A stretch of DNA of 64,000 nucleotides from Lentisphaeria bacterium (GTDB lineage Bacteria; Verrucomicrobiota; Lentisphaeria; Oligosphaerales; CAITYL01): the NCBI GenBank assembly GCA_041648735.1, contig JBAZOO010000011.1, forward strand, positions 13,540-77,539, written 5' to 3'. The position numbers and the translations under genes are program-made. Positions 1-64,000 of this stretch are shown here, piece after piece. Within the stretch, counting starts at the first letter, position 1. Each line of letters opens with the position of its first letter. The notes under the pieces are model-generated. The model made no database searches and was not told where the DNA came from. It worked only from the letters and a program-made list of their open reading frames with translations.

Positions 1-303
1 GAGCGGCCCTTGCCGGCGGGGTTCCCGCCCAACCTCTTCATCAGCTTCGACATCGACGCCTTCGACCCGTCGCTCGTCCCCGGCACCGGCACGCCCGAGC
101 CAGGCGGCTTCCTCTGGTGGGATGTGGTCAAGCTGCTGCGGCGGGTGATTGCCGGCCGGCAGGTGGTGGGGTTCGACATCGTCGAGGTCGCCCCGGTCGC
201 CGGCATGCGCACCTCCGAGTTCACGGCCGCCAAGCTCGCCTATCTGATCATGGGGCTGTGTCCGCCGCGGGAGGTGATCCCCCTGGCGGATGTGTTGGCC
301 TGA
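1..303 (+). CDS. speB: agmatinase/arginase-family ureohydrolase, C-terminal part (5' end lies outside the window)
   Basis: The ORF is open to the window edge. The translation ...ISFDIDAFDPSLVPGTGTPEPGGF...VVGFDIVEVAP... carries the conserved C-terminal metal-binding motifs of ureohydrolases. Confidence 0.8.
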   Translation, partial: ERPLPAGFPPNLFISFDIDAFDPSLVPGTGTPEPGGFLWWDVVKLLRRVIAGRQVVGFDIVEVAPVAGMRTSEFTAAKLAYLIMGLCPPREVIPLADVLA

Positions 304-325
304 GGCGGCCGGGGAAAGGCGGGGC

Positions 326-1369
326 ATGTTCCGGTTTGCGCAACCATGGGCGGGGGGGCTGCTGCTGGCATTGCTGGCGGCGGCGCTGCTGGCGTGGCGG
401 CGGCGGCCGCCGGCGTTGCGGATGCCGGCCGGGGCGCCTTGGCGGCGGCTGGCGGCGCGCGCCGGGGCCGGGGTGCCCCGCTGGCGCTGGCCGCTGCTGC
501 TGACGACGGCCGGGCTGGCGCTCTGCGTGGCCGCCCTGATGCGGCCCCAGGCGGGGCTGGGGCGCAGCGTGCGCCACAGCCAGGGGATCGACATCATGCT
601 GGCGCTGGATGTCTCGGGCAGCATGGAGTCGTTCGACGTGCCCCCGGAGATCCAGACCTTGCGGGAGGCGGGGCGCGCCATCGAGGCCGGCCGGCTGCGG
701 GACCGGCTCAGCGTCGCCAAGGCGGAACTGGAGCGGTTTGTGCGCCGCCGGGCCGACGACCGGATCGGCGTGATCGCCTTTGCCCGGCTGCCCTATCTGA
801 TCTGCCCGCCAACCCTGGACCATGAGTTCCTGGTCAACCACCTGCAATCCGTCCACGCCGGCAGCTTGCCCGACGGCACCAACCTGGCGGGGGCGGTCGC
901 CGCGGCCGCCTATCGCCTCAAGGACGCGGGGTCGCGCCGCCGGGTGGCGGTGCTCTTCACCGACGGGGTGAACAACATCCAGGACCGGGTCACGCCGCGG
1001 CAGGCGGCCGAACTGGCCGCCGCCTGCAACGTCACCCTCTACACCGTCGGCATCGGCAGCGACCGGGCGGTCGGAGTCGGCCCCGACTGGCTGGGGAACC
1101 GGACGGTGCAGGCGGTGGAGGAGGCCAGCCTTGACGAGGCGCTGCCGCGGGAGGTCGCCACGGCAACGGGCGGCCGCTACTTCGCCGCCCAGGATGCCGC
1201 CGGCTTTGCCCGGGCCATGGCGGAGATTGACCGGCTGGAGAAAGTGGAGATTGAAGTGATCCGCTTCGAGGATTGGCGGGAGCGTTTCCCGGGGTGGCTG
1301 GCCGCGGGGCTCATCCTGTTGCTGGCGGCCTTTGGCCTGGAGCAGACTTGCTGCCAGAGCTTGCCGTAG
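326..1369 (+). CDS. von Willebrand factor A (VWA) domain membrane protein, BatA-like
   Basis: N-terminal TM helix followed by RRR, MIDAS-type motif LDVSGSM, LFTDGVNN, and a C-terminal TM helix. Start moved to ATG 326 (MFRFAQPW...), which fits the BatA-type N-terminus. Confidence 0.8.
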   Translation: MFRFAQPWAGGLLLALLAAALLAWRRRPPALRMPAGAPWRRLAARAGAGVPRWRWPLLLTTAGLALCVAALMRPQAGLGRSVRHSQGIDIMLALDVSGSMESFDVPPEIQTLREAGRAIEAGRLRDRLSVAKAELERFVRRRADDRIGVIAFARLPYLICPPTLDHEFLVNHLQSVHAGSLPDGTNLAGAVAAAAYRLKDAGSRRRVAVLFTDGVNNIQDRVTPRQAAELAAACNVTLYTVGIGSDRAVGVGPDWLGNRTVQAVEEASLDEALPREVATATGGRYFAAQDAAGFARAMAEIDRLEKVEIEVIRFEDWRERFPGWLAAGLILLLAAFGLEQTCCQSLP

Positions 1370-1424
1370 CCGCCGCCCACCCAGGCCCACCACCGGGAGG
1401 AATGGCGGTGCCACCTTCCCCGGC

Positions 1425-1465
1425 GGCGCTTTCCGGGCCCACGCTGAAACGGGAACTCCAGCGGG
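1425..1465 (+). repeat. 41-nt dispersed repeat, copy 1
   Basis: GGCGCTTTCCGGGCCCACGCTGAAACGGGAACTCCAGCGGG; see 59926-59966. Confidence 0.75.
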
Positions 1466-1503
1466 GCGGCTCGGGATGGATTTCGTTGTATCGTCATCAT
1501 TGC

Positions 1504-1531
1504 TTGTTTTTTGCCGGTTGAAGCTTATAGT
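1504..1531 (+). promoter_or_regulatory. sigma70-like promoter candidate (TTGTTT-16 nt-TATAGT) for candidate sRNA 1
   Basis: AT-rich hexamers with 16-nt spacing stand out in GC-rich DNA. They lie about 90 nt upstream of an intrinsic terminator. Confidence 0.4.
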
Positions 1532-1537
1532 CCCCAA

Positions 1538-1628
1538 GCTTGCCCGGATTTGCGGCCGGGCAGGCTGTGGGTCTTTGGACTCACGCCGGAGGCAGGTTTC
1601 TCTCCTTTTCCTGCCTCCGGTTTTTTTT
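1538..1628 (+). ncRNA. candidate small RNA, copy 1 (about 90 nt; 5' end approximate)
   Basis: Promoter-like element plus an 11-bp GC stem (CCGGAGGCAGG/CCTGCCTCCGG) and a T8 terminator. No credible ORF. About 61 nt of the 3' part recurs at 1764-1824. Confidence 0.4.
1586..1628 (+). terminator. rho-independent terminator (11-bp stem, 13-nt loop, T8)
   Basis: CCGGAGGCAGG-tttctctcctttt-CCTGCCTCCGG-TTTTTTTT read directly. It could also terminate the upstream VWA gene. Confidence 0.8.
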
Positions 1629-1690
1629 GCCTTGGCGCCGACCGGCGCTCCGCCGTGGAGGGAATTGGTGCAAAAAAGGCAAATCGGCAT

Positions 1691-1718
1691 TTGAAAACCG
1701 CGGAACGCATAGTACAAT
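1691..1718 (+). promoter_or_regulatory. near-consensus sigma70-like promoter (TTGAAA-16 nt-TACAAT) for candidate sRNA 2
   Basis: Both hexamers are close to consensus. They lie downstream of terminator 1 and about 90 nt upstream of terminator 2. Confidence 0.55.
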
Positions 1719-1724
1719 ATGGGC

Positions 1725-1815
1725 AAGCCAACCGGGTCGCTCCCAGTTGAGCTTGTGAGTCTAGGACTCGCGCCGGAGGCAGGTTTCTCTCCTTTTCCTG
1801 CCTCCGGTTTTTTTT
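1725..1815 (+). ncRNA. candidate small RNA, copy 2 (about 90 nt; 5' end approximate)
   Basis: A strong promoter and an identical terminator hairpin with T8. The body is homologous to copy 1 (..GTGGGTCTTTGGACTCACGCC.. versus ..GTGAGTCTAGGACTCGCGCC..). Confidence 0.45.
1773..1815 (+). terminator. rho-independent terminator, second identical copy
   Basis: Same stem-loop-T8 sequence as 1586-1628. Confidence 0.8.
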
Positions 1816-1914
1816 GCCTTGGCGTTGGCGGGGTTTCCGCCGTTTTGGCCTCCGGGCATTATACTACGGCTGGGGTTTCCTAAACTTGTTTTCCCTGCGA
1901 AAAGGATCCATGCC

Positions 1915-2694
1915 ATGCATCTCTCGCAAGTCGCCGCCCAGCTCTACACCGTCCGCGATTTCTGCAAGACCGCGCCGGACCTCGCCCAGACCCTGCGGAA
2001 GCTGCGCGCCATCGGCTATGAGGCCGTCCAGCTCTCCGGGGTCGGCCCCATCCCCGAAGCCGAGATCGTCAAGATGCTGGTCGGCGAGGGGCTCACCCTC
2101 TGCGCCACCCATGAAAATGCCCAGACCATCCTTGACCAGCCCCAGGCGGTGGTCGAGAAGCTGAAGAAGCTGAACTGCCGCTACACCGCCTACCCCTATC
2201 CCGCCGGCTTCAAGTTCGGGAGCATGGAGGAGGTTGACACCCTCTGCACCAAGCTCAACGCCGCCGGCAAGCTCCTGCACGAAAACGGCCAGGTCCTGAC
2301 CTACCACAACCATGACATCGAGTTCCTGAAAGTGGCGGGCAAGACGGTCATGGAGCATATCTTCGAGCGCACCGCCCCGGCGTTCCTCCAAGGCGAACCC
2401 GACACCTTTTGGGTGCAGATCGGCGGCAACGACCCCGCCGCCTGGTGCCGCCGGCTGGCCGGCCGCCTGCCCCTGCTGCACCTGAAGGACTACAAGCCGG
2501 TGCTGGACCAGCGGGCGCAGATGGCCGAGATCGGCAACGGCGTCCTCGACTGGCCCAAGATCATCGCCGAGGCCGAGGCGTCCGGCTGCGAATGGTTCAT
2601 CGTCGAGCAGGATGCCTTCTGGATGGACAACGACCCGTTCCGGTCGCTGGAAATCAGCTTCGCCTACATCCGCGAAAAGCTGGCCTGTCGCTGA
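1915..2694 (+). CDS. sugar phosphate isomerase/epimerase (xylose isomerase-like TIM barrel)
   Basis: Translation MHLSQVAAQLYTVRDF...CATHE...HNHDIEF...LHLKD...WFIVEQD is typical of AP_endonuc_2/TIM-barrel sugar isomerases. Start set at ATG 1915. Confidence 0.75.
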   Translation: MHLSQVAAQLYTVRDFCKTAPDLAQTLRKLRAIGYEAVQLSGVGPIPEAEIVKMLVGEGLTLCATHENAQTILDQPQAVVEKLKKLNCRYTAYPYPAGFKFGSMEEVDTLCTKLNAAGKLLHENGQVLTYHNHDIEFLKVAGKTVMEHIFERTAPAFLQGEPDTFWVQIGGNDPAAWCRRLAGRLPLLHLKDYKPVLDQRAQMAEIGNGVLDWPKIIAEAEASGCEWFIVEQDAFWMDNDPFRSLEISFAYIREKLACR

Positions 2695-2718
2695 CCCCGG
2701 CCAGCGCCCGCCGCCAGT

Positions 2719-3582
2719 TCACGCGCCGGTGCCGGCGGCCAGCCGGTGGCGGCGCCAGAACTCGGCCAGGAGCACCGCGGCGGCGCAGGCGACGTTGATG
2801 CTTTCCACGGCGCCGGTGCCGGGGATGGCGACGTTGCGGTCGGCGGCGGCGGCAAGGGCGGGGGAGAGCCCCTCCCCTTCGGCGCCGAGGAGCAGCACGC
2901 AGCGCGGCGGCAGGCCGCCAGCGGTTGCCTGGAACGGCGCCGCGGCATGGCTGGAGGTCGCGACGAGGGTGAAGCCGGCCGCGTGGAGCGCCCGGAGCGC
3001 CCGGAGCGGTTCCGGCAGCGGCACGGCCGGAACCGTTTCCAGGCCGCCTTCGGCGGTGCGGTAGGCCGCGGGCGAGGGCATGGCGCCTGGGCCCGCCAGC
3101 AGGATGCCCGCCGCGCCGAAATGGGCGGCGTTCCGGGCGATGGCGCCGAGGTTGTGCGGGTTGCCCACGTTTTCGAGCAGCAGCAGGCAGCAGGGGGCGG
3201 GGGTGGCGGGCAGGCTGGCCAGGAAGTCGGGAAAGCTGGGGGCGGGCGGGCGGCGGACGAGCAGGCAGATCCCCTCGTGGTGCGCGGACTGGGTCAGCCG
3301 CTCCAGGTCGGCGTCGGGCACCACGTGGTAGGCGCGGCGGCTCTTGGCGCACCAGCGGAGCAGGGCGGCGACCCCGGCGGCGGGCCGCCGCGCCTCGCTC
3401 ACGTAGGCCCGGACGATGGCGTCGCGCCGGTGGTGGAAGACGGCGAGGCAGGCATTGAGGCCGCAGAGCTTCTGCTCCGCCGCTTCCGGGAGGGGGCGCG
3501 GGGCGCGGGGCGGCCGTTTGGGGTTGGGGGTGGGCGCGGGGCTGCTGGGCATGGCGGGCGATCTCCAGGCTTCCCGGCTCAT
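2719..3582 (-). CDS. TrmH/SpoU-family RNA 2'-O-methyltransferase
   Basis: Motifs LLLENVGNPHNLGAIARNAAHFG, LLLGAEGEGLS and IPGTGAVESINVACAAAVLLAEF. The start at 3582 gives an ATGA overlap with the bioD stop; ATG 3552 is an alternative. Confidence 0.8.
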   Translation of the reverse strand: MSREAWRSPAMPSSPAPTPNPKRPPRAPRPLPEAAEQKLCGLNACLAVFHHRRDAIVRAYVSEARRPAAGVAALLRWCAKSRRAYHVVPDADLERLTQSAHHEGICLLVRRPPAPSFPDFLASLPATPAPCCLLLLENVGNPHNLGAIARNAAHFGAAGILLAGPGAMPSPAAYRTAEGGLETVPAVPLPEPLRALRALHAAGFTLVATSSHAAAPFQATAGGLPPRCVLLLGAEGEGLSPALAAAADRNVAIPGTGAVESINVACAAAVLLAEFWRRHRLAAGTGA

Positions 3583-4277
3583 TCTGGCAGCGTGGCGAGC
3601 GCCAGCCGGGCCGCCCTCTGGAAACGCTCCGGCGAGACGGCCCCTTCCGCCAGCCCGGAAAGCCAGGGGATGCGGCCGAGGATGGGCACCTGGCCGAGGC
3701 GTTCGATGGTCTGGATGTTGTCCTCCTCGACCTCGCCCCAGGGCTTGGGCGAATTGGCGCAGAAGAGGACGCCGGCGACGCGCAGCTCCGCGCGGCGCAG
3801 TTCGCGCAAAGTCAGCAGGGTGTGGTTGATCGTGCCGAGCCCCGGCCGGCTGACGACGACCACCGGCAGCCCGAGGGCGCGCATCAGGTCGAGCATCAGC
3901 ACCCCTTCGGCGATCGGCACGAGCACGCCGCCGGCGCCCTCGACGAGCACCGTCCCGTGCAGTGCCAGCAGCTCGCGGTAGGCCGCCAGCACCGGTTCCA
4001 AGCTCAAGGTCACCCCCGCCTTGGCCGCCGCCAGGTGCGGCGAGGCCGGCAGCGGCAGCCGCACGGGCGCCATCCAGTCGTATTCCACCGGCGCCGGCTC
4101 GGGCAGCCCCGCCATCTTCAGGCAGAAGTCCACGTCGCAACTGCGCCCGACGCTGCCGGTCTGGAACGGCTTCATCGGCACCGCGTTGCGCCCCGCCGCC
4201 CGCAAGGCGCAGAGCAGCGCCGCCGCGCCCACCGTCTTGCCCGCATCGGTGTCCGTGCCCGTGATGAACCAACTCAT
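3579..4277 (-). CDS. bioD: dethiobiotin synthase
   Basis: MSWFITGTDTDAGKTV P-loop, ...VLVEGAGG..., about 232 aa. The longer 378-aa ORF upstream of this ATG is low-complexity read-through. Confidence 0.85.
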   Translation of the reverse strand: MSWFITGTDTDAGKTVGAAALLCALRAAGRNAVPMKPFQTGSVGRSCDVDFCLKMAGLPEPAPVEYDWMAPVRLPLPASPHLAAAKAGVTLSLEPVLAAYRELLALHGTVLVEGAGGVLVPIAEGVLMLDLMRALGLPVVVVSRPGLGTINHTLLTLRELRRAELRVAGVLFCANSPKPWGEVEEDNIQTIERLGQVPILGRIPWLSGLAEGAVSPERFQRAARLALATLPE

Positions 4278-5071
4278 GTGCTTCCTCCTGCCGGAGTTCC
4301 GGGGTGGCCGGCCAGCACGTAGAGGACTTCCCAGGTGATGGCGGTGTGGTGGCGGTCGAAGTCGTGGACGAGCCGGGCGAGTTCGCCCCGGGTGAGGCTG
4401 GCGCCGGAGCCGTAGAAGCCGGCGGCGATGCCTTGGGCGCGGAGGCCGCGGAGCAGGTCGCGCCCCGAAGCGCAGGGCTGGGTGTGGCGTTCCACGGCCT
4501 GGGCTTGGAGGGCAAAGCCGGCGGCCCGCAGGGCGGCCAGCGCCGCGTCCGCCCGCGGCAGGCTGCCGGCGGCGGGCTTGTGTGGCGCGACGCGCTGCCG
4601 GGCCGCGCGCAGTTCGGCCAAGGTGCCGGCGGTCATCATGGCGAACCCGAGGAAGCCGCCGGGCGCCAGCAGCGCCGCCAGGTGCCGGAACAGCTCCGGC
4701 AGCGGCCGGATCCAATGCAGCGCCGAGCTGCTGGCGATGAGCGCGAAGCGTTCCGCCGGGGCGAACGCCCGGATGTCCGCCGCCAGGAACTCGATTCCGG
4801 GGAGGTCGCCGTGGCGCTGGCGGGCCCGGGCGACCATTCCCGGCGCCAGGTCCAGCGCCAGGATGCCGCGGCCAGGGTGGCGGTTGCGGAGTTCGCAGGT
4901 GAGCGTGCCCGTGCCGCAGCCGACTTCCAGGATGCGGCCGCTGGCGGGCAGCGCCGCCGGTCCGGGCAGGAATTCGGCCAGCAGCCGTTGGGCCACCCGC
5001 GGCTGGATGCCCGCCGGATGGTCGTAGGACGCCGCCGCGGCGCTGAAACTGTGTTGGATCGCCTGCTGCAT
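4274..5071 (-). CDS. bioC: malonyl-ACP O-methyltransferase (class I SAM methyltransferase)
   Basis: FSAAAASYD...ILEVGCGTG...SSSALHW pattern, located between bioH-like and bioD. Its 3' end overlaps the bioD start by 4 nt. Confidence 0.75.
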   Translation of the reverse strand: MQQAIQHSFSAAAASYDHPAGIQPRVAQRLLAEFLPGPAALPASGRILEVGCGTGTLTCELRNRHPGRGILALDLAPGMVARARQRHGDLPGIEFLAADIRAFAPAERFALIASSSALHWIRPLPELFRHLAALLAPGGFLGFAMMTAGTLAELRAARQRVAPHKPAAGSLPRADAALAALRAAGFALQAQAVERHTQPCASGRDLLRGLRAQGIAAGFYGSGASLTRGELARLVHDFDRHHTAITWEVLYVLAGHPGTPAGGST

Positions 5072-5127
5072 AAGCTGGGAACCGGGAGAATGGAAAGACG
5101 GAAGGACGGGGGGCTGGGGCTCAGGGT

Positions 5128-5832
5128 TTAGGGGGCGGGGGCGAGGAAGTCGCGGCTGGCGGCGGCCAGTTCGGATGGATGGGTCTGGGGGAGGTTGTGC
5201 CCGGCCGGGTCGAAGAGGCGGAGGCGGGCCGACCGGATTTGCTGGGCCAGGAGGCTGGCGGCCAGCCAGGGGATGACCTGGTCCTGTTTGCCGTGGAGCA
5301 GCAGGGTGGGGACGGCGAGGGTGTGGAGATTGGGGCGCAAGTCCTTGGCGCGGAGGTAGTGGAGGCCGGCGGCGAGGGTTTCGGTCCCCTGATCCAGGGC
5401 GGCGGCGGCCAGGCCGGAAAGGGTTTCCGGCGCGGTGCCGCAGAGTTCGAAGAAGCCGCGCAGCGCCGCGGGGGCGTCATGGCGCAGGCCGGCGGCGAGC
5501 GCCCGGAGGTTCGCCTGGGGCTGGCCGGCGGGCCAGCCATCGGTGGCGCAGAAACGCGGGGTGCCGGCAACCAGGATCAGGCGCGCGACGGCCGCCGGCC
5601 GGGCCAGGGCCGCCTCCAGGGCGATCATCGCGCCCAGGGACCAGCCGACCAACACCACCGGCGCGGCGCCGGCGGCCTGGATCCGGTCGAGCAGCGCCGC
5701 CGCCGGTTCGGCGCCCAGCTCCGCCGGCGCCAGCAGCCGGGCGTCCAGCTCCGGCAACGCCGCCGCCAAGGGGCGCAGCGCCGCCGCGCCATGCGCCCAG
5801 CCTGAGATGAAGAAAGCCGTCGTCGCGGTCAT
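5128..5832 (-). CDS. bioH: alpha/beta hydrolase, pimeloyl-ACP methyl ester esterase-like
   Basis: GWSLGA nucleophile elbow and a C-terminal ..AGHNLP.. His motif. Lies in bio operon context. Start at ATG 5832. Confidence 0.65.
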   Translation of the reverse strand: MTATTAFFISGWAHGAAALRPLAAALPELDARLLAPAELGAEPAAALLDRIQAAGAAPVVLVGWSLGAMIALEAALARPAAVARLILVAGTPRFCATDGWPAGQPQANLRALAAGLRHDAPAALRGFFELCGTAPETLSGLAAAALDQGTETLAAGLHYLRAKDLRPNLHTLAVPTLLLHGKQDQVIPWLAASLLAQQIRSARLRLFDPAGHNLPQTHPSELAAASRDFLAPAP

Positions 5833-5905
5833 CGTCGCGTTGTCTCCAGCAATTCGGCCGACGGGGGAATCCCTTTGCAAAAGGTTTTTCCCGCATCTGT
5901 TGTTT

Positions 5906-7090
5906 TTAACCATTGTTGAAGGTTTGGAGGATGGTTTGGGCGGCGGCTTCGAGGTCGGCCTCGGTGTGGGCGAGGGTGACGGAGAGGCGGAGGCGGGCGG
6001 TGCCGGCGGGGACGGTGGGGGGGCGGATGGCGCCGGCGAGGATGCCCTGGGCGCGGAGGCGGCGGGCGAGGTCGAGGGCGCGGCGGTTGTCGCCGACCAT
6101 CAGGGGAATGATCTGGCTGGCGGAGGCGCCGGTGTCGAGGCCGCCGGCGCGGAGGCGGGCGCGGAAGCGGGCGGCGCGTTCCAGGAGCAGGCGGCCGCGG
6201 TCGGGCTCCGCCGCCAGCACGTCGAGCGCGCCCAAGGCGGCGCCGAGGACGGCGGGTGGCGGGGCGGTGGAGTAGATGAAGCCGCGGTGGCGGTTGACGA
6301 GCCAGTCGCGCATGGGGCGTGAGCAGGCGATGACGCCGCCGTAGCCGCCGAGGGCCTTGCTCAGGGTGCTCATGGAAAGGTTGACCGCCGCTTCCAGGCC
6401 AAGGCCACGGACCAGGCCGCTGCCGGCGGGGCCGAAGACGCCGGCGGAATGGGCCTCGTCGACCAGCAGCAGGGCGCCGGCGGCGGTGGTGGCGGCGGCG
6501 ATTTCCGCCAGGGGCGCAACGTCGCCATCCATGCTGTAGACCGATTCCACGAGCACGAGGGTGCGGCCGCCGGCGGTGGGGGCGGGGCGGGCGAGCAGTT
6601 GGCGCAGGTGCTCCGGGTCGTTGTGGCGGAAGCGGCCCAGGTCGGCACGGCTTTGCAGGGCGCCGTCGAGCAGGCTGGCGTGGACGAGGCGGTCGGCCAG
6701 GATGCGGTCGCCGCGGCCAACGAGGGCGGGGACGGCGGCGGTGTTGGTGAGGTAGCCGCTGCCGGCGACGAGGGCGGCGGGGTAGCCCTTGTGGGCGGCC
6801 AGGCGCGCCTCCAGTTCCTCGTGCAGGTCGAGGGTGCCGCTGACCAGGCGCGAAGCGGTGGCGCCGGCGCCGTAGCGGCGGAGGGCGGCGGCGGCGGTTT
6901 CGAGCACGTGCGGGTGGTGGGCCAGGTCGAGGTAGTCGTTGCTGGCGAAGTTCAGCAGCGGTGCGCCGCCGGGGCCGGCGCCGGGAATGCGCCCGCCGGT
7001 GGCCGGCAGCGGCTGGGTGGTGCGCCGCAGCCCTTGGCGCTCCAGGGCCGCCAGCTCCTCTTCAATCCATTGTTCCGCGGGCGATGGCAT
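5906..7090 (-). CDS. bioF: 8-amino-7-oxononanoate synthase
   Basis: NFASNDYLDL, SGYLTN, VDEAHSAGV and STLSKALG (PLP lysine) motifs. Start at ATG 7090. Confidence 0.9.
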   Translation of the reverse strand: MPSPAEQWIEEELAALERQGLRRTTQPLPATGGRIPGAGPGGAPLLNFASNDYLDLAHHPHVLETAAAALRRYGAGATASRLVSGTLDLHEELEARLAAHKGYPAALVAGSGYLTNTAAVPALVGRGDRILADRLVHASLLDGALQSRADLGRFRHNDPEHLRQLLARPAPTAGGRTLVLVESVYSMDGDVAPLAEIAAATTAAGALLLVDEAHSAGVFGPAGSGLVRGLGLEAAVNLSMSTLSKALGGYGGVIACSRPMRDWLVNRHRGFIYSTAPPPAVLGAALGALDVLAAEPDRGRLLLERAARFRARLRAGGLDTGASASQIIPLMVGDNRRALDLARRLRAQGILAGAIRPPTVPAGTARLRLSVTLAHTEADLEAAAQTILQTFNNG

Positions 7091-7388
7091 GGCGCTGTTC
7101 CGTGGGGCTTGGGGCCGGATTCCACCGGGGGGGAAAGCCGGCATTTCCGGCCGGGAACCGTCAGGGCTGCAATTTACACCCTGCGCCGGAAATGGGCGGC
7201 GGCGGTGGCGGCGGGGCGAAGGCTTTTGGTGGAGATTTGGGGGAAACCTTTTGCGGACTCCGCAAACCGGGCCGCTGCCGGGCACGCTTGCCTTCCACCC
7301 CGCCGCCCTGTAGATTCACGGCGTAACCCGGCCGGGGACAATGGCTAAATGTCAAATCAGTTGGCGCAACGAGAAGAGAGGGAATGTC

Positions 7389-7982
7389 ATGAGGAGAATC
7401 TTAGGTTTCTTGTTTCTGGCGGTCGTCCTTGCGACGGGTGGCTGTATCCTGACGATGAACTCAATCTTCACCAGCAAAGACGTCACTTATGATCCTGCAC
7501 TGGAAGGAGTTTGGCAGAATGGCGATGCGACATGGACAATCAAGTCATTTCACAAACCAACGGGCAGATATACCCTTCAAACAACGATGCCGGACCAGCC
7601 GCCGGCTGAGTTCTACGCCACCCTCGGGACCATCGGCACGAATCGCTTCATTGAACTCATGCCCCAAAGGCCCAATGCGATTCACCCCAAGACGTTTTTC
7701 GGCGGACACTTCATTCAGTTGCACAGTTTCTGGAAGGTCGCGCTTGACGGCGACGCACTGACCTTGACTTCAATGTCTTCGCAGTGGCTGGAAGCGATGC
7801 TCGAACAGAACAAGGTCAGCATCAAGTACGAGAAGCCGGAAGAAGGCATGCTCTTTCTGACAGCATCAACCAAGGAATTACAGGCCTTCGTCGCCAAGTA
7901 CGCCGACGATCCTGAAGCCTTCCCTTCAAATGGAGACGAAAAAGGGATAGTTTTCGCAAGGGGCAAGGAACCCGCAAAATAG
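7389..7982 (+). CDS. hypothetical lipoprotein encoded in a low-GC (about 47-50%) segment
   Basis: MRRILGFLFLAVVLATGGC signal peptide with lipobox. No family recognised. GC is clearly below both flanks. Confidence 0.7.
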   Translation: MRRILGFLFLAVVLATGGCILTMNSIFTSKDVTYDPALEGVWQNGDATWTIKSFHKPTGRYTLQTTMPDQPPAEFYATLGTIGTNRFIELMPQRPNAIHPKTFFGGHFIQLHSFWKVALDGDALTLTSMSSQWLEAMLEQNKVSIKYEKPEEGMLFLTASTKELQAFVAKYADDPEAFPSNGDEKGIVFARGKEPAK

Positions 7983-8162
7983 GATGAATGGTGCCAGCAA
8001 GGCGTTGGAGCCTATCGTCGTTCCCGCGCCGCAACCGTGGCGGCGGGGAGGGCAAGCAGGATTGCTTGTGCCACGTTGCCAGGCGTCCCGGAAAAAGAGG
8101 CGGGCGGCGGCGGAAGCAGCCATTACATTGGGGGGAATAGCCCACGCCGTGAGGAGCCGCCG

Positions 8163-8843
8163 ATGCCCCACCACCATTCGCCACCCGTGATCCCCGACCT
8201 CGACCGGGCAAGCCGCCTCGGGTTCGCCGAGGTTATCTACTGCCCCGGCAAGACGGAGGCGCACCTGCGGGCGGCGGCGGCGGCGCTGTTCAACACCCAT
8301 CCCAACGTGCTCGCCACCCGGGCGACGCCACTCCAGGCGGCGGTGATCCGGGAGGTCTGTCCGGCCGCCGAGTACAACGAGCTGGCGCGCTGCGTGTTCA
8401 AGCACGAAGACCGGACGGAGCGGGGCCGCGGCCCGGTGCTCGTGATCACCGCCGGCACCTGCGACGTGCCCGTCGCGGAAGAGGCCGCCTGCACCGCGGA
8501 GGTGATGGGGAACCGGGTGGAGCGGCTCTACGACGTGGGGGTGGCGGGGCTGCACCGGCTGATGTCGCGCCGCGAGCATTTGGAGCGGGCGGCAGTGCTG
8601 ATCGTGGTGGCCGGGATGGAAGGCGCCCTGCCTTCGGTCGTGGGCGGCCTGGTCTCCAAGCCGGTCATCGCGGTGCCCACCTCCATCGGCTATGGCGCCT
8701 CGTTCCAGGGGATCGCCCCGCTTCTTTCCATGCTCAATTCCTGCGCGCCGGGGGTGACGGTGGTCAACATTGACAACGGCTTCGGCGCCGCCTACGCCGC
8801 CAGCCGGATCAACCGGCTGGCCGCCATGGACGCAAGGGAGTGA
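8163..8843 (+). CDS. larB: nickel-pincer cofactor biosynthesis protein LarB (PurE/AIR-carboxylase-like)
   Basis: ...GFAEVIYCPGKT...VITAGTCDVPVAEEA...VVAGMEGALPSVVGGL...VIAVPTSIGYGA... is typical of LarB. Start at ATG 8163. Confidence 0.8.
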   Translation: MPHHHSPPVIPDLDRASRLGFAEVIYCPGKTEAHLRAAAAALFNTHPNVLATRATPLQAAVIREVCPAAEYNELARCVFKHEDRTERGRGPVLVITAGTCDVPVAEEAACTAEVMGNRVERLYDVGVAGLHRLMSRREHLERAAVLIVVAGMEGALPSVVGGLVSKPVIAVPTSIGYGASFQGIAPLLSMLNSCAPGVTVVNIDNGFGAAYAASRINRLAAMDARE

Positions 8844-8995
8844 AGGGCCGACTCGATCTGGAACGAACAGCCGCACGCTGAAGCGAGGGCTCGGAAACCC
8901 CCGCCGCGTGGCCGACCACCGGCCCGCGGCGGAACCCACAATGCCCCAGCCACATCCCAAGCTCCTGGTTGGTCAGATGCGACGCTTACGGCTGT

Positions 8996-9421
8996 TCAGC
9001 GGGGCGCCAGCCAGTGGAACGGCGCGTAGGGGAGGTTGCGCGCCACCGTGAAGAGGCCGGCGAGGATGAGGAAGCCGACCAGGAGCCAGTGCTGGACGCG
9101 GGCGCTGAAGAAGCCGCGGCCCAGCGCGACTTGCAGGAGCGCCAGGGCGAGGAGGGGGAGGGCGACCAGGACCAGGAAGCTGTTCTGGCGGATGGCGGTG
9201 GCCAGGTCGAGGTGGAGCAGGGCGTGGGCGGCGCGCGTCCCGCCGCAGCCGGCGCAGTGGAGGCCGGTGAGTTGGTGCCAGAGGCAGGGCGGGTAGAAAC
9301 GGGCGCCGGCGGGGTCGAAGCGGTAGAGCAGCGCGGCCAGGGCGCTGGCGATGGCCACCAGCGCGGCGGCGCCGAGGGCGGGCCACCAGGGGCGGCGTGG
9401 CGGCGGCGGCGGCGGGGTCAT
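8996..9421 (-). CDS. DUF2752-family membrane protein
   Basis: CLWHQLTGLHCAGCGGTRA motif plus three TM helices. The start at 9421 overlaps the upstream gene's stop by 4 nt. Confidence 0.75.
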   Translation of the reverse strand: MTPPPPPPRRPWWPALGAAALVAIASALAALLYRFDPAGARFYPPCLWHQLTGLHCAGCGGTRAAHALLHLDLATAIRQNSFLVLVALPLLALALLQVALGRGFFSARVQHWLLVGFLILAGLFTVARNLPYAPFHWLAPR

Positions 9422-9864
9422 CCGGCCAAGCCGCCCAGGATCACCAGGCCGATCCACAGTGCGCTCCCCACCAAGCCGGCACCGGCGGCGATCCAGCACC
9501 AGAGGCTGGCTTTCCGGGAGGCTTCGGCGGCGCCGGCCTGGTCGCCGGCCGCGAGCTTGCCCCCGACTTGCGAAGCATAGACAATCGCCGGAATCCCCAA
9601 GGGCAGGCAGCAGAGGATGGTGACCAGGATGGCCGGCACCAGATGGCTGGGCACGTCCGGGCGCACGGCCGCCGGCGCCGGCGGCACGGATGCCATTGCC
9701 AGCGGCGGGGGCGCCCCGGCGAGCGCCGCGTAGGGCTGCCAGTTCGCCATCCCCTGCTTCCAGACGAGGGTGTTGCCCCGGACCACGCCTTGGCTCACCA
9801 GTTCCTGGAGGCGGGCGTCGTCAACCGGGCCGAGCCGTTGGCTGCCTTCGGCGTAGTACCACAT
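9418..9864 (-). CDS. GYF_2 (DUF4339) domain + CD225/dispanin-family membrane protein
   Basis: MWYYAEGSQRLGPV...LVWKQGMANWQP (GYF_2), then ILVTILCCLPLGIPAIVYASQV (CD225). Confidence 0.75.
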   Translation of the reverse strand: MWYYAEGSQRLGPVDDARLQELVSQGVVRGNTLVWKQGMANWQPYAALAGAPPPLAMASVPPAPAAVRPDVPSHLVPAILVTILCCLPLGIPAIVYASQVGGKLAAGDQAGAAEASRKASLWCWIAAGAGLVGSALWIGLVILGGLAG

Positions 9865-9935
9865 CTTTTCGGGGCCTCCTGTTGGGGCTGGGCGGAAGCG
9901 GCGGCGGCGGGGGTTTCCCGTCCGCCACCGGGCGT

Positions 9936-11645
9936 TCATTCGATGATGATGTTCTGGTGGGTGCCGCCGGCGGGGATCATGGGCAGCACGTGCTCCTGGT
10001 ACTCGACATGCACGTCGAGGAGGAAGGGGCCGTCGGTGGCCAGCATCTCCTGGATGGCGGGGCGGACCTCGTCGCGGCGCCAGACGTCGCGGCCGGGGAT
10101 GCGGTAGCCCTTGGCGATCTGGACGAACTCCGGGTAGGGGCGGTCGCCGACCTTGAGCACGGTGTTGCCGCGGTTTGACCCGTAGAAGCGGTCCTCCCAC
10201 TGGGCGACCATGCCGAGGTGCTGGTTGTTGAGGATGACCATCTTGACGCCGATCTCCTCGCTGTGGATGGTGCCCAGCTCCTGGATGTTCATCTGGAAGC
10301 TGCCGTCGCCGTCAATGTTGATCACGGTAGCGTCGGGGCAGGCGAGCTTGGCGCCCATGGCGGCGGGGGTGCCGAAGCCCATGGAGCCGAGGCCGCCGGA
10401 AGTCAGGAATTGGCGGGGGCGCTCGAAGCGGTAGTACTGCGCCGCCCACATCTGGTGCTGGCCGACGCCGGGGACGATGATCGCCTTGCCGCCGGTCAGC
10501 TCGCAGATCGTCTCGACCACGAATTGCGGCTGGATGGCCGCGTCCTTCTTGTAGGCCAGGGGATGCTTCGCCTTCCACTCGCGGATCTGGGCGTGCCAGG
10601 AGGCGTAGTCCTTGCGCAGCGGCGCCGCGTTGAGCTTGGCGAGGATCTCCTTGGCGTCGCAGACGATGCCAATGTCCGCCCGCTTGTTCTTGTTGATCTC
10701 CGACGGGTCGATGTCGATATGGATGATCTTGGAGTGGACGGCAAAGGTCTGGACGTTGCCGGTGACGCGGTCGTCGAAGCGGGCGCCGATGTTGATCAGC
10801 AGGTCGCATTCATTGACGGCATAGTTGGCGTAGTAGGTGCCATGCATTCCCGGCCATTTGAGCGACAGTGGATGCGACTCGGGGAAGGCCCCGATCCCCA
10901 TCAGGGTGGTCGCCACCGGCAGGTTGTAGCCTTCGGCGAAGCGGCGCAGTTCGGCGGCCGCGCCGCTGATGATGACGCCGCCGCCGGCGAGGATGCAGGG
11001 GCGGTTGCTGGCGGCGATGGCCGCCCGCACCGCCTCGACGTCGGCGTCGGAGCAGGCTGCCGGCACCGTGTAGGTCCGCAGGCGCGGCGGCGTCGCCGGA
11101 ATGGTTGGCGCCACCAGTTTCTGCTGCACGTCCTTGGGGATGTCGATCATCACCGGGCCGGGGCGGCCGCTGCCGGCCAGATAGAAGGCTTCGGCGACGA
11201 CCTGCGGGATTTCGGCCGGATCCAGCACCAGGTAGCTGTGCTTGACGATCGGCCGGGTCATGCCGATGATATCCGTCTCCTGGAAGGCGTTCTTGCCGAT
11301 CAGCTTCTGCGGGACCTGGCCGGTGATCACCACCAGTGGGACCGAGTCCATGTAGGCGTCGGCGATGCCGGTGAGCAGGTTGGTGGCGCCGGGGCCGCTG
11401 GTGGCCATGCAGACGCCGACGCGCCCCGAGGCGCGGGCGTAGCCGTCGGCGGCAAAGGCGCCGCCCTGCTCGTGGCGGGGGAGGATCACGCGGATCTTGC
11501 TGCGGCTCAGGGCCTGGTGGATCTCGATGGCGGCGCCACCCGGATAGGCGAAGACCAAGTCGACGCCGTGCTGCTCCAGGCAGCGGATCAGGAGTTCGGC
11601 GCCCTTGATCGGGGTGGCGGGAGGGGAGGAAGGGTGGGAGGTCAT
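9936..11645 (-). CDS. ilvB: acetolactate synthase large subunit (biosynthetic type)
   Basis: GAELLIRCLEQHGVDLVFAYPGGA..., TGQV...FQE and GGLGSMGFGTPAAMGA (ThDP motif). Start at ATG 11645. Confidence 0.9.
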   Translation of the reverse strand: MTSHPSSPPATPIKGAELLIRCLEQHGVDLVFAYPGGAAIEIHQALSRSKIRVILPRHEQGGAFAADGYARASGRVGVCMATSGPGATNLLTGIADAYMDSVPLVVITGQVPQKLIGKNAFQETDIIGMTRPIVKHSYLVLDPAEIPQVVAEAFYLAGSGRPGPVMIDIPKDVQQKLVAPTIPATPPRLRTYTVPAACSDADVEAVRAAIAASNRPCILAGGGVIISGAAAELRRFAEGYNLPVATTLMGIGAFPESHPLSLKWPGMHGTYYANYAVNECDLLINIGARFDDRVTGNVQTFAVHSKIIHIDIDPSEINKNKRADIGIVCDAKEILAKLNAAPLRKDYASWHAQIREWKAKHPLAYKKDAAIQPQFVVETICELTGGKAIIVPGVGQHQMWAAQYYRFERPRQFLTSGGLGSMGFGTPAAMGAKLACPDATVINIDGDGSFQMNIQELGTIHSEEIGVKMVILNNQHLGMVAQWEDRFYGSNRGNTVLKVGDRPYPEFVQIAKGYRIPGRDVWRRDEVRPAIQEMLATDGPFLLDVHVEYQEHVLPMIPAGGTHQNIIIE

Positions 11646-11986
11646 GGGGTTTTGCCGTCTTTCATTGGCAGTCCCGGGGACTGTTCGTGGGCCGGACCAT
11701 GGGGACGCGACCGCCGCCGGGGGAGAGAGGCTGAGGCTCGTTTCCGTCCGCGGTGAAAGGGGGCCCGGCGCTGGCGCTGGTGTTCCGGGGGGTCGCAACA
11801 GGAAAGCCTGCGTCAAGCAGGCGAAACCCCGGCAGTCGCCACCGCCGGGCATCTAACCAGGACTTTCCGTTGTTGCAGGAATCGCATGGTCCAAATTCTC
11901 GATCCACCATCCCAGGCCAGGCCAACCCGCGTCACGCCGCGGTTGAGCCGCCACTGCCAAAAACCATACCACGGCCAGCCCGGAAA

Positions 11987-13063
11987 TCAACCGGCGGCGG
12001 CCGCGGCGGGGCGGGGCGGGCGGAGCACGTGGCCGGGGCCGGCGGCGACGCGGCGGCCGAGGGCCTCGATGCGGCGGGTGATGCAGCCGCGGCAGTGGTG
12101 GGCGTCGTCGCCCAGGCAAATCTTGCCGGGATAGATTTCGTAGAGCGGCCGGCGGTCGGTGGGGGTGACGTTGGGCATGACGACGTTGGCGCCGGCCTGG
12201 AGCGCCTTTTCGCGGCCGTGCGGGTCGAGGGAGCCCATGGCGGTGGTCGCGGGGATGTGGGCCCAGGGGAAGGCGAGGCGGAGGACGGCGACGAGGCGCA
12301 GGGTCTGCTCGACCGTGCCGCCGGCGGCGCCCGCCAGGGGGGTCTGGGGATGGGGGATGAAGGGGCCGACGCCGATCATCTCCGCGCCCAGCTCGTGGAG
12401 CCAGAGGACATCGGCGGCGAGCATTGCCGGGGTTTGCCCCGGCAGGCCGGTCATGACGCCGGAGCCGAGCTGGTAGCCAAGCTCCTTGAGGGTGAAGAGG
12501 CAGGCTTGGCGCGCCGCCAGGTAGCTGCCGTCGGGATGGAGCGCGGCGAAGAGCGCGGGGTCGGTGGTCTCGATGCGGAGCAGGTAGCGGTCGGCGCCGG
12601 CTTCGCGCCAGAGGCGGTAGGTTTCGCGGTCCCGTTCGCCGACGCTGAGGGTGACGGCGAGGTCCGTGGTTGCCTTGATGGCGCGCACCGCCGCCGCCAG
12701 CCGTTCGGCGGTGAACCAGGCGTCTTCGCCGGACTGGAGGACGACCGAGTGGTAGCCGAGGGCGGCGGCCTCCTGGGCGGCCTTGACGATCTCCTCCGGC
12801 GCGAGCCGGTAGCGCCCCGCCGTGGCATTGCCGTTGCGGAGTCCGCAATAGGCGCAGTTCCGGCGGCAGACGCTGGAGAACTCGATGAGGCCGCGGAGGT
12901 GGACCTCGTCGCCGACGGTGGTGGCGCGGCGCTGGTCGGCGGCGGCGAAGAGCCGGGGCGCGTCGGCGGCGGCGCAGTCGAGGAGGGGGACGAGCCATTC
13001 CGGGGCGGGGGGGGCGCCGGCGATGGCGAGTTCGAGGGCTTGGGCGAAGGTGAGGTTGGGCAT
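11987..13063 (-). CDS. hydE: radical SAM enzyme of the BioB/HydE/PylB group, HydE-like
   Basis: CRRNCAYCGLR cluster motif. The C-terminal ANVVMPNVTPTDRRPLYEIYPGKICLGDD..C..C resembles the Thermotoga HydE tail rather than BioB. Confidence 0.6.
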   Translation of the reverse strand: MPNLTFAQALELAIAGAPPAPEWLVPLLDCAAADAPRLFAAADQRRATTVGDEVHLRGLIEFSSVCRRNCAYCGLRNGNATAGRYRLAPEEIVKAAQEAAALGYHSVVLQSGEDAWFTAERLAAAVRAIKATTDLAVTLSVGERDRETYRLWREAGADRYLLRIETTDPALFAALHPDGSYLAARQACLFTLKELGYQLGSGVMTGLPGQTPAMLAADVLWLHELGAEMIGVGPFIPHPQTPLAGAAGGTVEQTLRLVAVLRLAFPWAHIPATTAMGSLDPHGREKALQAGANVVMPNVTPTDRRPLYEIYPGKICLGDDAHHCRGCITRRIEALGRRVAAGPGHVLRPPRPAAAAAG

Positions 13064-13072
13064 GGGCTGGGC

Positions 13073-13100
13073 GGATTCGGGATTTGCGAATTTCGGTTGC
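13073..13100 (-). repeat. G-poor (on coding strand) low-complexity leader directly upstream of the hydE-like start
   Basis: The minus strand reads GCAACCGAAATTCGCAAATCCCGAATCC, then 9 nt, then ATG. Same flavour as the spacers at 16206, 20293, 25183, 37030 and 54694. Confidence 0.5.
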
Positions 13101-13158
13101 CGCAGAGGTTTCAGGGGACACAGAGGGAATCACCGGGAGCGGTTCAGAATGGAACCGG

Positions 13159-14007
13159 TCAGAGGGCTTCGTTGAGGCTGCCGGTGCGGTAGCCTTGGAG
13201 GTCGAGGCTAACATAACGCCAGCCGAGGCGTTTGAGGGCGGCGGTGAGTTCGCCGCGGAGGTTGGGGTCGAGGAGGCGGGGGAATTCGGCGGGATCCAGT
13301 TCGAGGCGGGCGATGTCGCCGTGGTGGCGGACGCGGGCGCCGCGGAAGCCGGCGTCGCGGAGGCGGCTTTCGGCCGCTTCGACCTGGGCGAGGCTGGCGG
13401 CGGTGACGGGGGTGCCGTAGGGGAGGCGTGAGGCGAGGCAGGCCATGGCGGGCTTGTCGGCGGTGGGCAGTCCCAGGTGGCGGGAGAGTTCGCGGATTTC
13501 CGCCTTGGCCAGGCCGGCCTCCAGCAACGGGCTTTGCACGCCCAGCTCGGCGGCGGCGCGGCGGCCGGGGCGGTGGTCGCCGGTGTCGTCGGCATTGCTG
13601 CCTTCGAGGATGGTGGCGATGCCGCGGTTGGCGGCGGCCTGGCGCACGCCGGTGAAGAGGGCGTGTTTGCAGAAGTAGCAGCGGTCGGGGGGGTTGGCGG
13701 TGTAGCGCGGGTTGCGCATTTCCTCGGGGAAGATCACCAGGCACTCGACGCCGGTGGCGGCGGCGAACTGGCGGGCGAGGGCGAGTTCGTGGCGGGGCAG
13801 GCTGGGGGAGTCGCCGATGATGGCGAGGACGTTGGCCGGGCCGAGGGTGTCGGCGGCGACGCGGAGGAGGAAGCTGCTGTCCACGCCGCCGGAGAAGGCG
13901 ACGGCGGCGCGGCCGGCGGAGCGCAGCGCCGCCTGGAGCCGGTGCAGCTTCGCCGCCGCTGCCGGAGCCATGGGACTCATTGGACTCATAAGACTCATCG
14001 GACTCAT
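13159..14007 (-). CDS. larE: PP-loop ATP-pyrophosphatase, LarE-like sulfur transferase (TIGR00268-type)
   Basis: AFSGGVDSS PP-loop, CYFCK and ...ACLASRLPYG... motifs. GAAGGAAGG lies upstream of ATG 14007. The N-terminus is MSPMSLMSPMSPM. Confidence 0.75.
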   Translation of the reverse strand: MSPMSLMSPMSPMAPAAAAKLHRLQAALRSAGRAAVAFSGGVDSSFLLRVAADTLGPANVLAIIGDSPSLPRHELALARQFAAATGVECLVIFPEEMRNPRYTANPPDRCYFCKHALFTGVRQAAANRGIATILEGSNADDTGDHRPGRRAAAELGVQSPLLEAGLAKAEIRELSRHLGLPTADKPAMACLASRLPYGTPVTAASLAQVEAAESRLRDAGFRGARVRHHGDIARLELDPAEFPRLLDPNLRGELTAALKRLGWRYVSLDLQGYRTGSLNEAL

Positions 14008-14015
14008 GCCTTCCT

Positions 14016-14975
14016 TCAGCCGCCGATCCCCTCGAAGAGGACGGTGGAGATGTAGCGTTCGCCGGCGTCGGGGAGGATGGTGACGATCGTCTGGCCGGCG
14101 AACTCCGGGAGCCGCGCCAGGCGCAGGGCCGCGGCGGTGGCGGCGCCGCTGGAGATGCCGGCGAGGATGCCTTCCTCGGTGGCGAGGCGGCGGGCGGTCT
14201 CGATTGCCTCGGCGCTCTCCACCTGTTCCACGCGGTCGAGGAGGGTGAGGTCGAGGGTGTCCGGGATGAAGCCGGCGCCGATCCCCTGGATCTTGTGCGG
14301 GCCGGGCTTGAGTTCCTGCCCCGCCAGCTTCTGGGTGATGACTGGGCTTTCCTTCGGCTCGACGGCGACGGCGAGCAGCGGCTGGCGCTTGGTCAGCTTG
14401 AAGTGGCGGGCGATGCCGGTGATGGTGCCGCCGGTGCCGACGCCGGCGACGAGGACGGCGGCCTGGCCGTCGGTGTCGTTCCAGATTTCGGGGCCGGTGG
14501 TGGCTTCGTGGATGGCGGGGTTGGCCGGGTTCTTGAACTGCTGGGGTAGGAACCAGTGGGCCGGGTCGCTGGCGGCGATCTCCTCGGCGCGGCGGATGGC
14601 GCCCTTCATCCCCTCGGCGCCGGGGGTGAGGATCAGGGTTGCGCCGAAGGCGGCGAGGACGCGCCGGCGTTCGAGGCTCATGGTCTCGGGCATGGTCAGG
14701 GTCAGCTTGTAGCCGCGGGCGGCGGCGACGGAAGCCAGGGCGATGCCGGTGTTGCCGCTGGTGGGCTCGATGATTTCGACGCCGGGGCGGAGGATGCCGC
14801 GCTTCTCCGCGTCCCAGACCATGGCGGCGCCGATGCGGCACTTGACGGAGTAGGCGGGGTTGCGCCCTTCGATCTTGGCGAGCACGGTGGCTTTGGCGCC
14901 CTGGGTGAGGCGGTTGAGGCGCACCAGCGGCGTGCGGCCGATGCTTTGCGAATTGTCCAGGTGGATGTTGCTCAT
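14016..14975 (-). CDS. cysK: cysteine synthase A (O-acetylserine sulfhydrylase)
   Basis: [21 protein letters not shown] (PLP Lys), [10 protein letters not shown] and [10 protein letters not shown] motifs. Confidence 0.92.
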
Positions 14976-15045
14976 GGCGGTGGTCTCCGGGGTCGGGGTG
15001 GTGGTGTTTTTTTTGTGGGAAAAGGGGACTGGCGTGGGGGCAGGG

Positions 15046-16197
15046 TCAACAACCGCCGGCGGCGGCGGCCAGGGCCTGCTCCAGGTCGGCGATGAGGTCG
15101 GCGGGCGATTCGAGGCCGGCGGAGAGGCGGACCAGGCCGGCGGTGATGCCGCGGCGGGCGCGTTCCGCCGGCGGCATGGCGGCGTGCGACATGGTGGCGG
15201 GATAGGAGAGGATGGTTTCGACGCCGCCGAGGCTGACGGCGACGAGGGGGATTTTCACCTGCTTGAGGAAGGCGACGGCGCGCTCGCGGCTGCCGAGGTC
15301 GAAGGCGAGCACCGCGCCGGGGCCGGTGGCTTGGCGGTCGTGGATTTCGCGGCCGGGATGGCCGGGGAGGCCGGGGTAGTGGACGCGCGGCACGTCCGGG
15401 CGCGCCGCCAGCCAGTGGGCGATGGCCGCCGCGGTGCGTTGCTGGCGTTCCAGGCGGACGTCGAGGGTCTTGAGCCCGCGCAGGGTGAGCCAGGAGTCCT
15501 GCGGGCCGAGGATGGCGCCGACGGCGTTCTGGACGTGGCGGAGCTTGTGGCCGGTGGCGGCGTCGCGGGTCACCGCCAGGCCGGCGATGAGGTCGCTGTG
15601 GCCGGCGATGAACTTGGTGGCGCTGTGGATGACGATGTCGAAGCCGAGGGCGAGCGGCTTTTGCAGGAGCGGCGAGAGGAAGGTGTTGTCGGTGATGGCC
15701 AGCAGGCCGTGGGCGTGGGCGATCTCCGCGACCGCGGCGAGGTCGGTGATGCGCAGGAGCGGGTTGGAGGGGGTTTCGACGAAGATGGCCTTGGTCCGCG
15801 GCGTGATGGCGGCGCGGAGCGCGTCCGGGTCGGTGCTGTCGCCGAAGCTGACGTCGAGCCCCCAGCGCTGGAAGACGGTGGTCAGGACGCGGTAGGTGCC
15901 GCCGTAGACGTCTTCGCCGGCGACGATGTGGTCGCCCGTCTGGAAGAGCAGGAAGACGGAGGAGAGGGCGGCCATGCCGGAGGCGAAGGCGAAGCCGCGG
16001 GCGCCGCCTTCGAGTTCGGCGATGGCCAGTTCCAGGGCTTCGCGGGTCGGGTTGTCGCTGCGGGCGTAGTCATACTTGCCGAGGTGTTCGGGATCCGGCT
16101 GGTGGTAGGTCGAGGTCTGGTAGACCGGGACGCTGGCGGCGCCGGTGAGCGGGTCGCGGTCGCGGCCGGCGTGGATGAGCTGGGTGGCGAAGTCCAT
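15046..16197 (-). CDS. Cys/Met-metabolism PLP enzyme (cystathionine beta-lyase/gamma-synthase family)
   Basis: [17 protein letters not shown] and [12 protein letters not shown] (PLP Lys) motifs. Start at ATG 16197. Confidence 0.88.
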
Positions 16198-16205
16198 GGG
16201 GTCTT

Positions 16206-16239
16206 GATTTTCGATTTTCGAATGCCGAATGGCAAATTT
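16206..16239 (-). repeat. low-complexity intercistronic repeat (GATTTTCGATTTTCGAATGCCGAATGG on + strand)
   Basis: It shares a run of about 23-25 identical nt with 54697-54720. It sits 8 nt upstream of the ATG at 16197, with no GGAG-type SD. Confidence 0.7.
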
Positions 16240-16317
16240 AACCTGAATTGGCCGCCGCGACGGCATGACGGGCATGAAGTCCGAGCCAAGGCCATCTTTT
16301 TCAATGGCTGGATCAAG

Positions 16318-17460
<1,143 letters not shown>

Positions 17461-17518
17461 GGGTTGGGTGCGGCGGTGTGTGGGGGTGTGGTGATCCGGT
17501 TTGGGGTTTGATGGTGGC

Positions 17519-17547
17519 ACTATAGCCCGGAATCAAAACAAAGTCAA
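17519..17547 (-). promoter_or_regulatory. sigma70-like promoter candidate (TTGACT-17 nt-TATAGT) for the metI/metC-like-cysK-larE-hydE operon
   Basis: Near-consensus hexamers on the minus strand about 60 nt upstream of ATG 17460, followed by a C/A-rich leader. Confidence 0.5.
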
Positions 17548-17732
17548 TCTCTTTGGTGATGTTGCTGGGCGGGGCGCGGACGGGCATGCCCTTGGGGACA
17601 GGGACAATACTCCCGTGCGGACTCCGCGCCGCCTTGGCGCCTGATGGCTTGATCCGCTGCAAAAGGGCATTACAGTTGACAGGTTGCAAGTTCGCTGGCG
17701 GTTTTGGGGCATCGGGCCAAGGCGAGGCGGCG

Positions 17733-18863
17733 ATGGAGTCGAATCCCCCAACAAGCGTGGCTGGTGGCGCCGCGGCCGGCGTCCCGGCGGTGACGTCCAA
17801 GCCTGCCGCGCCGGGGCCGAAGCGCCCCGCCGCCCTCCTGGCCATTCGCGGGATGGCGCTGCTCTTCGGTGGCCATTGCCTGCTTTTCGGCTGGCTTGGC
17901 GGGCTGCCGCCCCTGGCCTTCTTGAAGTGGCATGTGCCGGCGGCGGTCCTGCTGTGGCTGCTGCTGGACATGAAATTCCACCACGAGCTTTCGTTTCGGC
18001 AAGGGGTTCTGACATTGCTGCTTTTCTTGGGCGAGGCCGGCGTGGGAAGCATCCTCAGCTTGCGGCTGAAATCGGCGGATATCCTGCGGCTGCCGGTGAT
18101 CCGGCAGTCGGTGGGCTTCTATGCCGCGATGCGGAGCCACCCGTCGCCGGCGCACCTCCGACGGCTCCGGGGGGAGCCGGCGGGCGCCGTAGCCGCGACG
18201 CGGGAGAGGCTGGCCATTGCCCTGGCGGGCTGTGTGGGGGATCTGGCGACGCGGCAGGCGCTGGTGCAAATCCAGGGGCAGGCAGTCGCGGTGCGTGCCA
18301 CCGGCCGGCCGGAGCCGGCGGCCCAACAGGTGCTGGAATCGGTTGCCGATTCGGCCCGGCTGACGGCCGAATACCTGCTGGAGCTGGAACAGTTGCGGCT
18401 CGCCGACTTTTTGGCTCCGGCCCGCATCCAGGCGGAGCGGGATTCGGATCGCAGCCTGGCCGTCGTGGATGGGGCGCGGGCGGCGTTGCGGCGCTTGCGG
18501 AACCAGCGCGGGGAGAGCCTTGCCGCCCGCCGCCGCGAGCTGGCGGCCCTGCGCGTGCCGGAGCGGAGCCCGTACCATCGCTTCCTGGCCAGCGACGCGG
18601 CGTTCGAGCGCTGGTATCAACTGGATGGCGAGGCCTTGGATCTGGCCGAGAAGCTGTTTTTGCAACTGGACGGCAACCGCGGCGCCTGGGAAGTCGGGGC
18701 GGCCGGGGGGATCGTCCCGCATGACCTGGCGTGGTGGGCGCGGCTGGCGCCCCAGCTCCAGCGGTTGGGGGAGCTGACGGCGCAGCAGAAGCGGCTGAAG
18801 CGGGCCGTGGTGCTGCGGCTGCAGGAGGTGGTCGCCGACATCCAGCAGGCGACACCGCCCTGA
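17733..18863 (+). CDS. hypothetical membrane protein
   Basis: Of the overlapping ORFs here, this is the frame with a consistent G/C third-position bias. It has TM helices near the N-terminus, then a helical Arg/Leu-rich region. No family recognised. Confidence 0.55.
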   Translation: MESNPPTSVAGGAAAGVPAVTSKPAAPGPKRPAALLAIRGMALLFGGHCLLFGWLGGLPPLAFLKWHVPAAVLLWLLLDMKFHHELSFRQGVLTLLLFLGEAGVGSILSLRLKSADILRLPVIRQSVGFYAAMRSHPSPAHLRRLRGEPAGAVAATRERLAIALAGCVGDLATRQALVQIQGQAVAVRATGRPEPAAQQVLESVADSARLTAEYLLELEQLRLADFLAPARIQAERDSDRSLAVVDGARAALRRLRNQRGESLAARRRELAALRVPERSPYHRFLASDAAFERWYQLDGEALDLAEKLFLQLDGNRGAWEVGAAGGIVPHDLAWWARLAPQLQRLGELTAQQKRLKRAVVLRLQEVVADIQQATPP

Positions 18864-18888
18864 CTGCGGCCGCGGCGGCCGGACCGGG

Positions 18889-19347
18889 TCAGATCACGTA
18901 GTCGAAGCCGCCCTTGCCGCGGCGGGCGAGGAGCCGTCGCTCCTCCTCGAGCAGGTCTTGGAAGCTGGTGCCATCATAGACCTTGGTGGTGGCGTCCTGC
19001 GCCCGTTGCCAGAGGCCGACGAAGATGCATTGGTCAACCAGCGGGCAACGGCTGCGCCCGGCGCCGCGGCAGTCCACCGGGGCGAGGGAGCCCTCCATGA
19101 GGCGGATCACGTCGCCGACACTGGTCTGGGCCGGTGGCCGCGGCAGGACGTAGCCACCTTTCTTGCCGCGCACCGAATCAACCAGCCCCGCGGCGCGCAA
19201 CTGGTTGAGGATGTTCGCCAGGAACCGCTGGGGGATCGCCTGGGCCGTGGCGATCTCCTCGATCTTGGTCGGTTCGCCGCCGTGGCGCTTGGCGAGTTCG
19301 AACATGGCGCGGACGGCGTACTGGCATTTCTGGCTGACCATGAGCAT
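18889..19347 (-). CDS. Rrf2-family transcriptional regulator (IscR/CymR-like)
   Basis: MLMVSQKCQYAVRAMFELA...IPQRFLANILNQLRAAGLVDSVRGKKGGYVL wHTH, plus Cys residues C..C....C. Confidence 0.88.
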   Translation of the reverse strand: MLMVSQKCQYAVRAMFELAKRHGGEPTKIEEIATAQAIPQRFLANILNQLRAAGLVDSVRGKKGGYVLPRPPAQTSVGDVIRLMEGSLAPVDCRGAGRSRCPLVDQCIFVGLWQRAQDATTKVYDGTSFQDLLEEERRLLARRGKGGFDYVI

Positions 19348-19713
19348 GGGGCGGCTTCCTTCGGGGTTGCGGCCACCATACCGTGTGCCGGCGGATTTAC
19401 AACACTAAAACGATGGATTATGGCCGCCGGCTCTGCCGCGCCAGCGCCGTTGCCGTTTCGCCGGCGGTTCGCCAAACCGTGGCGCCGCCACCCCCACCGC
19501 GGCGGCCAACTAGGGACAGGGGGGCCTTGGGGACAGGTGGCACCCCTCATGCCTCCGCGGGCTCCCGTGACCTCCGTGCGAAACCCAAGCTTGAGCGGCA
19601 GCCCCACCCGCTCCATGACTGTCGCCGCGCGGATGAGGCGGCGGGTTTCCCCAATTTATACCCTACAATTCAGCAGTTGTAATTCGTGGATTCTGCTTCC
19701 GGTTTCGGGCGGC

Positions 19714-19742
19714 TTGCAAAACTGGGGAAGGCGGCCTATGGT
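19714..19742 (+). promoter_or_regulatory. sigma70-like promoter candidate (TTGCAA-17 nt-TATGGT) upstream of mraZ
   Basis: Hexamers and spacing read directly. It lies 35 nt upstream of the mraZ GTG. Confidence 0.4.
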
Positions 19743-19744
19743 TC

Positions 19745-19780
19745 AGGTGAGAAAAGGTGAATAAAGGGGCGATTAGGTGA
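19745..19780 (+). promoter_or_regulatory. four direct boxes at exact 10-bp phasing (AGGTGA, AGGTGA, AGGGGC, AGGTGA): candidate MraZ operator
   Basis: Boxes start at 19745, 19755, 19765 and 19775, between the promoter candidate and the mraZ start. The last box contains the GTG start. Confidence 0.45.
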
Positions 19781-20292
19781 AAACGGCGCGGCCAACCACC
19801 ACCACGGACAACGGCGAACGCTGGTTCCTCGGCGATGCGGAAGGCACCGTCGATTCCCAGCGGCGCGTCGCCATCCCCAGCACTTGGCGCGACCCGGAAC
19901 CGGCCGCCAACCGCTTCGTCCTCCTCCCCGGCCGCCATGGCGCGCTCCAGCTCCTGCCCCTGCCCATGTTCACCACCCTCATCCAGAAACTGCGCCAGGT
20001 CTCCTTCGCCGACCCCCAGGCCGCCCTCGCCCTCGCCCACATCGGTTCGGTCGCCGCCGACTGCCAAGCCGACAAGCAGGGGCGGATCCTGCTCACCCCC
20101 AAACTGATGGCCCACGCCGGCATCGCCGACCGGCTCCGGCTCGTCGGCGCCGTCACCCACATCCAGCTCTGGACCCCCGAGGCTTGGGAAAAGCAGAAGA
20201 TGGAGCCCGACCGCTGCCTGGACGTCATCAAGGCCCTCCAGGAACGCCCCGGCCCCCTGGCCGAAACCCTCGCCGGCCTGATCGGCAAGTGA
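19777..20292 (+). CDS. mraZ: transcriptional regulator MraZ
   Basis: Two SpoVT/AbrB-like halves (..VDSQRRVAIPSTWR.. and ..ADKQGRILLTPKL..). Lies immediately upstream of rsmH. GTG start. Confidence 0.85.
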   Translation: MKTARPTTTTDNGERWFLGDAEGTVDSQRRVAIPSTWRDPEPAANRFVLLPGRHGALQLLPLPMFTTLIQKLRQVSFADPQAALALAHIGSVAADCQADKQGRILLTPKLMAHAGIADRLRLVGAVTHIQLWTPEAWEKQKMEPDRCLDVIKALQERPGPLAETLAGLIGK

Positions 20293-20320
20293 ATCCTGAA
20301 CCCTGAACCCTGAACCCCAC
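20293..20320 (+). repeat. intercistronic spacer made of a CCTGAAC x3 tandem heptamer
   Basis: atCCTGAACCCTGAACCCTGAACcccac fills the whole mraZ-rsmH gap. Confidence 0.7.
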
Positions 20321-21355
20321 ATGACCGAGTTCGAACACATCCCCGTCCTCCTCCAACCGGTGCTGGAACTGCTCCGCCCCGAAGGCTGCCGCCGCCTGGT
20401 CGACGGCACCCTCGGCGGCGCCGGCCATGCCGCCGCCCTCCTGGCGGCCGCCCCGGCGGACGCGGAACTGCTCGGCAGCGACCGCGACGACGCCGCGCTC
20501 GCCGCCGCCCGCGCCCGCCTCGCGCCCTTCGCCCCGCGTGTCCACCTTGTCCGCGGCAGCTATGCCCAAATGGCGGAGTTCGCCGCGGCGCTGGGCTGGG
20601 AAGACGCGACGGTGGATGCGATCCTGCTCGACCTCGGCGTCTCCTCCCCCCAGATCGACACCCCCGACCGCGGCTTCGCCCACCGCTTCGACGGGCCGCT
20701 GGACATGCGCATGGACCGCCGCCAGCGCCTCACCGCCGCCACCCTCCTGAACCACACCCCGGAAGCGGAACTCGCCCGCATCTTCCGGGAGTATGGCGAG
20801 GAACCCCAGGCCCGGCGGCTCGCCCACGCCATCGTCGAACGCCGGGAACGGCAACCTTGGGAACGGACCGCCGAACTGGCGGCGCTGGTCGGGAAGGTTG
20901 CCGGCCGGCCCTTCCAGCGGGGGCTGCCCGCCGCCACCCGCGTCTTCCAGGCCCTGCGCATCGCCGTCAATGGCGAGCTGGCGGAGCTGCGGGCCGGACT
21001 GGCCGCCGCCCTCCGCCTGCTCCGCCCCGGCGGCCGCCTCGCCGTCATCAGCTTCCACTCGCTCGAAGACCGGATCGTCAAGGAATTCATCCGCCACGAA
21101 GCCCTCTCCTGCGTCTGCCCCCCCGGCCTGCCCGTCTGCGTCTGCCAGAAGCAGGCGACCCTGCGGCCGGTGACGAAAAAGCCGGTCACGGCCGCCGCCG
21201 CCGAGCTGGCCGCCAACCGCCGGGCCGCCCCCGCCAAGCTCCGGGTCGCCGAGCGCCTGCCCGTGGCCGCCGCCCCGGCACCATCCCTTTCCCGCCAACC
21301 CTCCACTCCCCGCCCACCCCCGGAACGCCGGGCCGGAACCCCAACCCCGCCATGA
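20321..21355 (+). CDS. rsmH: 16S rRNA (cytosine1402-N4)-methyltransferase
   Basis: HIPVLL...DGTLGGAGH...DLGVSSPQID...ISFHSLEDRIVK motifs. Confidence 0.92.
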   Translation: MTEFEHIPVLLQPVLELLRPEGCRRLVDGTLGGAGHAAALLAAAPADAELLGSDRDDAALAAARARLAPFAPRVHLVRGSYAQMAEFAAALGWEDATVDAILLDLGVSSPQIDTPDRGFAHRFDGPLDMRMDRRQRLTAATLLNHTPEAELARIFREYGEEPQARRLAHAIVERRERQPWERTAELAALVGKVAGRPFQRGLPAATRVFQALRIAVNGELAELRAGLAAALRLLRPGGRLAVISFHSLEDRIVKEFIRHEALSCVCPPGLPVCVCQKQATLRPVTKKPVTAAAAELAANRRAAPAKLRVAERLPVAAAPAPSLSRQPSTPRPPPERRAGTPTPP

Positions 21356-21771
21356 TGAACGAAGCCGTCCGCAACCGCCGCTACCGCAACCACCCCCGGG
21401 CCCTGCAGGTGAAAACCAGCAAGGGGCCGCACCCCCTCGCCGTCCGCTTCGGCATTCTCCTGCTGATGGTGCTGGCCGGCGGGATCTGCCACGTCTGGGT
21501 CACGGACTCCATCGAGAAGCGGGAGCGCGAACTCCGCAACCGCCAGAACCTCTTCGCCGACAACAGCCGCGAGATCGAGAACATCAAGCTCGACCTGGAG
21601 AGCCGGCGCACCTCCGAGTACATTTTCGCCGAAATCGAGAAACGCCGGCTCGGCCTCCGCCCCGCCGAAGCCGGCCAGCGCCGGATCGTGCGCCGCCGGC
21701 CGCTGCCACGCCTGGAATTGCCGGAGGACGAGTCGCTGCCGCGGCTGGACGAGGCCGGCTCCGGCATCTGA
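21352..21771 (+). CDS. small bitopic membrane protein in the FtsL position
   Basis: ATGA overlap with the rsmH stop. One TM helix (FGILLLMVLAGGICHVWV) followed by a coiled-coil-like segment. Assignment is by position only. Confidence 0.5.
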   Translation: MMNEAVRNRRYRNHPRALQVKTSKGPHPLAVRFGILLLMVLAGGICHVWVTDSIEKRERELRNRQNLFADNSREIENIKLDLESRRTSEYIFAEIEKRRLGLRPAEAGQRRIVRRRPLPRLELPEDESLPRLDEAGSGI

Positions 21772-21868
21772 CTCCCCGCCCCCGCCGCCCGGGCGGCGGC
21801 AAGGAACTCAAGGGAGAGGAGGAGCTTCAGGACGGCTGGCGTCCCTGGGGAGCCCCTGGCGCGGGGGC

Positions 21869-22864
21869 TCAGCCCTCGGCTGGCAGCACCGGTGCCGGCA
21901 TCTCCGGCGGTGGAACCGCCGCGGCCGCCGGCTCCAGCGCCGGCCGCAGCTCCGGCTCCAGCGCCTTCAGGAACTCCAGGCTGAAGAGGCGGAAGAAGAC
22001 CGTCACCGGCAAGAGCAGCACGGCGCCAAGATAGGGCAGGGCCAGCAGGCAGCCGGCGATGCAGCAGGTCACCAGCACGGCGGCGAGGATCGCCACGCCC
22101 GCCAGCAGGCCGAGCAGGAAGTGGGCGAGGAGGAAGGCGACGACGGCCGACCAGCGGCCCCGCAGCATCGCCAGCGTCCCGCGCCAGGCCTCCAGGCACC
22201 CCTGGCGCAGGGCGAACATGCGGGGGATGACGAACGCCTCCAGCAGGGAGGCAACCACCCCCAAGGCGAAGGCCGCCGTCACCACCAGCAGCAACAGCGG
22301 CAGCAGGCTCATGACCAGCGCCAGCGGCTCCGGTTTGCCGCCGCCGCGGATCAGCGGCAGCAGCGGCAGGATGCCGATCCCGATGGCGGCCAGAACCAGG
22401 AACAACGCCACCACGGTGAAACCGATGCGCCAGAGCATCAGGGAGCGGGCCTCGGCCCGGTATTCGCGCCAGGGAATGCCGATGCGCGGTTCGCCCGTCA
22501 CCACATTGTCGAGGAACATGAACTTGCCGCGCGAGCTGAGCCAGAGCAGGAGCAGCCACAGCCCCACCCCGACCCCCACCGCCAGCAGCGCCAGGAGAAG
22601 CACCAGGGCGAGATGCTCGCCGCACCAGTGGCCGAAGCGCTGGAACGGTTCGGCGGCCGCGCCGGCCCGGCCGCCGCGGCCGCCGCGCCCCCCGCCAGGC
22701 AGGTTGAAGTTGCAGCCGCCGTCCGTCAAGGTGGCGAGCCAGGCGCAGAAGCCAAAGGTGAACCAGCGATAGGCCTCGAACGGCTGGAACAGCAGCCGCT
22801 TCATGCCGGCCCACGCCTGGCGGGCGCAGTCCCAACCGAGCCGCCAGAAATCGCTGAAGGCCAT
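21869..22864 (-). CDS. hypothetical multi-pass membrane protein
   Basis: Several long hydrophobic helices. Start at ATG 22864 (MAFSDFW...). No family recognised. Confidence 0.6.
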   Translation of the reverse strand: MAFSDFWRLGWDCARQAWAGMKRLLFQPFEAYRWFTFGFCAWLATLTDGGCNFNLPGGGRGGRGGRAGAAAEPFQRFGHWCGEHLALVLLLALLAVGVGVGLWLLLLWLSSRGKFMFLDNVVTGEPRIGIPWREYRAEARSLMLWRIGFTVVALFLVLAAIGIGILPLLPLIRGGGKPEPLALVMSLLPLLLLVVTAAFALGVVASLLEAFVIPRMFALRQGCLEAWRGTLAMLRGRWSAVVAFLLAHFLLGLLAGVAILAAVLVTCCIAGCLLALPYLGAVLLLPVTVFFRLFSLEFLKALEPELRPALEPAAAAVPPPEMPAPVLPAEG

Positions 22865-22913
22865 CTGGGGATCCCTCCTTGCCACCGCCCACCGCCCGCC
22901 CGTGCCGGCCGGC

Positions 22914-23144
22914 TCAGTCCATGACGCGTTCCACTTCGATGTCCGCGCTGACCTGTTCGCGCAGGATGCGCTCGATGCCGTTCTTCAGCGTCATCGTGGC
23001 GTGCGGGCAGCAGCCGCAGGCGCCCTGGAGCCGGAGCTTGACCTTGGTCCCGGCCACGTCCACCACTTCCAAATCCCCGCCATCCGCCTGCAAGTGGACG
23101 CGGAGCTTCTCCAACATTTCACGAATCGAGGTTTCGAGTTCCAT
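22914..23144 (-). CDS. NifU C-terminal-domain (Nfu-type) Fe-S cluster protein
   Basis: ...ADGGDLEVVDV..KVKLRLQGACGCCPHATMTLKNGIERILRE... contains the CxxC motif. Confidence 0.8.
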   Translation of the reverse strand: MELETSIREMLEKLRVHLQADGGDLEVVDVAGTKVKLRLQGACGCCPHATMTLKNGIERILREQVSADIEVERVMD

Positions 23145-23238
23145 GGCAGCGGCCTTCCGTTCTGGCGGCGTCCAGCCGCCGGGTTGTCCTGAATCAGCCA
23201 TACTGTAATCCCTGATTCCGCGCCGGGCGGCGGCCGGG

Positions 23239-24381
23239 CTACGGCCGGGCTTCGGCCCGGCGGAGCTGGTCCAGCCGCTTGAACAGGTCGGTCACGGTCG
23301 GGAATGGCCGCAGCCATTCGCCCGTGCGGAGCTGGTCGGCCGGCAGCAACAAGGCCGCGACCCCTTCCCGGTACAAGGCGGGGGCGATCGCCTGCCGCCG
23401 GAGCAGCTTCTCCGCCCATGTCGCCGCCTGGGCCGGATTGCCGCGGAGGTGGGCGACCCGGGCGCGCAGGAGCAGGCCGGAAGCGGTGGTGGAGGTGGGC
23501 GGCAGCGCCAGCCGCGCAATTTCGTTGCGGGTGCGGTCGGTGAAGCTCGGCCAGGCGCGGGCCAGGGCGACTTCGAGGCCGGCGCCGAGGTCGGGATCGG
23601 CCAACAGCGTTTCGGCGCGGCCACGGTCCGTGGCGGCCAGCGCCTCCAGGTCGGCGGCGGTGCTGGCCAGCAGGTGGTGCCGGGCGCGCTCCAGCCGGGC
23701 GTCGTCCAAGGCCAGTTCGCGGATCGGGGCGGCCAGGTCATTGAGCCGCGGCTCGCCGGCCAGCAGCCCGCGGTCGTAGGCGGCCACGAGCTGGCGGTAG
23801 CGCTGGCAGGCTTCCCGCCGCTTGAGGTCGGCGAGGGTGCGCCGCTCGCCGGCCAGCCACTCCTGGTAGCGGGGCGCGGCCGCCAGCGGCGCGGCATAGG
23901 CCAGCAGCGCGTTGAGTTCAGCTTCCGCCTGGACGCTGGCCGCAAACGGCAGCCGGCGGCGGTAGCGCTCCACGGCCTGCAAGGCGGAAACCAGGTCAAG
24001 GGCCTGGGTCAGCTCCGGCTGCACCGCCAGCTCCTTTTGAGTCAGCCGCAGCAAACGCTCCGCTTCGTCGAGCCGGCCACTGAGCAACAGACGGCGGGCG
24101 CCCTCCAGGCGGATGGCCAGCAGGTTGCGGTCGCGCATCCGGACGAAACTGTCCTGCCCCGGATGCAGGTCCAGGAGCCGCCGGGCGGCGTGGTCGGCGG
24201 CCTGGAGGTCGTTTTGCCCCAGCGCCTGGAAAAAGTCCCGAGTCACCTGTGCGGTCAGGTGGTCGGCCGCGGGCGGGGGCGCCCGGCGGCAGCCGGCGAG
24301 GCCGGCCGGGAGCAGGAGCAGGGCCACCGCCCAGAGGTGCGGCAGCCAGGTTCGGCAGGCTTGGTCTATTGCTTTCTGCAT
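23239..24381 (-). CDS. hypothetical lipoprotein, helical-repeat-like
   Basis: LLLLPAGLAGC lipobox, then an Ala/Leu/Arg-rich helical sequence. No family recognised. Confidence 0.6.
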   Translation of the reverse strand: MQKAIDQACRTWLPHLWAVALLLLPAGLAGCRRAPPPAADHLTAQVTRDFFQALGQNDLQAADHAARRLLDLHPGQDSFVRMRDRNLLAIRLEGARRLLLSGRLDEAERLLRLTQKELAVQPELTQALDLVSALQAVERYRRRLPFAASVQAEAELNALLAYAAPLAAAPRYQEWLAGERRTLADLKRREACQRYRQLVAAYDRGLLAGEPRLNDLAAPIRELALDDARLERARHHLLASTAADLEALAATDRGRAETLLADPDLGAGLEVALARAWPSFTDRTRNEIARLALPPTSTTASGLLLRARVAHLRGNPAQAATWAEKLLRRQAIAPALYREGVAALLLPADQLRTGEWLRPFPTVTDLFKRLDQLRRAEARP

Positions 24382-24440
24382 TTTCCCATTCACATTAAGA
24401 TGGTTCGCCCAACATAACCTACGGTGGAGCAAATCCCAAC

Positions 24441-25178
24441 ATGGTGACGCGGATTGACCAGCGCCTGCCGGCCGACCTCCGGCCGGTGGAATTCCTGCCC
24501 CATTTCCAGAGGTACCCCCACGGTTCGGTGCTGGTCAGCTTCGGCGCGACCCGGGTGATCTGCTCGGTCTCCGCCGTGCCCGGCATCCCGCGCTGGATGA
24601 AGGAACAGGGGAAGGCGGGCGGCTGGCTGACGGCCGAATACGCCATGCTGCCCGGCGCCACCGCGGACCGCTGCCCCCGGGAGGGCGGCCGCGGCGGCCC
24701 CTCCGGCCGCAGCCAGGAAATCCAGCGGCTGGTCGGCCGCAGCCTGCGGGCCGCGGTGGACCTGGAAAAGCTCGGCGACCACACTCTCCACGTCGATTGC
24801 GACGTGCTCGACGCCGACGGCGGCACCCGCTGCGCCGCCATCACCGGCGCCTCCGTGGCGCTGGAGCTGGCCCTGCGCCAGCTCCAGGCCGCCGGCGAGC
24901 TGAAGGAATGGCCCTTGCGGGAGCACGTGGCCGCCGTCAGCGTCGGCATTGTCGCCGGCGAGCCGGCGCTGGATCTCTGCTACGCCGAGGATTCCGCCGC
25001 GGCCGTGGACATGAACGTGGTCATGACCGCCGGCGGCCGCTTCGTCGAGGTGCAGGGCACCGCCGAAGGGGAGCCATTCGACGAGGAGGAGATGCAGGCC
25101 ATGCTGGCGCTGGCCCGGCGCGGCCTGGCGGAGCTGTTCGCGCGGCAACGGCAGGCGCTGGCCGCCGCCGCGGACTGA
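24441..25178 (+). CDS. rph: ribonuclease PH
   Basis: ...GSVLVSFGATRVICSVS...AEYAMLP...GRSQEIQRLVGRSLRA...DCDVLDADGGTRCAAITGA... Confidence 0.92.
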   Translation: MVTRIDQRLPADLRPVEFLPHFQRYPHGSVLVSFGATRVICSVSAVPGIPRWMKEQGKAGGWLTAEYAMLPGATADRCPREGGRGGPSGRSQEIQRLVGRSLRAAVDLEKLGDHTLHVDCDVLDADGGTRCAAITGASVALELALRQLQAAGELKEWPLREHVAAVSVGIVAGEPALDLCYAEDSAAAVDMNVVMTAGGRFVEVQGTAEGEPFDEEEMQAMLALARRGLAELFARQRQALAAAAD

Positions 25179-25182
25179 CCCC

Positions 25183-25230
25183 GAGATTTCCGATTCCCAA
25201 AGTTCGCCGTTCAAAGTTCAAAGTTCATTC
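25183..25230 (+). repeat. low-complexity G-poor leader (..GATTTCCGATTCCCAAAGTTCGCCGTTCAAAGTTCAAAGTTCATTC..)
   Basis: It lies in the gap between the rph stop and the next gene, and contains CAAAGTT tandem units. Confidence 0.6.
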
Positions 25231-25274
25231 GCTGTTTGCCCCCTCCCCCCCACTTCCCCTGGAAGGAGCCCCCC

Positions 25275-25844
25275 ATGATGCCCGCCTGGATCCGCACCCT
25301 CGCCACTGCCCTGGCCATCCTGGCCACCGTCCCCGCCTTGCACGCCCAGAAGCCGCCGCCCCAGGAAGCCGCCGCCGAGGGCAAGAGCGGAATGGTCGCC
25401 CTCCCCTGCGGCCTCGCCAAAGGCTTCACCACCACTGCCGCCCGGCCGTTCCGCAAGATTGATTCCGCCTTGCGCGACGGCAAGACCGAGATCGAAGAGG
25501 CCGCCCTTGACCGGGGCGAGGCCGAGGATCGCCCGCCACCGCCCGGCCGCCGCTACGCCATCGTCCGCGTTGCCCTCAAGGCCGGCCGCAGCCTCAGCCG
25601 CTACGACTACGCCTTGCGGATCGGCGACGCCACCTACGACGCGCTGGCGGTGACCCCCACCCGCTCGGCCTTCGATGAGCGGCTGGTCAAGGTCGCCCGC
25701 GGCTTGCAGGAGAAGCAGCCCAAGGAGGCCGACCTGATCTTCCTGGTGCCCAGCGACACCCGCGACGCGCTGCTCGTCCCGGCGCTCCCCATGACCCTGC
25801 CGCCGGAACCCCAGAAGCTGCCCTTGCCAGCGCTGAAAGATTGA
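25275..25844 (+). CDS. hypothetical secreted protein
   Basis: GGAAGGAG SD 6 nt upstream of ATG 25275. Signal peptide MMPAWIRTLATALAILATVPALHA. Confidence 0.6.
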   Translation: MMPAWIRTLATALAILATVPALHAQKPPPQEAAAEGKSGMVALPCGLAKGFTTTAARPFRKIDSALRDGKTEIEEAALDRGEAEDRPPPPGRRYAIVRVALKAGRSLSRYDYALRIGDATYDALAVTPTRSAFDERLVKVARGLQEKQPKEADLIFLVPSDTRDALLVPALPMTLPPEPQKLPLPALKD

Positions 25845-25846
25845 GC

Positions 25847-26764
25847 ATGCCTGCCGAAACCGCCCCCGCCGCCCGCCCCGCCGGAGCTTGGCTGGTGGAC
25901 AGCGCCTTCTTCCTCGCGGGGCGCCTGCCCTGGCGCGCCACCGGCTGGCTTGGGCGCGGCCTGGGCTGGCTCCTGGACGGCATCCTCCGCTTCCGCCGCC
26001 GCTTCGTCGAGGAGCAGCTCCGGCTGGCCTTTCCGGAACTGGCCGCCGCCGAGCGCGCCGGCCTCCGCCGCCGCTTCTACCGCCATTTCGGCCGGCTGGC
26101 GGCCGAACTGCTGCGGCTCCCCTCCTTGGGCACGGCGGAACTGCGCCGCCGCACGGTGATCGAGGGGGAGGGGCATCTCCAGGCCGCGCTGGCCCGCGGC
26201 AAAGGCGCCTTCATCCTCGCCGCCCACCTCGGCAACTGGGAGATCGGCCTGGCCACCGCCGCCTGCCGCGGCATCAACCTGGAAACCGTGGTGAAGGAGG
26301 TCAAGGGTGCCCTTGGCCAGTATGCCATCGACCGCATCCGCGGCGCCCACGGCGTGCGCACCATCCCCCGCCGCAACTCCGCCTTCCGCATCCTCCGCCA
26401 GCTCCGGGCCGGCGGCCTGGTCGGCTTCGTGCTCGACCAGAACATGACCGCCGACGAAGGGGTCTTCGTCGAGTTCTTTGGCCGGCCCGCCTGCACCATG
26501 CCCGGCCTGGCCGTGCTCGCCAGCCGCCACGGCACCCCCGTCATCCCCATCCAATTCTGGCGCGACGAGGCCGGCGGCGGCACCTTCCATGCCCGCTTCC
26601 ACCCGGAAATCCCCTGGGAGGCGACCGGTGCCGGCGCGGAGGCCGACGTGCGCCACAACACCGCCCGCTACACCCGCCAGATCGAGGCGCTGATCCGCGA
26701 ACGTCCCGAGCAGTGGCTCTGGCTGCACAAGCGCTGGAAGACCCGCCCGCCACCGCCGCGGTGA
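25847..26764 (+). CDS. lipid A biosynthesis (Kdo)2-lipid IVA acyltransferase-family protein (LpxL/HtrB-like)
   Basis: ...GAFILAAHLGNWE...VLDQN...FFGRPACTMPGLAVLA...PEQWLWLHKRWK is typical of the family. Confidence 0.8.
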   Translation: MPAETAPAARPAGAWLVDSAFFLAGRLPWRATGWLGRGLGWLLDGILRFRRRFVEEQLRLAFPELAAAERAGLRRRFYRHFGRLAAELLRLPSLGTAELRRRTVIEGEGHLQAALARGKGAFILAAHLGNWEIGLATAACRGINLETVVKEVKGALGQYAIDRIRGAHGVRTIPRRNSAFRILRQLRAGGLVGFVLDQNMTADEGVFVEFFGRPACTMPGLAVLASRHGTPVIPIQFWRDEAGGGTFHARFHPEIPWEATGAGAEADVRHNTARYTRQIEALIRERPEQWLWLHKRWKTRPPPPR

Positions 26765-26822
26765 CCGCTGGCGGCATGGCGGCGGCGCATGCGCGCCGCC
26801 CCTGCCGCGTCGGGAAGCCCGG

Positions 26823-27890
26823 TCAGCCCTGGCGCAGGCGGCGGACGATGTCGTCGCCGACCTGGCTGGTGGTGGCGGTGCCGCCGAGGTCCGGGGTGAC
26901 GCAGCGGCCGTCGCTGACCGAGGCGAGGACGGCGGCCTCGATGCGGGCGGCGGCCTCGGGATGGCCGAGGAAGTCGAGCATCATGGCGACGCTGCGGATG
27001 GCGGCCAGCGGGTTGGCCAGCCCCTTGCCGGCGATGTCCGGCGCGGAGCCATGCACCGGCTCGAAGAGGGAGGGATGCTTCCGCTCGGGGTTGAGGTTGG
27101 CGCTGGGGGCGAGGCCGATGCTGCCGGCGATGGCGCCGGTGAGGTCGCTGAGGATGTCGCCGTACATGTTGGAGCAGACCAGCACGTCATAGTCCTGGGG
27201 GCGCTGGACGAGCTTCATGACCATGGCGTCGACGTAGACCTTGTCGAGCTGGATGTCGGGGTAGTCGCCCTTGATGTCGTCCAGCACCTGGTCCCAGAAG
27301 AGCATGCCGATCTTGAGGGCGTTGGACTTGGTGACCATGGTCAGACGCTTGCGCGGGCGCTGGCGGGCGAGGTCGAAGCCGTAGCGGAGGATGCGTTCGA
27401 CCCCCTTGCGGGTGTGGATGTTGGTCTGCAAGGCCATGCCGTCGGGGGTCTGCCCCTTGAAGAAGCCGCCGCAGGTGACGTATTCGCCTTCGGAGTTCTC
27501 GCGGACGATCACCAGGTCAATGTCCGCCGGCACGCGGCCGGCCAGCGGCGTCCGGACGTTGGGGAAGAGCTTGGCCGGGCGGACGTTGGCGTACTGGTCG
27601 AAGACCTGGCGCATCTCGATCAGCGGCTGCACGGAGATGTGGTCGGGCACTTGGGCGGGGAAGCCGAGGGCGCCGAGGTAGATGGCGGGGAATTCGGCGA
27701 GGATCTTCAGGTAGTCCGCGGGCACGCACTTGCCGGTCTGCGCCCAGTGGCGCTGGCCCCAGTCGAACTCGACCAGGTCCAGCTTGAAGCCGCCGAGGTC
27801 GGCGACGGCCTTGAGGGCGTTCATGGCTTCGGCGGTGACTTCGATGCCGATGCCGTCACCGGGATAGACGGCGATGCGATGCAGGGTCAT
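26823..27890 (-). CDS. tartrate dehydrogenase/decarboxylase-like enzyme (isocitrate/isopropylmalate dehydrogenase superfamily)
   Basis: IAVYPGDGIGIEV, VPDHISVQPL..R..FDQYANVRP, IVRENSEGEY and NMYGDILSD motifs. Closer to TtuC-type than LeuB by eye. Confidence 0.8.
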   Translation of the reverse strand: MTLHRIAVYPGDGIGIEVTAEAMNALKAVADLGGFKLDLVEFDWGQRHWAQTGKCVPADYLKILAEFPAIYLGALGFPAQVPDHISVQPLIEMRQVFDQYANVRPAKLFPNVRTPLAGRVPADIDLVIVRENSEGEYVTCGGFFKGQTPDGMALQTNIHTRKGVERILRYGFDLARQRPRKRLTMVTKSNALKIGMLFWDQVLDDIKGDYPDIQLDKVYVDAMVMKLVQRPQDYDVLVCSNMYGDILSDLTGAIAGSIGLAPSANLNPERKHPSLFEPVHGSAPDIAGKGLANPLAAIRSVAMMLDFLGHPEAAARIEAAVLASVSDGRCVTPDLGGTATTSQVGDDIVRRLRQG

Positions 27891-28264
27891 GGCGCGGTTC
27901 CTCGGGTTGGGGCGGCGGAAAAAGGGGTTGGAGCGGAAGCGCCAAATATACCACGCCGCCGCGCCGCCGCCGGCGCTCGAGTTCGCCGAGGTCGCCGAGG
28001 CGGGCCAGGGAGTTGTTCGTCGTGTCGGCGTGCGGCACTGCGGGGATCCCCTCCCCGGAGAGCGACGCCAGGCGGCGGCGGAACCCCTCGTTGCCCTCCT
28101 GGAACGCCCGGCGCGACTCCGCCAGCGTGCAGAGCATCAGCACCGCCATCAGCAGCAGTACCCTGGCCTCGTACTTTGCGAGTCAGCAGCGCGAACTAAT
28201 GAGACTCTTCACCGCTGGCGGGGCGCCGGGGGCTGCCGGGCCGCGGGGCGCCGGCGGCGCGCAG

Positions 28265-28573
28265 TCAGGCTTGCTGCATGGCTTCGCAGAGGTTCCGCAG
28301 GGCCATGTTCTGGATTTGGCGGATCCGTTCGCGGGTGAGGCTGTACTGGGTGGCGATGGCCTGGAGGGTCTTCGGGGGTTCGCCGGTGATCCCGTAGCGC
28401 ATGGTGATGACCGTGCGCTTGCGGTCGTCGAGCTTGTCCAAGTGCTGCAGCACCTGCTTGCCCAGTCCCGCGGCGGCGGCGGCGGGGGTCGTGGCCAGCG
28501 TTTGCAGCGCTTCGTGGATCTCGGTGGCGGAGAGTTTCGCTTTCTTGCCCATGGTGGGAATGGAACCTTTCAT
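28265..28573 (-). CDS. stand-alone sigma-70 region 4 (HTH) protein, paralogue of the C-terminus of the upstream sigma factor
   Basis: LDDRKRTVITMRYGITGEPPKTLQAIATQYSLTRERIRQIQNMALRNL aligns with LDTREKQILKMRFGLDGEPPRTLEEVSTEVGRTRERIRQIQNLAMAKL of the neighbour. ATGA overlap with the sigma stop; ATG 28552 is an alternative start. Confidence 0.7.
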   Translation of the reverse strand: MKGSIPTMGKKAKLSATEIHEALQTLATTPAAAAAGLGKQVLQHLDKLDDRKRTVITMRYGITGEPPKTLQAIATQYSLTRERIRQIQNMALRNLCEAMQQA

Positions 28574-29409
28574 TTGGCGCCGGACTCGGCAAGCCCGGGC
28601 TCGTCATCCATCAAGGATTTGAGTTTGGCCATGGCGAGGTTCTGGATCTGCCGGATGCGTTCCCGCGTCCGGCCGACTTCGGTGCTGACCTCTTCCAAGG
28701 TGCGGGGCGGCTCGCCATCGAGGCCGAACCGCATTTTCAGGATCTGTTTTTCACGCGTGTCCAGCCCTTCGAGGAGCAGGAGCAGCCGCTGGGTGGTTTC
28801 ATCGTTGCTGATGGCCATGTCCGGGGTGGCGGCCCCCTGGTCGGCGATGATGTCCTCGAACTTGCCCTGCTCCCCCTCCTGGATGGCTTCATTGAGGGAG
28901 AAGCTGGTCAGGTCCGCGACCTTGAGGCCGCTGACCGTGCGTTCGCTGAAATCGAGATAGGTGGCAATCTCCGTGTCGCTCGGCTCGCGGCCGAACTCCT
29001 CGGCGAGGCGCAGCCGCGCCAGCTTGATTTTGTTGATCTTGCCGGCCGACTGCACCGGCACCCGGATGGTGCGGCTTTGGTTGGCCAGGGCGCGGCGCAT
29101 GGACTGCTTGATCCACCACGCCGCGTAGCTGCTGAACTTCGCCCCCTTGGCGGGGTCGAACTTCTCCACCGCCCGCATCAGGCCGATGTTGCCTTCCGAG
29201 ATCAAGTCGAGCAAGGGCAGCCCCAGCCCCTTGAAGTCATGGGCGATTTTGACCACCAGCCGCAGGTTGCTTTTGATCAGTTTGGCGCGCGCCTCGTCCG
29301 ACCCGGCGGCGATCTCCTTGGCGAGTTTGACCTCTTCCTCCCCTTTGATCAGGGGGATCTGGCCAATCTCCTGCATGTAGACCTTCATGGTGTCGTTCTT
29401 GGTCGGCAT
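28570..29409 (-). CDS. RNA polymerase sigma-70 family factor (regions 2-4, no long region 1)
   Basis: YMQEIGQIPLI, LIKSNLRLVVKIA, DLISEGNIGLMRAVEKFD and FSSYAAWWIKQ, plus region 3 and region 4 HTH. Start at ATG 29409. Confidence 0.9.
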   Translation of the reverse strand: MPTKNDTMKVYMQEIGQIPLIKGEEEVKLAKEIAAGSDEARAKLIKSNLRLVVKIAHDFKGLGLPLLDLISEGNIGLMRAVEKFDPAKGAKFSSYAAWWIKQSMRRALANQSRTIRVPVQSAGKINKIKLARLRLAEEFGREPSDTEIATYLDFSERTVSGLKVADLTSFSLNEAIQEGEQGKFEDIIADQGAATPDMAISNDETTQRLLLLLEGLDTREKQILKMRFGLDGEPPRTLEEVSTEVGRTRERIRQIQNLAMAKLKSLMDDEPGLAESGAK

Positions 29410-29493
29410 CCAAACGGTCTCCCCGCAGCCCGCGACGCTGCTGTTTCCCCGCGTGAACGGTGCGCCTGCCGGGTGAACCCCGGCGGCCCCGAT

Positions 29494-29521
29494 AGTATAG
29501 CGGGTTGTCAACCCAAGTCAA
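29494..29521 (-). promoter_or_regulatory. sigma70-like promoter candidate (TTGACT-16 nt-TATACT) for the sigma factor operon
   Basis: Near-consensus hexamers on the minus strand about 85 nt upstream of ATG 29409. Confidence 0.5.
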
Positions 29522-29719
29522 CCCCCCCGGCCGGCATGGCCGAACCCGCTCCGGACGCCACACCTATGCAGACAACCGCCGCCGCCGCCGGTTCCCGCCG
29601 CCGCGGGGCATTGCATCTTGGGCAATGATGCGCCATGCTATGGGGCCAGGGTGTCGCTGGCGCCTTGCAATGGCTGCGCCACGCAGATTCAAGGGGCACG
29701 AAGTCAAATTGAAGGAAGG

Positions 29720-32993
<3,274 letters not shown>

Positions 32994-33004
<11 letters not shown>

Positions 33005-33890
33005 CGGCGCCCATCTGGATCCCCTTGACCATGTGCTTCTGCATGATGATGAAGAGGACGACCATCGGCAGGACCGACATGGTGACCCCGGCCATCAGCA
33101 GGTGGGTGGTCTGGCCGCGCGACGAATCGAAGTAGAGCAGGCCGATGGGCAGGGTGTATTTGTTGATGGACTTGAGCATGACCAGGGGCCAGAAAAAGCT
33201 CTGGTAGTTGCCCATGAAGGTGAAGATCGTCAGGGTGATGAGGCCGGGGCGGGCGAGGGGCAGGATGACGTCCCAGTAGAGGCGCCATTTGCTGGCGCCG
33301 TCGATTTCGGCGGCTTCGTCCAGGCTGGTGGGGATGGTCATCATGAATTGCCGGAGCATGAAGGTGCCGAAGGCGGAGAAGGAGGCGGGGACAATCAGGC
33401 CCAGGAAGGAATCCACCCAGCCGAGGGTGATCATGATCTGGTAGTTGGGGATCATGACCACGAGTCCGGGCAGCATCATGGTTGAAAGGTAGAGCAGGAA
33501 GCACTTGTCGCGGCCGGGCCAGTTCAGGCGGCTGAAGCTGAAGGCGGCGAGGGAGCTGGTGAAGACTTGGAGGAAGGTGACCCAAGTGGCGACGAAGAGG
33601 CTGTTCCAATAGAACCGGCCGAAGGGGATGACGTTGAAGACCTCCGCATAGTTCCCCCATTGGAACGCCTTGGGCATCCATTCCGGGAGGCCGATTTCGG
33701 AAAGTTCCTTGAGGCTGGTCAGGACCATCCAGAGGAACGGCAGCATGAAGGCGAGGCTCATCCCGACCAGGAGCAGGTGCAGGAGGCTGATGCCGAGGGC
33801 CTCCTTCTGGATGCTGCGGTCCTTCGCCTCTTTCCAGGACGCCGCCCTGGCCTCCTGGCTCACCCCGAGCATTTCTTCAGTCGTTGACAT
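32994..33890 (-). CDS. carbohydrate ABC transporter permease (MalG-type)
   Basis: Six TM helices and an EAA loop (LDEAAEIDGASKWRLYWDVILPLARPG). Confidence 0.9.
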
Positions 33891-35361
33891 ATTTGCTCCC
33901 GAACTTCCAGTTGATCATGGTGACCGTGAAAACCATGGCGAAAAGCATCCAGGAGATGGCGGAGGAATAGCCGAGCCGCCCGGTGGCGAAACCTTCGTTG
34001 TAGATGAAATAGCTGAGGGTCGTGGTTGAGCCGGCGGGGCCGCCCTGGGTCATGGTCCTGGCCATTTCGAAGCCGCCCTGCAAGCCGCCAATGACGGTCA
34101 TGACCACAATGAAGAAGGTGATGGGGGCGAGCTGCGGCCAGACCACGTGCCAGAATTTCTGGAAGGGGCTGGCGCCGTCAATGTCGGCGGCCTCCTCCAG
34201 TTCCGGGGGGATGTTGCTCAGGCCGGCCAGATAAAGGAGCATGTTGTTGGAGCCGATGGCGCCCCACAGCCCCATGATCATGATGGCCGGCTTGGCCCAT
34301 TGGTAGCTGGCCAGCCAGTCGGGGGGCGTCAGCCCTTCGGCGGCGGCGGCCATGGCGGGAAGGTTGTGGAAGACGACCGCGAAGCCGAGGAGGATGAAGG
34401 TCGGCACCAGGGCGGCCATGGCGAGCGTGAATGCCGTCCCCACCCGGCTCCAGGTTGCGCAATGGAACTCCCGGCCCGCCCCTACCCGGACGGCTTGGAT
34501 GCCCGCCACAATGGCGGCGGCGGCGGGGATTCCGATCTTCATGATGCCGAGAGGCGACCAGGTGGCGACGAAATAGATCGGCAACAGGGTGAAAAAGGCG
34601 CCGATGCCGAGGGCGCAGTGCCCGATCTCACCGTCCCGCCAGTGGTTGGCCAGGGAGCGGAGGATGTGGTTGACGATCCAAACCATCAGCAGTGCGCAGA
34701 GCAGGATCAGCCCGCCCATCACCCAAGGGGGGAGTTGGTTCACGGCTTTGCCCAGGGCGGCAAGCAGCGGTGCGAGCACGGCGTTGATGGGGCCGGTCTG
34801 GGGGCTGTAGAGCTTTTTCCAGAGCAGGTAGACGGCAACGCCCGAGGTGAAGTTCGGGAGATAGAAGAGCACCCGGTAGACCGTCTGGCCGAAGAGGATG
34901 CCGCTGATCAGGGTGATGCCGCCGATTCCGGCGATCAGGATCACGACGGCGGCGGCCCCCAGCCCCACCAGCGTGAGCAGGAGGCAGGAAGCCAGGAGGA
35001 TCGCGCCCGGCAGGAGGATCTTGAAGGCGCCGGACTTCTTCCCCTTCAGGTCCTTGTTCAGCAGGATGGCGGCGAACAGGCTGCCGGCGATGGCGACGGG
35101 CGCCCCCATCATGAGGAAGAGGGTGTTGCCCAAAAAGCGCCAGAAATCACGCTCCTGGAAAAGCCGGATGAAATTCTTGAAGCCGACGAACTGGATGCTC
35201 TCCTCGGGGTGGAACATGTTGTGCAGGGTCAAGTCCCAGTTGCTGAACGCCAGCACCATGCTGAAGAGCAGGGGCAGGGTGGTGAAGGTCAGGAACCCGA
35301 GGATGTTGGGCGTGAGGAAGCCAACGCCCGCCAGCAGGTTGGTGATTTTTTTGCTTCGCAT
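33877..35361 (-). CDS. carbohydrate ABC transporter permease (MalF-type, extended)
   Basis: EAA loop ELEEAADIDGASPFQKFWHVVWPQLAP and multiple TM helices. Confidence 0.88.
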   Translation of the reverse strand: MRSKKITNLLAGVGFLTPNILGFLTFTTLPLLFSMVLAFSNWDLTLHNMFHPEESIQFVGFKNFIRLFQERDFWRFLGNTLFLMMGAPVAIAGSLFAAILLNKDLKGKKSGAFKILLPGAILLASCLLLTLVGLGAAAVVILIAGIGGITLISGILFGQTVYRVLFYLPNFTSGVAVYLLWKKLYSPQTGPINAVLAPLLAALGKAVNQLPPWVMGGLILLCALLMVWIVNHILRSLANHWRDGEIGHCALGIGAFFTLLPIYFVATWSPLGIMKIGIPAAAAIVAGIQAVRVGAGREFHCATWSRVGTAFTLAMAALVPTFILLGFAVVFHNLPAMAAAAEGLTPPDWLASYQWAKPAIMIMGLWGAIGSNNMLLYLAGLSNIPPELEEAADIDGASPFQKFWHVVWPQLAPITFFIVVMTVIGGLQGGFEMARTMTQGGPAGSTTTLSYFIYNEGFATGRLGYSSAISWMLFAMVFTVTMINWKFGSKYVND

Positions 35362-35362
35362 C

Positions 35363-36961
35363 CTATTCCGCCTCCAGCCAGCCCATGTCCTTGTAATACT
35401 TCTTGTGGAACGGATTGCTGATCAGTTCCAGCGGAACCTTTTTCCCGGCCTTGCGCAATCCGTCAATCTTTTTTTGGATTGCCAGTTGCCGGTTGTATTC
35501 CGGCCGAAGCTTGGGATTCTCTTTCAGTTTCCGGGCGATTTCCTCATTGATCCGCTGCTCGCAGAGCTTCACTGCGTCTTCGGGTGACATCAGGTTGGAA
35601 AGGACGGCGTCCCGGCAGTCTTTCATGTAGTTGTTGTAGACCAGGTTATTGGAGACGAAGGGGGATTTGGTCATGACAATGGAAATGGCCACGGCATCCT
35701 GGGCGAATTTCTTGTGGACCCGCCATTCGTTCGGGAACTCCTTCGGCTGGAGATATTCTTCGCGCAAGGTGTAGATGGGGTTGGGCGGGAGGGCGTCGGC
35801 ATCCGCCACAATGTTCATGTTGTACTCCTCGCTGGCAAGGTAGGCCAGGAAATACTTGGCCAGTTCCTTGTGCTTGCCGCCTTTATAGACAAACGCGGCC
35901 CTTGTCGCGATGGTGGTGTTGGGATAGCCGCCATTGGGGAATTCGACGGCGTCAAGTTCCAGCTTGCCGAATTCGCGGAACTGGATCAGCGCATAGCGGC
36001 CGACGGGGACCATCGCGAATTTGCCGCTGAAGAAGAGCTGGAAGCCCGCCCCGCCGTAGCCGACCTCGCTGGTGAAGGAGGCGCTTTCGGCGGCGGATGG
36101 GACGAGGTGATCCTCATTGATCCATTTCTTGTTGAGCTTGAGGGCGTTCCGGTAGCCGTCATGGCCCGCTCCCGTCAACTGCGCCCGGGTCAGCGTCTCG
36201 TTGAACACATCGGTGCCGAAGGAGCGCATCAGGGTGAGGATGTCGATGTCCGCGCTCCAGAAGTACTGGCGCCTTTCCAGCCCGCGGTTGGCGACCGCGA
36301 CAAACTCCTTCCCCCGGCGCTCGAACTCGGCGATGTCCCAGCGCATCGGCGGCGCTTCCAGGCCAAGTTCCTTGAAAATCCCGAGGTTCACAAAAAACAT
36401 GTTCGCGGAGACATTGCAGGGGAAGAGGTACTGCCGGCCCTGCACCTTGAGGTCGTCCTCCAGCGACGGATAGGTCTTCGCCGGATCGAACCCCAGCCGC
36501 TTCGCGTCCTCGGTGACGTCTTCCATGATCCCCATCTCCTGGAAGTAGATCACGTCGCCACCCCCGCAGTCCATCACATCGCCGCCGACCCCGGAAATGC
36601 TCTGGATGATCAGCTTGGATGGTTCCCGGTTGGCGCTGTCGATCCGCAGTTCGCAGTCCGGATAGTTGTTCTTCCGCATCCACTCCCCGAAGTTCTGGAT
36701 TTGCAGGGTGCGGGCGGGGTTGTTGTCGGTGACCCAGTAGATGACGGGCTTGTCGGCGGCGCGCTCGCTGGTGAGCCAGAAAGTCACCAGGCTGGCGCCG
36801 ACGAGAATGCTCAAAAGTGTGGCAAAGAGGTATTTCAAAAGAATGGCTCCAGTTGAAATTTCCGTTCGGCGTTCAGGTTGGGGCGGTGGGGCAAGGGGGG
36901 CGGCCTTGGCAAATGGGGCGCCATCCCGAAGGGGAAGGCCGGCAAAAGCGGGGCGCGCCAT
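35363..36961 (-). CDS. ABC transporter extracellular solute-binding protein (family 1), membrane-anchored
   Basis: N-terminal anchor LFATLLSILVGASLVTFWL followed by an SBP-like body. The true start is probably internal (for example TTG 36838); the ORF maximum is given. Confidence 0.7.
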   Translation of the reverse strand: MARPAFAGLPLRDGAPFAKAAPLAPPPQPERRTEISTGAILLKYLFATLLSILVGASLVTFWLTSERAADKPVIYWVTDNNPARTLQIQNFGEWMRKNNYPDCELRIDSANREPSKLIIQSISGVGGDVMDCGGGDVIYFQEMGIMEDVTEDAKRLGFDPAKTYPSLEDDLKVQGRQYLFPCNVSANMFFVNLGIFKELGLEAPPMRWDIAEFERRGKEFVAVANRGLERRQYFWSADIDILTLMRSFGTDVFNETLTRAQLTGAGHDGYRNALKLNKKWINEDHLVPSAAESASFTSEVGYGGAGFQLFFSGKFAMVPVGRYALIQFREFGKLELDAVEFPNGGYPNTTIATRAAFVYKGGKHKELAKYFLAYLASEEYNMNIVADADALPPNPIYTLREEYLQPKEFPNEWRVHKKFAQDAVAISIVMTKSPFVSNNLVYNNYMKDCRDAVLSNLMSPEDAVKLCEQRINEEIARKLKENPKLRPEYNRQLAIQKKIDGLRKAGKKVPLELISNPFHKKYYKDMGWLEAE

Positions 36962-37029
36962 CCGCCGCCCGAGGCCGTCCAGAACCGGGTAATATCTCCC
37001 GGAAAGGGGGGAGATGCAAACGCTTGGGA

Positions 37030-37063
37030 CTTGAAATTTGAAATTGGGGAATCGGGATTCGGC
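37030..37063 (-). repeat. low-complexity G-poor spacer (minus strand GCCGAATCCCGATTCCCCAATTTCAAATTTCAAG)
   Basis: Lies between the isomerase stop and the solute-binding protein gene. Same flavour as the other spacers. Confidence 0.6.
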
Positions 37064-37076
37064 GCCCCATGCACTT

Positions 37077-38528
37077 TCACCCGGGGATGGCCACGCATTC
37101 GATGCCGAAGGCGGCGGCGACCTTGCGGATGGCCGCGGCGCGGTGGCCGAGGCCGAGGGCGAAATGGTGGGTGGGGCCTTCGGCGACCCAGCGGGTGAGG
37201 AAGGTGCGCACGTCCGGCTTGAACCGGCCGTGGGTGTTGGTGTTGCCGGTGGGCGGGACCGGGCCGGCGACCGACTCGCCCTCGGCGACGATGAACTTGA
37301 ACTTGCCGTCGGCCTTCACCCCGATGCTGAGCATGGTGATCGGGCCGTCCTTGATCCGGAATTCGACGCTGGCGCCGGAGCCGGGCTTGCCGTGGTACTG
37401 CTTGAGGCTGCGGATGACCGGCTGGCCAGCGGCGATGTTGAGGTGGTGCGGGCCGTCGTGGCCGACGAGGACGGAGTCGCGGCGGAAATCAACGGGGTGG
37501 AACTCGGCGAAGCTGCCGCCCATGTCGAGCCGGTCCAGGATCATCATGGCCACGCAGGTCTTGAGGTCGAACTCGCCGCACATGGGGAAGCCGGCGCTGG
37601 TGAGCAGGGAATTGCCGACGATGAGGTTGGTGACCAGTTCGCGCATGGGGGAGCCGGGCTCGGCCTCGTAGTAGTAGGCGAGGCCGTCGAGCGCCTTGTC
37701 CTCGATGAACCGCTCCAGGGCGACGGCGGCGCGGGCGGCGGTGGCGAGGTCCTTGTCGGTGAGCTTGGTGGTGAGGGGGTCGGAGACCGGGTCGGGGGTG
37801 GCGAAGAACTCCAGGATTTCCCGGCTCTTGGCGGCGATGGCGTCCGCGGAAACGTCCCGGTAATGCTTCATGATCTGGTCGGGCTCGCACTGGACGACGT
37901 GGGCGCCGAAGGCGGCGGTGACGGCGGTGGGGTCGGTCTGCATGTCGAGCATGGCTTCGAGGACGTGGCCCAGGTGGCCGAAGCGGGCGCGGCGGAGGGA
38001 GTGGACGGCCTTGGCGACGGCGCACCATTCGGCAATGGCGGCGTCGGCCACGGGGTCGTCGTGGAGGGTGCCGAGGATGACCTCCGGCGCCGGCCGCCCC
38101 ATGCGGATGGCGACGCCGGTGAACTCGGGCACGGAGCAGAAGTCGTCGTTGCAGAGTTGGACGTAGGTCCGGGCGTTCGGATAGTCCATGGCCTTGAGCG
38201 GCTGGAGCGCGGCCAGGACGACGGGGATCTTGAGGTCGCGGACGATGGCGCCGAAGGTTGCGGAGGTCGCATAGGTGAGCATGTCCACGAAGAGGAGGTC
38301 GGGATCGAACGCCTTGATTTGGGGCAGTGCGGCCTGGGCGGCCTGGGCGTTGTCAACCATGCCGAAGCACTGGACCTTGACGCCATGGGCGCCGACCTTC
38401 CCCAGGAAGACGTCAAGCTTGCCCATCAGCTCGTCGCGCAGTCCGGGGAACTGCCCCCAGTAGGTGTCGAGCCCGACGCCGATGACCGCGACGTTCGCCG
38501 TGAGTTCATTCCGCCGTTTGACTTGCAT
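37077..38528 (-). CDS. L-arabinose/L-fucose isomerase-family sugar isomerase
   Basis: About 480 aa, ...VIGVGLDTYW...GHLGHV...MCGEFDLK...VGHDGPHH...THHFALGLGH... resembles the AraA/FucI-like fold family. Confidence 0.7.
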   Translation of the reverse strand: MQVKRRNELTANVAVIGVGLDTYWGQFPGLRDELMGKLDVFLGKVGAHGVKVQCFGMVDNAQAAQAALPQIKAFDPDLLFVDMLTYATSATFGAIVRDLKIPVVLAALQPLKAMDYPNARTYVQLCNDDFCSVPEFTGVAIRMGRPAPEVILGTLHDDPVADAAIAEWCAVAKAVHSLRRARFGHLGHVLEAMLDMQTDPTAVTAAFGAHVVQCEPDQIMKHYRDVSADAIAAKSREILEFFATPDPVSDPLTTKLTDKDLATAARAAVALERFIEDKALDGLAYYYEAEPGSPMRELVTNLIVGNSLLTSAGFPMCGEFDLKTCVAMMILDRLDMGGSFAEFHPVDFRRDSVLVGHDGPHHLNIAAGQPVIRSLKQYHGKPGSGASVEFRIKDGPITMLSIGVKADGKFKFIVAEGESVAGPVPPTGNTNTHGRFKPDVRTFLTRWVAEGPTHHFALGLGHRAAAIRKVAAAFGIECVAIPG

Positions 38529-38556
38529 GGGTGGATCCTTCCGTTTTGCGTCCAGT

Positions 38557-40989
38557 TCAAGCGAGAATTTGGATCATCAGTTCGCCGGTGACATTTTCCA
38601 CTTCCAGGCAGTCGCCGTCGGTCGTCGCGACGGGCCGGGCGTCGGCCCAGTCGCCACCAAGGAAGGGATGTTGCGGATTCCGCAGGAAACGGACCTTGGC
38701 CGCCTTGCCCGTTTCGGGGAGGAAGCGGACCGTGGCGCCCTTCAGCCCCTTCACCAGGATTTGCCGGCGCAGGCAAATCTCTTCGGCGGTGCTTTCGCCG
38801 GCGGCGACGAAGCCGTCATCCTGGGCGACGAAGACGCGGCATTCCTCATGCCAGCTCCGGGGCAGGCGGTAGCAGGCGTAGCCGGCGCGGAGGACGGTTT
38901 CGGTGCCGGTGAAGATTGGCGCGCCCAGCGGGGTCTTGAGCCGGATGCCAGCGGTGAGGTCTGGGGTGAAGCCGGCGAAATGGAGGGCGTTGTCGTGGCG
39001 GGCGATGAGGGTGATGGGGCAGCGGGCGCCCCATTCCCGCTTCTCGAAGCGGATGGTCCAGCCAAATTCGGCGAGCAAGAGCCCCGGCAGCCGTTCCAGG
39101 TGGAAGTTGAGCGCGGGATCCCGGGGCGCGAGGTGCTGGCCGCCCTCGCCGGCCTTGCCCGAGACCGTGCCCCGGAGCCAGACGGCACGGCCGCCCTTCC
39201 AGGCCGGGAGGGCGCGGGTGGCGGCGATGACGCGGGTCTGGGAGCCTTGGGCGGCGCTGGCCAGCACCGTGGTGGCGGCATCGCCGGCCATCGCGTCAAG
39301 GCCGCCGCCGGAGACCAGGGGGTCATGGTGGAAGGTGGCGGGGATGGCGCCCGCCGCCACGGCGTCCAGTTCCAGGGAAGAAATGAAGGTGAAGTCGCCG
39401 GAGAGCGGCGGCGCCGGCGCCAGGCCGATGAGTGACCGCAACCGCTCCGGCGCGCCGGCGAGGGGGCCGTAGAGCATGGCGCGGCCGCCGCCGGAGACAA
39501 AGGCGGCAATGGCGGCGGCGCACTCGTCGGACAAGGTCCCGCACGGAGCGAAGAGGATCGAGGCCTTGTAGAGGTCCGGCTTTTCGCGGAGCGTCTTCAC
39601 GAAATTGGCGCTGCTGACCACGGTGTTGAGGGGGAGCCCGTGGTTGATGGCGCCGCAGACAAACCAGTCGCCGAAGAAAATGGCATCGAGCCCGCGCCCC
39701 GCCGCGACTTGGTCGTGGATCTCGTCGAAAGGGTAGACCCAGACCAGCGGCCCGGGACTGTCGGGGGCGGTGGCCAGCGCTTCGAGCAGCTTGGGAACGA
39801 CCTCCAGGGGAACCTGGTCCGGCATCCGGCCGAAGGCGTCGTCAACCGTGAGCAGGGAGAGATGGTCGGGGGTGCGGATGGCGCCGGTGGCGTCGAGCCG
39901 GGCGATGGTGAGCGGGAGGAAGATGTCATGGCTTTCGCGGTGGTAGCGGTCGAGCCAGGGGCTGTTCTTGAACCAAGGGTCGTGGAGGTAGAAGCGGAAC
40001 TGGTAGGAGCGGTCATCCGGGACTTCCGCGATGTGGGCCATCCAGCCGCCGAGTTCGATGCCGAAGTCGCCGTCCATGGCGGCCCAGGGGGAGTTGGGCG
40101 GCGGCAGCGGCTTGAAGGTGCGGTAGATCTCGCGGATCGGCACGCCGTCGGAGGCGACATCCACGCCGGTGGGGAAATTGCTGCCCCGGCAGTGGACGGG
40201 AAAGGCGCAGGCGGCGGTGAACTCCGTCCAGAAATCCAGGATGCGTTTGCGGGTTTCCGGGGCGCGGGCGTTGGAGAAGCTCTTGCCGTCGAAGAGGGCG
40301 CCGGTGTAGGACCAGCTTTCCAGGCCGAAGCCGAAGCCGTTGGAGAGCCAGATGGCGTCGAAGCCCATGTCGCTGAGGAAGAGCTGGGCCTGGCGGCCGA
40401 GGAAGCGGCCGAACGGCTCGCCTTGGGGGATGCCGTTGGGGTAGGAGGCATAGGCGCGGGTGTCGGCGTTGAGGGTGGCATAGCAGCAGACGAAGCTGGG
40501 GGCGCCGCCCCAGCGGCAGAGGCAGATTTCCGGATGGCGCTCGTACTTGAAGGCGGACTTGGCGAACTCCGGGCCGGGGTCGAAGGTGGCGATGACGCGG
40601 ACGGGCTTGCCCAGGGTTGCGGTGCGCGCCTTGATTTTCCCCACGAGCCCCTTCAGCCAGGCGTAGGTGAACTCCGGCGGGTTTTCCATGTAGGGATAGG
40701 GGTGCTTGTGGATGCCCAGCCCCTCCGGATCGCTCGGGCTGGTCCCGCCCCAGCGCGGGTTGGCGACGCCGATCCACTTGGCCCATTCGAAGGTGGCGGC
40801 GGGGTTGCGGTTGTAGTCCAGGATTTCCGAGCCGTCGGCGGCCCAGAGCATGACGGAGACGGCCTCGGCCCGGTCGGTCAGCTCGCGCCATTGGCGGAAG
40901 AGCCGGTCCAGGACGGCCTCCTGGGTCGCCGCGGCGGTGTCGGTGAACGGCTTCAGGCTCATTTCAAGATTGACATTCGCCAACTTCAT
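38557..40989 (-). CDS. large uncharacterised protein, putative glycoside hydrolase/phosphorylase (no family assigned)
   Basis: 810-aa ORF with strong coding bias. It has TIM-barrel-like segments (..DAIWLSNGFGFGLESW..) and a GATase1-like segment (..ILFAPCG...FVSGGGRAMLYGP..) reminiscent of GH42/GH112 accessory domains. Confidence 0.6.
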   Translation of the reverse strand: MKLANVNLEMSLKPFTDTAAATQEAVLDRLFRQWRELTDRAEAVSVMLWAADGSEILDYNRNPAATFEWAKWIGVANPRWGGTSPSDPEGLGIHKHPYPYMENPPEFTYAWLKGLVGKIKARTATLGKPVRVIATFDPGPEFAKSAFKYERHPEICLCRWGGAPSFVCCYATLNADTRAYASYPNGIPQGEPFGRFLGRQAQLFLSDMGFDAIWLSNGFGFGLESWSYTGALFDGKSFSNARAPETRKRILDFWTEFTAACAFPVHCRGSNFPTGVDVASDGVPIREIYRTFKPLPPPNSPWAAMDGDFGIELGGWMAHIAEVPDDRSYQFRFYLHDPWFKNSPWLDRYHRESHDIFLPLTIARLDATGAIRTPDHLSLLTVDDAFGRMPDQVPLEVVPKLLEALATAPDSPGPLVWVYPFDEIHDQVAAGRGLDAIFFGDWFVCGAINHGLPLNTVVSSANFVKTLREKPDLYKASILFAPCGTLSDECAAAIAAFVSGGGRAMLYGPLAGAPERLRSLIGLAPAPPLSGDFTFISSLELDAVAAGAIPATFHHDPLVSGGGLDAMAGDAATTVLASAAQGSQTRVIAATRALPAWKGGRAVWLRGTVSGKAGEGGQHLAPRDPALNFHLERLPGLLLAEFGWTIRFEKREWGARCPITLIARHDNALHFAGFTPDLTAGIRLKTPLGAPIFTGTETVLRAGYACYRLPRSWHEECRVFVAQDDGFVAAGESTAEEICLRRQILVKGLKGATVRFLPETGKAAKVRFLRNPQHPFLGGDWADARPVATTDGDCLEVENVTGELMIQILA

Positions 40990-41004
40990 CTTCGACCCTC
41001 CGGT

Positions 41005-41469
41005 TCAATACTGGCCAAACTCATGGGCCGTAGCGACCATCGCCAGGAAATTCTCCGGCAGGACGCTGGCGACAATCGAATGGTCGGAGCAGACCACGTA
41101 GCCTCCGTCCTTGGCCAGGGCTTCGATGTGACGGCGCGTGTCGGCGCGGACTTCATCGGCAGTCCCGGAGGAAAGAAGGGCGACGCTGATGTTGCCGACG
41201 GGGCAAAGGCGGTCGCCATATTTCGCCTTGAAGGCATAGATGTCATTCGCCCCGGACTGCAGGGGATGGCAGGCCTCGACTCCCCATTCCAGCCAGTATG
41301 GAATGACCGCCGGCGGCATGGTCCAAAAGTCCAGGTCGTAGCTGGCGCGCCCCAGGCAATGGGCGATGCTTCTGGGGCCGATCCAGACTTCGAAGTTCGG
41401 GACGCGGTCAAGTTTCTGCCGCCGGAACGCCGCCAGCAGCCGGTTGATGTTGGGGCGTTCAGCTTTCAA
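41005..41469 (-). CDS. uroporphyrinogen decarboxylase (URO-D)-like protein, abnormally short (about 154 aa versus about 340 expected)
   Basis: An N-terminal ..LLAAFRRQKLDRVPNF.. and a C-terminal ..YGDRLCPVGNIS..GTADEVRADTRRHIEAL..GGYVVCSDHSI..PENFLAMV..EFG match the family ends. The middle is missing. TTG start overlaps the IclR stop. Confidence 0.5.
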   Translation of the reverse strand: MKAERPNINRLLAAFRRQKLDRVPNFEVWIGPRSIAHCLGRASYDLDFWTMPPAVIPYWLEWGVEACHPLQSGANDIYAFKAKYGDRLCPVGNISVALLSSGTADEVRADTRRHIEALAKDGGYVVCSDHSIVASVLPENFLAMVATAHEFGQY

Positions 41470-42221
41470 TCTCTGGGATCCTCTCGGTGTCCAGTTTCTT
41501 TCAGGGAACGGCTCATGGCCTGTGCCGCCGCCACGATCCGGCGGACGATCTGTTTGCCCAGCGTGACGTCGAACCTGGAAAGCGGCACACTGATCCCCAA
41601 GGCGAGGATCCCCCGCCCCGCGGCGTCGAACACCGGAACGCCGAAGGCCGCCACCCCGCTCCGGTTGTAGTCCGTCAACTCGGCATGACCGGCGTCGCGG
41701 ACGGCGCGCAGCCGCTGTTCAAGCCCGGCGATTTCCGCATGCCGGGGCCGGGCCTGGAGGTAGGCCGTAATGGTGCCGACGTCCTGCCAAGCCAGCAGCG
41801 CCTGGCCGCAGGCCATGAGGTGCGGATCGGCCAACTCCCCCGTCGGCGGCACCGAAGTTGACAACTCCTTTTCGCAAGTGCGGGAACAGACGCACTGGAA
41901 GGCGCCGCGGTCGCAGGCCAGGGCCACGGTGGTCTCCCCGAACTCCCGGAAGAGCGCCTGCACGTGCGGCCGGGCCAGGTCGCCCAGCCGCGCCGGAAGG
42001 TCGGCGGCGCGCCCCAGAAACACCGCCGCCAAGCCGACGCGATACCGGCGCGAATCTTCGTCAAATTCCAGGTATTGCCGGGCCTGGAGGGTTTTGAGCA
42101 ACTGTTGGGCGGTGGGCGGCTTCATGCCGGTCAGGCGCGCCAGTTCGCGGACGCCGATCCAGTCGCCGTGGCTGGCGACGGTGTTGAGCAGGGTGAGCGC
42201 CTTGTTGACGGACTGGACCAT
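41466..42221 (-). CDS. IclR-family transcriptional regulator
   Basis: VQSVNKALTLLNTVA...IGVRELARLTGMKPPTAQQLLKTL HTH plus an IclR effector domain. Start at ATG 42221. Confidence 0.88.
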   Translation of the reverse strand: MVQSVNKALTLLNTVASHGDWIGVRELARLTGMKPPTAQQLLKTLQARQYLEFDEDSRRYRVGLAAVFLGRAADLPARLGDLARPHVQALFREFGETTVALACDRGAFQCVCSRTCEKELSTSVPPTGELADPHLMACGQALLAWQDVGTITAYLQARPRHAEIAGLEQRLRAVRDAGHAELTDYNRSGVAAFGVPVFDAAGRGILALGISVPLSRFDVTLGKQIVRRIVAAAQAMSRSLKETGHREDPRD

Positions 42222-42435
42222 GTTTGTTCCGTTATGGTGAACGATGTTTTGCGATGTCGGACAATGTACCGCCCAAGCAAGGAAGTGGCAACCCCGAACG
42301 GAGCCCGCCGGGAGCGGCAAACTCCGCCCCTTTCCGTTGCGGCTCAGCCGGCCGGCACGATTGCCATGCACCGGGAACGGAAAGAGGAACCAAGCGAAGG
42401 CCGCGTCCAAAGACGGCGCGAAAGGCAACGGCGGT

Positions 42436-44709
42436 TCAGCACGACACCGACACGTGGAACTCCCGGCCCGGGGAATATGGCAGGACGGGCCCGTCCCAGG
42501 CGGTGCCGTCCACCCACACTTCCCGCCCGGCGCTTTCCTTGCCGCGGCCGGCTTGCCGATATTCGATCCGGTAGGTGGCGCCGCGGAAACGGCGGGTGAT
42601 CGCGGCCTGCTTCCAGCCGGAGGGGAGGCAGGGGAGCAGCGTCAGCCCCGCCAAGGTCGGCTTCACTCCGAAAATGTGCTGCGTCACCGCCCGGACGATC
42701 CAGCCGGCGGTGCCGGTGAGCCAGCCCATCTCCGATTCCCCTTGGCGGTAGCCTGAAGCCGGGCCGTAATAGGCGTTGTTGACGACAAATGGCTCGCCGT
42801 GGATGAAGCCGCGTTCCGGGGTGAAGGGCAGGAGCTTCCGCAGCCGGCGCCAGGCGGCGTCGCCGCGGCCGGCCACGCAGTCGGCCACGACGGCGAAGGC
42901 GGCGGCGTGCTGGTAGAAGCCAGCGTTGACGTTGCAGCCGGGGCGGGTCGCGCTGAGGAAGCCGATCTCCGGGCGGTAGTGGTCGAAGCCGCGTTCCATG
43001 GTCAGCGTGCCCTGCTCCAGTTCGAGCCGCCGTTCCATGGCTTCCAGCAGGCGGCGCGCCTCCGCACCCTCGACCGCGCCGCTCAGGACGCCCCAGGCCT
43101 GGACGATCAGGTCAATGCCTTCCGCGGAATCGGCGGCGTGCAGGGGCAGGCCGTCATCGGTGAAGCCGCGGAGGAAGACCCCGTGGCTGGCATCGAAGGC
43201 CTGGCGGCGGATGGCTTCCAGCAGGGTGGTGCGGCAACGCCGGGCCCAGGCGGCGTCCGCCTTTTGCCCCGCGCCTGCCGCCAGCTCGGCGAAGTCATGT
43301 AGCGCCACGCACAGGGCCTGGGAGAGCCAGACGCTTTCCCCCTGGCCGCGCCTTCCCGCCGCGTTCAGGAGGTCGTTCCAGTCGCCGCGGTGGATTTTCG
43401 AGAGCCCGTGCGCCCCCCGGTCCTTCCAAAGGTGGCGGAGCGCCCGCCGGAGGTGTTCATGGACCGGGGCGGCCGGCCCGTCGTGGAAGGGAACTTCTTC
43501 CCGCAGCAACTGCAAATCGCCGGTTTCCATCACGATGGCGTGCGCGGCCAATGGCAGCCACACCGGCGAGTCGGCATACTCCTGTTCCACCACCCCGCCG
43601 CCGATCCAGGCCCGCGGGGCGTAGCCGCTGGCGTACTGGAACGACAGGACCTGCTTGAACTTCTTCCAGGCCGCGGCGGGGTCCTGGATGGCCAGCGCGG
43701 CATTGTCCTGGGCCAGGTCGCGGATGCCGTTGTAATAGACCCGGGCCCAGGAGGCGTTGAGGCGGAGCTGGTGTTGGAGGAAGCCGTTGAGGAAGGAATC
43801 CACCGCCTTTTCCGGAGTCTCCACCCGCCAGGCGCCGCAGCGCTGCACCGCCGCCAGGCGCGCCCGTTCCAATTCCGCCGGCACGTCCAAGGCCGCCGCC
43901 CGCCGCAGCTCTTCCTCGGTGGCGAACAACCCAGTCACCATCCCCAAATCCGCCTTTTCCCCCGGCGCCAGGGCCAGCTCCGTTTCCAGGGCCAGGATCG
44001 GGCGTTCATAATCGCATAACGAGCCGGTGCAGCCGCCGTGCGCCACCAGCGCCTCCGGAGCCTGCACGCTGCCATACGGGCCGACAAACGCGGCGCGGCG
44101 GGTGTCGAAGTTCGACGGCTGGCGGTCCATGAGCAGGAACGCGCCATGCACCGTGCCGTCGGTGAAATGCGCCAGATGCGAGCCGGTGCGGACGATGTCG
44201 GCCACCGTCGCGCCCCGGCATTCCGCCCGGGAACGGCCGGCCGTTCCCGCGGGAAAGCCGCCCCCGACCGCGCAATCCACGAAAGGGACCACCCGCAGGC
44301 GGCGGGCCTGCCTTCCCAGGTTTTCCACCGTCAGGTGCCACAGCTCGAAGGTCCCGGCTTCGGGCACGCCGATTTCCAGCCGGCTGCGGACTCCCGCATG
44401 TTCGCGCGTGACCGACAGCTTGCCGATGGCGTGGAGGCAGGAAAAGGGCTCGTCCGTGGGCGGCAGCGGCAGGCCGAGGGCCGTCCAGCGTTCGCCGCTT
44501 TCCAGGTCAATGATCCAGAGGGCGCGTCCCGCGTGCAGGTCCAGCCGGTGGCCGCGGGGATCCTGCGAGAGGGCGTAGCCCTGCCCCGCCTGGGTGCAGG
44601 AGGCGATGAACGATTCATTCCACAGGAAGGTAGTCCAGGGGCGCGGCGAGCGCGGGTCAGTCTGGACAAAGCCGCTGCCGTCGTCGGTGAAGTGGCCGTA
44701 CAGGTTCAT
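42436..44709 (-). CDS. GH94-like glycoside phosphorylase (cellobiose/chitobiose-phosphorylase-related (alpha/alpha)6 enzyme)
   Basis: 757 aa. HRGDWNDLLN catalytic-type motif, ..GESVWLSQAL.., ..NNAYYGP.., ..GWLTGTAGW... Confidence 0.75.
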   Translation of the reverse strand: MNLYGHFTDDGSGFVQTDPRSPRPWTTFLWNESFIASCTQAGQGYALSQDPRGHRLDLHAGRALWIIDLESGERWTALGLPLPPTDEPFSCLHAIGKLSVTREHAGVRSRLEIGVPEAGTFELWHLTVENLGRQARRLRVVPFVDCAVGGGFPAGTAGRSRAECRGATVADIVRTGSHLAHFTDGTVHGAFLLMDRQPSNFDTRRAAFVGPYGSVQAPEALVAHGGCTGSLCDYERPILALETELALAPGEKADLGMVTGLFATEEELRRAAALDVPAELERARLAAVQRCGAWRVETPEKAVDSFLNGFLQHQLRLNASWARVYYNGIRDLAQDNAALAIQDPAAAWKKFKQVLSFQYASGYAPRAWIGGGVVEQEYADSPVWLPLAAHAIVMETGDLQLLREEVPFHDGPAAPVHEHLRRALRHLWKDRGAHGLSKIHRGDWNDLLNAAGRRGQGESVWLSQALCVALHDFAELAAGAGQKADAAWARRCRTTLLEAIRRQAFDASHGVFLRGFTDDGLPLHAADSAEGIDLIVQAWGVLSGAVEGAEARRLLEAMERRLELEQGTLTMERGFDHYRPEIGFLSATRPGCNVNAGFYQHAAAFAVVADCVAGRGDAAWRRLRKLLPFTPERGFIHGEPFVVNNAYYGPASGYRQGESEMGWLTGTAGWIVRAVTQHIFGVKPTLAGLTLLPCLPSGWKQAAITRRFRGATYRIEYRQAGRGKESAGREVWVDGTAWDGPVLPYSPGREFHVSVSC

Positions 44710-45205
44710 GGTGTCTCAGTGATGGTTTGTGGTTTGGAGGGCGGCCCGGATAATGGCGAAGATTTCCAGGGCGTGAATCCCGTGCGCCGCCGCCGTGGGA
44801 TGGTTGGGTCCGCCCGGGTTCGGGGTGGCCGAAGTCAAAGCCGCACCCGGCGAGCGCGCCGAGGTCGCCGTCGCCGGTGCAGTCGATGAACACCCGGCCC
44901 TCGACCGCCTCGCGCCCGGATTTGGACTCGGTGATCACGTGGGTCAACCGCCGGTGCCGCAGGGATTCCCGGATTTCCCGCATCAGCCCGGGCTTGTTTT
45001 CATGGTCGAGAATCCAGCCCAGCAGGCCGGAGGTCCAAATCCCGCCCAGGCAGCCCTGCGCCTCAAGCAGCAATGTTTTCGCCCCATGCCGCGCCGCGCG
45101 GATGGCCGCGGCCACGCCCGCCGGGCCGCCGCCGCAGACAACGACGTCTGCATCGCCCGTCACGGGCGTCCGGCGGGCGGGTTCATGGCAGGCGTCCCGG
45201 CTCAT
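44657..45205 (-). pseudogene. FAD-dependent oxidoreductase (PF12831-like) fragment, truncated
   Basis: DVVVCGGGPAGVAAAIRAARHGAKTLLLE and VFIDCTGDGDLGALAG are present. Only about 165 aa of recognisable sequence remains, and the frame then runs as low-complexity sequence into the GH94-like start. Confidence 0.5.
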
Positions 45206-47961
45206 GGGTTTCCCCCCTTTTGAAGGGCGCGGAACTTGCCGGTGCTCAGCTTCTCGTTGTCCAGCAGGAGGGGCCGCGGCGGCACCGGTTCCTGCCCTTC
45301 CGCCAGCGGCTGTATCTTGATCAGCCGCATCGAGGCGGGAAGCATCTGGAAGGAAAATGCCGGCGTGGCCGGCGCCTTGAATTTTTCCGACTTGACGGAA
45401 TACGGCAGCTCCACGGGCGCCCCCGGCGGGATGTAGCCAATGTGGCGCATCGAATCCAACTGCCACTGCGTCACCGTGTAGCCCGCCCATTGCTCGCCGG
45501 CGAGATTGATGGACACGTCGCGGATCGGGGAATTCTCCGGCGCGTCATACCAGACAAGGATGGCGATCCCCTTTCCGTCGCGGAACGCCATGGCCTGGAC
45601 GCGGTCGTTTTCGCCGGCCACGGCGAGGCGGTCGTTCTGTTCCGGCAACTGCGCCCAGAGCCAATGGCCCCAATAGGAAGGCTTGAGGTAGCCGTCGCCG
45701 GTGATCATGCCCCATTTCCAGCCCGGGTTGGGATAGTCGCGGAAGCAGAAGAACCCCCCGATGTCGAGGCCGGCTTCGGCCATGGCCTTGATGTTGGAGG
45801 CGTTGTAGGTGGCGGCGCTGGTCGTCGCCCGGTGATACACCTGACCGCTGCTGACCACGCCCCATTCGTCCACCGCGATCTTCACGCGCTGAAGGCCGCG
45901 CTGGTCGAGTTCCGCCCGCAGGTCCTTGATTTCCGCGGCCTGGCGCCCGGAGGTGGAGTTGTATTGATGGAAGCTGAAGATGTCGAGGTTCTTGGGGTTC
46001 TTCCCAATCTCATCGAGGAATGCCTGGTAGATGCCGGACTTGGCGTTGCCGAACTCCATGCCGGCCATCTTCAGCTTCGGCTCGAAGTCCTTCACCGCCT
46101 GGGCGGCCACGCGCCAGATCATGATCGAGGTAGCCGGGGGCGCCTTGAGCGGTGAAAACTCCGGCTCGTTGTAGCTGGTGAAATAGTTGACGCTCAGCTT
46201 GTTGTCCTTGAGGGCCTGGAGGAACGCGGTGACGGTCTCCCGCCATTCCCTTTGGAACTTTTCGCTGCTCGCCCATTGGGCGGCCGGAATGGGTTTGTTT
46301 TTTTTATCCAGGCGAATGACCCCCGGCGGATTGGCCAGGTCAATGATCGGCTCGGCACCGGCGTCGCGCATGGCTCTGACCACGGCCAGCGATTCGCTGA
46401 AATCATAGGCCAGCTTGCCGTCCGCGCCCCGCGTCACCTTGGCCAGGGAAAGCACGTGGCACTTGCGGTAGAACCGCGGGCGCAGGGGCTTGACCAATTC
46501 CGGAATCAGGAAATCGCCGCCGGTTTCGACACCGCCCTCGCTGAGGTCCCGCCACACCGGCTCGACCGGCGGCAGGACTTTCTGGGGATCGACGGCCAGC
46601 CGGACCGGATCGGCAATGCCGCCGCGCAGCAGCACCGTCCGGCCCGGTGGCGAGGCCGGCCCGGGCCCGGCGGCGCCCTTCCCGGCACCAACGGCCTGAT
46701 TGCCCTGCGGATTGAAGCCGAGATCAATGTCGTCGCTGGCGGGGCTGAACTCCTCGCCGGCCGGCGCCAGGATGACCTTGTAGAGATGAAAGAGGTAAGC
46801 GTCGTCGGGGAAGGAGCGGCGCTTCGTGACGGTGAAGCGCAGCGAGTGTTCGCCCGGTTTCAAGTCCGCCTTGGCGAACTTCACCCAGCACGGCATGCCC
46901 TTGAGCGAGCCTTCCAGCGCCTTGCCTTCCCGCGGGGGCGCGCCGTCGAAGCTCCAAGCCCAGGCCGAGAGGTGCGGCACGTCGCCGGTGCCGAAGACCA
47001 GCGCCCAGGCGTCATATTCCCCCGCCGTTGCCGGGGTGATGTCAAAGGCGAATTCCGCGAAATACGGGGCGCTCGGCTCGATGCTGCTTTCCGCGCGAAG
47101 GTCAACGGTCAGCCCGGCGGCGCCGCTCTTGGGCTGGCCCCAGGAAAGATTGGTCGCCTTGACCGCGGTGGAATCAACCAGGATGGCGGGCTTGCCGGAC
47201 CATGGCTTGACGACCGGTTCCGCCAGCCTGCCGTTCTGGAGCGAGACCCTGAAGTTGTCCGCGCGCATCTTCGGATCGTTGGGCTGGGGGAAATTATCCA
47301 TGATGCCGGCGGTCTTGATGTCGGGCTGGAAATCGCCGAGCGCATGCCCGTCGAGAACCTTGTGGCCGTTGAGCGTCACGGTGACGGCGTTGGCCGGCTT
47401 GTCGTAGAGAATCTCCGCATGGGTCGGCTTCTCCGGATCAAAGCCGTACTCCTCCGCCTTGACGCCTTTCAGCATGGTGGCGGTGGCATTGGCGTAAATC
47501 TGGACCTGGCCGGCTTTCGTGATCACCAGCCACAACTGTCCGGGCGTCTCCTTGCTCCAGAACAGGTCCTTCCCCTTGGAAAAGCCCATCCCCAGCCATT
47601 GCGCGCCGCCCGGCTGGAGATCCGCTTCCAGTTTGACTTGGAAATCCCCCTCGGGGGCGCAGTCCACCAAGGCGGCCATCTTGCCGCCATTGATGTTGCC
47701 GTTGCCGACGGCGCCGTCCGGCGAGATTTTGAACAGCGCGGCGTTGCCCCGGGTCACCCAGACGCGCGCGCCCTTTTCGGTCGTGCTTCCCGCGAGCGGG
47801 CTGTCCGCCGGGCGCTCGGGGCCGACGGTGAAGCTGTCCTCGACCACCGTCTCCCAGCCCGCGCCGCGCGCAATCCCCGGCAGCGCCAGCAAAAGCGCCG
47901 CCGCCAGCAAATTCCGAAACTGAAAGTTCAGCGTTTTCAAAAAAACACTCCTTTTCTTCAT
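45202..47961 (-). CDS. secreted LamG/concanavalin-like domain + clan GH-A (TIM-barrel) glycoside hydrolase
   Basis: Signal peptide. The N-terminal 250 aa are paralogous to the next gene. The C-terminal half carries ..YNEPE.. (acid/base) and ..VDEWG.. (nucleophile)-type motifs. Confidence 0.75.
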   Translation of the reverse strand: MKKRSVFLKTLNFQFRNLLAAALLLALPGIARGAGWETVVEDSFTVGPERPADSPLAGSTTEKGARVWVTRGNAALFKISPDGAVGNGNINGGKMAALVDCAPEGDFQVKLEADLQPGGAQWLGMGFSKGKDLFWSKETPGQLWLVITKAGQVQIYANATATMLKGVKAEEYGFDPEKPTHAEILYDKPANAVTVTLNGHKVLDGHALGDFQPDIKTAGIMDNFPQPNDPKMRADNFRVSLQNGRLAEPVVKPWSGKPAILVDSTAVKATNLSWGQPKSGAAGLTVDLRAESSIEPSAPYFAEFAFDITPATAGEYDAWALVFGTGDVPHLSAWAWSFDGAPPREGKALEGSLKGMPCWVKFAKADLKPGEHSLRFTVTKRRSFPDDAYLFHLYKVILAPAGEEFSPASDDIDLGFNPQGNQAVGAGKGAAGPGPASPPGRTVLLRGGIADPVRLAVDPQKVLPPVEPVWRDLSEGGVETGGDFLIPELVKPLRPRFYRKCHVLSLAKVTRGADGKLAYDFSESLAVVRAMRDAGAEPIIDLANPPGVIRLDKKNKPIPAAQWASSEKFQREWRETVTAFLQALKDNKLSVNYFTSYNEPEFSPLKAPPATSIMIWRVAAQAVKDFEPKLKMAGMEFGNAKSGIYQAFLDEIGKNPKNLDIFSFHQYNSTSGRQAAEIKDLRAELDQRGLQRVKIAVDEWGVVSSGQVYHRATTSAATYNASNIKAMAEAGLDIGGFFCFRDYPNPGWKWGMITGDGYLKPSYWGHWLWAQLPEQNDRLAVAGENDRVQAMAFRDGKGIAILVWYDAPENSPIRDVSINLAGEQWAGYTVTQWQLDSMRHIGYIPPGAPVELPYSVKSEKFKAPATPAFSFQMLPASMRLIKIQPLAEGQEPVPPRPLLLDNEKLSTGKFRALQKGGNP
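47251..47870 (-). repeat. copy A of a tandem duplication of about 620 bp (LamG-like module)
   Basis: It aligns with 48000-48619 at a 749-nt offset, including an 80-nt identical run (47264-47343 = 48013-48092). Confidence 0.85.
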
Positions 47962-47963
47962 GT

Positions 47964-48731
47964 TTATTGCGCCGCCGCTCCCGTCCGGACCGACACCGTG
48001 AAATTGTCCAGCCGCATCTTCGGATCGTTGGGCTGGGGGAAATTATCCATGATGCCGGCGGTCTTGATGTCGGGCTGGAAATCGCCGAGCGCGCGGGCAT
48101 CCAGCACCTTCTGGCCGTTGAGCGTCACGGTGACGGCGTTGGCTGGGCGGTTGTAGAGAATCTCCGCATGGACGGGCTTCTCCGGATCAAAGCCGTACTC
48201 CTCCGCCTTGACGCCTTTCAGCATGGTGGCGGTGGCATTGGCGAAAATCTGCGCCTGCCCGCCCTTCGTGATCACCAGCCACAACTGTCCGGGCGTCTCC
48301 TTGCTCCAAAACAGGTCGTCGCCCTTCGAAAAGCCCATGCCGAGCCATTGGGCGGCGCCGGGCTGGATGTCCGCCTCGATCTTGATTTCCTGATACCCCG
48401 CGTCCGGCACGCAGTCGAGCAAGGCGACCATCTTGCCGCCGTTGATGTTGCCGTTGCCGACCTGCCCTTCGGGAGTGAGCACGAACAGGGCGGCATTGCC
48501 CTTCGTCCGCCAGACACGTTCCCCTTTCTCGGTCATGGAACCCGCGAGCGGGCTGCCGGCGGGGCGGTCGGCGCCGACGGTGAAGCTGTCCTCGATGGCC
48601 GTCTGCCACTCCCCGGCCCCGGCGCGGCCGGCCGCGGAAAAAGCCAGCAGCAGCGTCGCCAGCGTCCATCCCTTGAGGAGGGCGGTGCTGGCCTTGGCGG
48701 GAGCAAACGGGAAGAGGCGGCGGCTGTCCAT
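47964..48731 (-). CDS. secreted stand-alone LamG/concanavalin-like domain protein
   Basis: Colinear with residues about 30-270 of the downstream 919-aa protein (..EDSFTVG..RPA.SPLAGS.TEKG.RVW...GNINGGKM..QWLGMGFSKG.DLFWSKETPGQLWLVITK..). Confidence 0.8.
   Translation of the reverse strand: MDSRRLFPFAPAKASTALLKGWTLATLLLAFSAAGRAGAGEWQTAIEDSFTVGADRPAGSPLAGSMTEKGERVWRTKGNAALFVLTPEGQVGNGNINGGKMVALLDCVPDAGYQEIKIEADIQPGAAQWLGMGFSKGDDLFWSKETPGQLWLVITKGGQAQIFANATATMLKGVKAEEYGFDPEKPVHAEILYNRPANAVTVTLNGQKVLDARALGDFQPDIKTAGIMDNFPQPNDPKMRLDNFTVSVRTGAAAQ
48000..48619 (-). repeat. copy B of the tandem LamG-module duplication
   Basis: See copy A. Confidence 0.85.
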
Positions 48732-48759
48732 GGTGGGTTCTCCGGGCAACGGGGTTGGG

Positions 48760-50058
48760 TTATGGGGAATTGTCCGCCGGTGGCGGCAAGGTCTGGTGTT
48801 CGCTGCTGACGACCAAGTTCCGCTTGTCGGTCAGGCTGATGAACCAGGCGGTGGCGTCTTCCGGGAGGCTGGCGCTTGCCCGGCGGCGGGCGTCGTCAAT
48901 CGTCGCCGGCAGGCTTTCCCACTTGCGCTCCTGCCATTTCCCCTCGTCGCGGGTGAAGTTCAGCGTGGCGGACACAATCGGGATTTCGGATTGATGCTCC
49001 ACCCAGGCCGTGCCGCCTTCGACTCCCTGCCCCGTGATCTTCGCCAGCGGGGCGCCGCCCTTGACGATGCTGTCGGCAAAGGCCCGGATCTCCTCGGGCG
49101 CCGCCCCCGGCTTCTGGCCGTGGACCAGCCGCACATGGGTGGAGAGGGTGTGCGGGGAGTGCGCCGCCGCCCGGTAGGAGGACTGCACGGCCCGCAACGT
49201 GAAGGCGAAGTCGTTGGTGCCATCCAGCCAGAGCATCGGCAGCGTGGCGGCGGGGAGGTAGTGCAGCGGATCCCACAGCTCCCGCCAGGCATCCACCTTC
49301 GCCATTGGCTCCTTGATGCCGACGAAGCGGGAGCCGTCGTGGTCGTCGCCGGAGATGTAGCCGCAGCCATAGACTGGGGCGGCGAACTTCAGGCGACAAT
49401 CGAGGCCGGCGACGATGCAGGTGACGACCCCGCCCCAGGAGATGCCGGTGATGCCGATCCGCTCGGCGTCCACTTCGGGGAGGGAGGCCAGCAGTGAGGT
49501 GGCCAGGATGGTGTCGGCGACGGCATGGTACATCCACTGGTCGGCGGGCGGCTGCTTGACCTGGTTGGTCGCCCCCATGAACGGCCCGCCGTCGGGGTGC
49601 CTTTGCCAGCCGGTCCCGGCCGCATTTTTCACCGGCACGCAACCGGTATGGTCAAAGGCGATTGCCGCGTAGCCGCGGGCGTTCCAGAGCTGCACCCACT
49701 CGGCATAGGCGGTGCCGCCGCCACCATGCACCAGCACGATCCCCGGCACCTTCCCCCCGGCGCCGGCCGGGGGCAGGCCCAGCCAGGCGAAGACGCGGGT
49801 CGGCTTGCCTTGGAAGGGCAGCCCCTCGAAGAAGATCGGCCGGCAGCCTTCGGCACGGTAGCCATCGGCAGGCCAGGTCCGCGGCGGCGGCCCGAGGCGG
49901 GCCAGGTTCCACGGCGGGTTCGCGGCCTTGCCGGGCGCGGGCTGGGGCTGGGAAAGGGATGTCGCCGCGGCGGGGGCGGCCCCGGCCGGCAGGGCGGCAA
50001 GGCCAAGCAGGGCCGTCAGGCAGCAGGCATGGAAGCGTTTCATGGCGATGGCGGTCAT
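48760..50058 (-). CDS. secreted alpha/beta hydrolase (acetylxylan-esterase / dienelactone-hydrolase-like)
   Basis: Signal peptide, ..VLVHGGGGTAY.., and GISWGG nucleophile elbow. ATG 50043 is an alternative start. Confidence 0.75.
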   Translation of the reverse strand: MTAIAMKRFHACCLTALLGLAALPAGAAPAAATSLSQPQPAPGKAANPPWNLARLGPPPRTWPADGYRAEGCRPIFFEGLPFQGKPTRVFAWLGLPPAGAGGKVPGIVLVHGGGGTAYAEWVQLWNARGYAAIAFDHTGCVPVKNAAGTGWQRHPDGGPFMGATNQVKQPPADQWMYHAVADTILATSLLASLPEVDAERIGITGISWGGVVTCIVAGLDCRLKFAAPVYGCGYISGDDHDGSRFVGIKEPMAKVDAWRELWDPLHYLPAATLPMLWLDGTNDFAFTLRAVQSSYRAAAHSPHTLSTHVRLVHGQKPGAAPEEIRAFADSIVKGGAPLAKITGQGVEGGTAWVEHQSEIPIVSATLNFTRDEGKWQERKWESLPATIDDARRRASASLPEDATAWFISLTDKRNLVVSSEHQTLPPPADNSP

Positions 50059-50070
50059 GCGGGTTGGGGA

Positions 50071-50835
50071 TCAGAGGTTGTCGGGCGGGGGGTAGTCGGC
50101 GTTGAGCCAGCGGTAGGCTTCGTTGACGACCACCAGGACGGGGATGGGTGGGGAGAGGTAGTGGGAGACATGGTTGTCGAGGAAGAGCACGTTGGTGTAG
50201 CGGGAGGAATGGCGGGGGTAGACGTGGGCCTGGTTGGTGCCATCCTTGAGCGTGTGGAACTCGGAAACCCGGGTGCGTTCACCCCGCCCATCGAAGAGGA
50301 ACGCCTTCCCCTCGGGCCGGCTGAACTTGGTGATCGGATAGGCCGGATACTGGCAATAGGCGGAGCCGGCGCCGGTCAGCGTCCCGAGATAGGCATTGAT
50401 CGAAAAGGAAGGGGCGCACAGCGTGGGGTTGGGCGCCCAGCCGCCGGGATTCTCCGGGCAGGTGAAGACGTTGCCCTGCTGCCCGGGCAGCTTCGGCATC
50501 GCCGCGAACTCGTAGACCCGGAAGTCGCTGTAGGAATAGCCGAGATAGGGGGCGAGCTTGTTGGCCCAACTGTAGCGGTGCCCCTTGTTGGAGTCGCCGG
50601 CATAGTCGTCAATGGTGCTGTGGGCAAGGAGCCCGTCCCAGTCGCCCATGTAGAGGGCGTGGGCGATGCCAAGCTGGCGCAGGTTGCCGGCGCAGCCGAT
50701 GCGCTTGGCGGCGTCCTTGGCCTTCCCGAGGGCGGGGAGGAGCAGGGCCGCCAGGATGGCGATGATGGCGATCACCACCAGCAGCTCGATCAGGGTGAAG
50801 CCACGGCGGCGGGAGATGTCGAGTCGCGGTTCCAT
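50071..50835 (-). CDS. prepilin-type N-terminal cleavage/methylation domain protein, DUF1559 (H-X9-DG) family
   Basis: [27 protein letters not shown] is the canonical pseudopilin N-terminus. The body is typical of PVC-group DUF1559 proteins. Confidence 0.88.
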
Positions 50836-51809
50836 CAGCCGGTGGCGCCCGGGGTTGGCGGCAGGACGGACTGCCGCTCGATCAACAAGTTGTCGACCAG
50901 GACCTCTTCCGGAGTGGCGTCGCTGGCGGCGAGCTTCCGCATGATCAGCGCCACGGCCTTTTCCGCCACGGTTTCCAACTGCTGGTCAATGGTGGTCATG
51001 GGGGGGGAGAGGAACTTGGAGTAGACCTTGTTCTCCATCGAGATGAGGGAGAGGTCGCCGGGGATTTCCAGCTTCAGCGCCTTGAGGATGTTCCAAATCT
51101 CGATGACGGCGTCCTCCATGCCGATGAAGATCGCGGTCGGCTTCTGGGCCAGCAGTTGGTTGACCACCAGCAGCGGCGAATTGCTGCACAGGGAGCCGCA
51201 GAGCCTGGAGCCGATCTCGATGCCGTGCTCCCGGTAGAATTGCTGGAAGCCGGCGACGCGCTGCATATTGCCCCAGTCCCGGCTGGCCACGATGATCCCC
51301 GCCTGGCGGTGCCCATGCGCCAGCAGGTGCTCCGCCGCCAGCCGCCCGCTCTGTTCATGGTTGCTGGCCACGGTGGAGCAACTGTCCACCCCCGGATAGT
51401 TGACCACGAGCTTCGGGAGGTTTTCCAGCCGGCAGAGAAGCTCTTTCACCGCGTCGTTCCAGGGCAGCGCCAGGACGGCGTCGGCATGGCATTCCCGGAA
51501 CTGGTCCAGGTTCGACTTGGTGAAGATCTCGATGGCGACGTCATGGCCGGAGAGCCGCTCCACCAGGGCCGAGAGCATGGCGGGGATGTAGTGCTGGCGG
51601 GCGCCGTCATGCACGTCAATGAACAGCGCCACCGTCGTCTTGCGCGCCTTCAGCCTGGGGCGGAAGTTGTACTGGGCCGCCGCCCGCAGGACGGCCTGGC
51701 GCGTCTCCGGCGAAGTCCGCCCCCGGCTGTTCAGCACCCGGCTGACCGTCGCGTAGGAGACGCCGGTGATTTTCGCCAGGTCGTAGATGGATTTGGGGCG
51801 GCTTTTCAT
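50835..51809 (-). CDS. LacI-family transcriptional regulator
   Basis: [23 protein letters not shown] plus a periplasmic-binding-like sugar domain. Start at ATG 51809. Confidence 0.88.
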
Positions 51810-51900
51810 TTTCGGTCTTGGGGTTGAATCCACGGATTCCACGAATTTCCACGACTGGGTTTGGTGTCAATCCGGGCAATCCGTGGACAACAGAATTCAC

Positions 51901-53910
51901 TCAGCCGTTCCGCCGGCGGAGCAGCCCGACCGCGCCGAGGCAGAGCAGCGCCAGCGCCGCCGGCTCGGGGACGACGGAGATGCCATTGAGCACGATGGAC
52001 GAGCCTGTGTCCGTCAACGTCAGCGTGCCGCTGGGGGTGAACCCAAGGGCGGTGATGTCAAAGTCCGGGGTGAGATCCAGCGTTCCGCCCGCCGTCGTGT
52101 AGGTGAACAACGTGGTCGTGCCGCCGTCCTGGTAGCCGGTCGTCAGAGTCAGGTTCCAGCCGTCGTTCAGGGTCAGCGTGCCATTGACGTCCACCAGGTC
52201 GCCGCCCTCGAAGATCGCCGTGGCGCCCGCGGTGCCGACGCCGCCGGTGAGGCTCAGGTTGGAGTTGAAGGTCAGGGTCCCCGGGCTGGTGCCGGGGGCG
52301 AGCTTGCCGCCGCTGTTGACGGTGGTCGCGCCGCCAATGATGCCGGAGCCGCCCAGGGTGGCCGTGTTGGCCACGGTGACCGCCCCGTTTGCGGCGGAGT
52401 TGTCGCCGTTGACGACCAGCGTGCCCACGTTGACCAACGTGGTGCCATCGTAGGTGCTGTTCCCTTGGAGCGTCCAGGTGCCGGCGCCGTCCTTTTGCAC
52501 GTTGGTCGCGTAGGTTGTGCCGTCGCTGATGACGCCGGTGACCTTGCTGCCGGTGGAAGTGCCGTCCAAGAGAAGCCTATTTGCGCCCGTTCCGGCACTG
52601 GTATTGGTCACGCTGGCGATGGTCAGGTTGGCTGTCGTCGGGTTAAACTTGGCAGTTTTCGAGTTGCCGCCGATGGTGACGGCGCCCACGGCCAGGCTGT
52701 AGCCATTGGCGCCGGTGACATGCAGGGTGCCGCCGTTCGCGCCGGTGGTGACGTTCCCAAGAGCAAGAGTCTTGTTGGTGCCCGTGCCGCTTTCCCGGTC
52801 CACGTCAATCGTGCCATTGACACCGCTGGCACCACTGATGACCAGATTGTTGCCATAGGTCAGCGTTTGGCTGCTGGAGTCGTTCTGCCCGTTGGCACGG
52901 AGCTGCAAGATGCTGCTGCCGGTATTGGCGCCGAAGGTGACAATATTGCTGCTGTTACCCAGACCATTTGTCGTAATGGTTTGGTTGCCTGCTCCATAGA
53001 CAGTCGAATCGGTTACACGAACCGTCGCTGCCCCGTTGTTGATCGTCATGCCGTGCGTGCTGTCACCGAAGGTATTGGCACCGGAAATCACGGTTGTCCC
53101 CGTCCCGCCGACGCTGAATCCGCCTGTTGCCCCGGAGATTGCGCCGCTTATGGTCAGCGTGCCGTTGTTCGTGATGTTAAAGCTGGCCCCGCTGCCGTTT
53201 ACGATCAAGCTGCCGCTAAGCGTGAGCGAGCCGGCATCGACGTTGAGACGCGAACCGATGCCTCCGGCTTGGGCATTAATGGTGCCCGCCCACTCATTGC
53301 TGCCGCTGATGTTTCGCAGCGCACCACCGTTGGAAATCCCCGCGCCGTTTAACGCGAGAGTTTCGCCCGTGACGGTAATGCCTCCCTGAAGTTGGAGCGC
53401 GGCGCCGCTGGTTATCGAGGTGCTTCCAGCGGTGCTGCCCAAGGCCGTGTTATTTTGGATGTTCAGGATTCCGGCGCTGATCGTGGTTGTCCCGCTATAG
53501 GTATTCGCGGTGGAGATGGTCAGCGTGCCGGTGCCGCTCTTGGTCAGCGTGCTCGAACCGCCAATGGAGCCGGAACCAGTGAAGCTCCAATTGCCGTCGT
53601 TGGCCCCGACCGTGACGGAAGTGGGACTGACCGTGCCGGAGATCGTGATGGCTTCGCCGGTGGCGGCGTCGAACACGGCGGCGTTGTCGTCGGTCCACTC
53701 GACCGGGCCGGGCAGCCAGTTGGCGTTGCCGGTGGTGAGCGACCAGGTGTCGGTGGGGCCGGCGATGTCCCAGGTCAAAGTCGCCGCCGCGGCGAAGCCC
53801 GCCGTGGCGAGCGCGGCGCTGGCCGCCACCAATCCCAGTCTCAAGGGTGTCGTCGTCGTCCTGCGTGGCATGGGTTGCCTCCTGGTGTGGGTGTTGAGGG
53901 TCAGGTTCAT
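51901..53910 (-). CDS. PEP-CTERM-anchored surface protein with autotransporter-associated beta-strand repeats
   Basis: Repeated ..G.LT.SG.I.G...L.K.G.GTLTL.. units, and a C-terminal VPEPAALALLCLGAVGLLRRRNG sorting signal. Confidence 0.85.
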   Translation of the reverse strand: MNLTLNTHTRRQPMPRRTTTTPLRLGLVAASAALATAGFAAAATLTWDIAGPTDTWSLTTGNANWLPGPVEWTDDNAAVFDAATGEAITISGTVSPTSVTVGANDGNWSFTGSGSIGGSSTLTKSGTGTLTISTANTYSGTTTISAGILNIQNNTALGSTAGSTSITSGAALQLQGGITVTGETLALNGAGISNGGALRNISGSNEWAGTINAQAGGIGSRLNVDAGSLTLSGSLIVNGSGASFNITNNGTLTISGAISGATGGFSVGGTGTTVISGANTFGDSTHGMTINNGAATVRVTDSTVYGAGNQTITTNGLGNSSNIVTFGANTGSSILQLRANGQNDSSSQTLTYGNNLVISGASGVNGTIDVDRESGTGTNKTLALGNVTTGANGGTLHVTGANGYSLAVGAVTIGGNSKTAKFNPTTANLTIASVTNTSAGTGANRLLLDGTSTGSKVTGVISDGTTYATNVQKDGAGTWTLQGNSTYDGTTLVNVGTLVVNGDNSAANGAVTVANTATLGGSGIIGGATTVNSGGKLAPGTSPGTLTFNSNLSLTGGVGTAGATAIFEGGDLVDVNGTLTLNDGWNLTLTTGYQDGGTTTLFTYTTAGGTLDLTPDFDITALGFTPSGTLTLTDTGSSIVLNGISVVPEPAALALLCLGAVGLLRRRNG

Positions 53911-54131
53911 CGTCCTCTCCTGTTTTTGCCGCTGCCGCGGCACGGTTGCGATCCGGTTTGGGTTGGGTTGGGCTGGGCTGGCGCGCCGTGGCGGCGGCCG
54001 GCGGCGTAAGGTCGTGTAACTCTTACGCAATGGGGCAAGTATATAACTCGGACCGGCCGTTGTCAACCAGCCAGTCCAAAAAAAACGCCGCCAAGCTGGA
54101 AAAGGCGGCGGCCGGCACGCCAGGGGCAGGG

Positions 54132-54692
54132 TCAGGGAAGGTCCGGCCCGGCGGCGGCCAGGATCGCGGCGGCGGCGGCGGCCAGGTCGGCGGCCAGGGT
54201 CTCGGCCGCGGTGGCGGTGCCGGGCTCGCCGATGCGGACGGCGCGGCAGCCGGCGGCGTGCCCGGCCGCCACGTCGCTCTCCTTGTCGCCGACCATGAAG
54301 GAGTGGCGCAGGTCGAGGGCGAGGGCGGCGGCGGCCCGGCGCAGCATTCCCGGCTGCGGCTTGCGGCAGTCGCAGGCGTCGGCGGCGAGGTGCGGGCAGT
54401 AGTCAATGGCGGCCAGGGGGACGCCGTGGGGGGTGAGCAGTTCCTGGAGCCGTTCGTGCTGGGCGTGGAGGAGTTCGCGGCTGAAATAGCCGCGACCGAT
54501 GCCGGACTGGTTGGTGACCAGCACCAGCAGGAAGCCGGCGTCGTGGAGCCGGCGCAGGGCTTCTCCGGCGCCCGGCAGCAGGTTCACCCCCTCGACGGTG
54601 GCGAGGTAGCCATGGTCGGGGATCAGGGTGCCGTCGCGGTCGAGGAAGACGGCGCGGCGTTTGGGGATGGGGGTGGGGGCGGGTGGGGGCAT
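54132..54692 (-). CDS. gmhB: D-glycero-beta-D-manno-heptose 1,7-bisphosphate 7-phosphatase (HAD-IIIA)
   Basis: FLDRDGTL, VTNQSGIGRGYF, CDCRKPQPGM and VGDKESD motifs. Confidence 0.85.
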   Translation of the reverse strand: MPPPAPTPIPKRRAVFLDRDGTLIPDHGYLATVEGVNLLPGAGEALRRLHDAGFLLVLVTNQSGIGRGYFSRELLHAQHERLQELLTPHGVPLAAIDYCPHLAADACDCRKPQPGMLRRAAAALALDLRHSFMVGDKESDVAAGHAAGCRAVRIGEPGTATAAETLAADLAAAAAAILAAAGPDLP

Positions 54693-54693
54693 G

Positions 54694-54758
54694 GCCGATT
54701 TTCGATTTTCGAATGCCGAAGGCCGAATGCCGAATGCCGATTTTCGAATGCCGAATGG
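54694..54758 (-). repeat. intercistronic spacer built almost entirely of GATTTTC / GAATGCC-type short repeats
   Basis: GCCGATTTTCGATTTTCGAATGCCGAAGGCCGAATGCCGAATGCCGATTTTCGAATGCCGAATGG fills the lemA-gmhB gap and ends 1 nt from the gmhB ATG. Confidence 0.8.
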
Positions 54759-54764
54759 TTCCGG

Positions 54765-55337
54765 TCAGAACTTGACGGGCGGGGCTTCGCGCTCGGCGGC
54801 GGCAATCTGCCAGAGTTCGCGCGGGCGGAAGTGGAAGAGGCCGGCGATGAGGTTCTTGGGGAAGAGGCAGATTTCGGTGTTGTAGACGGTGGCGCTGTCG
54901 TTGTAGTTCTGGCGGGCGAAGGAGATCCGGTTTTCCGTCGAGGTCAGCTCTTCCTGGAGCGCCTTGAAGTTCTCGTTGGCGCGGAGCTGGGGATAGGCTT
55001 CGACTTGGAGCATGAACCCGCGCAGGGCGCCGCCGAGGGCGGTCTCGGCCTGGATCTGGGCGCCGACGCCTTCGGTGCGGGCGTCCAGGGCGCGGGAGCG
55101 GGCGCGGGTGACGTTTTCCAGCAGCCCCTTCTCGTGGGCGGCGTAGCCCTTGACCGTCTCCACCAGGTTCGGGATGAGGTCATGGCGGCGCTTGAGCTGG
55201 ACGTCAATCTGGGCCCAGCCGTTGTCCACCAGCTTCTGGCGGGCCACGAGGCCGTTGTAGATCCCCACGGCCACGAGGCCAGCGAGGCCGGCGGCGGCGA
55301 GGAGGATCAGGGCGACGAGAAGGGTGGGGGCAATCAT
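54765..55337 (-). CDS. lemA: LemA-family membrane protein
   Basis: N-terminal TM helix, ..YNGLV..R..V...W.QIDVQLKRRHDLIPNLVETVKGYA.HEK..L..V..AR.. is the canonical LemA pattern. Confidence 0.9.
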   Translation of the reverse strand: MIAPTLLVALILLAAAGLAGLVAVGIYNGLVARQKLVDNGWAQIDVQLKRRHDLIPNLVETVKGYAAHEKGLLENVTRARSRALDARTEGVGAQIQAETALGGALRGFMLQVEAYPQLRANENFKALQEELTSTENRISFARQNYNDSATVYNTEICLFPKNLIAGLFHFRPRELWQIAAAEREAPPVKF

Positions 55338-55486
55338 GGGCGCACCTCCGGGGAGCGGTTTCCCGCCACGATACCGCCGGACGCGGGGAAGTCAACTGCC
55401 TGGGGAATCCGGCGCGGGCGCCGCGGGCGGGATTATAGTTCCCCTTTCCAACCCATATTTTCCGCAACCTCGAGGATGGATTCGCC

Positions 55487-57136
55487 ATGGAAAAATTGGA
55501 TCGCCTGCCCCGTTTCCAGCCCCGCCGCGGCCCGGTCGTGCTGGTGATCATGGACGGCGTCGGCTACGGCAAGTTCGCCGAGGGCGACGCCGTGCGCTCC
55601 GCCCTGAAGCCGAACCTGGACTGGCTGCACGGCAACTGCCCGAACACGCGGCTCAAGGCGCACGGCACGGCCGTGGGGCTGCCGAGCGACGCCGACATGG
55701 GGAACTCGGAGGTCGGCCACAACGCCATCGGCTGCGGCCGCGTCTTCGACCAGGGCGCGGCGCTGGTCAGCAAATCCATCGAAGGCGGCGCCCTGTTCCA
55801 GCGCGAGAGCTGGCGCGAGATCACCGGCAACGTGCTGGCGAAGGGCTCGACGCTGCACTTCCTCGGCCTCCTTTCGGACGGCAATGTGCATAGCCACATC
55901 GACCATCTGCGGGCGATGCTCCGCCAGGCGAAGGCGGAGGGGGTCAAGCGGATCCGAGTCCACATCCTGCTGGACGGCCGCGACGTCGGCGAGACTTCGG
56001 CCCTGGACTACGTGGAGCCCTTCGAGGCCTTCCTCCGGGAGCTGGACACCGACGGCTGCGACTACCGCATCGCCTCCGGCGGCGGCCGCATGCACATCAC
56101 CATGGACCGCTATGGCGCCGACTGGAGCATGGTCGAGCGCGGCTGGAAGACGCACGTCCTCGGCGAGGGGCGGCAGTTCGCCAGCGCCCGCGAAGCGATC
56201 GAGACCTACCGCCGGGAGACCGGGGCGATCGACCAGGACCTGGGGGCCTTCGTCATTGCCGAGGGCGGCCAGCCGGTGGGGGCGGTCGCCGACGGCGATT
56301 CGGTGGTGTTCTTCAACTTCCGGGGCGACCGCGCCCTGGAGATCACGGCGGCCTTCGAGCAGGACGCCTTCGACAAGTTCGACCGGATCCGCCGGCCCCA
56401 GGTCTGCTACGCCGGGATGATGGAGTACGATGGCGACCGGCACGTGCCCAAGCGCTACCTGGTGGTGCCGCCGGCCATTGACCGGACCATGGGCGAGTTC
56501 CTCTGCGCGCTCGGGCTGCGCACCCTGGCCGTCTCCGAGACCCAGAAGTACGGGCATGTCACCTACTTCTACAACGGCAACAAGTCGGGGAAGATTGACG
56601 AGAAGCTGGAGGAGTATGTGGAGATCCCGTCGGACGTGGTGCCCTTCGAGCAGCGGCCGTGGATGAAGGCGGCGGAGATCACCGACCTGGTGGTCAAGGC
56701 CATTGCCGCCGGCAAGCACGACTTCATCCGCCTGAACTACCCGAACGGCGACATGGTCGGGCACACCGGCGTCTATGCCGCGACGCAGGTCGCCGTCGAG
56801 ACGGTCGACCTGGGGCTCGGCCGGCTCATGAAGGCGGTGGCGGCGGCCGGCGGCGTGCTGGTGGTGACCGCCGACCATGGCAACGCCGACGACATGTTCG
56901 AGCACAAGAAGGACGGCGCCGTGCTGGTCGAGAACGGGGTGAAGAAGGTCAAGACCGCGCATTCCCTCAACCCGGTGCCCTGCATCATCTACGACCCCGA
57001 GGGCAAGGGCGAGTACGCGGCGGAGCTGCGGACCGGGCTGGGGATCAGCGCCATCGCCGCCACCTGCCTGAACCTGCTGGGCTACCAGGCCCCGGCCGAC
57101 TACGATCCGAGCGTGCTCGACTTCCAGGAGGACTGA
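55487..57136 (+). CDS. gpmI: 2,3-bisphosphoglycerate-independent phosphoglycerate mutase
   Basis: VLVIMDGVG, MGNSEVGHNAIG, LLSDGNVHSH, YPNGDMVGHTG and TADHGNAD motifs. Confidence 0.92.
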   Translation: MEKLDRLPRFQPRRGPVVLVIMDGVGYGKFAEGDAVRSALKPNLDWLHGNCPNTRLKAHGTAVGLPSDADMGNSEVGHNAIGCGRVFDQGAALVSKSIEGGALFQRESWREITGNVLAKGSTLHFLGLLSDGNVHSHIDHLRAMLRQAKAEGVKRIRVHILLDGRDVGETSALDYVEPFEAFLRELDTDGCDYRIASGGGRMHITMDRYGADWSMVERGWKTHVLGEGRQFASAREAIETYRRETGAIDQDLGAFVIAEGGQPVGAVADGDSVVFFNFRGDRALEITAAFEQDAFDKFDRIRRPQVCYAGMMEYDGDRHVPKRYLVVPPAIDRTMGEFLCALGLRTLAVSETQKYGHVTYFYNGNKSGKIDEKLEEYVEIPSDVVPFEQRPWMKAAEITDLVVKAIAAGKHDFIRLNYPNGDMVGHTGVYAATQVAVETVDLGLGRLMKAVAAAGGVLVVTADHGNADDMFEHKKDGAVLVENGVKKVKTAHSLNPVPCIIYDPEGKGEYAAELRTGLGISAIAATCLNLLGYQAPADYDPSVLDFQED

Positions 57137-57154
57137 GCCGGACCGGGGATGGGG

Positions 57155-57209
57155 CGCCCGCCGCCGCCTTGCCGGCGGGGGCAATAAAAGTTTGGGGCGG
57201 GCGTTTTTT
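57155..57209 (+). terminator. possible intrinsic terminator after gpmI (branched GC stem followed by T6)
   Basis: CGCCCGCC ... GGCGGGCG TTTTTT. The long internal loop makes it atypical. Confidence 0.35.
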
Positions 57210-57278
57210 GGTTGAAGGCGCGCCGCCGGACGGTCCGGGCGGTGCGGACTTCGCAACCGCCCCGAGAAGGAATCCCCC

Positions 57279-57650
57279 ATGAAACCGACAGCGATCCTCC
57301 CCGCCGCCCTGCTGGCGTTGCTGGCCACGGCGGCCGTGCCGCTCTTCGCCCAAGCTGAAGGCGGCGCACCACCGGCGACCCAGGAACAGCCGGCACCGGG
57401 CGGCAAGAACCGCGAGATTCACGGCAAAGGCCGGTGGCAACGTGGCGAAGGCCGTGGCGCAAAGGGCCTGACCCTGCGCGAGCGCATCGAGAAGTGCGAA
57501 CGGCTCACGGCCGAACAGAAGGCGGAGCAGCGGGAGGCCGCGCGGAAGTTCCGCGAGGAACAGCGGGGCGAGACCCGCGGGCGGCTCCAGAAAATGCACC
57601 GGGAAGGCCGGCCGGAAAGCCAGCCCGCGGGTGGCGAAGCCGCGAAGTGA
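57279..57650 (+). CDS. small secreted protein with an LTXXQ motif (Spy/CpxP-like?)
   Basis: Signal peptide MKPTAILPAALLALLATAAVPLFAQA. Highly charged helical body containing LTAEQKAEQ. Confidence 0.55.
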   Translation: MKPTAILPAALLALLATAAVPLFAQAEGGAPPATQEQPAPGGKNREIHGKGRWQRGEGRGAKGLTLRERIEKCERLTAEQKAEQREAARKFREEQRGETRGRLQKMHREGRPESQPAGGEAAK

Positions 57651-57885
57651 GCGGTGCCATCTTTTCCCCTGACGCCAGCGGCGGCCGGAGCCTCACGGGT
57701 TCGGCCGCCGCCGGTTTTGGCGGGCGGGGGTTTCGCCCGCCAGGCCGGGAAAACCGGGCCTGGGCCGGGCCGGCGGCCGGGCAAGTCCACCGCTTCTATC
57801 CGACTTGTAAAAACAGCCACGGCTTTTAGTTTATGGAAGGATGCATCGAGGGTGGCGGCTTCATTGGAAACGATTTCATCACACC

Positions 57886-59277
57886 ATGGACAACAACAGC
57901 CCACACGCAGCCGAGCCGAAGGCCAAGATCCTGGTGGTCGACGATGAGGTGAGCATCGTCGAAGTGCTCAAGGCGCTCCTCAAGCGGGAAGGGTTCCAGG
58001 TCAAGACCACCGGGGACGGCACGGCGGCGCTGAAAATGCTGGGCGAGGAGCCGTTCGACCTGGTGATCTCCGACATCCGGATGAAGCCGATGGACGGCAT
58101 CTCGCTCTTGCAGCAGATCCGCCAGATCCAGAGCCACATCGCGGTGATCATGATGACCGCCTACGCCACCGTGGAAACCGCCGTGGAGGCGATGAAGGAG
58201 GGGGCGTTCGACTACATCTGCAAGCCGTTCAAGATTGACGAGCTGCTGCTCACCGTCCAGCGGGCCCTCTCCTGCGAGCACGCCTTGGCCGAGAACGAAG
58301 TGCTGAAGGAGAGCTTCCGCACCACCAAATACCACTACGGCATGGTGGGCGACAGCGAGAAGATGGAACGGGTCTACGAGCTGGTCGAGCGCGTCGCCCG
58401 CACCGAGAGCACCGTGCTGCTCATGGGTGAGACCGGGATCGGCAAGAAGATGGTGGCCAAGGCGTTGCACGCCGCCAGCCGCCGGGCCGAACAGCCTTTG
58501 CTCTTCCTCAACTGTGCCTCCCTGCCCGAAACCTTGCTGGAGACCGAGCTGTTCGGCTTCCGCAAGGGGGCCTTTGACGGGGCCGTCAGGGACAAGAAGG
58601 GGCTGTTCGAACAGGCCAGCGGCGGCACCTTGGTGCTCGAGGAGATCGGCTCCATGCCCCTGGGGATGCAGTCCAAGCTGCTCAAGGTCCTCCAGGAACG
58701 GGCGATCCTGCCGCTGGGCGCGGCGCAGCCGCTGCCGGTGGACGTCCGGATCATCGCGACCACCAACGAGCATCTGGAGGCGAAGATCAAGTCGGGGCAG
58801 TTCCGCGAAGACCTCCATGTCCGGATCAGCGTCATCCCCATCGAGGTGCCGCCCCTCCGGGACCGGCCCGGGGACGTGACCTTGCTGGTGAACCATTTCC
58901 TGGGGCAGATCAACGAGCGGGAAGGCAAGCGGCTCACCCTCGAGAAGCAGGCGTTCCGGGCCTTGAAGAACTATGACTGGCCGGGCAACGTCCGGGAGCT
59001 GGAGAACGCGCTCACCCGGGCCGGCGCCCTTTGCCAGGGGAACCTGATCACCATCAACGACCTGCCGCCCGAGGTGCAGGTCGCCGGCACCCGGGAGGAC
59101 ACCGCCGCCAGTGACGCCGCCACCCAGCTCCGCGGCGTCTCCCTCAAGGCCTTTCTCCGGGCCAAGGAACACGACTACATCCAATTCGTGCTCAACCAGT
59201 GCGGCGGCAACAAGGAGAAGGCCGCCGAAGCCCTCGGCATCAGCCTGGCCACCTTCTACCGCAAGTATGGGGAATGA
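57886..59277 (+). CDS. sigma54-dependent response regulator (NtrC family: REC + AAA+ + Fis-type HTH)
   Basis: ILVVDDE...DLVISDIRMP-like REC, GETGIGKK Walker A, GAFDGA (GAFTGA-like), and a C-terminal ..GGNKEKAAEALGISLATFYRK HTH. Start at ATG 57886. Confidence 0.9.
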   Translation: MDNNSPHAAEPKAKILVVDDEVSIVEVLKALLKREGFQVKTTGDGTAALKMLGEEPFDLVISDIRMKPMDGISLLQQIRQIQSHIAVIMMTAYATVETAVEAMKEGAFDYICKPFKIDELLLTVQRALSCEHALAENEVLKESFRTTKYHYGMVGDSEKMERVYELVERVARTESTVLLMGETGIGKKMVAKALHAASRRAEQPLLFLNCASLPETLLETELFGFRKGAFDGAVRDKKGLFEQASGGTLVLEEIGSMPLGMQSKLLKVLQERAILPLGAAQPLPVDVRIIATTNEHLEAKIKSGQFREDLHVRISVIPIEVPPLRDRPGDVTLLVNHFLGQINEREGKRLTLEKQAFRALKNYDWPGNVRELENALTRAGALCQGNLITINDLPPEVQVAGTREDTAASDAATQLRGVSLKAFLRAKEHDYIQFVLNQCGGNKEKAAEALGISLATFYRKYGE

Positions 59278-59278
59278 G

Positions 59279-59824
59279 ATGAACGGGCGCGGCCGGCGGC
59301 TGGCTTCAATTGGTGGCGCGTGGCGGGCCATCGCCATCGGCTTTGGGGCCATCGTGCTGTTGGCGGGCTGCGGACTCCGCAACCGTTCCTTGGCCGAGGG
59401 CGGCCGCCCCCGGGCCGAATACTGGCTGGCGATCTACCGCCTGGCCCCCGCCGGCACCGCCGATGGCGTGCCCACCCACGAGCTGGCCGACTTCACCGGC
59501 AAGCCTTACCGCGTCCTCCAGTCCCCCGTGCTGACCTCCGCCTTCATTCCCGCCGTGGAAGCGGTGCCGGGGGAGGGCGAAGCCGGCCCTACCGCCTTGA
59601 AGCTGGCGCTGGACGGCACGGGGCACAAGCTCTGGTTCCAAGCCTGCCACGACCCTGCTGGCGACACCGCCGTGCTGGTGGTCGATGGCTTTGTCCGCGC
59701 CACCTTCCCGCTCCGCCGCGACCAGGCCGGGTGCGAGTCCCTGGTCGTCCCCGCCGCCTGGGGTGCGGCCGAGGCGGCGGGGATCGTCCAGCGCGCCCCG
59801 CGGAATTACCGGGCGGTCCGCTGA
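59279..59824 (+). CDS. hypothetical lipoprotein
   Basis: The ATG is 1 nt after the regulator's stop. Lipobox VLLAGC. No family recognised. Confidence 0.6.
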   Translation: MNGRGRRLASIGGAWRAIAIGFGAIVLLAGCGLRNRSLAEGGRPRAEYWLAIYRLAPAGTADGVPTHELADFTGKPYRVLQSPVLTSAFIPAVEAVPGEGEAGPTALKLALDGTGHKLWFQACHDPAGDTAVLVVDGFVRATFPLRRDQAGCESLVVPAAWGAAEAAGIVQRAPRNYRAVR

Positions 59825-59925
59825 GCCGCCGCCGGGGGGCGGGGGGGAGGGTGGCGGCGCTTGTGCCCCTTGCCCCTTCCCCCTTTCGCGCGCCGTCGCC
59901 GCGCCTTGGAGTGCGGCGAGGATCG

Positions 59926-59966
59926 CCCGCTGGAGTTCACGCTTCAGCGTGGGCTCGGAAAGCGCC
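59926..59966 (-). repeat. 41-nt dispersed repeat, copy 2 (inverted relative to 1425-1465)
   Basis: The reverse complement GGCGCTTTCCGAGCCCACGCTGAAGCGTGAACTCCAGCGGG matches 1425-1465 at 38 of 41 positions. Confidence 0.75.
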
Positions 59967-59986
59967 ATCTTCATCTGTCCCCCGCC

Positions 59987-60175
59987 GCCGCCAGCGAACG
60001 CCTTGTCCAGTACATGGCCCGCTGCCCCTTCAGCCTGGAACGCTTCGTCAACGTCAGCCCCGAAGGCCAGGTCTTCCACCGCCATCGAGAAGATCCTGCG
60101 CCACACCGGCCTCTGGCGCGACCCCCAGCCCGCGCCCCGCCGCCCCCGCCCAAGGAGGAACCGCTGCCCGCAAGC
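59987..60175 (+). pseudogene. degraded fragment resembling the C-terminal region of an IS91-family (Y2/HUH) transposase
   Basis: Frame A reads ..ERLVQYMARCPFSLERFVNVSPEGQVF... The adjacent frame reads ..IEKILRHTGLW... Frame A then resumes with ..PARAPPPPPKEEP... These motifs are recalled from IS91-type transposase C-termini. They are joined by frameshifts or a deletion, and no intact ORF remains. Confidence 0.4.
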
Positions 60176-60204
60176 ACTCCGCCGCGGCTTCCCCGCCAGC
60201 GTCC

Positions 60205-60278
60205 TTCTTCCCCAATCCCCAACCCAAAATCGGCAATCCAAAATCCAAACCGGAGTACGACTGACCTGGGCGATTCAT
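60205..60278 (+). repeat. 74-nt segment X, copy a (C/A-rich leader ending in ATG)
   Basis: Identical to 63927-64000. It contains CCCCAATCCCCAACCCAAAATCGGCAATCCAAAATCCAAACC low-complexity sequence, like other leaders in this window. Confidence 0.9.
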
Positions 60279-60347
60279 GAACCGCACTCCGCGGCGTCCT
60301 CCGTGCCCCCCTGAGACCTCTGTGGTGAATAATTTCAGGTCACGGGT

Positions 60348-60376
60348 TTGACGCCCCGATTCCGGCAGGATAAAGT
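60348..60376 (+). promoter_or_regulatory. sigma70-like promoter candidate (TTGACG-17 nt-TAAAGT) pointing into the low-GC cassette region
   Basis: Hexamers and spacing read directly. No credible protein gene lies between it and repeat copy R1. Confidence 0.4.
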
Positions 60377-60556
60377 CCCGCCATGCAGCGTCACCTGTGG
60401 GAACCGCAACCGTACGCCCGAAAACCGGCCGGGAACATGCCAAACCTCACCCAAAACCCCACGCCGCCCCATTCCCCCGCCGGAACCCTCTCCGGCGTCG
60501 CCGCCACGTCGGTGGAATCGCCGATTTCGGGGTCAGCTTCACCCTCTCACCCCCCG

Positions 60557-60603
60557 TATCCCCCCCGTCCGATCCCCCCCCTGAAATCAAAATTCCTATC
60601 AGT
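60557..60603 (+). repeat. direct repeat R, copy 1 (2 mismatches to copies 2 and 3)
   Basis: TATCCCCCCCGTCCGATCCCCCCCCTGAAATCAAAATTCCTATCAGT. Confidence 0.9.
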
Positions 60604-60720
60604 AACTGGGAGATCAAGGGAGTTGAAACCATATTGAGACTGCGGATTGCTGAGCTGACGAAAACGGACCTCGAACAATCTCCTGCAGGCGACGTCCTAA
60701 AGGCCGCGCCTGAGGAGTAA

Positions 60721-60850
60721 CGATGGGGCCGACGCTGCGCGTCGGCCCCATCGGTGCGGGTGAGCCACCGGCGCTATGGGCCGCGCAGCGCGGCCCATCA
60801 CTCGGGTCGAGTACGACCCGCCCCTGCGGGGCCGGCGACTCACCCGCACC
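60721..60850. other. cluster of nested perfect GC-rich palindromes (REP-like or structured-RNA-like element)
   Basis: Hairpin 1 at 60721-60753 has a 15-bp stem and 3-nt loop. A 12-bp long-range pairing (60753-60764 with 60839-60850) encloses three further hairpins: 60776-60798, 60803-60820 and 60821-60831. Confidence 0.7.
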
Positions 60851-60920
60851 GATGGGCGCCCCAGAACCGCAAATGACAATGCGGCACAGTGGGTAAGAAT
60901 GAGCACATGGAGACACCCCT

Positions 60921-62138
60921 ATGACATGGCTGAACAATATCGGTCGCGCGTTTTCGCTGCGATGGCACCTTCGTGGCCTTCGCAGTGCACACTGGCAAAA
61001 GAGGGTCTCGTCAGCCCAGGCACTTGCAGGCATGAAGGATGCACGCAGCGTGGAAGCCCTCATACAGTGCTTACGTGATACCAATACCGACGTGCAGGCG
61101 GCATGTGCCCATGCACTCGAAACCCTCGGGGACAAACGCGCCATTGAACCTTTGGTGACATTGGTAAACGCGCAAACACGGGATTGCGGCGACCCCGATT
61201 ACATTGTCCGTTTCACGGACAGCCACGAGCGCCTCCATACAATAGCCCACACTCTCGCCGTCATTGGCCAGAATGATGCTGTTCAACCCTTGTTCGATCA
61301 ACTCACGAACTCACCAAACCAGTTGGCCTGCACGATCTTGGCCAAAGAACTGGCAAGCATCGGGGCGCAAGCCGTACCGGCATTGCTGGAGGCCCTAGCC
61401 AATAAAGGACCACACGTTAGGAGATGTGCTGCCATCGCGCTTGGCTCCCATCCAGATAAGCGTTCATTGCTTCCCCTCATCAAGGCACTGAGAGACTCCG
61501 ATGATGGCGTACGGAAAGAAGCAGCAGAAGCCTTGCGGAAGAGGGGATGGCGTCCGGAGACTGTCGATCAGAGACTTGACATGGTGATTGCCCAAAAGGA
61601 TTGGAGTCGGCTGTCTGAGATGCGTGATGAACTTACGGAGGAATTACGGACGCGGAGCACAGAGGCAATGCTTGCCGAGTTCAACTACCGACCGGCGTTT
61701 GATCCAATCGGCTGGGAAGGAACAGGGTGGAGTAGTTGCGACCTGGATTGGCACGCACGCAATAAGATTGCATACCAGTTGAGAGATCTTGCCGTTCTCA
61801 CTGTGCCAACACTCATCCGGTCTCTCTCCAATACAAGCGACAAGATTCGGAACATCGCGGCAGATGTGCTGTTGCATATCGGAACGCCGTCTCTTAGTCC
61901 GTTGACGAAGTATCTCACGGACACCTCAAAGCCAAACGCCTACAGCGAGCCAATACCTGAAGACACCGCCGAACGAATTGTCGATTGCCTGACTGCGGCA
62001 AGAGAGTTCAAGATCGAATATGAAAAAGCGAAATACAGTTCTGAGAGCATTATCTCCACGAATGAGGTGTACAATGACGTCGTGGGTGTCAACACGACGG
62101 TTTCTAAGCATATGATTTTCAGGCTACTGCAGTTGTGA
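60921..62138 (+). CDS. HEAT-repeat (PBS-lyase/HEAT_2-like) protein, low-GC
   Basis: Repeated units ..A..ALAGMKDARSVEALIQCLRD.N.DVQAACAHALETLGDKRAIEPL.. and ..VRRCAAIALGSHPDKRSLLPLIKALRDSDDGVRKEAAEAL... GGAGA lies 7 nt upstream of the ATG. Confidence 0.8.
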   Translation: MTWLNNIGRAFSLRWHLRGLRSAHWQKRVSSAQALAGMKDARSVEALIQCLRDTNTDVQAACAHALETLGDKRAIEPLVTLVNAQTRDCGDPDYIVRFTDSHERLHTIAHTLAVIGQNDAVQPLFDQLTNSPNQLACTILAKELASIGAQAVPALLEALANKGPHVRRCAAIALGSHPDKRSLLPLIKALRDSDDGVRKEAAEALRKRGWRPETVDQRLDMVIAQKDWSRLSEMRDELTEELRTRSTEAMLAEFNYRPAFDPIGWEGTGWSSCDLDWHARNKIAYQLRDLAVLTVPTLIRSLSNTSDKIRNIAADVLLHIGTPSLSPLTKYLTDTSKPNAYSEPIPEDTAERIVDCLTAAREFKIEYEKAKYSSESIISTNEVYNDVVGVNTTVSKHMIFRLLQL

Positions 62139-62222
62139 CCGTAGCGATGGGCAGCATGCGTCCCATCCCGAGGGATTAGTTAGAGCAAACAAACAGAGCG
62201 CCAACAAGAGCGCGGACCACTA

Positions 62223-62254
62223 CGTTTCACCCGGCGCGGACGCCGGGTGAAACG
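62223..62254. other. perfect 14-bp hairpin (CGTTTCACCCGGCG-cgga-CGCCGGGTGAAACG) between the HEAT gene and the zinc-ribbon gene
   Basis: Read directly. No T-tract follows it. A weaker GATGGG...CCCATC palindrome lies at about 62146-62168. Confidence 0.7.
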
Positions 62255-62297
62255 AGGGTCACGCTCGCCGTTGGCATTCAGAGAAAGGAGAAGTGCG

Positions 62298-62549
62298 ATG
62301 TCGGAAGTCAAGTTCGTGTGTCCGAAGTGCAATCAGTCTCTTGAGGGCGACGAGTCCGTGCGCGGACAGACAGTCGAGTGTCCATCCTGCCATACGCAAA
62401 TCGTAGTGCCTTCAGGACAGAAAGAGCAAAACATCAACCAAGGAAAGGACGGGAGCAACATGAACAGTGCATTTCCAACGATCTCCATCCAGGGAAACAA
62501 AGTTGACGCGACGCGGCATGTTATTCCCCCCGTCCGATCCGCCCCCTGA
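62298..62549 (+). CDS. small zinc-ribbon protein (CPxC...CPxC)
   Basis: AAGGAG lies 7 nt upstream of the ATG. MSEVKFVCPKCNQSLEGDESVRGQTVECPSCHTQIVVP. The last 9 codons and the stop lie inside repeat R copy 2. Confidence 0.7.
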   Translation: MSEVKFVCPKCNQSLEGDESVRGQTVECPSCHTQIVVPSGQKEQNINQGKDGSNMNSAFPTISIQGNKVDATRHVIPPVRSAP

Positions 62550-62568
62550 AATCAAAATTCCTATCAGT
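62521..62568 (+). repeat. direct repeat R, copy 2
   Basis: TTATTCCCCCCGTCCGATCCGCCCCCTGAAATCAAAATTCCTATCAGT, identical to copy 3. Confidence 0.95.
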
Positions 62569-62653
62569 AATTGATGCTGACGGCGTGGTCACCATTAGCG
62601 ACGAGGAATGGCAATGAAGCGAATCGCCGTCATTATCGGCTGCTTGGGAGTGC

Positions 62654-63817
62654 TTGTCCATACAGCACTTGGCCAGATGGCGCGTCCCGCAGGGGGGGGG
62701 CCCGTTAGGGGCTACCCCGCGCCCCCCTACAGTTAGTCAATATGACCGTCTGCTGGTGGCGTATCTATGTGGGATCAAACAAATAGTTAAGAAGAATCAA
62801 GACAATGCTGACGCGGAATACCAAGCAGCCAAAGCCTCTTTCGAAAAACGCGCTGAAGAACTCAACAAGGCAGACATGGCCGCATTGCTTACCAAGCTTC
62901 GAACAGGGGCCAACGCGAACCCCGGCAATCGACTGGATCCCGACGAACCAGCAGAGACCACAATTTATCCCTATATATTGGGGAGTTCGCCCGCTTCGGC
63001 CCGCTTGGTTCAACAACTTTATCAGGACGGTCTGATCAAGGAGTGGCCCCGCTCGCTTTCCTTGCTATGGACACAGCCTGGGATATGCCACGAATGGCTA
63101 ACATTGATTGAGGCTGCGGCAACTGCTAGCCCCAACGACAAAAAACTTGCCGAATTTGCAGAGAAGTTACTGTACTCAAACGGATTCAAACAAGATCGAT
63201 ATCGTCCGTTGTTGCTCAAGCGAGCAGTGGAAATGCATGACGTTCGTTCCTTGGAGTTGTTGTTTTTTAGCAGAAATGCCATTACGGGGCGACTTCAAGC
63301 GAATGTCACTATTGAAAACTTGGCACTTGCCCGACAGTTATCCGGGAAAGGCCAACCGCTAAATATTCGACTGGCCTGTGCTCACTTCGCAACAGAAGTG
63401 TACAACTATTCACTAGCGGAAGAGATCTGCTTGAGTATCCTGCGTCAGGACTATCGCTGTGTGTTACAAGGCCCCAACAATAAACTCTCCAAGGAGGATG
63501 ACGAAGCAGATTCCGCCCTTTTACATGCTCGCCAAGCCGCGCTCACCTTAGGCTTCTACGGAATACGTAGCGAACCAATTTTCCAAGAGGTTTTTCGCTT
63601 GGCTACGTTAAACTCGCCAGACGCCTCCTCAATACCCGCGATCCCTGGTGCCACTCCCCCAAACGCTCAAACGCTTTTTCACTCACTCAGCCGTTTCGAT
63701 TGTGGCTACGCACACGGGTTACTGCTGCGCGTTCGCGAACTTCTTACCAAAGGAGCCTCTGATCTCTCTGATGACCTCACCCCTGACACCTCAGATCCCA
63801 TCAACCCCCCGGAGTAA
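62654..63817 (+). CDS. hypothetical helical protein, low-GC; the body is out of frame with an upstream SD+ATG+signal peptide (62614) across a G9 tract
   Basis: Long ORF with no family recognised. ATG 62614 is preceded by GAGGAA and encodes MKRIAVIIGCLGVLVHTALGQ. That frame stops at 62732-62734, and loss of one G at 62692-62700 would fuse the two frames. Confidence 0.6.
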   Translation: MSIQHLARWRVPQGGGPLGATPRPPTVSQYDRLLVAYLCGIKQIVKKNQDNADAEYQAAKASFEKRAEELNKADMAALLTKLRTGANANPGNRLDPDEPAETTIYPYILGSSPASARLVQQLYQDGLIKEWPRSLSLLWTQPGICHEWLTLIEAAATASPNDKKLAEFAEKLLYSNGFKQDRYRPLLLKRAVEMHDVRSLELLFFSRNAITGRLQANVTIENLALARQLSGKGQPLNIRLACAHFATEVYNYSLAEEICLSILRQDYRCVLQGPNNKLSKEDDEADSALLHARQAALTLGFYGIRSEPIFQEVFRLATLNSPDASSIPAIPGATPPNAQTLFHSLSRFDCGYAHGLLLRVRELLTKGASDLSDDLTPDTSDPINPPE

Positions 63818-63879
63818 ACCATGCGATCAGTCCTTCTGCTTAACACAGTGGCAGTCACCACAAGTCTCAGCATTTTGTC

Positions 63880-63927
63880 TTATTCCCCCCGTCCGATCCG
63901 CCCCCTGAAATCAAAATTCCTATCAGT
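63880..63927 (+). repeat. direct repeat R, copy 3
   Basis: Identical to copy 2. It abuts segment X copy b. Confidence 0.95.
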
Positions 63928-64000
63928 TCTTCCCCAATCCCCAACCCAAAATCGGCAATCCAAAATCCAAACCGGAGTACGACTGACCTGGGCGATTCAT
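63927..64000 (+). repeat. 74-nt segment X, copy b (runs off the window; ends in ATG at 63998)
   Basis: Identical to 60205-60278. Confidence 0.9.

Follow-up and report, generated by a model that had tools for sequence, protein, structure and literature searches.

An array of low-GC gene blocks in a Lentisphaeria genome, probably grown from the oriIS end of an IS91-family element

What kind of element assembles blocks of foreign-looking genes that are separated by a short, co-oriented direct repeat? Such an arrangement occupies the right end of a 64,000-nt stretch of Lentisphaeria DNA (the window), in which the GC content is 68.6% at positions 1–59800 versus 55.7% in block c1 (60604–62520) and 51.9% in block c2 (62569–63879). 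The repeat, R, is present as three plus-strand copies (60556/7–60603, 62521–62568 and 63880–63927), of which the second and third are identical; no further copy was found in the window or in 100 shuffles. The first-pass annotation had correctly described the GC drop, the three repeats and the two gene blocks, and its reading of a modular array also stands, as the array is directional with junctions exactly at the short-repeat ends. However, it considered the element class unassignable, whereas R and the adjoining segments X-U make up the 3´ portion of a rolling-circle element of the IS91 family. The features, named by comparison with related loci and all on the plus strand, are:

59926–59966, +, REP-like hairpin repeat of the host, 41 nt, bordering the island on the left and outside the IS
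59990–60264, +, 3´ part of a degraded IS91-family (Y2 HUH) transposase gene, TGA stop at 60262–60264
60205–60278, +, X copy 1, final 19 codons and stop of the transposase gene, then 14 nt
60265–60555, +, U, non-coding oriIS region of the IS91-family element
60556–60603, +, R1, last 48 nt of the oriIS end, directly following U
60604–62520, +, block c1
60604–60720, c1, 3´ tail of a truncated ORF
60722–60860, c1, GC-rich structured element
60921–62138, c1, HEAT-repeat gene encoding a 405-aa HEAT_2 protein
62196–62278, c1, second hairpin element
62298–62549, c1, DUF7560 zinc-ribbon gene, 83 aa, stop codon inside R2
62521–62568, +, R2, solo oriIS-terminal repeat
62569–63879, +, block c2
62570–62617, c2, last 16 codons of an upstream gene, its TGA overlapping the ATG of the next ORF
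62608/62614–62736, c2, signal-peptide ORF
62654–63817, c2, 387-aa ORF
63880–63927, +, R3, solo oriIS-terminal repeat, joined directly to X copy 2
63927–64000, +, X copy 2, start of a 5´-truncated second IS 3´ part (X-U2-R4) that runs off the window

The transposase gene at the left of the island has lost its N-terminal ~250 codons and carries an internal deletion. With the intact transposase of locus L011 as the tblastn query, residues 254–299 match 59936–60082 (59% identity, E = 1.5e-12), and 60076–60145 is 98.6% identical to a segment of L001 and L050 coding ...AAIEKILRHTGLWRD, which corresponds to L011 residues 406–442. This IS91 transposase fragment (about 59990–60145) had been recognized before and listed apart from the array, but it belongs to the same element as R and X-U. 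The 74-nt segment X is repeated exactly (74/74), with the second copy fused to R3, as previously noted; in contrast to the earlier view of a leader with a start codon, X in the transposase frame reads ...FFPNPQPKIGNPKSKPEYD up to the stop at 60262–60264, is homologous to the L011 C-terminus (...FPDYD, then stop) and represents the end of the transposase gene. Comparison with L001 copy 1 shows that X copy 1 is continuous with the upstream IS remnant. The REP-like repeat has further minus-strand copies at 1425–1465 of the window and at 19156–19198 of L059, another contig of this genome; depth is ~4–5x single-copy in the bin covering 59802–59952, and loose ends at 59926 and 59961–59966 mark a repeat boundary.

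In intact relatives, the transposase gene is followed by an oriIS region (U) of ~450 nt and then by R. The 21-nt core of R, TGAAATCAAAATTCCTATCAG, is the IS end in L011 and L046, both of which encode an intact transposase (499 aa in L011, with Y2_Tnp and Zn_Tnp_IS91), and a transposase gene or remnant lies directly 5´ of the core on the same strand in L011, L046, L020, L036, L040, L001, L050 and the window. The first-pass annotation had seen no recombinase; the relatives L011 and L046 encode this Y2 HUH enzyme directly upstream of U-R, and no intact transposase of the window element's subfamily was found in this genome. U is 77–97% identical to its counterparts in L048, L038, L031, L049, L050 and L059, and ~63% identical to the one that follows the intact L011 gene. 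It contains a conserved subterminal palindrome, GCCGGAACCCTCTCCGGC (60479–60496), and the promoter candidate proposed earlier, TTGACG-17-TAAAGT at 60348–60376, which fits the sigma-70 pattern. L046 also has a subterminal palindrome, a 13-bp hairpin. R terminates in ...AAAATTCCTATCAG about 340 nt beyond the transposase stop; neither a target nor a terminus tetranucleotide could be defined, the T after ...CAG alone being conserved.

Known oriIS ends are alike. ISCR1 ends in ...GGTTTATACTTCCTATACCC, exactly 232 nt past the stop codon, and ISCR2 in ...GTTTATTCTTCCTATAC (PMC6218425), and TTCCTAT is common to both ends and R. Here, as in ISCR1 and ISCR2, a transposase gene precedes a 230–450-nt non-coding oriIS region that has outward promoter-like elements and a ...TTCCTAT... 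terminus, with unrelated acquired genes directly beyond. The transposase, however, shares only about 28% identity with theirs, the host belongs to Lentisphaerota rather than Proteobacteria, the cargo does not consist of resistance genes, and solo 48-nt end stubs lie between genes, which are absent from the two ISCR loci compared. From these comparisons we conclude that R makes up the final 48 nt of the oriIS end (the right end, 3´ of the transposase) of an IS91-family (HUH Y2) IS of Lentisphaerota, and the solo R copies and the second X-U-R are thereby shown to be right-end-coterminal, 5´-truncated fragments of such an element.

R could instead be a repetitive extragenic element of the host that serves as a landing pad for IS91-family elements, with arrays arising by homologous recombination between its copies. 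R is indeed dispersed in many genomes and outnumbers U (~7–12 versus 3–5 copies), and 48 nt of identity could allow RecA-mediated exchange. Dispersal at unrelated loci, which the first-pass annotation had set against its own interpretation, is in part what we find: R is not array-specific, reaching ~7–12 copies per genome by depth, and its core has 43 identical matches in GTDB genomes, nearly all of them Lentisphaerota MAGs with many loci per genome. However, the relatives fall into two transposase subfamilies (48% identical), mutually exclusive among genomes, in which the subterminal DNA differs and the terminal 21 nt is the same; in genomes with the type B IS, full-length R is missing and only the core is present, joined to their own subterminal sequence. 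Moreover, R x R recombination cannot yield the R3/X junction, the stutter tail in L054 represents end copies made at the end itself, and the core includes the IS91-family TTCCTAT end motif. We consider a host repeat very unlikely.

An integron-like cassette array, or one of another site-specific recombinase acting at R, would share with this locus the co-oriented, mostly single-gene and promoter-less modules of foreign composition, the short conserved site between them and a possible adjoining promoter. We rejected it as scarcely credible: R is an IS91-family transposon end rather than an attC-like imperfect palindrome, it has neither dyad symmetry nor attC-type paired cores and no inverted repeat is listed within it, and neither IntI nor any integrase domain was found (Pfam) among the genes called between 9 kb upstream and 8 kb downstream. 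The lack of terminal inverted repeats and integron cores, correctly noted before, is expected for IS91-family elements.

Across loci, the fragments form a nested, right-end-coterminal series, which runs from "stutter" units of 3 to 33 nt after the IS end (L054 and L055), through R-R tandem joints (present in this genome), solo fragments of 48 nt (R) or about 97 nt (type B) and X-U-R fragments of ~400–450 nt with differing 5´ cut points (window copy 2 and L049), to the full elements of L011 and L046. R-cargo-R arrays also recur: all 11 loci with at least two R-like copies are co-oriented, for which the chance is estimated at ~6e-5 if orientation were random. For IS801, right-end fragments of 229, 360 and 679 nt made up 26% of trapped insertions, and upstream DNA was also recruited (PMC3189936, Bardaji et al. 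2011); one-ended transposition has been described for IS91 (work of Mendiola and de la Cruz, summarised in PMC13181058). Sequence comparison suggests the same features here, namely a transposase of the Y2 HUH type, a right (ori) end that stays constant, 5´ truncation of variable extent, fragments mobilisable in trans, recruitment of adjacent DNA and no terminal inverted repeats. Unlike in IS801, the commonest fragment is just 48 nt long; unlike in IS801 and IS91, it exceeds U ~2–3 fold by depth, no intact copy is seen in the genome, the left-end tetranucleotide consensus is not visible, and the copies form co-oriented arrays with unrelated gene blocks of 0.3–3 kb between them.

The array extends beyond the window as the first-pass annotation had predicted, with X, a second copy of 60279–60556, another R and more blocks (L001 and L059). 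L059 continues from R3 through X-U2-R4, 0.3 kb, R5, 3.0 kb and R6 to a further 1.9 kb, so that six R copies, all co-oriented, lie within 7.2 kb; its last block, c5 (49.5% GC), follows R6 and has no R beyond. L059 12896–13292, with R4 at its end, is 96.75% identical to 60205–60603; L001 4364–4676 gives the same picture. U1 and U2 are ~3% divergent, so the second copy did not arise by a recent duplication in place. Contigs wrongly joined at repeats might be suspected, given that both R and U occur in multiple copies and that k = 31 unitigs are interrupted at each R; L001 and L050, which have their left part in common and diverge beyond R1, may also be an instance of mis-joining across U. We rejected this explanation as exceedingly improbable. 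L001, an independent MEGAHIT contig built with k = 141, well above the 48 nt of R, reproduces the order R1-c1-R2-c2-R3-X-U2, and the JGI contig L059, from a different sample, is 99.99% identical over the whole array. The R3/X junction is present in both and in a unitig of run X3 with single-copy depth (63899–63956), and in four metagenomes the blocks are at about single-copy depth, compared with ~3–5x for U and ~7–12x for R.

The blocks look like foreign, arbitrarily cut DNA, as judged from their low GC content, missing or distant homologues and starts inside gene 3´ ends. Both c1 and c2 start within the 3´ end of a gene. No homologue above 33% identity was found for the HEAT protein, the search with the 387-aa protein returned only itself, and no donor locus was found for any block. 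A run of nine G (62692–62700) shifts the frame from the signal-peptide ORF into the 387-aa ORF. RNA contigs partly cover c1, and one contig of an RNA run spans c3-R5-c4. In L040, a 44%-GC block lies between U-R and R within DNA of 66–68% GC.

We therefore regard the locus as probably the decayed 3´ part of a Lentisphaerota IS91-family (HUH Y2, rolling-circle) IS with a right-hand array grown from its oriIS end. The best reading of the array is that it comprises 5´-truncated right-end "miniature" copies and products of one-ended rolling-circle transposition. Transposition would begin at oriIS and end early to leave the miniature fragments, and foreign DNA adjoining origin stubs would be carried along by one-ended transposition to give the low-GC blocks, with the transposase acting in trans, since the local gene is dead. 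Each new unit may join exactly at the origin junction (...CTATCAG/T) of a resident R, which would account for the uniform orientation of the copies and for block starts that always coincide with the final base of an R. Outward transcription into the blocks is probably also driven from the oriIS region, as in ISCR1.

A block could belong with its right-hand R, as is canonical for IS91 and IS801, or with its left-hand R. In the latter case, the mobile unit would be an oriIS stub with downstream DNA, and the stub mainly a portable outward promoter or leader. Each R of the extended array precedes a block, c2–c5 each have a co-oriented gene beginning 15–60 nt past R, and the c3-R5-c4 RNA contig is consistent with this polarity. 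Type B ends have a conserved candidate promoter, CTTGATT-17-CTATCTT, that ends ~7 nt before the ATG in the core, and in ISCR1 the outward promoters of the oriIS region are functional and the DNA downstream of it is variable (PMC6218425). L040 and L044 share 90.7% homology that begins exactly at R and runs downstream, with different upstream DNA, although this may be merely an orthologous host flank. Experiments with IS91 and IS801 captured upstream rather than downstream DNA, the foreign block in the L040 and L011 arrays has R on its right, and the frames of ORFs downstream of the core are unbiased relative to it (11/9/16). On balance this opposite polarity seems doubtful.

Several observations nevertheless count against growth by early-terminated and one-ended transposition with upstream cargo. 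They include the U1–U2 divergence, the missing donor loci and intact transposase, and the lack of a defined target or terminus tetranucleotide. Block c5 and the low-GC DNA that extends past the last R in L011 fit downstream cargo equally well or better, and type B solo copies begin at the loop of the subterminal hairpin or at its right arm, which simple premature termination does not readily predict. Helitrons offer an analogy only: they resemble it in their HUH rolling-circle mechanism, in having a subterminal hairpin at one end, in picking up neighbouring gene fragments when an end signal is bypassed, and in giving truncated or chimeric copies (PMC4778049), whereas the present element is bacterial, without a helicase domain, and of another family with another end sequence. 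As an IS91-family product, the array would represent a known type of gene capture in a modestly unusual form.

The window carries three co-oriented copies of a direct repeat of about 48 nt, R (TTATTCCCCCCGTCCGATCCGCCCCCTGAAATCAAAATTCCTATCAGT), which bound two low-GC blocks, and two identical copies of a 74-nt segment, X. The repeat search of the window and sequence comparison place these features beside the remains of an IS91-family transposase gene (tnpA):

~59990–60264: tnpA of a dead IS91-family element, 5´-truncated and internally deleted
60205–60278: X, first copy
60265–60555: U, the non-coding oriIS region of the same element
60556/7–60603, plus strand: R1, the end of the same element
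60604–62520: c1, first low-GC block
62521–62568, plus strand: R2
62569–63879: c2, second low-GC block
63880–63927, plus strand: R3
63927–64000: X, second copy

No further R copy occurs elsewhere in the window or in 100 shuffles, and no inverted copy was found in the window or among the fetched loci that were profile-searched, in line with the terminal inverted repeats reported as missing by the first-pass annotation. The GC content is 68.6% over the first 59.8 kb, 55.7% in c1 and 51.9% in c2. c1 contains two genes, one for a HEAT_2 protein (405 aa) and one for a DUF7560 zinc-ribbon protein (83 aa), the second of which has its stop codon within R2, and c2 codes for a 387-aa protein of no Pfam family. 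Repeat, GC and domain searches thus bear out what had been described from the sequence (three R, two X, the drop in GC and the block contents). Truncated gene ends mark the left of c1 (60604–60720) and of c2 (62570–62617). The search for donor loci of the cargo returned only the c2 protein itself and no homologue of the HEAT protein above 33% identity, and no donor locus was found for any block.

The c2 gene is interrupted: a 9-G run at 62692–62700 parts a signal-peptide ORF (62608/62614–62736) from the 387-aa ORF (62654–63817), and 8 G in its place would make them a single secreted protein. Because an independent contig (L001) likewise has 9 G there, this gene is either a pseudogene or subject to a homopolymer phase switch. 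Within low-GC c1 lie two GC-rich, very stable structured elements, at 60722–60860 (-108 kcal/mol over 156 nt) and 62196–62278 (-58 kcal/mol over 101 nt). Both interrupt the k = 31 unitigs and are without an Rfam match, and the second (GCCAAC...GTTGGC) shows raised depth in two of the four metagenomes (~2x its neighbours in run X2 and ~1.5x in X3). They were considered as attC or terIS analogues and rejected, since they lie off the block boundaries and are unlike the terIS hairpins of the loci L011 and L046. An integron reading of the array is rejected: attC sites are contradicted by the same position of these hairpins and by R, which has no internal dyad, so the earlier remark that integron-type cores are missing stands. 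Among the genes called over the array plus 9 kb upstream and 8 kb downstream, none has an integrase domain; on its flanks lie the ORFs of an NtrC-type regulator and of the IS91 remnant.

A scan for the last 21 nt of R, the core (TGAAATCAAAATTCCTATCAG), in one genome per species returned 43 loci, nearly all in Lentisphaerota/Victivallales MAGs and often many per genome. The core occurs in two contexts, and in both the conserved sequence ends sharply at ...CTATCAG. Type A is the full R, with a C-rich 5´ half followed by the core, either solo or after a longer conserved stretch that is homologous to U (window 60286–60556; 77–84% identity in L048, L038 and L031). In type B (L010, L013, L018, L020, L030, L035, L036, L042, L046 and L047) the core follows a sigma-70-like promoter, CTTGATT-17-CTATCTT, which stops ~7 nt before the ATG that opens the terminal 21-mer (ATGAAATCAAAATTCCTATCAG); such an end could yield a leaderless outward transcript.

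An IS91-family transposase gene lies directly upstream of the oriIS end on the same strand. At L011 an intact 499-aa ORF with Y2_Tnp (PF04986, 1.1e-24) and Zn_Tnp_IS91 (PF14319, 8e-18) domains is followed directly by U and then R, while L046 has an intact transposase gene, a 13-bp perfect hairpin, the promoter and the core, in this order. A homologue search with the transposase gave 952 matches at E <= 1e-30, and both domains are present in 120 of the 120 among the matches listed. Remnants of the gene occur at L020, L036, L040, L001 and L050 and, as a degraded fragment only, in the window; no intact element copy was seen in this genome. The two contexts belong to two transposase subfamilies that are 48% identical in protein and end in the same 21 nt, and the two types do not occur together in a genome, which argues that the core is a transposase recognition end and not a host repeat.

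In L011, L046 and the window, the conserved region ends with the core, 200–480 nt beyond the stop codon. The 13-bp perfect hairpin is located ~85–100 nt from the end in L046 and L020, and a conserved palindrome (GCCGGAACCCTCTCCGGC, 60479–60496 in the window) ~110 nt from the end in the type A copies of U, which also carries the promoter-like TTGACG-17-TAAAGT (60348–60376). The base after ...CTATCAG is conserved as T in type A and C in type B, with no target tetranucleotide at the oriIS end beyond the T after CAG. For the left (terIS) end, the upstream regions of six intact copies were aligned and proved too divergent and too rich in low-complexity repeats to delimit it; long arrays of this kind (GCTCTTGCTCCTGCTCTTGC...) precede the intact genes of L056, L057 and L058. 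X had been taken for a leader plus start codon. In the transposase frame it instead reads ...FFPNPQPKIGNPKSKPEYD, stops at 60262–60264 and is homologous to the transposase C-terminus of L011 and L001. The degraded IS91-like fragment, earlier listed as a separate upstream item, and the left part of the array are, from their sequence, one object (tnpA remnant, U and R1). The element class, previously left unassigned, is IS91-family, given the transposase genes directly upstream of the oriIS end in L011 and L046.

Other identities of R were weighed. It is neither a known RNA nor a tRNA-derived att site, as Rfam (E <= 1, 56–64 kb) gave only CRISPR-DR29, weakly and within a hairpin, and the tRNA scan found nothing. 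A protein-coding role fails because the three copies do not keep one frame with respect to their neighbours. The idea that the core lends downstream genes an in-frame start and the n-region of a signal peptide (MKSKFLS...) has striking-looking cases at L011, L018, L021, L031, L035 and L046, but was rejected: the first long downstream ORF falls in the three frames relative to the core 11/9/16 times, which is not significant. R is not a REP-like host repeat either: it is not palindromic, it is the end of an IS, and the true REP-like 41-mer is separate at 59926–59966. This hairpin repeat (GCCCGCTGGAGTTCACGCTTCAGCGTGGGCTCGGAAAGCGCCA) lies on both sides of the island, with a right-hand cluster at 19156–19700 of L059, a second contig of the same genome, where depth reaches ~20x; it also occurs at window 1425–1465 on the minus strand. 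The island may have been inserted into a REP cluster. A host REP serving as the IS landing pad is contradicted by the type-specific subterminal sequence, the R3/X junction and a stutter tail at another locus (L054).

The duplication had been flagged as a possible assembly artefact, which three lines of data rule out. L001 (MEGAHIT k141, other sample) repeats the order R1-c1-R2-c2-R3-X and continues into a second copy of 60279–60517, the 99,893-nt JGI contig L059 matches window 51032–64000 at 99.99% identity, and the R3/X junction is spanned by a single-copy-depth unitig in run X3. Checked on L059 (window coordinate = L059 coordinate + 51031), the array goes on past 64000, as had been proposed for checking, with the following features in order:

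From the R3/X junction: X-U2, 96.75% identical to 60205–60603, ending in R4
After R4: c3, a 311-nt block with a 53-aa membrane peptide, then R5
After R5: c4, a 3.0-kb block of 70% GC with five ORFs without Pfam match, then R6
After R6: c5, a 1.9-kb block of 49.5% GC with two ORFs without Pfam match
L059 18640–18825: high-GC fragment (...DYLVAGGDAGGKLAKARQLGIPVIGWEELL...), taken on visual inspection for the C-terminal BRCT domain of a LigA-like gene
To the right of the BRCT fragment: the cluster of REP-like host repeats

The 5´ part of the LigA-like gene is missing from the neighbourhood, which points to either a deletion or the capture of a gene piece where the island ends on the right. Together, window and L059 hold six R copies in 7.2 kb, all co-oriented. 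The genome occurs in coal, landfill and groundwater samples (runs X1–X5). By contig depth in four metagenomes, the blocks are about single-copy, U has ~3–5 copies and R ~7–12, so that R stubs are 2–3 times commoner than the longer oriIS region. The contig data of the metagenomes also contain R-R tandem junctions elsewhere in the genome, and joints in the array that seem to skip or go back are such junctions without an assignable position. Population polymorphism of the array was sought, and depth was near single-copy throughout. In one RNA run, contigs cover c4 and parts of c1, and one spans c3-R5-c4; they point weakly to read-through transcription, given possible DNA carry-over in this run. 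In another sample, in L001 (1–407) and L050 (reverse complement, 1–406), an ISL3-family transposase C-terminus, assigned by reading the translated sequence, adjoins a remnant of this IS91 element other than that of the window. The two contigs have their left part in common up to R and differ beyond it, which reflects either a true second context or an assembly join made wrongly across the U repeat (350 nt).

The directional, modular layout noted at first sight recurs. Among all fetched loci, 11 carry at least two R-like copies by profile search, 0.2–3.3 kb apart and co-oriented in 11/11; the estimated chance under random orientation is ~6e-5. A common layout is tnpA or its remnant, U and R, then a block, then R (L011, L012, L040 and L046), and the block of L040 has 44% GC within DNA of 66–68% GC. 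More distant relatives, with transposases 55–59% identical to that of L011, end in GGAAATCAAAACTCCTATCAG. At L054 (8353–8560), the oriIS end runs into a microsatellite-like tail made up of ever shorter self-copies: 23-nt and 33-nt units, then TCTATCAG, TTATCAG, TGTTATCAG, TATCAG, TTTCAG (x2), TATCAG, TAG (x4), TTCAG (x2), TCAG and TAG (x2). L055 (8353–8410, other sample) has the same left flank and a different tail. The tail looks as if initiation at the origin nick had aborted time after time, each time followed by rejoining. Fragments with a common right end and differing starts thus form a series: stutter units of 3–33 nt, R of 48 nt, ~97 nt, ~400–450 nt and the full element. Type B solo copies (~97 nt) start within the subterminal hairpin, at its loop or right arm, and the X-U-R fragments of ~400–450 nt do not share a start between the window and L049. 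In anatomy alone, the pattern of one-ended transposition products is present at all scales, from 3 nt to full length.

Most of what is known of IS91/ISCR elements comes from Proteobacteria, in which the assembly of resistance-gene regions is attributed to them; how they capture genes is still debated. The array, judged by its features, belongs to this type: a rolling-circle element with putative miniature origin-end derivatives and captured genes, and a new family member in Lentisphaerota. It shares with the family the linked Y2_Tnp and Zn_Tnp_IS91 transposase (intact in L011), two different ends without terminal inverted repeats and an oriIS 3´ of the transposase gene. In the end sequences taken from plasmid records, the ISCR1 terminus is GGTTTATACTTCCTATACCC and lies exactly 232 nt past the stop codon, that of ISCR2 is GTTTATTCTTCCTATAC and that of R is AAAATTCCTATCAG, with the TTCCTAT motif in common; 232 nt is also the published ISCR1 oriIS boundary (PMC6218425). 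The palindromes and outward promoters described for the IS91 and ISCR1 oriIS regions match the palindrome and promoter-like motif of U. Unusual here are the 48-nt stubs outnumbering U, the recurrent co-oriented gene arrays and the origin-end stutter tails.

Transposition of IS91/IS801 starts at the right end (ori), runs into the element and normally ends at the left end, often early or late (PMC13181058, PMC3189936). Of the IS801 insertions trapped in P. syringae, 26% were right-end fragments (229, 360 and 679 nt), others bore <=1.4 kb of upstream DNA, and the transposase acts in trans (PMC3189936). The anatomy here matches what this mechanism, taken from the IS801/IS91 experiments, predicts. 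The best explanation, which we consider probable, has four parts. R and X-U-R would be miniature right-end copies, and c1, c2 and like blocks foreign DNA that moved with an origin stub. New units would have been joined at the ...CTATCAG/T junction of a resident origin, which would account for the exact junctions and uniform orientation. The activity would have come from another transposase copy, as the local gene is dead.

In the canonical polarity the cargo lies upstream of R, and the capture polarity here is not settled. At L040 the foreign block has R on its right side, adjoining host-like DNA, as the canonical polarity has it; at L011 R also lies to the right of a block, yet low-GC DNA runs on past it. 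The opposite, ISCR1-like polarity, in which origin stub and promoter come with downstream genes, appears unlikely and sits badly with L040, but it is kept live by the last low-GC block of L059, which follows R6 with no R after it, by gene starts 15–60 nt after R2, R4, R5 and R6, and by the homology between L040 and L044, which begins exactly at R and extends downstream. The oriIS probably also drives outward transcription into the blocks. A bolder extension of the four-part explanation, offered tentatively and somewhat doubtful, is that in Lentisphaerota the 48-nt oriIS stub is the minimal module mobilised in trans by an IS91-family transposase and that blocks are added serially at the origin junction; this would give integron-like directional arrays, built by a rolling-circle enzyme in place of a tyrosine recombinase and transcribed from the outward oriIS promoter, with the L054 stutter as a small-scale trace.

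In a natural, non-clinical system of another phylum, the same IS family has left origin-end fragments graded in size from 3 nt up to the whole element, together with co-oriented arrays that recur and whose genes are unrelated. R alone, U-R and the type B ends provide a substrate set for questions of nick position, with ...CCTATCAG/T as the candidate junction, and of the carried flank, and the core is an annotation signature for acquired gene blocks in Lentisphaerota. If the arrays are passive debris, the finding reduces to a new IS91-family member; if the stub is an active minimal cassette tag, it would be of greater interest.
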